Origin: a virus
Length of the DNA stretch: 5,686 nucleotides
IMG/VR virus record: IMGVR_UViG_3300045988_002953
Span: 1 to 5,686 of that record
Strand: one strand, 5' to 3'
Shown here: positions 1-5,686 of the stretch, one piece after another
How the letters are laid out: each line of letters opens with the position of its first letter
Numbering within the stretch: the stretch's first letter is position 1
Notes under the pieces: model-generated
The model's database searches: none
The model's input: the letters and a program-made list of their open reading frames with translations, nothing else
What the model was told of the DNA's origin: nothing
Made by a program: the position numbers and the translations under genes

Positions 1-77
1 CTAATTTGTCTTTCCAGTAGTTTCCGAAGTTGCTGCCGATGTACTGATTGTTCTTAGGCGTTGTTTCGGCTGCTGTG
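1..77. repeat. Left copy of a 77-bp exact direct terminal repeat (identical to 5610..5686). This is the overlap of a circular genome assembly; unit length is 5,609 nt.
   Basis: Base-by-base comparison: ctaatttgtctttccagtag...ggctgctgtg is identical at both window ends. A single ORF (VP2) reads continuously across the implied junction. Confidence 0.95.
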
Positions 78-841
78 TCTTTTTTTGCTTTGTTGTCACT
101 TGTTTTTTTGCCGCTGGTGTTGTTTTGGTTGAGCCATCCGGTTAAGTCTGGAAAGTCCGTTTGATAGCTGTTATAACCGCTACTGTGCTGCTCTCCGTGC
201 GAGTCTGTCCATGACCAGCTTTCCGCTTTGGTCTTGCTGTAGTTTGCTACTGTGCCGGAGATCGTCGGCATACTGGATGACTGCGTCCCGACGCTTGGCG
301 CGCTTATGCTGCTCTGTCCAATGGTCCCTTGTGCTCCGCCCGGTGTGCTTGCTCCGCCTTGCTGGTATGCGAGTATTGGATTCAACCCCGCTTTTTTCAT
401 GTCGGCCATTGCTCTTTGGTAGCTCGTGTTGCTCATACGCTCTTGCCATGCCCTGTTAGCCGCCGCTTCTGCTGAGTTGTAGGACATCGTTGCATCCTGC
501 TGGATGCGATTATAAACGCCCTGCTGGATAGCTCCCAGAGTGTTTAAGCCCAGTGCCATGAGAGAGTTCTTATCGTTTTGCTGACTCTGCATTCCTTGCG
601 CTTGTTGACTTTGCCCCAAAAAGTATTTGGCGAGTTCTTTTGTTTGGTCAACATTTACGCCGCTTTCGCCGGTCATTGTTGACCCGCTTGCGCCTTGGCT
701 TGTCTGGTATCCGCTTGAGCTTGTTGCTCCGCTGCCGGATGTGCCTTTGAGTGCGTTGAATATGCCTGTTCCGGTGTTTATGAGTGTGCTCACGCCGCCC
801 AGTAATTTTGCGCCTGTTGCTAGTGCTGCTAAAAGTGACAT
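1..841 (-). CDS. VP2: DNA pilot / minor capsid protein VP2 (phiX174 H analogue), 5' portion. It starts at ATG 841..839, runs off the left edge and continues on the circle at 5609..5596. Total length is 284 aa.
   Basis: Manual translation of the minus strand gave no stop over 280 codons: [26 protein letters not shown]...[35 protein letters not shown]...NYWKDKL. SD AAGGAG lies at 848..853, 6 nt before the ATG. A G/S/T/Q-rich N-terminus followed by an (N/E)RxxSxTxYQRxxxDxKxAGLNP-type core is what I recall for Microviridae VP2. The ORF is absent from the track only because it crosses the window edge. Confidence 0.88.
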
Positions 842-862
842 TTTTTTCTCCTTTACAAGAAT

Positions 863-882
863 AGCCGGGTTTTGACCCGGCT
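863..882 (-). terminator. Stem-loop in the 46-nt VP1-VP2 intergenic gap. Candidate partial terminator/attenuator or mRNA stabiliser.
   Basis: agccgggt (863..870) pairs perfectly with acccggct (875..882) around a 4-nt loop. In minus sense it sits 5 nt after the VP1 stop and is followed by AUUCUUGU, an imperfect U tract. Confidence 0.45.
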
Positions 883-887
883 TTGTA

Positions 888-2549
888 TTAGTGATGGTCG
901 ATGAGTCCCGGAATGGAGTACACCGGCATACACCGCGTTGTCTTGTTCATGAAGTAGAAGTCTGCAATAAAGTCCGGCTGAGCCTGTACCGCAAGAGTCC
1001 GCTTCATTTCGGCTTCGCCCTGTTCCATCCAAGCCGTGCTCAGTGTGGGAAGCGCGTTGTAGTCCTGTGCATAGTGCCATGCATCGAGACTTTGTTGTGC
1101 GTTGCTTCTGAACAGTCCGGTAACCTTGCTCGGCTTATACCGATAGTCGGCCCATGCTTCCTGATAGCCGAATGCTTCATCGTCCTTTGTGTTGCCCTGT
1201 GCATAGATTTCTTTGTTGAGGATCGCTTGTTCGCCGATGTTTGCCAGTACCGGCCAGTAGTAATCATATCGGCCTTTGCGGCTCCACATGCGTTCGATAC
1301 CCTGCTGATAGGTCTGGTCGGTGCGGACGACTGCCAGACCCATGATGAGACCATGCTCAGTAAAGGACTTGGTAAACATAGGTTTGTTCATGGTGGTTAC
1401 ACTCAACGCCGCTGTGTTGCCCAGCGGACTCGTGCCGTCGGTCGAAGAGGTCTGGATAACCTGAGACACGTTGATAGGCAGTCTGTAGCCGCCCAGATAT
1501 TCCGGAATCTGCATACGAGAGTCAGGAGAGATAACTCCGAAGTGCTCGCGCAGTACCTCGCGGTATCTCGTGCCGCCGCGTGCGTCTTTTTCCAGCAGTT
1601 TCTGAATCTGGAATGCCTGTCTCAGCTGGTTGATGGTTGCTGCTGTTACTGCTCCAAGGTCTGCGCCGATGTATGCGTAACTGCTTGTTTCTTGCGTTAC
1701 CGGGTTTCCAAAGCTGTATCCGCTTTTTGTTGCTCCTCTCATCCTTGCGTCTGAGCTTTCGCTCTGGATTAAGCCCGCTTCGTTCCCTCCCCATGTCCAG
1801 GGACTGCTGTAGGTATCGCCTTTTTTGATGGACGTTGCCGGTTTTGTCATTTCTTCGTCGAGATATGTTTTGATTGGCGCGTTACCGCTCAGCGGTATGG
1901 TGATCGGCTCGCCTTTCTGAGGCTCCGGCAAAGCTCCGGTGTAGTAGTCAAACACCTTCGCTGCCTTGAGAGGCTTTGCCAACGTGATAGCGCTGTCATT
2001 GGTAGCGCTGCCGTCGTTTTTGCCGGTCGTGGTTGCGTCTGTTACCTCTACGAGTGTCGGCTGCGTGACGTTTTGGTTTCTGAACCATTCGTTGTAGATG
2101 AGGCCGTATGCTCGACCGGGCAGAGCGCTCACGCTGATGCCCTCGACTTTGGTAGGCAGTCCCAGATAGTCCGCCAGCGTACCTTCCGCCCATCCGCCTG
2201 TCGGTGCCGTCACTTGCGGCACACTGTACTCCGTCTTAGGTGTCCATGCGGTTTCTTTGTTCTCGCCCATAAACTCCTTCCAGTGTTCCCATAAGAGTCG
2301 GTTTGGCACGAAAAAGAAGTAGAAATCACAAAAGGCGTTGTCCATCACCGGGAAGATTGGTGTTGCCATTCGCATCACACACGCAACATCGACTTGGTGC
2401 GTATCACCCGGTAATACTTCATCCAGATAAATCGGGATGAGTTCGCCGGTGTTAAAGGTGGTTTTGTTGTCACTGTTGCGCTGGAATCTGCTTCGGCTTA
2501 CTCCTACTTGTGGATTCTGTGCAAAGTTGTATTCACTGTTGCGGTTCAC
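888..2549 (-). CDS. VP1: Major capsid protein VP1 (F-protein family), 553 aa, GTG start.
   Basis: The N-terminus [50 protein letters not shown] is the hallmark Microviridae VP1/F motif (SRSxF...HKTTF..G.L.P....EVLPGDT). The size is typical of gokushovirus VP1. SD AAGGAGG lies at 2557..2563, 7 nt before the start. The start codon reads GTG (2549..2547). Confidence 0.97.
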
Positions 2550-3022
2550 TCTGCTTCCTCCTTTTTCTCTGTTGCGTTTTTAGCCGGCTTTTCTTCCTTC
2601 AGGAGTCCCATTTTATCGGCCCATTCTGTCGTGCCGTAGGCCATGACGTATTTTTCCACGTCGTTGTCCCATTTGTTTTTGATTTCGATAGGCAGCTTGT
2701 CAAACTCCGCTTCCGCGTCTTTGATACGCCCATACCACTCGTGGTAGTTTGTCGGCGCGTCCGAAATATCGGTCATCGTCTCGCTGGTCTGCCAGTCCTG
2801 ACTGCCCAGTGCAGTCGGGTCATACGTTGCCCGCTTGATGATGTTTTCGATTTTGGTTTCATCCAGACGGCTCTGGATGAGTGCATAGACGTCCGTTTCT
2901 CCGGTTTTTACCAGCTCCCGGCCTTCTTCCGTTACCTTGTACTCATACTCAGGTTCATGGCCGTTGCCGGTCAGGCTCGTATGCCTTACCTGCCCGCTGT
3001 ATGCGCTCCTAAATTCACTCAT
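2546..3022 (-). CDS. VP3: Internal scaffolding protein VP3, 158 aa (internal start of the 231-aa track ORF).
   Basis: The start is ATG 3022..3020, with a GAGGG SD about 8 nt upstream. Sequence: MSEFRSAYSG...AEAEFDKLPIEIKNKWDNDVEKYV...[16 protein letters not shown]. The FxxLPxEI(R/K)xKFxNDxExF-like block and acidic tail match my memory of gokushovirus VP3. The 73 codons upstream in the track ORF are S/R/T-rich junk that overlaps ORF80 in another frame. Confidence 0.8.
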   Translation of the reverse strand: MSEFRSAYSGQVRHTSLTGNGHEPEYEYKVTEEGRELVKTGETDVYALIQSRLDETKIENIIKRATYDPTALGSQDWQTSETMTDISDAPTNYHEWYGRIKDAEAEFDKLPIEIKNKWDNDVEKYVMAYGTTEWADKMGLLKEEKPAKNATEKKEEAE

Positions 3023-3257
3023 TGGGCTTGCCCTCACATACGCACGTGTTGACGTTATCGACGATTTCGCCTGTCTCGTCCTCCATGGTGCAGATGTAGT
3101 GCAGCCGGAAGTCTTCCGGCTTGACGCTGATAAAGCTGTCCTTGTTCTTCTGCTGGCTTTCGAAGAGCCTGCTTGCGACTGCGTCGTTCTGTTGTTCGAA
3201 GAGTCCGCTATAGCTCTTGGCCACTTTGTCGTAAATTGCATAGTATCTTTTCAGCAT
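3015..3257 (-). CDS. Small non-structural protein, 80 aa, function unknown (possibly VP5-like).
   Basis: The ATG 3257..3255 shares one base with the upstream TAA (TAATG). The stop overlaps the VP3 start (ATGAGTGA). Composition is coding-like. The N-terminus MLKRYYAIYDKVAKSYSGLFEQQNDAVASRLF resembles, from memory only, small 'nonstructural' proteins annotated in gokushovirus genomes. Confidence 0.7.
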   Translation of the reverse strand: MLKRYYAIYDKVAKSYSGLFEQQNDAVASRLFESQQKNKDSFISVKPEDFRLHYICTMEDETGEIVDNVNTCVCEGKPNE

Positions 3258-3376
3258 TACAGTCTCGTGCCTCCTCGCATGTTTTTCGGGCTTACGTTGA
3301 CGGCCTTGGTTTTCTTTGCCGTCTGGGTAAACACTTTCGTGTCTTTCGACTTTTTGACCTTACTCCGCTTCGCCAT
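3257..3376 (-). CDS. Small basic DNA-binding/packaging protein (phiX174 J / chlamydiaphage ORF8-like), 39 aa.
   Basis: The internal Met of the 90-aa track ORF gives MAKRSKVKKSKDTKVFTQTAKKTKAVNVSPKNMRGGTRL. It has 13 K/R in 39 residues. The C-terminal MRGGxRL matches the conserved end of gokushovirus J-like proteins as I recall them. SD AAGGAG lies at 3385..3390, 8 nt upstream of the ATG at 3376. Confidence 0.8.
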   Translation of the reverse strand: MAKRSKVKKSKDTKVFTQTAKKTKAVNVSPKNMRGGTRL

Positions 3377-3587
3377 TGTTGATTCTCCTTCTGATTTGTT
3401 CCATTTCAATGTCTTTCGCAAAAGCCTTTTTGCGGAATGCCATATCGATGTAAAACTTGGCGTCCTCGATTGTGGCGGCTTTGCATACATGTTTGTACGT
3501 TGTTTCGATTTCTTTGTAGGTTCTTGCAAGCATTTCTGCTAGTGTTTTGTCGGGCTGGTCTCGCACATTCCATGTTTTGGTCGTCAT
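3360..3587 (-). CDS. Hypothetical protein, 75 aa, probably helical.
   Basis: ATG 3587..3585 is preceded by SD AAGGAG (3593..3598). The 3' end overlaps the J-like gene start by 17 nt. I recognise no family. Confidence 0.7.
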   Translation of the reverse strand: MTTKTWNVRDQPDKTLAEMLARTYKEIETTYKHVCKAATIEDAKFYIDMAFRKKAFAKDIEMEQIRRRINNGEAE

Positions 3588-3745
3588 GGTTACTCCTTCG
3601 GCTGGTTGCCTTCTACTGCGTGGTAAATCTTATCCAGCATGGCTAAGATCTTGCGTATGTTGTTAAACAGCGCGTTAATCTCCTTGAAGGTCAGAGCGGT
3701 TCACCTCTTTCTAAAAATTATTTTGTATAAATGTTTTTGTAAAAT

Positions 3746-3759
3746 AGCACTTCTGTGCT
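3746..3759 (-). terminator. Weak stem-loop after ORF59.
   Basis: The minus-sense sequence is AGCAC-agaa-GTGCT followed by AUUUUAC. The stem is only 5 bp. Confidence 0.25.
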
Positions 3760-3771
3760 GTTTAACCTTGT

Positions 3772-3951
3772 TTATTGCTCTACCCAATTTTCCGGGTCGA
3801 GTGCTGCCGTTGTGCCTAGCAGCTCTTTATTGATGCGGTAGCATCCTCCATTGCTCTGGTTAATAACGTATCTGTATTTTGCGGTATCGTAGGAGCCGAT
3901 TTCTTCTAGCTCCCTCAAGGCTTTGACACTCAGACGATTGATGGTATTCAT
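3772..3951 (-). CDS. Hypothetical protein, 59 aa. It is the first gene after the promoter and falls below the ORF-track size cutoff.
   Basis: Manual translation: MNTINRLSVKALRELEEIGSYDTAKYRYVINQSNGGCYRINKELLGTTAALDPENWVEQ*. An SD-like AAGGGGG (3959..3965) lies 7 nt before ATG 3951..3949. Base composition is balanced and coding-like, unlike the AT-rich flanks. The gene sits about 18-20 nt downstream of the predicted transcription start. Confidence 0.55.
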   Translation of the reverse strand: MNTINRLSVKALRELEEIGSYDTAKYRYVINQSNGGCYRINKELLGTTAALDPENWVEQ

Positions 3952-3975
3952 CTCTATACCCCCTTCTTTATCTGC

Positions 3976-4004
3976 ATTATACCACAGATTTTTCGATTTG
4001 TCAT
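3976..4004 (-). promoter_or_regulatory. Near-consensus sigma70/sigmaA-type promoter with an extended -10.
   Basis: The minus strand reads ATGACA (4004..3999), a 17-nt spacer, then TGG-TATAAT (3984..3976). That is 5/6 for the -35, a perfect -10 and a TGn extension. An A/T-rich tract (AAAATAAAAAGTTTCAGAAAA) lies upstream. It faces ORF59 and the whole gene chain. Confidence 0.6.
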
Positions 4005-4113
4005 GAGGTTTTCTGAAACTTTTTATTTTAGGTCATGTGGTAGGCGCGGTGCGCCGTGCGAAGAGCATGACGCAACTTTTCGGTTTCGCTCGCCGGACGG
4101 CCTTTATTTGCTT

Positions 4114-4140
4114 TTTCAACACTTTCAACACTTTCAACAG
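4114..4140 (+). repeat. Three tandem 9-bp repeats: TTTCAACAC, TTTCAACAC, TTTCAACAG.
   Basis: Read directly: 4114..4122, 4123..4131 and 4132..4140. Confidence 0.95.
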
Positions 4141-4141
4141 G

Positions 4142-4150
4142 TTTTCCACA
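4142..4150 (+). promoter_or_regulatory. DnaA-box-like 9-mer TTTTCCACA (8/9 to TTATCCACA).
   Basis: It directly abuts the third 9-bp repeat. It shares the TCCACAAAA extension with the perfect box at 4206. Confidence 0.45.
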
Positions 4151-4187
4151 AAATGTTGCACAAAGGTTTTTGTGTATATTGCTACAT

Positions 4188-4205
4188 TTTCAACATTTTA
4201 ACAAG
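4188..4205 (+). repeat. Further repeat units TTTCAACAT plus a degenerate TTTAACAAG.
   Basis: Read directly, in the same orientation as the other copies. A further variant, ATCAACA, lies at 4220..4226. Confidence 0.8.
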
Positions 4206-4281
4206 TTATCCACAAAAATATCAACATTAAAATAATCCAAAAAATATCGTTCCAAGGATAAAAATTCATAGTATTCAACAT
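4198..4281 (-). CDS. Speculative 27-aa hydrophobic peptide, MLNTMNFYPWNDIFWIILMLIFLWITC.
   Basis: SD AGGGAG (4289..4294) lies 7 nt before ATG 4281..4279, and the stop is TAA 4200..4198. The reading frame is built from the repeat units and the DnaA box themselves, so it may be a by-product of those motifs. Confidence 0.2.
   Translation of the reverse strand: MLNTMNFYPWNDIFWIILMLIFLWITC
4206..4214 (+). promoter_or_regulatory. Perfect consensus DnaA box TTATCCACA.
   Basis: It is an exact 9/9 match to the classical DnaA box. It has the same orientation as the 8/9 box 64 bp upstream, and both are followed by AAA(A). Confidence 0.5.
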
Positions 4282-4289
4282 TTCAACAC
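4272..4289 (+). repeat. Two more tandem 9-bp repeat units: TATTCAACA, TTTCAACAC.
   Basis: Read directly. This brings the count to six perfect TTCAACA cores within 4115..4288, all in one orientation. Confidence 0.9.
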
Positions 4290-4293
4290 TCCC

Positions 4294-4308
4294 TACTACT
4301 ACTACTAC
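4294..4308. repeat. (TAC)5 microsatellite.
   Basis: tactactactactac was read directly. Confidence 0.95.
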
Positions 4309-4313
4309 AACAA

Positions 4314-4341
4314 GTTATATATAATAGATGATGTTTGTAAA
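4314..4341 (-). promoter_or_regulatory. Second, weaker candidate promoter.
   Basis: The minus strand reads TTTACA (4341..4336), a 16-nt spacer, then TATAAC (4319..4314). Both hexamers score 5/6. It would transcribe through the repeat/DnaA-box array. Confidence 0.3.
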
Positions 4342-4382
4342 TACACGTGCGTGCGTGCGCGTTTCGCGCGTGCGTGCGCGTG
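4341..4382. repeat. GC-rich alternating purine-pyrimidine tract containing a 13-bp direct repeat CGTGCGTGCGCGT (4350..4362 and 4369..4381).
   Basis: 4341..4362 (22 nt) and 4365..4382 (18 nt) alternate Pu/Py perfectly and are separated by TT. The central GCGCG-ttt-CGCGC (4357..4369) can form a small hairpin. Confidence 0.9.
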
Positions 4383-4405
4383 AGCGTAATTGAGCCTATG
4401 ATTTG

Positions 4406-4435
4406 CCTCGTACCTCGGTAGCCCCTACGAGGGGC
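4406..4435. other. Two mutually exclusive hairpins.
   Basis: The first is CCTCGTA (4406..4412) paired with TACGAGG (4426..4432) around a 13-nt loop. The second is GCCCC (4421..4425) paired with GGGGC (4431..4435) around a 5-nt loop. They share bases 4426..4432. Confidence 0.5.
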
Positions 4436-4443
4436 GTACACGA

Positions 4444-4484
4444 AAGGGGTCTCCCGTGGCGACAGGAGACCCTTTCTTGTTTTT
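4444..4484. terminator. Strong GC hairpin with flanking A and T tracts (intrinsic-terminator-like).
   Basis: GGGTCTCC (4447..4454) pairs with GGAGACCC (4465..4472), extendable by A-T/G-T pairs at 4444..4446 with 4473..4475. On the plus strand it is followed by TTTCTTGTTTTT. In minus sense (downstream of rep) the U tract is only CUUUCG. Confidence 0.5.
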
Positions 4485-4526
4485 ATGATGCTTTTAATTA
4501 GCCGTGGATAGCTATGAAACTTGGGT

Positions 4527-4563
4527 GTGGGCCTAATCCTCTTCTTGACAGGATTAGGCCCAC
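4527..4563. terminator. 14-bp perfect-stem hairpin whose stem begins 10 nt after the rep stop.
   Basis: gtgggcctaatcct (4527..4540) pairs perfectly with aggattaggcccac (4550..4563) around a 9-nt loop, cttcttgac. There is no good U tract in either sense, so it may be a structural ssDNA element rather than a classical terminator. Confidence 0.45.
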
Positions 4564-4572
4564 TGACACCAT

Positions 4573-5595
4573 TTAGAGAATCCCTCTTGCTTTACTAAAG
4601 CGTTCTCTGAGATTCTTTTCCTTAATTTTTCCTTGCTCTTCGATAGTTACGTCTGTGTTTGACATCTTGACTTTAAGTGCATTTATTGCACTTGACTGTC
4701 TTTTTTTTTTAATCTCCCACAGCCTTTTGGGATTTTCAGCTTCTTGCATCTTGTCAAAGTACCTTGGAATGGGCCTTTTTTTGCCGTTAAAATATAATCC
4801 ATCGTCTTTGTACATTTGTTCTTTGTGCTCTTGGTAGTAGTCGTATCCTAGACCCGGATTTCGTGACATGCAGCAGTAAGGCGCTGGTAGCCCTAGCTCA
4901 TTGTATCGTTTTGTGTCGTTGCCGTAGGCTTTTTTTGTCACATATCCCGCTACATACGCCATTGTTTCCGGTGACGCCTCTGTAATTATCACATTGCCCA
5001 TTCCCCAGATTTTGTCTATTGTTTCGCTCTCAAAGTATGGATTATTGCCTCTTTTTTTCTTTAGGTCTGGTATTTCTAACCCATAATAGATTGCATGGTG
5101 ATGCGGTCTGCCTGTGGTTTCGCCGTATTCGCCGCAATAAAAATATCTGAGGTCTGTACCCCATTTATCGGACATTTCTTGCTTTTTTCGGAGTCTTTTG
5201 TTAAAAAGTACCATGTCCTCTTGCAATAGGATTTGCACAACTTCTGGTGCGTCTCCCGTTGTCCACTGGTGTGTTGCTCCACGTATAAGTTCGCCTGTTG
5301 CTCTTACCATTCCTGGCACGTACTCTTGATTCCACGTCAGGGTTAAAAACCATACTGGTGACAGTGTTTTTGACTCCATCAGCATCCTTGTCTCCCAATC
5401 CTGCCGCTGTCTGAGTCTGCATCCCAGACATTTGCCACATGGCAGTAACATCACGTCTGTTCTGTACGCGATGCTTTCATACGTTGCTTTTGGATTGTGC
5501 GCCCTTTCGCGGTACGTCTCTAAGGTCATGATTGACCCTGTTATGTTATGGTTGTTTGGGTTGTATACTCTGATAAGTGGTCTTTCACAGCTCAT
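4573..5595 (-). CDS. VP4: Replication initiation protein VP4 (HUH rolling-circle endonuclease, phiX174 A analogue), 340 aa.
   Basis: It carries a Cys cluster LPCGKCLGCRLRQRQDW, motif I FLTLTW, the HUH motif RPHHHAIYYG and the catalytic Tyr motif YVAGYVTKK. SD GGAGG lies at 5603..5607, 7 nt before ATG 5595..5593. The ATG directly follows the VP2 stop (TAAATG). Confidence 0.95.
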   Translation of the reverse strand: MSCERPLIRVYNPNNHNITGSIMTLETYRERAHNPKATYESIAYRTDVMLLPCGKCLGCRLRQRQDWETRMLMESKTLSPVWFLTLTWNQEYVPGMVRATGELIRGATHQWTTGDAPEVVQILLQEDMVLFNKRLRKKQEMSDKWGTDLRYFYCGEYGETTGRPHHHAIYYGLEIPDLKKKRGNNPYFESETIDKIWGMGNVIITEASPETMAYVAGYVTKKAYGNDTKRYNELGLPAPYCCMSRNPGLGYDYYQEHKEQMYKDDGLYFNGKKRPIPRYFDKMQEAENPKRLWEIKKKRQSSAINALKVKMSNTDVTIEEQGKIKEKNLRERFSKARGIL

Positions 5596-5686
5596 TTATT
5601 TACCTCCCCCTAATTTGTCTTTCCAGTAGTTTCCGAAGTTGCTGCCGATGTACTGATTGTTCTTAGGCGTTGTTTCGGCTGCTGTG
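5596..5686 (-). CDS. VP2: 3' end of VP2 (...[24 protein letters not shown]), with stop TAA at 5598..5596.
   Basis: This is the same frame as 1..841 when 5610 is equated with position 1. Bases 5610..5686 duplicate 1..77. Confidence 0.88.
   Translation of the reverse strand, partial: TAAETTPKNNQYIGSNFGNYWKDKLGGGK
5610..5686. repeat. Right copy of the 77-bp terminal direct repeat.
   Basis: It is identical to 1..77. Confidence 0.95.

Follow-up and report, generated by a model that had tools for sequence, protein, structure and literature searches.

Why would a virus that packs its genes end to end leave nearly a kilobase between two of them, and what might that DNA do? We considered this question for a gokushovirus sequence of 5,686 nt (IMG/VR record IMGVR_UViG_3300045988_002953; hereafter the window, meaning the whole stretch of DNA that was analysed), which makes a circular genome of 5609 nt once its 77-nt terminal repeat is removed. 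In the window's ORF list, VP4/Rep occupies 5595..4573 and ORF75 occupies 3587..3360, both on the minus strand, so that the gap between them covers 3588-4572, or 985 nt. VP2 (841..1 plus 5609..5596) directly adjoins VP4, and the biggest gap outside the block is 46 nt, which bears out the initial annotation's picture of a 985-bp gap between the Rep stop and ORF75 in a compact genome. That annotation also called the block oversized, a description that applies only relative to cultured gokushoviruses: close and distant relatives carrying the block are 5.2-6.2 kb long, and 4,077 microvirus genomes have a median of 5,078 nt and a range of 3.5-8.3 kb (PMC9239249). The window's only replication protein is an HUH-endonuclease Rep (PF23343, phrog_942), the VP4 product, whose translation reads an HHH motif and a two-tyrosine motif, YVAGYVTKK. 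Our answer, to which we assign about even odds (roughly 0.5) on the strength of sequence comparison, is that 3952-4572 is a non-coding control region whose core of about 230 nt (4113-4345) resembles oriC and would recruit the DnaA protein of the host (Table 1).

Table 1. Features between the VP4/Rep gene and ORF75, listed in the direction of transcription
Feature	Position	Strand	Remarks
GGTGTCA motif	4564..4570	-	Directly past the VP4 stop; invariant in relatives
Perfect 14-bp hairpin	4527..4563	-	Inverted repeat; arms 4550-4563 and 4527-4540, loop 4541-4549
Structured lineage-specific insert	4384..4526	-	In 19/150 genomes; small hairpins 4500-4513, 4444-4475, 4421-4435
Alternating purine-pyrimidine (CG/CA)n tract	4346..4382		Most, not all, lineages; alternation kept, sequence differs
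AT-rich tract, 82% A+T	4318..4345		Candidate duplex-unwinding element
TAACTTGTTG	4308..4317	-	Almost invariant; between trios and AT tract
(TAG)5, five 3'-GAT-5' DnaA-trios	4293..4307	-	Coding strand, immediately 5' of spacer and boxes
G-rich 4-nt spacer GGAG	4289..4292	-	Length fixed, sequence varies
Tandem trio-proximal DnaA-box-like 9-mers TGTTGAAAT GTTGAATA	4272..4288	-	On + strand: ATTTCAACA, TATTCAACA
Distal array, about ten boxes/iterons	4113..4226	-	Perfect boxes, TGTTGAAA copies, one opposite-orientation box (4171-4179)
GC-rich block	4030..4110		Inverted repeat GTCATGC...ACATGAC around GGCGC-acc-GCGCC
Sigma70-type promoter	3976..4004	-	-35 ATGACA, 17-nt spacer, TG-n-TATAAT; 11/12 consensus positions
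ORF59	3772..3951	-	Ribosome-binding site AAGGGGG ahead; accessory ORFan, microviruses only
Small hairpin past ORF59	3742..3763	-	TTTTAC, then conserved AT-rich segment on coding strand
34-codon gene	3590..3694	-	CTG start; TAA stop 2 nt ahead of ORF75 ATG

Several lines of evidence indicate that 3952-4572 is non-coding. Stops interrupt all six frames, the longest open stretch within the core is 44 codons, and an independent gene caller left the segment without genes. Among 148 unique relatives, variation in this segment had no 3-nt periodicity (p = 0.42) and was clustered in blocks of 7-9 nt. Base composition is also distinct at 4051-4350, which has a GC of 0.34 and an AT skew near 0, whereas the skew elsewhere is about -0.3 to -0.5. 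It is very improbable that the block encodes an overlooked protein or a structured non-coding RNA. Although 32 of 150 relatives have a frame that stays open for 70-81 codons across the core, a protein is hard to reconcile with the window's six-frame stops, the lack of codon periodicity and indels that are not multiples of 3. An RNA is hard to reconcile with the folding of the core as a single strand, which was unstructured and no better than shuffled sequence (z = +0.93). A tRNA/tmRNA scan of the window found none, and an Rfam search returned four matches, all far under gathering scores. Searches with tblastn gave "hits" to window ORFs on both strands, because the DNA itself is conserved. The initial annotation's statement that 3952..4572 holds no defensible ORF thus stands, and its label "largely non-coding" is right for that segment only. 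It had named conserved coding signal in relatives as the finding that would overturn a non-coding reading; such signal is absent in the core and present in 3588-3951, where there are two small genes and not the single convincing one that it had counted.

On the evidence of its homologues, the first of these, ORF59, is a real gene. Of 162 related genomes searched with tblastn, 26 encode a homologue that is 52-90% identical to it in amino acids, and its relatives form 47 protein clusters. ORF59 had no PHROG or Pfam family match; its AlphaFold2 model (mean pLDDT, 83.8) had no fold match in the PDB (best E = 0.46). The second gene, at 3694..3590, begins with CTG in the window and most relatives, with TTG in two and with GTG in one. 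It is preceded by AAGAGGTGA or AGGAGG, its peptide is conserved (..KEINALFNNIRKILAMLDKIYHAVEGN..), and its indels are in frame. The AT-rich segment past the small hairpin between the two genes is possibly a second promoter or a TTWTACAAA direct repeat. Ahead of ORF59, the promoter position matches at least 10 of 12 consensus positions in 129 of 151 relatives and is perfect in 38, compared with mostly 7-8 in a control coding region. Some relatives conserve the GC-rich block farther upstream, and others have different sequence in its place; the block's fold as single-stranded DNA is non-significant (z = -0.93).

The same part of the block bears on integration through a dif-like XerCD site, as in enterogokushoviruses, whose dif motifs lie in non-coding DNA separating VP2 from VP5 (PMC7062461). 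We regard this explanation as most unlikely. Clostridia chromosomes do contain integrated distant relatives, one beside a Xer-type recombinase gene, and there is a weak partial match with three mismatches at 3720-3745. However, this match is a direct rather than an inverted repeat and falls outside the conserved core, and no 28-bp site with inverted 11-bp arms and a 6-bp spacer was found in the window. The phage motif occurred in no GTDB genome, and contigs carrying ORF59 or VP4 were all 5.8 kb or shorter. Specifically, no prophage state was seen for ORF59 homologues, and the exact VP4 was found on one 5.6-kb contig only, with no prophage copy.

The core itself has the architecture of the bacterial basal unwinding system (BUS) with its DnaA-trios, which is laid out as 3'-[box][box][about 4-nt gap][GAT]n-5' with an AT-rich tract next (PMC8287927 text, Table S1). 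In B. subtilis the BUS consists of incC DnaA-box#6/#7, a GC gap, DnaA-trios and an AT-rich region (Pelliciari et al. 2021, PMC8287927; PMC6669920; Richardson et al.); a trio is also on record for C. difficile. The window agrees with the bacterial systems in order, strand and orientation: boxes in tandem, then a gap of roughly 4 nt, three or more trios and an AT-rich tract, with further boxes upstream. In BUS notation, the window reads ATAAGTTGT AAAGTTGT GAGG GATGATGATGATGAT and most relatives read AAAAGTTG AAAAGGTGT CGGG GATGATGAT. In its second box, gap and trios, this majority phage version matches exactly the string listed for Synechococcus elongatus, AAAAGGTGT CGGG GATGATGAT. In shuffled sequences, the expectation for the composite pattern was zero.

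The individual elements follow this plan closely. Where a BUS has three or more trios (3'-GAT-5' with a middle A, on the same strand as 5'-TGTGGATAA-3'), the window has (TAG)5; all relatives conserve the three trios nearest the boxes, as TAG or TAA, and have an unconstrained fourth (NNG) and TAG as the fifth. The spacer corresponds to the short gap of a BUS. It was 4 nt long with G as its first base in 113/113 relatives, taking forms such as GGAG, GGGC and GCAA, and its positions 2-4 are among the most variable of the core. Beyond the trios, with TAACTTGTTG intervening, the easily melted region expected of a BUS is found at 4315-4344, the least stable 30-bp duplex of the genome (dG -28.8, compared with a mean of -40.6 and an sd of 3.6). 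TAACTTGTTG persists in gokushovirus matches from a search that did not require it, and ATAACTTGTT has a second copy at 4198-4207; TAACTTGTTG could be a degenerate box or an AACTTG-type Rep nick site. Two of these details differ from bacterial systems and count against DnaA: the fourth trio is free, and the BUS model gives no reason for TAACTTGTTG to be nearly invariant.

The boxes provide evidence in both directions. For the box nearest the trios, a BUS allows at most two mismatches to the consensus, a distance of 0-16 bp and one fixed orientation, with a limit of 4 for a second tandem box. The window's proximal boxes are correctly oriented with a 4-nt gap to the trios, and they have two mismatches to TTWTNCACA and three to TTATCCACA. 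In them A replaces the conserved C6, a degeneracy that counts against binding by DnaA. In relatives, the same position holds TGTGGAAAA (that is, TTTTCCACA, a perfect TTWTNCACA) in 54/113 and another perfect variant in 4/113, so that the box is perfect in 58/113; about 75/113 have at most two mismatches to TTATCCACA. The window's own perfect boxes, at 4206-4214 (TTATCCACA on the + strand) and 4142-4150 (TTTTCCACA on the + strand), are about 75 and 140 nt away from the trios, which likewise speaks against DnaA; together with the TGTTGAAA copies, they represent the additional upstream boxes of a BUS. Box-like 9-mers number six in the window against 0.42 expected, and TGTTGAAA occurs five times against 0.24. 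Across 113 related genomes, perfect TTWTNCACA reaches 2.10 per kb around the trios compared with 0.078 per kb elsewhere, a 27-fold enrichment at fixed positions and in a single orientation. Many of the phage boxes, by comparison with bacterial systems, are of the TTTTCAACA variant. Predictions of oriC count this variant among the DnaA boxes, for instance as a tandem pair in Ruminococcus albus and as the species-specific motif in Chlamydiae, and it accompanies canonical boxes in an independent phage-borne element, L159. Nevertheless, the GTTGAAA repeats could serve another protein, which also weighs against DnaA.

The block is widespread and its core is portable. It is present in no fewer than 150 gokushovirus genomes, 4.3-6.2 kb in size, and in 105 of 148 carriers VP4/Rep is only 42-50% identical. 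Median core identity to the window is 0.73 where VP4 identity is below 55% and 0.61 where it is 80% or more. Core similarity and box type are thus independent of Rep lineage, whereas the hairpin adjacent to VP4 tracks it. Judged by this pattern, the conserved core is a module that passes between Rep lineages. Because the core is independent of Rep lineage and no accessory protein common to all carriers was found (the small ORFs have no family), we favor a conserved host factor as its partner, and we infer that this factor is DnaA. Equally distant gokushoviruses do without the module, which counts against that assignment. One apparent relative without the block, MG945908, was rejected as the record is a partial genome. 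The initial annotation had proposed an acquired region. This is accurate insofar as the core is portable between Rep lineages; with at least 150 carriers, the block is not an insertion private to the window genome, and the suggested check for a bacterial or plasmid source turned up nothing, with no match in PLSDB and no exact copy of the phage motif in 185,579 GTDB genomes. The further description as a specialised control region fits a block that holds a putative transcript-end hairpin, an origin-like array of protein-binding sites and the principal promoter.

Alternatively, the trio/iteron block could be the phage's own rolling-circle (+) origin. VP4 would nick the viral strand at TAACTTG/TTG (slash, nick), GTTGAAA and GTAG would be sites for Rep or another phage protein, and the likeness to DnaA sites would be coincidental. 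The phiX174 nick sequence is CAACTTG/ATA, and origins of HUH-endonuclease Reps usually have iterons beside the nick site. In line with this idea, TAACTTGTTG is almost invariant even where the search left it optional, it lies on the coding strand (AACTTG at 4316..4311) adjoining the AT-rich tract, and GTTGAAA outnumbers canonical boxes in the window. We nonetheless consider a rolling-circle origin here unlikely. The block is common to genomes whose VP4 proteins are 42-50% identical and has been shuffled independently of VP4 lineage, the repeats are canonical DnaA boxes in most relatives, and AACTTG by itself shows no enrichment over the window (4 copies where 3.0 are expected). Furthermore, distant gokushoviruses with a homologous VP4 have no such block but do keep a GTGTCAC hairpin with a conserved loop, and for this reason the hairpin is the better candidate for a family-wide cis-element. 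TAACTTG was accordingly downgraded as a Rep nick site, since it is the hairpin and not the BUS block that distant gokushoviruses have in common and that tracks Rep lineage.

In the window this hairpin (4563..4527) follows GGTGTCA, a motif that is duplicated in direct or inverted form slightly upstream in several lineages and that also precedes the equivalent hairpin in the distant gokushoviruses L113 and L119. The loop takes the form CTATCAAG(T/A)A among relatives. The stem covaries: both partners have changed in 9 of its 14 pairs, with a score of 0.31 compared with 0.10 for shuffles, none of 500 of which scored as high. Stem family agrees with VP4 lineage in 39/39 and 103/103 genomes. An origin of the phiX174/pC194 rolling-circle type would have a CTTGATA-like nick sequence on the displaced (viral) strand. 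The strand opposite the loop, which is the non-coding strand, reads CTTGATA in relatives; the window has no CTTGATA, and its loop reads CTTGACA. The hairpin could be a terminator, a Rep nick site or a complementary-strand origin. After the hairpin most relatives have a T-run, TATTTATTTT or TATTTTATT, which the window lacks because the lineage-specific insert comes next. A role as plain terminator was downgraded, given that the hairpin is common to distant gokushoviruses and tracks Rep lineage. Within the insert, the middle hairpin reads as an intrinsic terminator on the + strand, with TTTCTTGTTTTT after it; a terminator scan called the hairpin at 4472..4447 terminator-like on the minus strand, and in one subgroup a different hairpin takes the place of the middle one. 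The viral strand at 4340-4575 is strongly structured as single-stranded DNA (z = -6.67), and the neighboring (CG/CA)n tract may have Z-DNA potential.

DnaA could also bind without firing an origin, either because the block acts as a DnaA sink on the multicopy double-stranded form or because it is a DnaA-dependent regulator of the promoter at 4004..3976. The datA and B. subtilis inc regions are sinks of this kind that block host initiation. The dense box cluster, the strong conserved promoter 110-300 nt downstream and the additional box-like repeats at the possible second promoter would all suit such a role. However, neither a sink nor a regulator needs trios, a spacer of fixed length or a weakest-duplex tract placed as in the unwinding system. 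In addition, the natural deletion variant KT264799 retains the AT tract, TAACTTGTTG, (TAG)5, GGAG and two boxes and has lost the distal array; that is, it keeps the unwinding core and drops most boxes. We therefore think it quite unlikely that DnaA binds here without firing an origin.

Among known replicons, an origin-like module that would be served by DnaA has partial parallels. The replicons P1 oriR, pSC101, F and R6K use DnaA boxes together with an iteron-binding initiator that each encodes for itself, and they are not known to have trios. They resemble the module in being mobile and in carrying consensus boxes for host DnaA, but the window encodes no iteron-binding initiator of the RepA/Pi type. 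phiX174 and G4 have a 30-bp gene-A origin, with complementary-strand origin hairpins in the intergenic region; they have in common with the window the Rep superfamily (PF23343) and structured hairpins in the main non-coding region. phiX174 differs in that it is not known to have DnaA boxes or trios and in placing its origin inside a gene, and phages of its rolling-circle type are not known to need DnaA, which weighs against our reading. A DnaA-box hairpin on single-stranded DNA is the basis of the "ABC primosome"; on the window's viral strand, base pairing between the perfect box at 4206-4214 and the oppositely oriented one at 4171-4179 can form a hairpin whose stem is a double-stranded box, and several lineages lack this hairpin. 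Hairpins with conserved loops occur in other microviruses (PMC9865509). The dif region of enterogokushoviruses is likewise non-coding, beside the VP5 gene and tied to host persistence; the window has no dif motif and no integrated copies were found, and it carries an origin-like DnaA array instead.

Elements of BUS type also occur on larger phage-like IMG/VR contigs (L159, L139, L124/L143/L186 and L135/L145), known from ORF and Pfam scans, which are presumably double-stranded DNA phages. They have the same AT run, (TAG)n, 4-nt gap, tandem TGTGGAWAA and further boxes, and differ in contig size (9.6-158 kb) and in the absence of TAACTTGTTG. L159 has a 24-mer, TAGTAGTAGGCAATGTGGAAAAGT, in common with several gokushoviruses and mixes GTTGATAAC with TGTGGATAAC. 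As a positive control, we looked for dnaA/dnaN beside BUS matches on large IMG/VR contigs and found none, the neighbors being phage-like or without family, an outcome that counts against DnaA. The window's element is not in the chromosomal context rpmH-dnaA-dnaN; it lies in a 5.6-kb HUH-Rep single-stranded DNA phage between VP4 and the small-gene operon, and is therefore BUS-like in build and not a chromosomal oriC.

If DnaA is the partner, host DnaA would bind an array of about twelve boxes, all but one co-oriented. From the tandem boxes beside the 4-nt spacer, it would oligomerise along the coding-strand (TAG)n trios, and the oligomer would melt the adjoining AT-rich tract, the genome's weakest duplex. 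Melting could load a helicase, so that the double-stranded form could replicate without Rep in a theta-type or plasmid-like manner; alternatively, it could help Rep or priming functions at the neighboring hairpins. The flanking elements are of ordinary kinds: the Rep-linked hairpin would end the long operon and the sigma70-type promoter would restart it, with the two small accessory genes first. A broader and more doubtful proposal is that many gut gokushoviruses, forming one large clade, possess a portable bacterial DnaA unwinding origin beside their rolling-circle Rep, giving a second, host-initiator-driven (theta or plasmid-like) mode of replication; the module itself would pass between phage lineages by recombination. 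If true, such a second mode could account for how these phages are carried for long periods without integrating.

Microviruses are among the commonest gut phages, and the cis-acting DNA of gokushoviruses has hardly been described; our literature search found no paper mentioning Microviridae or gokushoviruses together with DnaA boxes. A conserved oriC-like module would name a testable host factor for gokushovirus replication. Circular phage DNA of enterogokushoviruses is reported to persist without integration (Kirchberger & Ochman 2020, PMC7062461), and the module would offer a mechanism for such persistence. The box variants, along with a Gram-positive-style promoter and ribosome-binding sites, provide a sequence handle on host range, and the unwinding core of about 70 nt offers a compact natural substrate for origin biochemistry. 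More generally, the module would take DnaA-trio unwinding beyond chromosomes and into a minimal virus.

The window is a complete circular gokushovirus genome whose genes all lie on the minus strand, hereafter the coding strand. Because its ends are identical over 77 nt (1-77 = 5610-5686), the assembly overlap of a circular genome, its true length is 5609 nt; a single public run also contains this phage, on a contig of 5,639 nt. The initial annotation singled out the 985-nt interval from the Rep stop to the ORF75 start as an oversized, largely non-coding region in an otherwise packed genome. The interval is real, and the other gaps are at most 46 nt. The genome is large only by comparison with cultured gokushoviruses; across 4,077 microvirus genomes the median size is 5,078 nt (PMC9239249). 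The interval splits into two unlike halves: 3952-4572 is non-coding, whereas 3588-3951 is mostly coding, with ORF59 and a 34-codon gene.

Features of the genome, in coding-strand order from Rep (5' to 3')
Feature	Position	Strand	Remarks
VP4/Rep	5595..4573	-	
GGTGTCA + perfect 14-bp hairpin	4563..4527	-	
Structured insert, 143 nt	4384-4526		In only 19/150 genomes; two to three stable hairpins, the middle one resembling an intrinsic terminator on the + strand and swapped for a different one, same place, in one subgroup
Alternating purine-pyrimidine (CG/CA)n tract	4346-4382		Adjoins AT-rich tract; alternation but not sequence kept in most lineages, absent from some; putative Z-DNA or cruciform potential
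AT tract, 82% A+T			Contains genome's least stable 30 bp (dG -28.8; genome mean -40.6, sd 3.6)
TAACTTGTTG			Between AT tract and trios
(TAG)5			After TAACTTGTTG
Spacer GGAG, 4 nt			After (TAG)5
Tandem boxes TGTTGAAAT GTTGAATA			After GGAG spacer
Variable AT-rich spacer, then ~10 further 9-mers			Family TGT(G/T)GA(A/T)A(A/T); include perfect DnaA boxes TGTGGATAA and TGTGGAAAA
GC-rich block	4030-4110		
Promoter ATGACA-17-TGgTATAAT			Followed by ORF59 ribosome-binding site
ORF59	3951..3772	-	
34-codon gene	3694..3590	-	
ORF75	3587..3360	-	
39-residue basic protein	C-terminal 39 residues of 3529..3257 ORF	-	phrog_10695 match; independent caller puts gene between ORF75 and VP5
VP5	3257..3015	-	
VP3	end at 2546		
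VP1	2549..888	-	
VP2	841..1 plus 5609..5596	-	

ORF59 is a true gene, though an accessory one, present in 26 of 162 relatives. It had been considered the only convincing small ORF of the interval, a view overturned by the 34-codon gene, which gene callers do not call. This second gene is conserved, has a strong ribosome-binding site upstream, and appears to initiate at a CTG 6 nt past AAGAGGTGA; given an in-frame TGA just before it, the start must be CTG. Among relatives the start is CTG, TTG, or GTG (NTG in all), and homologues in other lineages begin two codons earlier with ATG or GTG. Between the two genes, the conserved, AT-rich stretch 3717-3746 carries two plus-strand copies of the direct repeat TTTTGTAWAA, whose coding-strand reading, TTWTACAAA, differs from a DnaA box at one position; the stretch can also be read as a promoter (TTTACA, 17 nt, TAATTT).

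For 3952-4572, the earlier judgment that no ORF could be defended was borne out. Every frame is broken by stops, indel lengths are not multiples of three, conservation falls in blocks of 7-9 nt, and the relatives show no codon periodicity (p = 0.42). The core at 4118-4317 is the best conserved DNA nearby, exceeding the end of the Rep gene and ORF59. The block is a lineage trait. Parts of it match 51 microvirus records in GenBank, none of which annotates the region, and searching IMG/VR for exact occurrences of its most conserved 26-mer gave 104 contigs (4.3-6.2 kb wherever size was given). A looser pattern of three TAG, 4 nt, and a DnaA box, with flanking TAACTTGTTG not required, returned at least 120 contigs, again mostly gokushovirus-sized; most kept TAACTTGTTG even though it was not part of the query.

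The core resembles the bacterial basal unwinding system in strand, orientation, tandem boxes, 4-nt gap, at least three DnaA-trios, and an AT tract beyond. In Table S1 notation (PMC8287927), the bacterial versions read AATAGGTGT TTAGGTGT CCGG GATGATAAT... in B. subtilis, AATATGTCT AATAGGTGT CCTG GATGATGAT... in L. lactis, and AAAAGGTGT AAAAGGTGT CGGG GATGATGAT... in Synechococcus. In the same notation, most of the phages read AAAAGTTG AAAAGGTGT CGGG GATGATGAT GNN GAT, and the window reads ATAAGTTGT AAAGTTGT GAGG GATGATGATGATGAT. Across 113 genomes the length of the box-trio gap is constant, with three of its four positions among the most variable of the core, and perfect boxes around the trios are 27-fold enriched at fixed offsets. 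The composite motif never occurs in shuffled sequence. The fit to the bacterial system has weak points: the window's own proximal boxes belong to the degenerate variant, the fourth trio is unconstrained, and the system does not account for TAACTTGTTG. Predictions of oriC list the iteron variant TTTTCAACA among DnaA boxes: Ruminococcus albus has it in tandem, and in Chlamydiae it is the species motif. An independent element of this type, on a 9.6-kb phage contig (L159), combines it with canonical boxes. Since ATAACTTGTT occurs both before the trios (4308-4317) and straight after a perfect DnaA box (4198-4207), AACTTGTTG may belong to the box or iteron family rather than being a Rep nick site. 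The GC-rich block, 25-70 nt upstream of the promoter, contains the inverted repeat GTCATGC...(A/G)CATGAC around GGCGC-acc-GCGCC; some relatives conserve the block, others have unrelated sequence in its place, and it may be an operator.

Several comparisons bear on what reads the module. In 105 of 148 carriers, VP4 is only 42-50% identical to that of the window and VP1 is similarly distant, but median core identity to the window is 0.73 in these carriers versus 0.61 in near relatives. The proportions of the two proximal-box types are alike in both Rep lineages, and no accessory protein common to all carriers was found. KT264799, a close relative, has lost the distal array but kept the AT tract, TAACTTGTTG, (TAG)5, GGAG, and two boxes exactly, a unit that corresponds to what B. 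subtilis genetics has defined as "basal". Finally, gokushoviruses found in bacterial assemblies, at a similar protein distance, carry neither boxes nor trios. Together, these patterns favour a host factor over Rep as the reader of the module; an origin read by Rep or another phage protein is unlikely. We give a probability of about one-half to DnaA-driven opening of the phage DNA, while DnaA binding the boxes without firing seems improbable. A requirement for DnaA is not known in rolling-circle phages.

Gain and loss of accessory genes seem to concentrate at the site that lies just past the minimal unwinding core, on its downstream side. Unrelated sequence with small ORFs replaces the distal array in KT264799 (3473-4048), and MG945233 carries a peptidase-like gene there.

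Unlike the module, the hairpin next to Rep has features arguing that it is a family-wide cis element. Its stem covaries, with 9 of 14 pairs changed on both sides (0 of 500 shuffles as high); even distant gokushoviruses without the module retain its loop, CTATCAAGTAAG, and the GTGTCAC before it; its stem family tracks Rep lineage with no exception, which could also reflect physical linkage to the VP4 gene; and a T-run follows it in most relatives. Two of these distant, module-less gokushoviruses, L113 (3722-3770) and L119 (1404-1452), have GTGTCAC, stem, ATCAAGTAA loop, and stem, in L113 upstream of VP4 rather than downstream. The hairpin may be a terminator, a Rep nick site, or a complementary-strand origin. 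Conserved-loop hairpins with compensatory stems in other microviruses have been tentatively tied to negative-strand priming (PMC9865509).

The promoter TTGACA-17-TG-TATAAT, found in 129 of 151 genomes, and the ribosome-binding sites AGGAGG and AAGGGGG point to a host with Shine-Dalgarno sites and a sigma70/sigmaA promoter, probably not Bacteroidota. Two distant relatives are prophages in gut bacterial chromosomes, at the ends of long MAG contigs: L113 (labelled Clostridia), adjoining LexA and a Xer-type recombinase, and L114 (unclassified gut MAG). Neighbors of these prophages also include a tRNA synthetase gene.

In the portions of the literature available to us, no report linked Microviridae or gokushoviruses with DnaA boxes; the one paper naming both "DnaA" and "microvirus" deals, by its title and abstract, with a different topic, the origins of ssDNA viruses. 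Clear elements of the unwinding-system type, comprising an AT run, (TAG)n, tandem TGTGGAWAA behind a 4-nt gap, and further boxes, occur on larger phage-like IMG/VR contigs of 9.6-158 kb (L159, 340-545; L139, about 1150-1300; L124/L143/L186; L135/L145), and L159 and some gokushoviruses have a 24-mer in common. It may be that DnaA-trio origins are widespread among phages. In gokushoviruses, opening of the DNA by DnaA could support theta-type or plasmid-like replication, assist Rep, or provide for priming.

Follow-up and report, generated by a model that had tools for sequence, protein, structure and literature searches.

The repeat array of a gut gokushovirus described here is probably the DnaA-box cluster of a phage-carried mimic of the host chromosomal replication origin. 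The window, namely the whole stretch of 5,686 nt that was analysed, represents a circular genome of 5,609 nt which encodes an HUH rolling-circle Rep (VP4), and the array sits in the long intergenic region between VP4 (Rep) and ORF59. It belongs to a compact module of about 230 bp (window 4113-4343), composed of 11 co-oriented boxes in three clusters, a 4-nt GC cluster, five CTA trinucleotides, a CAA-CAA extension and an AT-rich tract. The module is conserved and mobile among gokushoviruses, and it is nearly identical to the oriC of uncultured Ruminococcus; its binding by DnaA, its unwinding and its downstream use are predicted from these sequence features. What marks the array as a DnaA-box cluster of the oriC kind is the presence of two perfect DnaA boxes and of the adjacent (CTA)5/AT-rich element.

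Architecture of the intergenic module

The heptamer TTCAACA occurs six times in the whole window, always on the + strand (4115, 4124, 4133, 4189, 4274 and 4282). Shuffled sequences contained 0.83 copies on average and 3 at most, and none of 200 shuffles attained six. The initial annotation, which had judged six co-oriented copies to be far beyond chance, is confirmed, and it understated the case. The degenerate copies that it had placed between the repeats are real and conserved, as TTYMACA shows eight clustered + strand matches and 12 matches window-wide, compared to 3.2 expected. The 9-bp phasing ascribed to the tandem copies holds for the first three (TRF period 9, 2.9 copies, 100% match) but not for the last two, which are spaced by 8 bp. 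When 9-mers of the TTTTC(A/C)ACA type are considered, the array counts 11 co-oriented copies, two of which are canonical DnaA boxes.

The array region is considered non-coding, since none of the ORFs that overlap it matches Pfam or PHROG and since it differs by indels among relatives. An Rfam search of the intergenic region returned only a chance miRNA match (E = 0.64). The parts of the module, including all eleven 9-mers, are the following:

4113..4162, + strand: box cluster 1, five co-oriented DnaA-box-like 9-mers, TTTTCAACA (4113-4121), CTTTCAACA (4122-4130), CTTTCAACA (4131-4139), TTTTCCACA (4142-4150, canonical TTWTNCACA) and TGTTGCACA (4154-4162); positions kept in 58-89 distinct modules
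4158..4175, no strand assigned: hp1, small variant-specific palindrome GCACAAAGGTTTTTGTGT between clusters 1 and 2
4187..4226, + strand: box cluster 2, four co-oriented copies, TTTTCAACA (4187-4195), ATTTTAACA (4195-4203), TTATCCACA (4206-4214, perfect DnaA box) and ATATCAACA (4218-4226)
4247..4258, no strand assigned: hp2, small palindrome TCGTTCCAAGGA within the AT-rich spacer that separates cluster 2 from cluster 3
4272..4288, + strand: box cluster 3, the origin-proximal pair of boxes in the unit resembling an oriC basal unwinding system (BUS), TATTCAACA (4272-4280) and ATTTCAACA (4280-4288)
4289..4292, + strand: GC cluster CTCC (GCCC, CCCC or TTGC in relatives)
4293..4307, + strand: (CTA)5, five consensus-type DnaA-trios (3'-GAT-5' on the - strand)
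4308..4317, + strand: CAACAAGTTA, near-invariant extension of the trinucleotide tract
4314..4343, no strand assigned: AT-rich tract, 83% A+T, candidate DNA-unwinding element (DUE)

The bounds originally proposed do cover the array but end one base short of the linked GC cluster, (CTA)5 and AT-rich tract (4289-4343); the adjacent (CTA)5/AT-rich element and the two perfect DnaA boxes had been overlooked.

In most relatives cluster 2 reads TTTCAACA, TTCAACA, TTTTCAACA, TTTCAACA, and the phage consensus of cluster 3 is TTTTCAACT TTTTCCACA, the equivalent place in host origins being occupied by TTTTCAACAgTTTCAACA (L370) and TTTTCAACTTTTCCACA (L371). The spacer that leads from the proximal box to the trios measures 4 nt in nearly all relatives, and the first three CTA are 90-99% conserved among 115 distinct modules. 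Where the phages carry CAACAAGTTA, the CAA repeats of host origins continue (CAACTACTACAACAA-TATATAT in L366, CTACAACAACAACAA-TATAT in L371); the near-invariance of CAACAAGTTA exceeds that seen in host origins, and a further constraint such as a Rep site may be behind it. The AT-rich tract lies after the box in all relatives, and the DUE lies after the trios in host origins. The most conserved parts of the module are the GC cluster, the (CTA)3-5 trios, CAACAAGTTA and the AT-rich tract, not the boxes. Within the boxes, about 780 TTNNACA copies from 89 distinct phage arrays were compared: TTCCACA, the DnaA-box core, is the most frequent variant (99 copies), TTGCACA and TTTAACA being present 58 and 18 times, and TTCAACA and TTCCACA swap at equivalent positions in phage arrays and host BUS alike.

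With respect to the two palindromes, hp1 is 75% paired in the alignment, and other module variants have different small palindromes in other columns; for this reason it was rejected as a covarying hairpin. The palindrome hp2, whose equivalents in relatives are ACGCTTTAGCGT and alike, has 74.5% of its cells paired, compared to 26-47% in slid controls, and its outer pair is A-T in 28, T-A in 18 and G-C in 4 cases; it amounts to no more than a palindrome of 4-5 bp, and its covariation is modest. Compensatory pairing at long range, linking the TGTTGCACA element to cluster 3, proved inconsistent when checked by eye.

Distribution in gokushoviruses and likeness to Ruminococcus origins

The module is present in at least 127 gokushovirus genomes, whose Reps are 32-96% identical to that of the window. 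The array is thus conserved, and the earlier view of co-oriented repeats of a protein-binding type is supported. All 45 complete contigs with a close Rep have the module, which is also present where Rep identity is 32-48%, and its variants do not agree with the Rep tree. The cassette is also invertible: a 215-bp segment is precisely inverted in two genomes (L109 and L157), and a whole clade with Reps 32-37% identical has it flipped, co-oriented with the genes and upstream of VP4. In both orientations the compositional skew goes with the genes and not with the module, and phiMH2K is likewise A-rich in the sense strand; the skew gives no support, though not decisively, to the idea that the module sets the packaged strand, to which a rolling-circle origin with Rep iterons would be expected to keep a fixed orientation. 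Inversion and gene-following skew fit a protein-binding element of duplex DNA.

The array, (CTA)n and the CAACAAGTTA box are all absent from phiMH2K, Chp2 and SpV4, despite their homologous Reps. Three phage ORFs had been put forward as binders, and none follows this distribution: ORF59 is detectable in 23 and ORF75 in 72 of the 127 module-bearing genomes, while ORF80 is simply the VP5 usual in gokushoviruses (Pfam Phage_ORF5), a protein annotated as VP5 in phiMH2K and as ORF5 in Chp2, both of which lack the array. The other candidate named at that stage, a host factor, gains support, and DnaA is the predicted binder.

A permissive BUS pattern scan of viral contigs gave matches that were mostly due to chance. 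A search for prophages, using the triple repeat in 185,579 species genomes, found no VP1 or VP4 among the at least 120 matches listed. This triple-repeat scan also yielded the Ruminococcus oriC L280. Lysogenic gokushoviruses use a XerCD dif-type site of 28 bp, host-dif-like, with two 11-bp arms and a 6-bp spacer, and their prophages are dif-flanked (PMC7062461); by eye, against dif consensus sequences, no convincing match to such a site was seen near 4305-4345.

The L280 locus lies on a 158-kb contig of a Ruminococcus MAG, in the order rnpA, DnaA (Pfam Bac_DnaA, Bac_DnaA_C), a 1,346-bp spacer and DnaN. The spacer contains TTCAACA 25+4 times and TTCCACA 8 times, against 0-1 in each flanking coding stretch, and includes the same box strings as phage cluster 1. 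It ends with TTTTCCACAgTTTCAACACCCC(CTA)4 plus an AT-rich stretch, and window 4281-4307 is identical to it at 26 of 27 positions. Comparable results were obtained with two close relatives of this species: L370 has 22+8 copies in its spacer and none in 3.1 kb of coding DNA, and L371 has 13+4 copies compared with none in coding DNA. Dense TTTTCAACA/TTTTCCACA boxes are found in the dnaA-dnaN spacers of uncultured Ruminococcus. Moreover, the exact 25-mer TTTTCAACTTTTCCACAGCCCCTAC is shared by 19 related phage loci and the L371 BUS, just upstream of dnaN, and by no other of the 373 loci compared. Exact matches between phage and host extend over at most 25-27 nt in this clade, 14-15 nt in origins of the R. 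flavefaciens type and 10-15 nt in coding controls.

The BUS, which combines DnaA boxes, a GC cluster, DnaA-trios and a DUE, has reportedly been characterised by Richardson in 2016 and 2019. By definition a DnaA box, often in a tandem pair, lies 0-16 bp upstream of three or more trios (consensus 3'-GAT-5'), the GC spacer being about 4 bp long, and unwinding is specified by the GC cluster, the trios and the AT-rich tract (PMC8287927). Strand separation by a BUS depends on DnaA and ATP and requires the boxes as well as the trios. The trios are 3'-[G/A]A[T/A]-5', with consensus 5'-CTA-3' on the top strand, and the 4-bp GC-rich spacer belongs to the definition (PMC8287927, PMC7561715). The best-described cases are B. 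subtilis incC and C. difficile oriC2 (Pelliciari 2021 PMC8287927; Oliveira Paiva 2020 PMC7561715); in C. difficile oriC2 the trio is 'CACCTACTACTATTACTACTA' (CACC-TACTACTATTACTACTA), with the GC cluster and three boxes ahead of it (PMC7561715).

Compared with this definition, the window has five trios at 4293-4307, a GC-rich cluster of the expected length (CTCC, 4289-4292) and a distal AT-rich element (4314-4343, 83% A+T). The published cut-off, when applied strictly, allows at most two mismatches for the better box, and the proximal boxes of the window fall outside it because ATTTCAACA (gap 4) and TATTCAACA each have three mismatches to TTATCCACA (two to TTWTNCACA). In many relatives TTTTCCACA stands at gap 4, with mismatches of 1 and 0. 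As the BUS of host L370 itself consists of two TTCAACA-type boxes followed by TACC and (CTA)5, the window boxes would qualify as boxes of the lineage-specific type. With regard to location, a chromosomal origin in Firmicutes flanks dnaA, usually between dnaA and dnaN; the module is found between VP4 and ORF59 of a microvirus, and we therefore call it BUS-like, or a BUS mimic, and not a chromosomal origin.

From its enrichment and its position, we infer that TTTTCAACA is recognised by DnaA and not by another origin-binding protein. The recognition helix of Ruminococcus DnaA reads RDHSTIVY, versus RDHTTV(I/L)H in B. subtilis, Aquifex and E. coli, and Thr435 of DnaA is listed among the base-contacting residues (PMC13451751). 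This difference would be compatible with a changed box preference of Ruminococcus DnaA. A certain group of gut Ruminococcus species would then have TTTTCAACA as its lineage-specific box variant, and the sequence mimicry makes this clade of uncultured Ruminococcus the likely hosts of the phages.

Predicted roles of the module and alternative explanations

On the basis of this architecture, host DnaA would bind the boxes in the double-stranded replicative form and would oligomerise from the two proximal boxes over the GC cluster onto the trios. DnaA on the trios would then melt the neighbouring AT-rich tract, and the opened DNA could start or aid replicative-form replication, either because the host helicase is loaded or because the HUH Rep can reach single-stranded DNA. 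What follows DnaA binding may be origin opening for replication or DnaA titration. Some points speak against this reading. In E. coli oriC the box arrays are spaced by 11 bp centre to centre, and the tandem boxes of the module, at 8-9 bp, are packed more tightly. In addition, as far as we are aware, microviruses are thought to require Rep and host elongation factors alone, so that a role of DnaA is without established basis.

A bolder version, which we regard as possible but somewhat doubtful, is that a rolling-circle ssDNA phage has acquired a complete and functional host mini-oriC, and that DnaA, instead of or together with the HUH Rep, fires replicative-form replication. If this were true, a carrier state would be open to the phage, in the form of a plasmid-like episome that depends on DnaA and replicates in step with the host cell cycle. 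The cassette would then act in replication as a host-range module that phages can exchange, and hosts of uncultivated gut microviruses could be predicted from lineage-specific DnaA-box variants, such as TTTTCAACA with a DnaA recognition helix of the T435S/H439Y type.

Gokushoviruses are among the most abundant mammalian gut phages. As noted initially, the array lies outside described microvirus replication, and our literature search found no earlier description of an oriC mimic in microviruses, nor, among the papers covered, any that names DnaA boxes together with Microviridae. A conserved oriC mimic would mean that a phage with an HUH Rep also depends on, or manipulates, host DnaA. Judging by the module, more than 120 phage genomes would have their hosts in a clade of uncultured Ruminococcus, and the mobility and invertibility of the cassette suggest that host adaptation at the level of replication can be swapped among phages. 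Furthermore, this natural fragment of about 230 bp could serve as a substrate for studies of DnaA-box/DnaA-trio unwinding.

The same boxes could act as a decoy, the replicative-form copies titrating host DnaA without any origin action, and so blocking or deregulating host initiation or coupling phage development to DnaA levels. A multicopy replicon with eleven boxes in each genome, the identity of these boxes with those of the host oriC and a function independent of orientation would all suit such a role, and cloned DnaA-box clusters do cause incompatibility (the 'inc' effect in B. subtilis), datA being a similar case of titration. We nevertheless consider titration by itself unlikely, given that conservation is strongest in the GC cluster, the trios, CAACAAGTTA and the AT-rich tract, all dispensable for it. 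The decoy and origin roles are not mutually exclusive and can coexist.

It is also improbable that the repeats are iterons, that is, the 'bind' locus of a rolling-circle double-strand origin for the HUH Rep (VP4), with a nick site in (CTA)n-CAACAAGTTA. The direct repeats do adjoin a near-invariant block, CAACAAGTTA is more invariant than its host counterparts, and AACTTG/TTG on the - strand and TACTAC/AAC on the + strand resemble the nick sites of phiX174/pC194 and pMV158, respectively. A Rep iteron should co-vary with Rep and be present wherever the Rep family is; the repeat does neither, being the same with Reps 32-96% identical to the window's, varying off the Rep tree and missing, like (CTA)n and the box, from phiMH2K, Chp2 and SpV4. 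In several lineages, moreover, the cassette is flipped while strand composition is unchanged, and near-identical repeats and block occur in bacterial oriC without phage genes. As for CTACAACAAGTTA, it was dropped as a nick site in the main reading, since it is missing in the same three phages, host origins carry CTACTACAACAA-TATAT and the cassette inverts.

We give very little credit to a transcriptional landing pad, in which operator or activator sites, or - strand TTGAAA repeats resembling a -35 element, would control the ORF59-to-VP2 operon through Spo0A, a different response regulator or a phage ORFan. The array does lie 110-290 bp upstream of a good promoter on the - strand (ATGACA-17-TATAAT, 4004..3976), a weaker promoter-like TTGATA-18-TAAAAT lies within the array, and TGTTGAA is one mismatch off the Spo0A 0A box (TGNCGAA; complement TTCGNCA). 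Promoter-like sites are nonetheless not in excess (3 versus 2.0 in shuffles), and TTCGACA is found in none of the approximately 780 copies from the 89 distinct arrays, which disposes of the resemblance to Spo0A raised at first. The absence of ORF59 and ORF75 from part of the carriers and the inversion or relocation of the cassette relative to the genes also argue against it, and the trios, the GC cluster and the identity with host oriC would be left unaccounted for.

Just as implausible is a single-strand origin (ssoA-type, or 'ABC primosome' priming at a DnaA-box hairpin), where the folded viral single strand would prime synthesis of the complementary strand, or a small RNA: window inverted repeats (I6) put the TTATCCACA box in a potential stem and hp2 shows some covariation, yet the I6 pairing exists in one module variant only, RNAalifold on 58 diverse modules found 0 consensus pairs, Rfam gave no match, and inversion, which persists, would shift the signal to the wrong strand.

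Comparison with known replication elements

The phage-borne oriC mimic is closest to the BUS, with which it shares co-oriented boxes directed toward a 4-nt GC cluster, at least three 5'-CTA-3' and an AT-rich tract, in the same order, orientation and spacing. It differs in being carried by a 5.6-kb ssDNA phage with an HUH Rep, not between dnaA and dnaN, and in being a compact (about 230 bp), mobile and invertible cassette with an invariant CAACAAGTTA after the trios, whose activity is putative.

Like the DnaA-titrating loci, such as E. coli datA and the 'inc' clusters of B. subtilis, the module has dense boxes outside the chromosomal origin that could sequester DnaA; those loci are without the trio/DUE unwinding module, which is what the phages conserve most. 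With the rolling-circle origins of the pMV158 family, the iterons of geminiviruses and circoviruses and the 30-bp origin of phiX174, it has in common direct repeats by a highly conserved short block in the main non-coding region of a circular ssDNA replicon that encodes a Rep. In contrast to them, the phage repeat does not co-vary with Rep, is common to a bacterial origin, occurs in either orientation and is missing in other gokushoviruses.

Finally, theta origins with DnaA boxes (P1 oriR, F, pSC101, RK2, R6K) likewise allow a mobile replicon to recruit the host initiator. In those origins a few DnaA boxes accompany iterons that serve the replicon's own Rep initiator, and replication is in theta mode, whereas in the phage module the whole element is chromosomal-origin-like, trios included, no separate iterons are seen, and the carrier is a rolling-circle ssDNA phage.

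The repeat array and its genomic setting

Sequence comparison showed that positions 1-77 are repeated at 5610-5686; the window therefore corresponds to a circular genome of 5,609 nt, whose closest GenBank relatives are mammalian-gut gokushoviruses. All of its genes lie on the minus strand, and the array is located in a 621-bp non-coding region extending from the Rep stop codon to ORF59.

5595-4573, minus strand: VP4/Rep (Pfam REP_ORF2-G2P; PHROG replication initiation protein)
Directly 3' of the array, plus strand: CTCC, (CTA)5, CAACAAGTTA, then 30 nt at 83% A+T
4206-4214, plus strand: canonical DnaA box TTATCCACA
4142-4150, plus strand: canonical DnaA box TTTTCCACA
3951-3772, minus strand: ORF59
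3587-3360, minus strand: ORF75
3' end of ORF 3529-3257, minus strand: J-like basic peptide (PHROG 10695)
3257-3015, minus strand: VP5 (Phage_ORF5)
Minus strand: VP3 scaffold (Chlamy_scaf)
2549-888, minus strand: VP1 (Phage_F)
From 841, across the junction, minus strand: VP2 pilot protein

The six co-oriented TTCAACA copies reported in the initial annotation were found in place, all on the plus strand (shuffle expectation 0.83; six reached in 0/200 shuffles). The degenerate copies noted among them are conserved and raise the array to eleven 9-mers, all in one orientation and grouped as three clusters (4113-4162, 4187-4226 and 4272-4288). The 9-bp phasing ascribed to the tandem copies holds for the first three, which form a perfect 9-bp tandem, while the last two are spaced by 8 bp. 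The G+C content of 4101-4300 is 28.5%, and the two proximal boxes are of the TTCAACA type, missing the strict published DnaA-box consensus cut-off. Two small palindromes, hp1 (4158-4175) and hp2 (4247-4258), lie between the box clusters; hp2 pairing is kept despite two-sided changes (outer pair A-T 28, T-A 18, G-C 4), and other module variants have different palindromes in place of hp1.

As regards the surrounding region, ORF59 is closely preceded by a strong match to a sigma-70-like promoter (4004..3976, minus strand; ATGACA-17-TATAAT plus upstream TG, 11/12 positions), which likely drives the downstream gene block. Between the end of Rep and the module lie three GC-rich hairpins (4415-4436, 4444-4475 and 4527-4563). 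They include a perfect 14-bp stem directly 3' of the stop codon and, on the minus strand, a terminator-like stem, and could act in transcription termination or as a complementary-strand origin. In the 90-aa ORF 3257-3529, the highly basic C-terminal 39 residues match PHROG 10695 and probably constitute a J/VP8-like DNA-packaging protein with an internal start codon; this peptide was found in 123 of the 127 module-bearing genomes. The coding strand is strongly enriched in A (34%) and poor in T (18%), with an AT skew of about +0.5 at four-fold degenerate sites in 90/90 relatives; phiMH2K shares this bias, and Chp2 and SpV4 are without it.

Conservation and mobility of the module

Some 30 gokushovirus records that otherwise diverge share the 220-bp stretch 4110-4328 at 70-91% identity, at unannotated places. 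Every complete IMG/VR contig whose Rep is close to that of the window (82-96% identity) has the array, with a near-invariant CTACAACAAGTTA about 190 or 208 bp downstream, and pattern scans revealed further carriers whose Rep and VP1 are just 32-48% and 43-56% identical to those of the window. The motif search in related viral contigs suggested in the initial annotation yielded such arrays in at least 127 gokushovirus genomes, all scan counts being lower bounds. In the consensus of 89 distinct modules, copy positions are conserved and TTCAACA and TTCCACA swap at the same sites (595 TTCAACA, 99 TTCCACA, 58 TTGCACA, 18 TTTAACA and no TTCGACA); about 780 copies are oriented one way against 15 the opposite way.

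In most genomes the module (array, GC cluster, (CTA)n and AT-rich tract, 4113-4343) is antisense to the genes, close after the Rep stop codon. In two phage contigs, L109 (1542-1753) and L157, the module of about 215 bp is precisely inverted: compared with L051, it aligns the same way and the remaining genome is reversed, with breakpoints at the module edges. In a clade with Rep 32-37% identical (L094, L130, L143, L159, L163 and twelve others), it is co-oriented with the genes, upstream of VP4. Module variants are also shuffled among Rep lineages. Strand-composition skew tracks the genes whichever way the module lies (four-fold-site AT skew +0.52 and +0.54), no consensus single-strand fold emerged across the aligned modules, and no Rfam family was found for the array region. 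Together with the inversion, these data point to a module acting in duplex DNA.

Immediately outside the invertible cassette, at 4344-4382 (26% A+T), two alternating purine/pyrimidine (CGTG)n tracts separated by TTT are kept in many relatives; their plus strand could pair only via G-T wobbles, or Z-DNA could form. Since reverse-complemented tracts of this kind border the inverted cassette of L109, the tracts may mediate inversion.

Similarity to Ruminococcus replication origins

The basal unwinding system (BUS) of bacterial oriC comprises one or two DnaA boxes, a spacer including a GC cluster of about 4 bp, three or more DnaA-trios (3'-GAT-5', read as 5'-CTA-3' on the complementary strand) and an unwinding element (PMC8287927). 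In C. difficile, three boxes and a GC cluster lie ahead of the trio sequence, 5'-CACCTACTACTATTACTACTATGA-3' (PMC7561715).

The scan of bacterial genomes for the triple repeat (one genome per species), also suggested in the initial annotation, returned, among many unrelated arrays, the dnaA-dnaN spacer of L280, an uncultured-Ruminococcus contig of 158 kb (yidC, rnpA, DnaA, 1,346-bp spacer, DnaN). This spacer contains 29 TTCAACA and 8 TTCCACA copies, against 0-1 per flanking coding stretch, and its 3' end reads ...TTTTCCACAgTTTCAACACCCC CTACTACTACTA TATTTATTTACGTTTTTTTT..., to which window positions 4281-4307 are identical at 26/27 positions. We then compared the dnaA loci of its relatives. The L370 spacer holds 30 copies against 0 in 3.1 kb of coding DNA, with the BUS TTTTCAACAgTTTCAACAtacc(CTA)5 followed by a T-run; L371 holds 17 against 0, with the BUS TTTTCAACTTTTCCACAGCCCCTACAACAACAACAATATATTTAT. 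The exact 25-mer TTTTCAACTTTTCCACAGCCCCTAC occurs in 19 phage loci and, among the bacterial loci compared, in the L371 BUS only. Exact matches between phage and host extend to 25-27 nt in the L280 clade, compared with 14-15 nt in R. flavefaciens-type origins and 10-15 nt in coding controls. TTCAACA boxes are less numerous in the R. flavefaciens-type origins, which carry CAA-rich trinucleotide runs (e.g. L366, TTTCAACCGCCC-CAACTACTACAACAA-TATATAT), so that the phage CAACAA extension is host-like too.

In all five Ruminococcus DnaA proteins examined (L280 3054-4463 and L366-L369), GGRDHSTIV starts the recognition helix; L280 has RDHSTIVY, against RDHTTV(I/L)H in B. subtilis, Aquifex and E. coli, and Thr435 is listed among the base-contacting residues (PMC13451751). 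Given this helix, the dominance of TTTTCAACA in L280-clade origins and its interchange with TTTTCCACA at BUS box positions, TTTTCAACA seems to represent a DnaA-box variant specific to this lineage, whose use the RDHSTIVY-type helix may underlie. In addition, a 600-bp non-coding stretch of Ruminococcus MAG RUG11850 (L239, 500-1130) is dense with both boxes, which occur in either orientation and frequently as the composite TGTGGAAAATGTTGAAAAC. No dnaA adjoins it within the 8 kb examined, and the stretch may represent either an additional DnaA-box cluster or the second half of a bipartite origin situated at the contig edge. A textbook BUS string, TTATCCACATTATCCACAGCCCCTACTACTACTGCTTTTAAAAG, at about 705-760 of L425 (viral-classed 95-kb IMG/VR contig 3300029231_000002) may represent host sequence within a provirus call or come from another virus with an oriC-like element.

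Proposed function and alternative binders

Sequence comparison indicates that the phage probably carries a compact copy or mimic of a Ruminococcus-type oriC, unwinding module included, with the array as its DnaA-box cluster; a Ruminococcus host is suggested by this mimicry only. Host DnaA would bind the array and the DNA would unwind at the module, the phage gaining an opened origin for helicase loading or Rep access. DnaA titration by the array is a serious rival, compatible with origin opening; however, the best-conserved parts of the module are the trios, the GC cluster and the AT-rich tract, and origin opening is therefore favoured over pure titration.

With regard to other binders, Rep appears unlikely: all gokushoviruses have it, yet array, (CTA)n and box are all missing from phiMH2K, Chp2 and SpV4, and module variants disagree with the Rep tree. 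Specifically, the variant of the window recurs almost unaltered in L106, L103 and L055, at Rep identities of 43-45%, and L013 and L031 (Rep 86-95%) carry another. The phage proteins proposed in the initial annotation fare no better, VP5 (its ORF80) being equally universal, and ORF59 and ORF75 being detectable in 23/127 and 72/127 carriers. The speculated Spo0A resemblance fails on the lack of TTCGACA among about 780 copies. The carrier pattern instead fits a conserved host factor, also among the binders first proposed, rather than a co-evolving phage protein.

Within the literature collection searched, 'DnaA box' and 'Microviridae' were never mentioned together, and the sole co-mention of 'Gokushovirinae' and 'DnaA' concerns Rep evolution; the gokushovirus literature examined discusses dif motifs or hairpins, with no oriC-like element found there. 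Compared with the published BUS (PMC8287927), the window has a GC cluster (CTCC), (CTA)5 and an 83% A+T tract in the same order, 3' of DnaA-box-like repeats.

Follow-up and report, generated by a model that had tools for sequence, protein, structure and literature searches.

Introduction

Why would a phage of a family known for rolling-circle replication carry binding sites for the chromosomal initiator of its host? Replication of the Microviridae is taught from phiX174, in which Rep nicks, the rolling circle runs and DnaA plays no part, and to my knowledge no role for DnaA has been reported in the Rep-dependent rolling circle of this family. In this article, I discuss a locus that raises this question in the window (the whole stretch of DNA that was analysed, 5686 bases, comprising a circular 5609-nt genome and a 77-nt terminal overlap), where two DnaA boxes had been noticed. 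I will argue that positions 4113-4340 probably form an oriC-type DnaA origin cassette, with ten boxes in the dialect of the host and a basal unwinding system (BUS) like that of the Firmicutes dnaA-dnaN origin, a reading to which I give a probability of roughly 70%. The type of element is known, and what appears to be new is its presence in a single-stranded DNA phage as an exchangeable cassette; a literature search returned no paper in which DnaA boxes, oriC or DnaA-trios are connected with microviruses or gokushoviruses.

The phage genome and its noncoding region

All long open reading frames lie on the minus strand of the 5609-nt genome, and the genes recognized by domain matches are the following:

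5595-4573, minus strand, Rep (PF23343, REP_ORF2-G2P/phrog_942)
2549-888, minus strand, major capsid protein F (Phage_F)
minus strand, Chlamy_scaf scaffold protein
minus strand, Phage_ORF5

The genome is that of a gokushovirus within the Microviridae, and the set of Phage_F, Chlamy_scaf, Phage_ORF5 and a Rep of this type bears out the original prediction in its classification as a rolling-circle phage. The genomes nearest to it in the databases are 'Gokushovirus WZ-2015a' and Microviridae sp. from the faeces of human, pig, dog and monkey. GC and AT skew along the genome is uniform, and thus uninformative on the mode of replication. Both boxes fall within a noncoding region of 620 nt that extends from the Rep stop (4573) to a 59-codon open reading frame (3951).

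From two boxes to an array of ten

As first described, TTATCCACA at 4206-4214 and TTTTCCACA at 4142-4150 are both on the plus strand, in the same orientation and each followed by AAAA, and the quoted expectation of 0.04 for an exact 9-mer is reproduced by arithmetic (2x5609/4^9). Taken alone as a significant signal, the two boxes were rejected as marginal, with the relaxed consensus TTWTNCACA found at 2 sites where 0.43 are expected, a count equalled or exceeded in 13 of 200 shuffles. It is their context, namely a 22-nt repeat, an array of ten units and enrichment across the module, that gives them significance. A repeat finder identified a 22-nt repeat, TTTCAACAGGTTTTCCACAAAA and TTTTAACAAGTTATCCACAAAA, whose 3' halves are the two boxes, as well as tandem copies of TTTCAACA(C). 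Altogether there are ten TTTC[A/C]ACA units, all on the plus strand and restricted to 4113-4288, where they are grouped as four (4113-4150), four (4187-4226) and two (4272-4288). The first two groups, with the sequence between them, are:

4113-4150, plus strand, distal cluster of four box-like units at 9-bp phasing (repeat finder, alignment): TTTTCAACA (4113-4121), CTTTCAACA (4122-4130), CTTTCAACA (4131-4139) and TTTTCCACA (4142-4150, the 8/9 box)
4157-4178, palindrome TGCACAAA-N-TTTGTG(T)A, separating the distal and middle clusters
4187-4226, plus strand, middle cluster of four units (alignment): TTTTCAACA (4187-4195), degenerate ATTTTAACA (4195-4203), TTATCCACA (4206-4214, the perfect box) and ATATCAACA (4218-4226)

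The noncoding region was aligned with 16 GenBank relatives and then with 79 IMG/VR genomes (80 genomes including the window). Genomes differ at five or more of the aligned repeat positions in whether they carry TTTCAACA or TTTCCACA, a swap between CAAC and CCAC, and the "repeat array" and the "boxes" are therefore one element; the earlier picture of separate TTTCAACA repeats interleaved with the boxes was a misreading. Across the 80 genomes, the core TTC[C/A]AC occurs in forward orientation at 34 per kb inside the module versus about 0.5 per kb elsewhere, a 75-fold enrichment, with 708 forward to 20 reverse copies inside the module (35:1) and a median of nine units per module. Distal box cores are conserved in at least 80-90% of these genomes. 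Individual units vary: at 4142-4150 some relatives (L002, L008) carry TTTTCAACA instead of TTTTCCACA, the majority of relatives have ATTCAACA at the degenerate unit, the majority of the 80 genomes have TTTTCAACA at the position of the perfect box, and other cassette variants carry different palindromes at the position of 4157-4178. The 7/9 copy in reverse orientation that had also been pointed out, CGTGGATAG, is indeed located at 4503-4511 but is kept in only 1 of 11 close relatives, and was dropped as not conserved.

A core with the architecture of a BUS

In every genome, conservation is highest over the block 4272-4327, which reads TATTCAACA / (A)TTTCAACA / CTCC / CTACTACTACTACTA / CAACAAGTTATATATAATAG, and it opens a series of features that continues to 4390:

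4272-4288, plus strand, proximal tandem boxes TATTCAACA (4272-4280) and ATTTCAACA (4280-4288), 8 bp start-to-start
4289-4292, plus strand, 4-nt gap CTCC from the proximal box to the trios, corresponding to the 'GC-rich/gap region' of a BUS
4293-4307, minus strand, five DnaA-trios, (CTA)5 on the plus strand and hence 3'-GAT-5' x5 on the minus (coding/viral) strand
4308-4340, AT-rich stretch and presumed unwinding element, 21% GC versus 48% genome-wide, opening with invariant CAACAAGTTA
4342-4390, GC-rich (65%) alternating purine/pyrimidine block, present on the AT-rich side in most genomes and lying outside the inverted cassette described below

The gap is 4 nt long in 128 of 133 contigs and varies in sequence. 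Conservation is at least 99% for trios 1-3 and 5, with trios 1-3 invariant in the 80 genomes, and trio 4 is free (CTA, CGA, CGG, CTC or CGT), the same interrupted pattern that is seen in host oriCs. Throughout the 80 genomes, conservation reaches at least 90% at the boxes, at trios 1-3 and 5 and at CAACAAGTTA, in contrast to variable spacers, gap sequence and trio 4, a pattern in which selection within the module acts on the grammar. Of 5000 shuffled genomes, 2 yielded a BUS as good as this. At the proximal position, TTTCCACN occurs in 73 and TTTCAACN in about 57 of 142 contigs, and most relatives carry TTTTCCACA there, one mismatch from TTATCCACA.

In a BUS, a DnaA box, most often doubled in tandem, is followed by a short gap averaging 4 bp, at least three DnaA-trios (3'-GAT-5') and AT-rich DNA (PMC8287927), and the geometry was referenced here to Table S1 of that paper plus the E. 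coli oriC, which fits the geometry of the B. subtilis BUS. The latter is given as 3'-AATAGGTGT/TTAGGTGT/CCGG/GATGATAATGAAGATGAT-5', beginning with GATGAT after CCGG (Table S1, PMC8287927), and thus reads 5'-TTATCCACA/AATCCACA/GGCC/CTACTATTACTTCTACTA-3' on the other strand, with CTACTA after GGCC, to be compared with 5'-TATTCAACA/(A)TTTCAACA/CTCC/(CTA)5/CAACAAGTTATATATAAT-3' in the window; the C. difficile trio is printed as 5'-CACCTACTACTATTACTACTAT-3' in the published BUS literature. Pelliciari et al. (2021; PMC8287927) allow a box up to 2 mismatches from the standard motif of the species and look for it 0-16 bp upstream of the trios, where it reads 5'-TTATCCACA-3' on the strand carrying 5'-CTA-3'. 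The proximal boxes of the window have that orientation, at spacers of 12 and 4 bp, and each has 3 mismatches to TTATCCACA, over this limit, and 1 to the host-type TTTTCAACA, within it only if that motif is the one taken as standard; TTTTCAACA is also a box or species-standard motif in the published table (PMC8287927). A second box stands in tandem (TATTCAACA and ATTTCAACA), the gap CTCC has the expected length of about 4 bp, where at least three trios of the form 3'-[G/A]A[T/A]-5' are looked for, with GAT commonest next to the box, there are five perfect GAT, and the AT-rich DNA follows at 4308-4340.

Point by point, the phage element shares with the BUS of B. subtilis oriC incC (DnaA-box#6/#7, trios and AT-rich DNA; Richardson/Murray, PMC6669920, PMC8287927, PMC10721633) the order, strand and orientation of its parts, tandem boxes 8 bp apart, a 4-nt gap, at least three perfect 3'-GAT-5' trios (five in the phage) and an AT-rich stretch, and the 12-bp spacer is that of B. 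subtilis and S. aureus. The number of upstream boxes is similar (7 in incC, 10 in the phage), and the proximal pair would be the positional equivalents of DnaA-box#6/#7. Unlike its B. subtilis counterpart, the element sits in a 5.6-kb single-stranded DNA phage and adjoins Rep instead of lying between dnaA and dnaN, its boxes are mostly the C6-to-A variant, and the invariant CAACAAGTTA after the trios is phage-specific. A chromosomal oriC is typically located at dnaA-dnaN, and the element in this microvirus genome is best described as BUS-like and not as a chromosomal oriC. The "DnaA boxes" of the original prediction are thereby greatly strengthened as candidate sites, now that trios, a constant gap length and AT-rich DNA have been found beside them and bacterial dnaA-dnaN regions prove to be built alike.

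The same element in bacterial origins

A pattern derived from the phages, TTCMACNTTTCMACNNNNNCTACTACTA, with 20 fixed bases, was used to scan the genomes of 185,579 species, in which about 4 matches are expected by chance (arithmetic), and at least 120 were found in bacterial genomes, in large chromosomal contigs. Among the matches listed, 92 of 120 loci are closely preceded on the same strand by a Walker-A or domain-IV signature of DnaA, and Pfam identified DnaA upstream in 2 of 2 loci tested and the DnaN beta-clamp downstream in 3 of 3 tested; the phage-derived pattern is therefore an element of the chromosomal dnaA-dnaN origin. AT-rich DNA likewise comes after the bacterial BUS matches, and none of the 120 bacterial oriC loci among the matches listed showed microvirus capsid or Rep genes.

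The spelling of the boxes is informative as well. Among the matches listed, all 12 origins in which both proximal boxes are of the CAAC type belong to Clostridia, mostly to Oscillospiraceae and otherwise to Ruminococcus, Eubacteriales, Faeciplasma and Schneewindia, and their intergenic regions hold same-orientation arrays of TTTCAACA/TTTCCACA, for example CTTTCAACACTTTCAACA, like those of the phage. These CAAC-type sites are called DnaA boxes here from their position in host origins and from DoriC motifs; as putative boxes, they would be the native chromosomal form in gut Clostridia (Oscillospiraceae, Ruminococcus). In domain IV of the DnaA of L170, one of the bacteria with CAAC-type boxes, GRNHSTM replaces RDHTTV. 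Since this is the form found in Oscillospirales chromosomal origins, the host of the phage is likely to be a gut member of the Clostridia (Oscillospirales).

The resemblance to gut-Clostridia origins (Oscillospiraceae L170 and L197, Ruminococcus L149 and L201, Eubacteriales L182, Clostridia L244) extends to the mix of TTTCAACA and TTTCCACA, to the same-orientation box arrays upstream and to a common core (in L197, GATTCAACATTTCAACAGCCCCTACTACTACTACTA), and the window is 92-94% identical to L197, L201, L244 and L182 over 34-39 nt. Beyond that core there is only low-identity collinearity of about 65%, so that direct capture is not demonstrable. The earlier idea of a captured piece of a host origin thus came closest to the evidence, although capture and mimicry by convergence are inseparable when only 34-39 nt are highly identical to host origins.

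A portable cassette that does not follow Rep

The cassette is present in at least 142 microvirus-size contigs, all copies being of one evolutionary family, so that their number is not independent evidence, and among the matches listed the host-BUS pattern in the viral collection falls almost only in contigs of microvirus size. The cassette does not track the Rep lineage: where Rep is 42-45% and the capsid protein 48-50% identical to those of the window, the module is still 92-94% identical, and where Rep is 94-95% identical, the module is only about 70% identical. It adjoins the Rep gene in all of three arrangements. In arrangement A, that of the window, it lies downstream of Rep and antiparallel to the genes, with the trio strand being the viral strand; in arrangement B, it lies between VP2 and Rep, parallel and about 90 nt ahead of the Rep start; and in arrangement C, it is downstream of Rep and parallel.

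Pairs of genomes with the cassette in opposite orientations define its extent. The Reps of L022 (type C) and L031 (type A) are 95.9% identical and those of L095 and L052 are 95.0% identical, and in both pairs a block of 212-214 nt is cleanly inverted between collinear flanks. The inverted block is 76-80% identical and the flanks are 85-95% identical, and the block must therefore have been replaced, not merely flipped. Projected onto the window, the two comparisons give one further feature:

about 4113-4324, extent of the portable cassette (about 212 bp)

Loss is also seen. In the complete genome KT264799, the distal arrays are gone and what remains is the proximal pair of boxes with the gap, five trios and AT-rich DNA, a core that would constitute the 'basal' unit in a natural minimal variant. 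The BUS is absent from Chp2, phiMH2K, SpV4 and a Bullavirinae phage, and it is therefore a trait of this group of gut gokushoviruses and not of the family or subfamily as a whole; MG945199, considered as a relative without the module, was rejected as the record is partial and stops at the module.

How the cassette may work

Now considering that the grammar is identical to that of validated origins, three opening steps can be proposed by analogy, and host DnaA most likely opens the double-stranded replicative form at the cassette. DnaA-ATP of the host would bind the boxes of this form through domain IV, the two proximal boxes would steer an oligomer of DnaA onto the strand of the trios, here the minus strand, and the adjacent AT-rich DNA (4308-4340) would melt. 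Downstream of opening, the host replicative helicase might be loaded and the replicative form copied theta-style, like a minichromosome and independently of the strand-specific nick by Rep; a less likely output is that opening aids the access of Rep to its site. Helicase loading with theta copying is favoured over exposure of the Rep nick site because the cassette stands in either orientation beside the same Rep and because the BUS is complete.

The strongest version of this proposal, in which the element would be a working miniature oriC and the replicative form would be DnaA-initiated and copied theta-style by the host replisome, is tentative, and I would sooner bet against it than for it. 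Full function of the B. subtilis oriC needs more than the BUS (see PMC6669920), and theta autonomy from 212 bp is accordingly not assured. If it were true, the phage could persist in a carrier state like that of a plasmid, in step with the host cell cycle, the HUH Rep would be needed only to spin off single strands for packaging, and a module swapped between distant phages would report the host through its box 'dialect'.

Other explanations for the boxes

The alternative that survives best, and that I still regard as improbable, is that DnaA binds without unwinding, with the array serving as a sink that delays host initiation in the manner of datA, or with DnaA acting as a transcription factor. 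Ten boxes per genome on a multicopy replicative form would suit a sink, and a transcriptional role could draw on the cassette being just upstream of the Rep start in arrangement B, on a strong sigma-70-type promoter on the gene strand 110 nt from the array and on a weaker promoter-like site that holds the perfect box in its spacer. However, neither titration nor repression needs trios that are correct in strand and phase, a fixed 4-nt gap or an invariant AT-rich block, KT264799 retains just two boxes plus trios, the cassette inverts relative to the genes, and the promoter-like site over the perfect box depends on a window-specific TTTAACA that is not conserved. The titration and transcriptional roles suggested at the outset are still compatible with the data, but they leave the trios, the gap length, the AT block and the two-box variant unexplained; coupling of phage expression (Rep, early genes) to the replication status of the host is possible as an added role.

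The role listed first in the original prediction was priming on single-stranded DNA, in which a hairpin-held DnaA box on the incoming strand would nucleate an ABC-primosome type of assembly and so form a complementary-strand origin. The 'A site' of the ABC-primosome is a DnaA box in a hairpin of single-stranded DNA (Masai and Arai), and the phage resembles it in having DnaA boxes in a replicon with a single-stranded stage. Also, the trio strand is the viral strand in arrangement A, and the fold of virion-sense DNA that had been suggested as a check does place the perfect box in a weak stem in this window, where TATCCACAAAAA (4207-4218) pairs with TTTTTGTGTATA (4167-4178) over 12 bp with a single mismatch (11 of 12 positions), and both the MFE and the centroid fold contain this stem. 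The same check revealed no excess of structure, since shuffled versions of the viral-strand module reach folds that are just as good in 194 of 200 cases (z = +1.67). Furthermore, in the 80 genomes only 41 of 702 boxes (6%) are fully paired and 48 genomes have none paired, boxes in reverse orientation are nearly absent (20 versus 708), and in other variants of the cassette an unrelated sequence stands where the stem-forming spacer would be. With one weak stem in the window and 6% pairing in the 80 genomes, a box in a stable hairpin stem was not found, and unlike an A site the phage stem is not conserved, the region is unstructured and the cassette is independent of orientation, occurring both ways relative to the viral strand beside Reps that are 95-96% identical. 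As a conserved feature, priming of this kind is unsupported, and I consider it very unlikely.

An equally small chance attaches to a double-strand origin specific for the phage Rep, in which the repeats would be iterons for the HUH Rep (of the pMV158 bind locus or geminivirus type) and the nick site would be within (TAC)n/CAACAAGTTA. The cassette always adjoins the Rep gene, TACTACGAC in some relatives has what I take to be a resemblance to the pMV158 nick sequence, and the viral-strand AACTTG presumably resembles the phiX174 origin. These two candidate nick sites were rejected, being on opposite strands and both incompatible with inversion of the cassette: with the cassette in opposite orientations beside Reps that are 95-96% identical, the nick site would end up on the wrong strand. 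Repeats and Rep do not vary together, and neither co-varying iterons nor a nick site on a fixed strand was found in the genomes compared; the same grammar also lies between bacterial dnaA and dnaN, where no phage Rep exists. The phiX174 origin comprises 30 nt within gene A and is nicked by gpA, and its core CAACTTGATATTAATAAC has no match in the window at up to 3 mismatches. The two phages belong to the same virus family and have a homologous class of Rep, but the gokushovirus cassette differs from the phiX174 origin in sequence and in being intergenic, repeat-rich and free in orientation.

Origins of pSC101, P1 (oriR), RK2 and F pair a small number of DnaA boxes with a distinct set of iterons for the Rep of the replicon, and are like the cassette in that a mobile replicon carries host DnaA boxes beside an AT-rich region; in contrast, all repeats of the phage are DnaA-box variants, the trios are of the chromosomal type and there is no co-variation with Rep. 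Origins of this composite kind in plasmids and phages have been reviewed (PMC4980987). The weakest explanation, that the cassette offers homology through which the phage could recombine with the host oriC or integrate there, would draw on the 34-39 nt of 92-94% identity to host origins and is scarcely credible, as the patch is too short and the window genome encodes no integrase.

Implications for gut phages and their hosts

The origin cassette reading suggests that a whole group of gut single-stranded DNA phages may recruit the chromosomal initiator of the host. If true, a major and very abundant phage group of the human and animal gut (at least 142 genomes) would be found to recruit the host's master initiator, and the persistence of microviruses in the gut, which has long been noted, would gain a testable mechanism. 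The box dialect, matching that of Oscillospirales origins, would serve as a sequence-based clue to the host for phages of uncultured hosts, and the 212-bp unit would provide a compact natural origin cassette for poorly tractable Clostridia. The phages would also provide an independent natural test of the BUS model, having kept the boxes, gap, trios and AT-rich DNA in order as the rest drifted.

Minor observations

Several other readings of the noncoding region were considered. TGTTGAA was weighed as a Spo0A 0A-box, for which the consensus is TGNCGAA, and this was rejected as the conserved G is missing and the evidence for a DnaA origin supersedes it. An Rfam scan returned only a spurious snoRNA match below threshold, and a small RNA running from TATAAT at 4320-4325 to the downstream hairpin was discarded since the promoter scan found no -35. 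The terminator-like hairpin at 4447-4472, rejected as the end of that RNA, scores on the minus strand as a terminator for Rep.

Exchange of the cassette

In two pairs of compared phage records, L022 vs L031 and L095 vs L052, the Reps are 95-96% identical and the DnaA-origin-like cassette has been cleanly inverted or replaced as a unit of 212-214 nt. Since, in addition, neither Rep nor capsid phylogeny tracks the distribution of cassette variants, these observations imply that the locus undergoes frequent recombination. A natural minimal variant is found in the phage record L332 (KT264799), where positions 3472-3600 carry the AT-rich stretch, five DnaA-trios, the gap and the two proximal boxes only, with other sequence in place of the distal arrays.

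Elements inside and beside the cassette

Further features accompany the DnaA boxes in the window:

4157-4178: palindrome TGCACAAA-N-TTTGTG(T/C)A, between box clusters
4243-4266: conserved non-box motif, …CGTT…AAGGATAAAAA (majority form TAACGTTTTAACGTTAAAAA), separating the middle box cluster from the proximal one
4342-4390: alternating purine/pyrimidine block of 65% GC, (CGTG)n, forming an imperfect hairpin and Z-DNA-prone

Other cassette variants have different palindromes at the place of the first, and the second could be bound by a second factor. The GC-rich block immediately follows the AT-rich stretch, as does a similar block in most relatives whose cassette lies downstream of Rep, whether antiparallel (A-type) or parallel (C-type) to the genes, and it is excluded from the inverted cassette. 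On the larger scale, the AT skew of the window genome is strong and uniform (plus strand T-rich, coding strand A-rich) but disappears over the interval 4001-4600, and the GC skew of the genome shows no V shape.

Larger contigs and database representation

Host-type basal unwinding systems and box arrays also occur in five 'viral' IMG/VR contigs of 20-40 kb (L258, L259, L296, L297 and L310), which may represent host oriC on contigs that were mis-binned or that flank a prophage, or else mobile elements of another kind. A 10.9-kb contig holding two microvirus genomes (L305) is probably a chimera or concatemer. The partial GenBank record L330 (MG945199) ends exactly at the module edge; the repeat-rich cassette may break assemblies and could therefore itself be under-represented in databases.

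Host DnaA and the neighboring small ORF

In the DnaA of L170, an Oscillospiraceae MAG with a CAAC-type origin, the DNA-binding domain carries GRNHSTM in place of the RDHTTV seen in most DnaA proteins, a difference that could underlie the altered box preference. Beside the cassette, a 59-aa ORF (3951-3772) is preceded by a strong Shine-Dalgarno sequence and by a promoter:

4004-3976, minus strand: near-consensus promoter (11/12), ATGACA-17-TGgTATAAT

Strong Shine-Dalgarno sites are consistent with a Firmicute-type host. No family match was found for this ORF, and homologues 55-80% identical to it are present in two compared records, L078 and L091.
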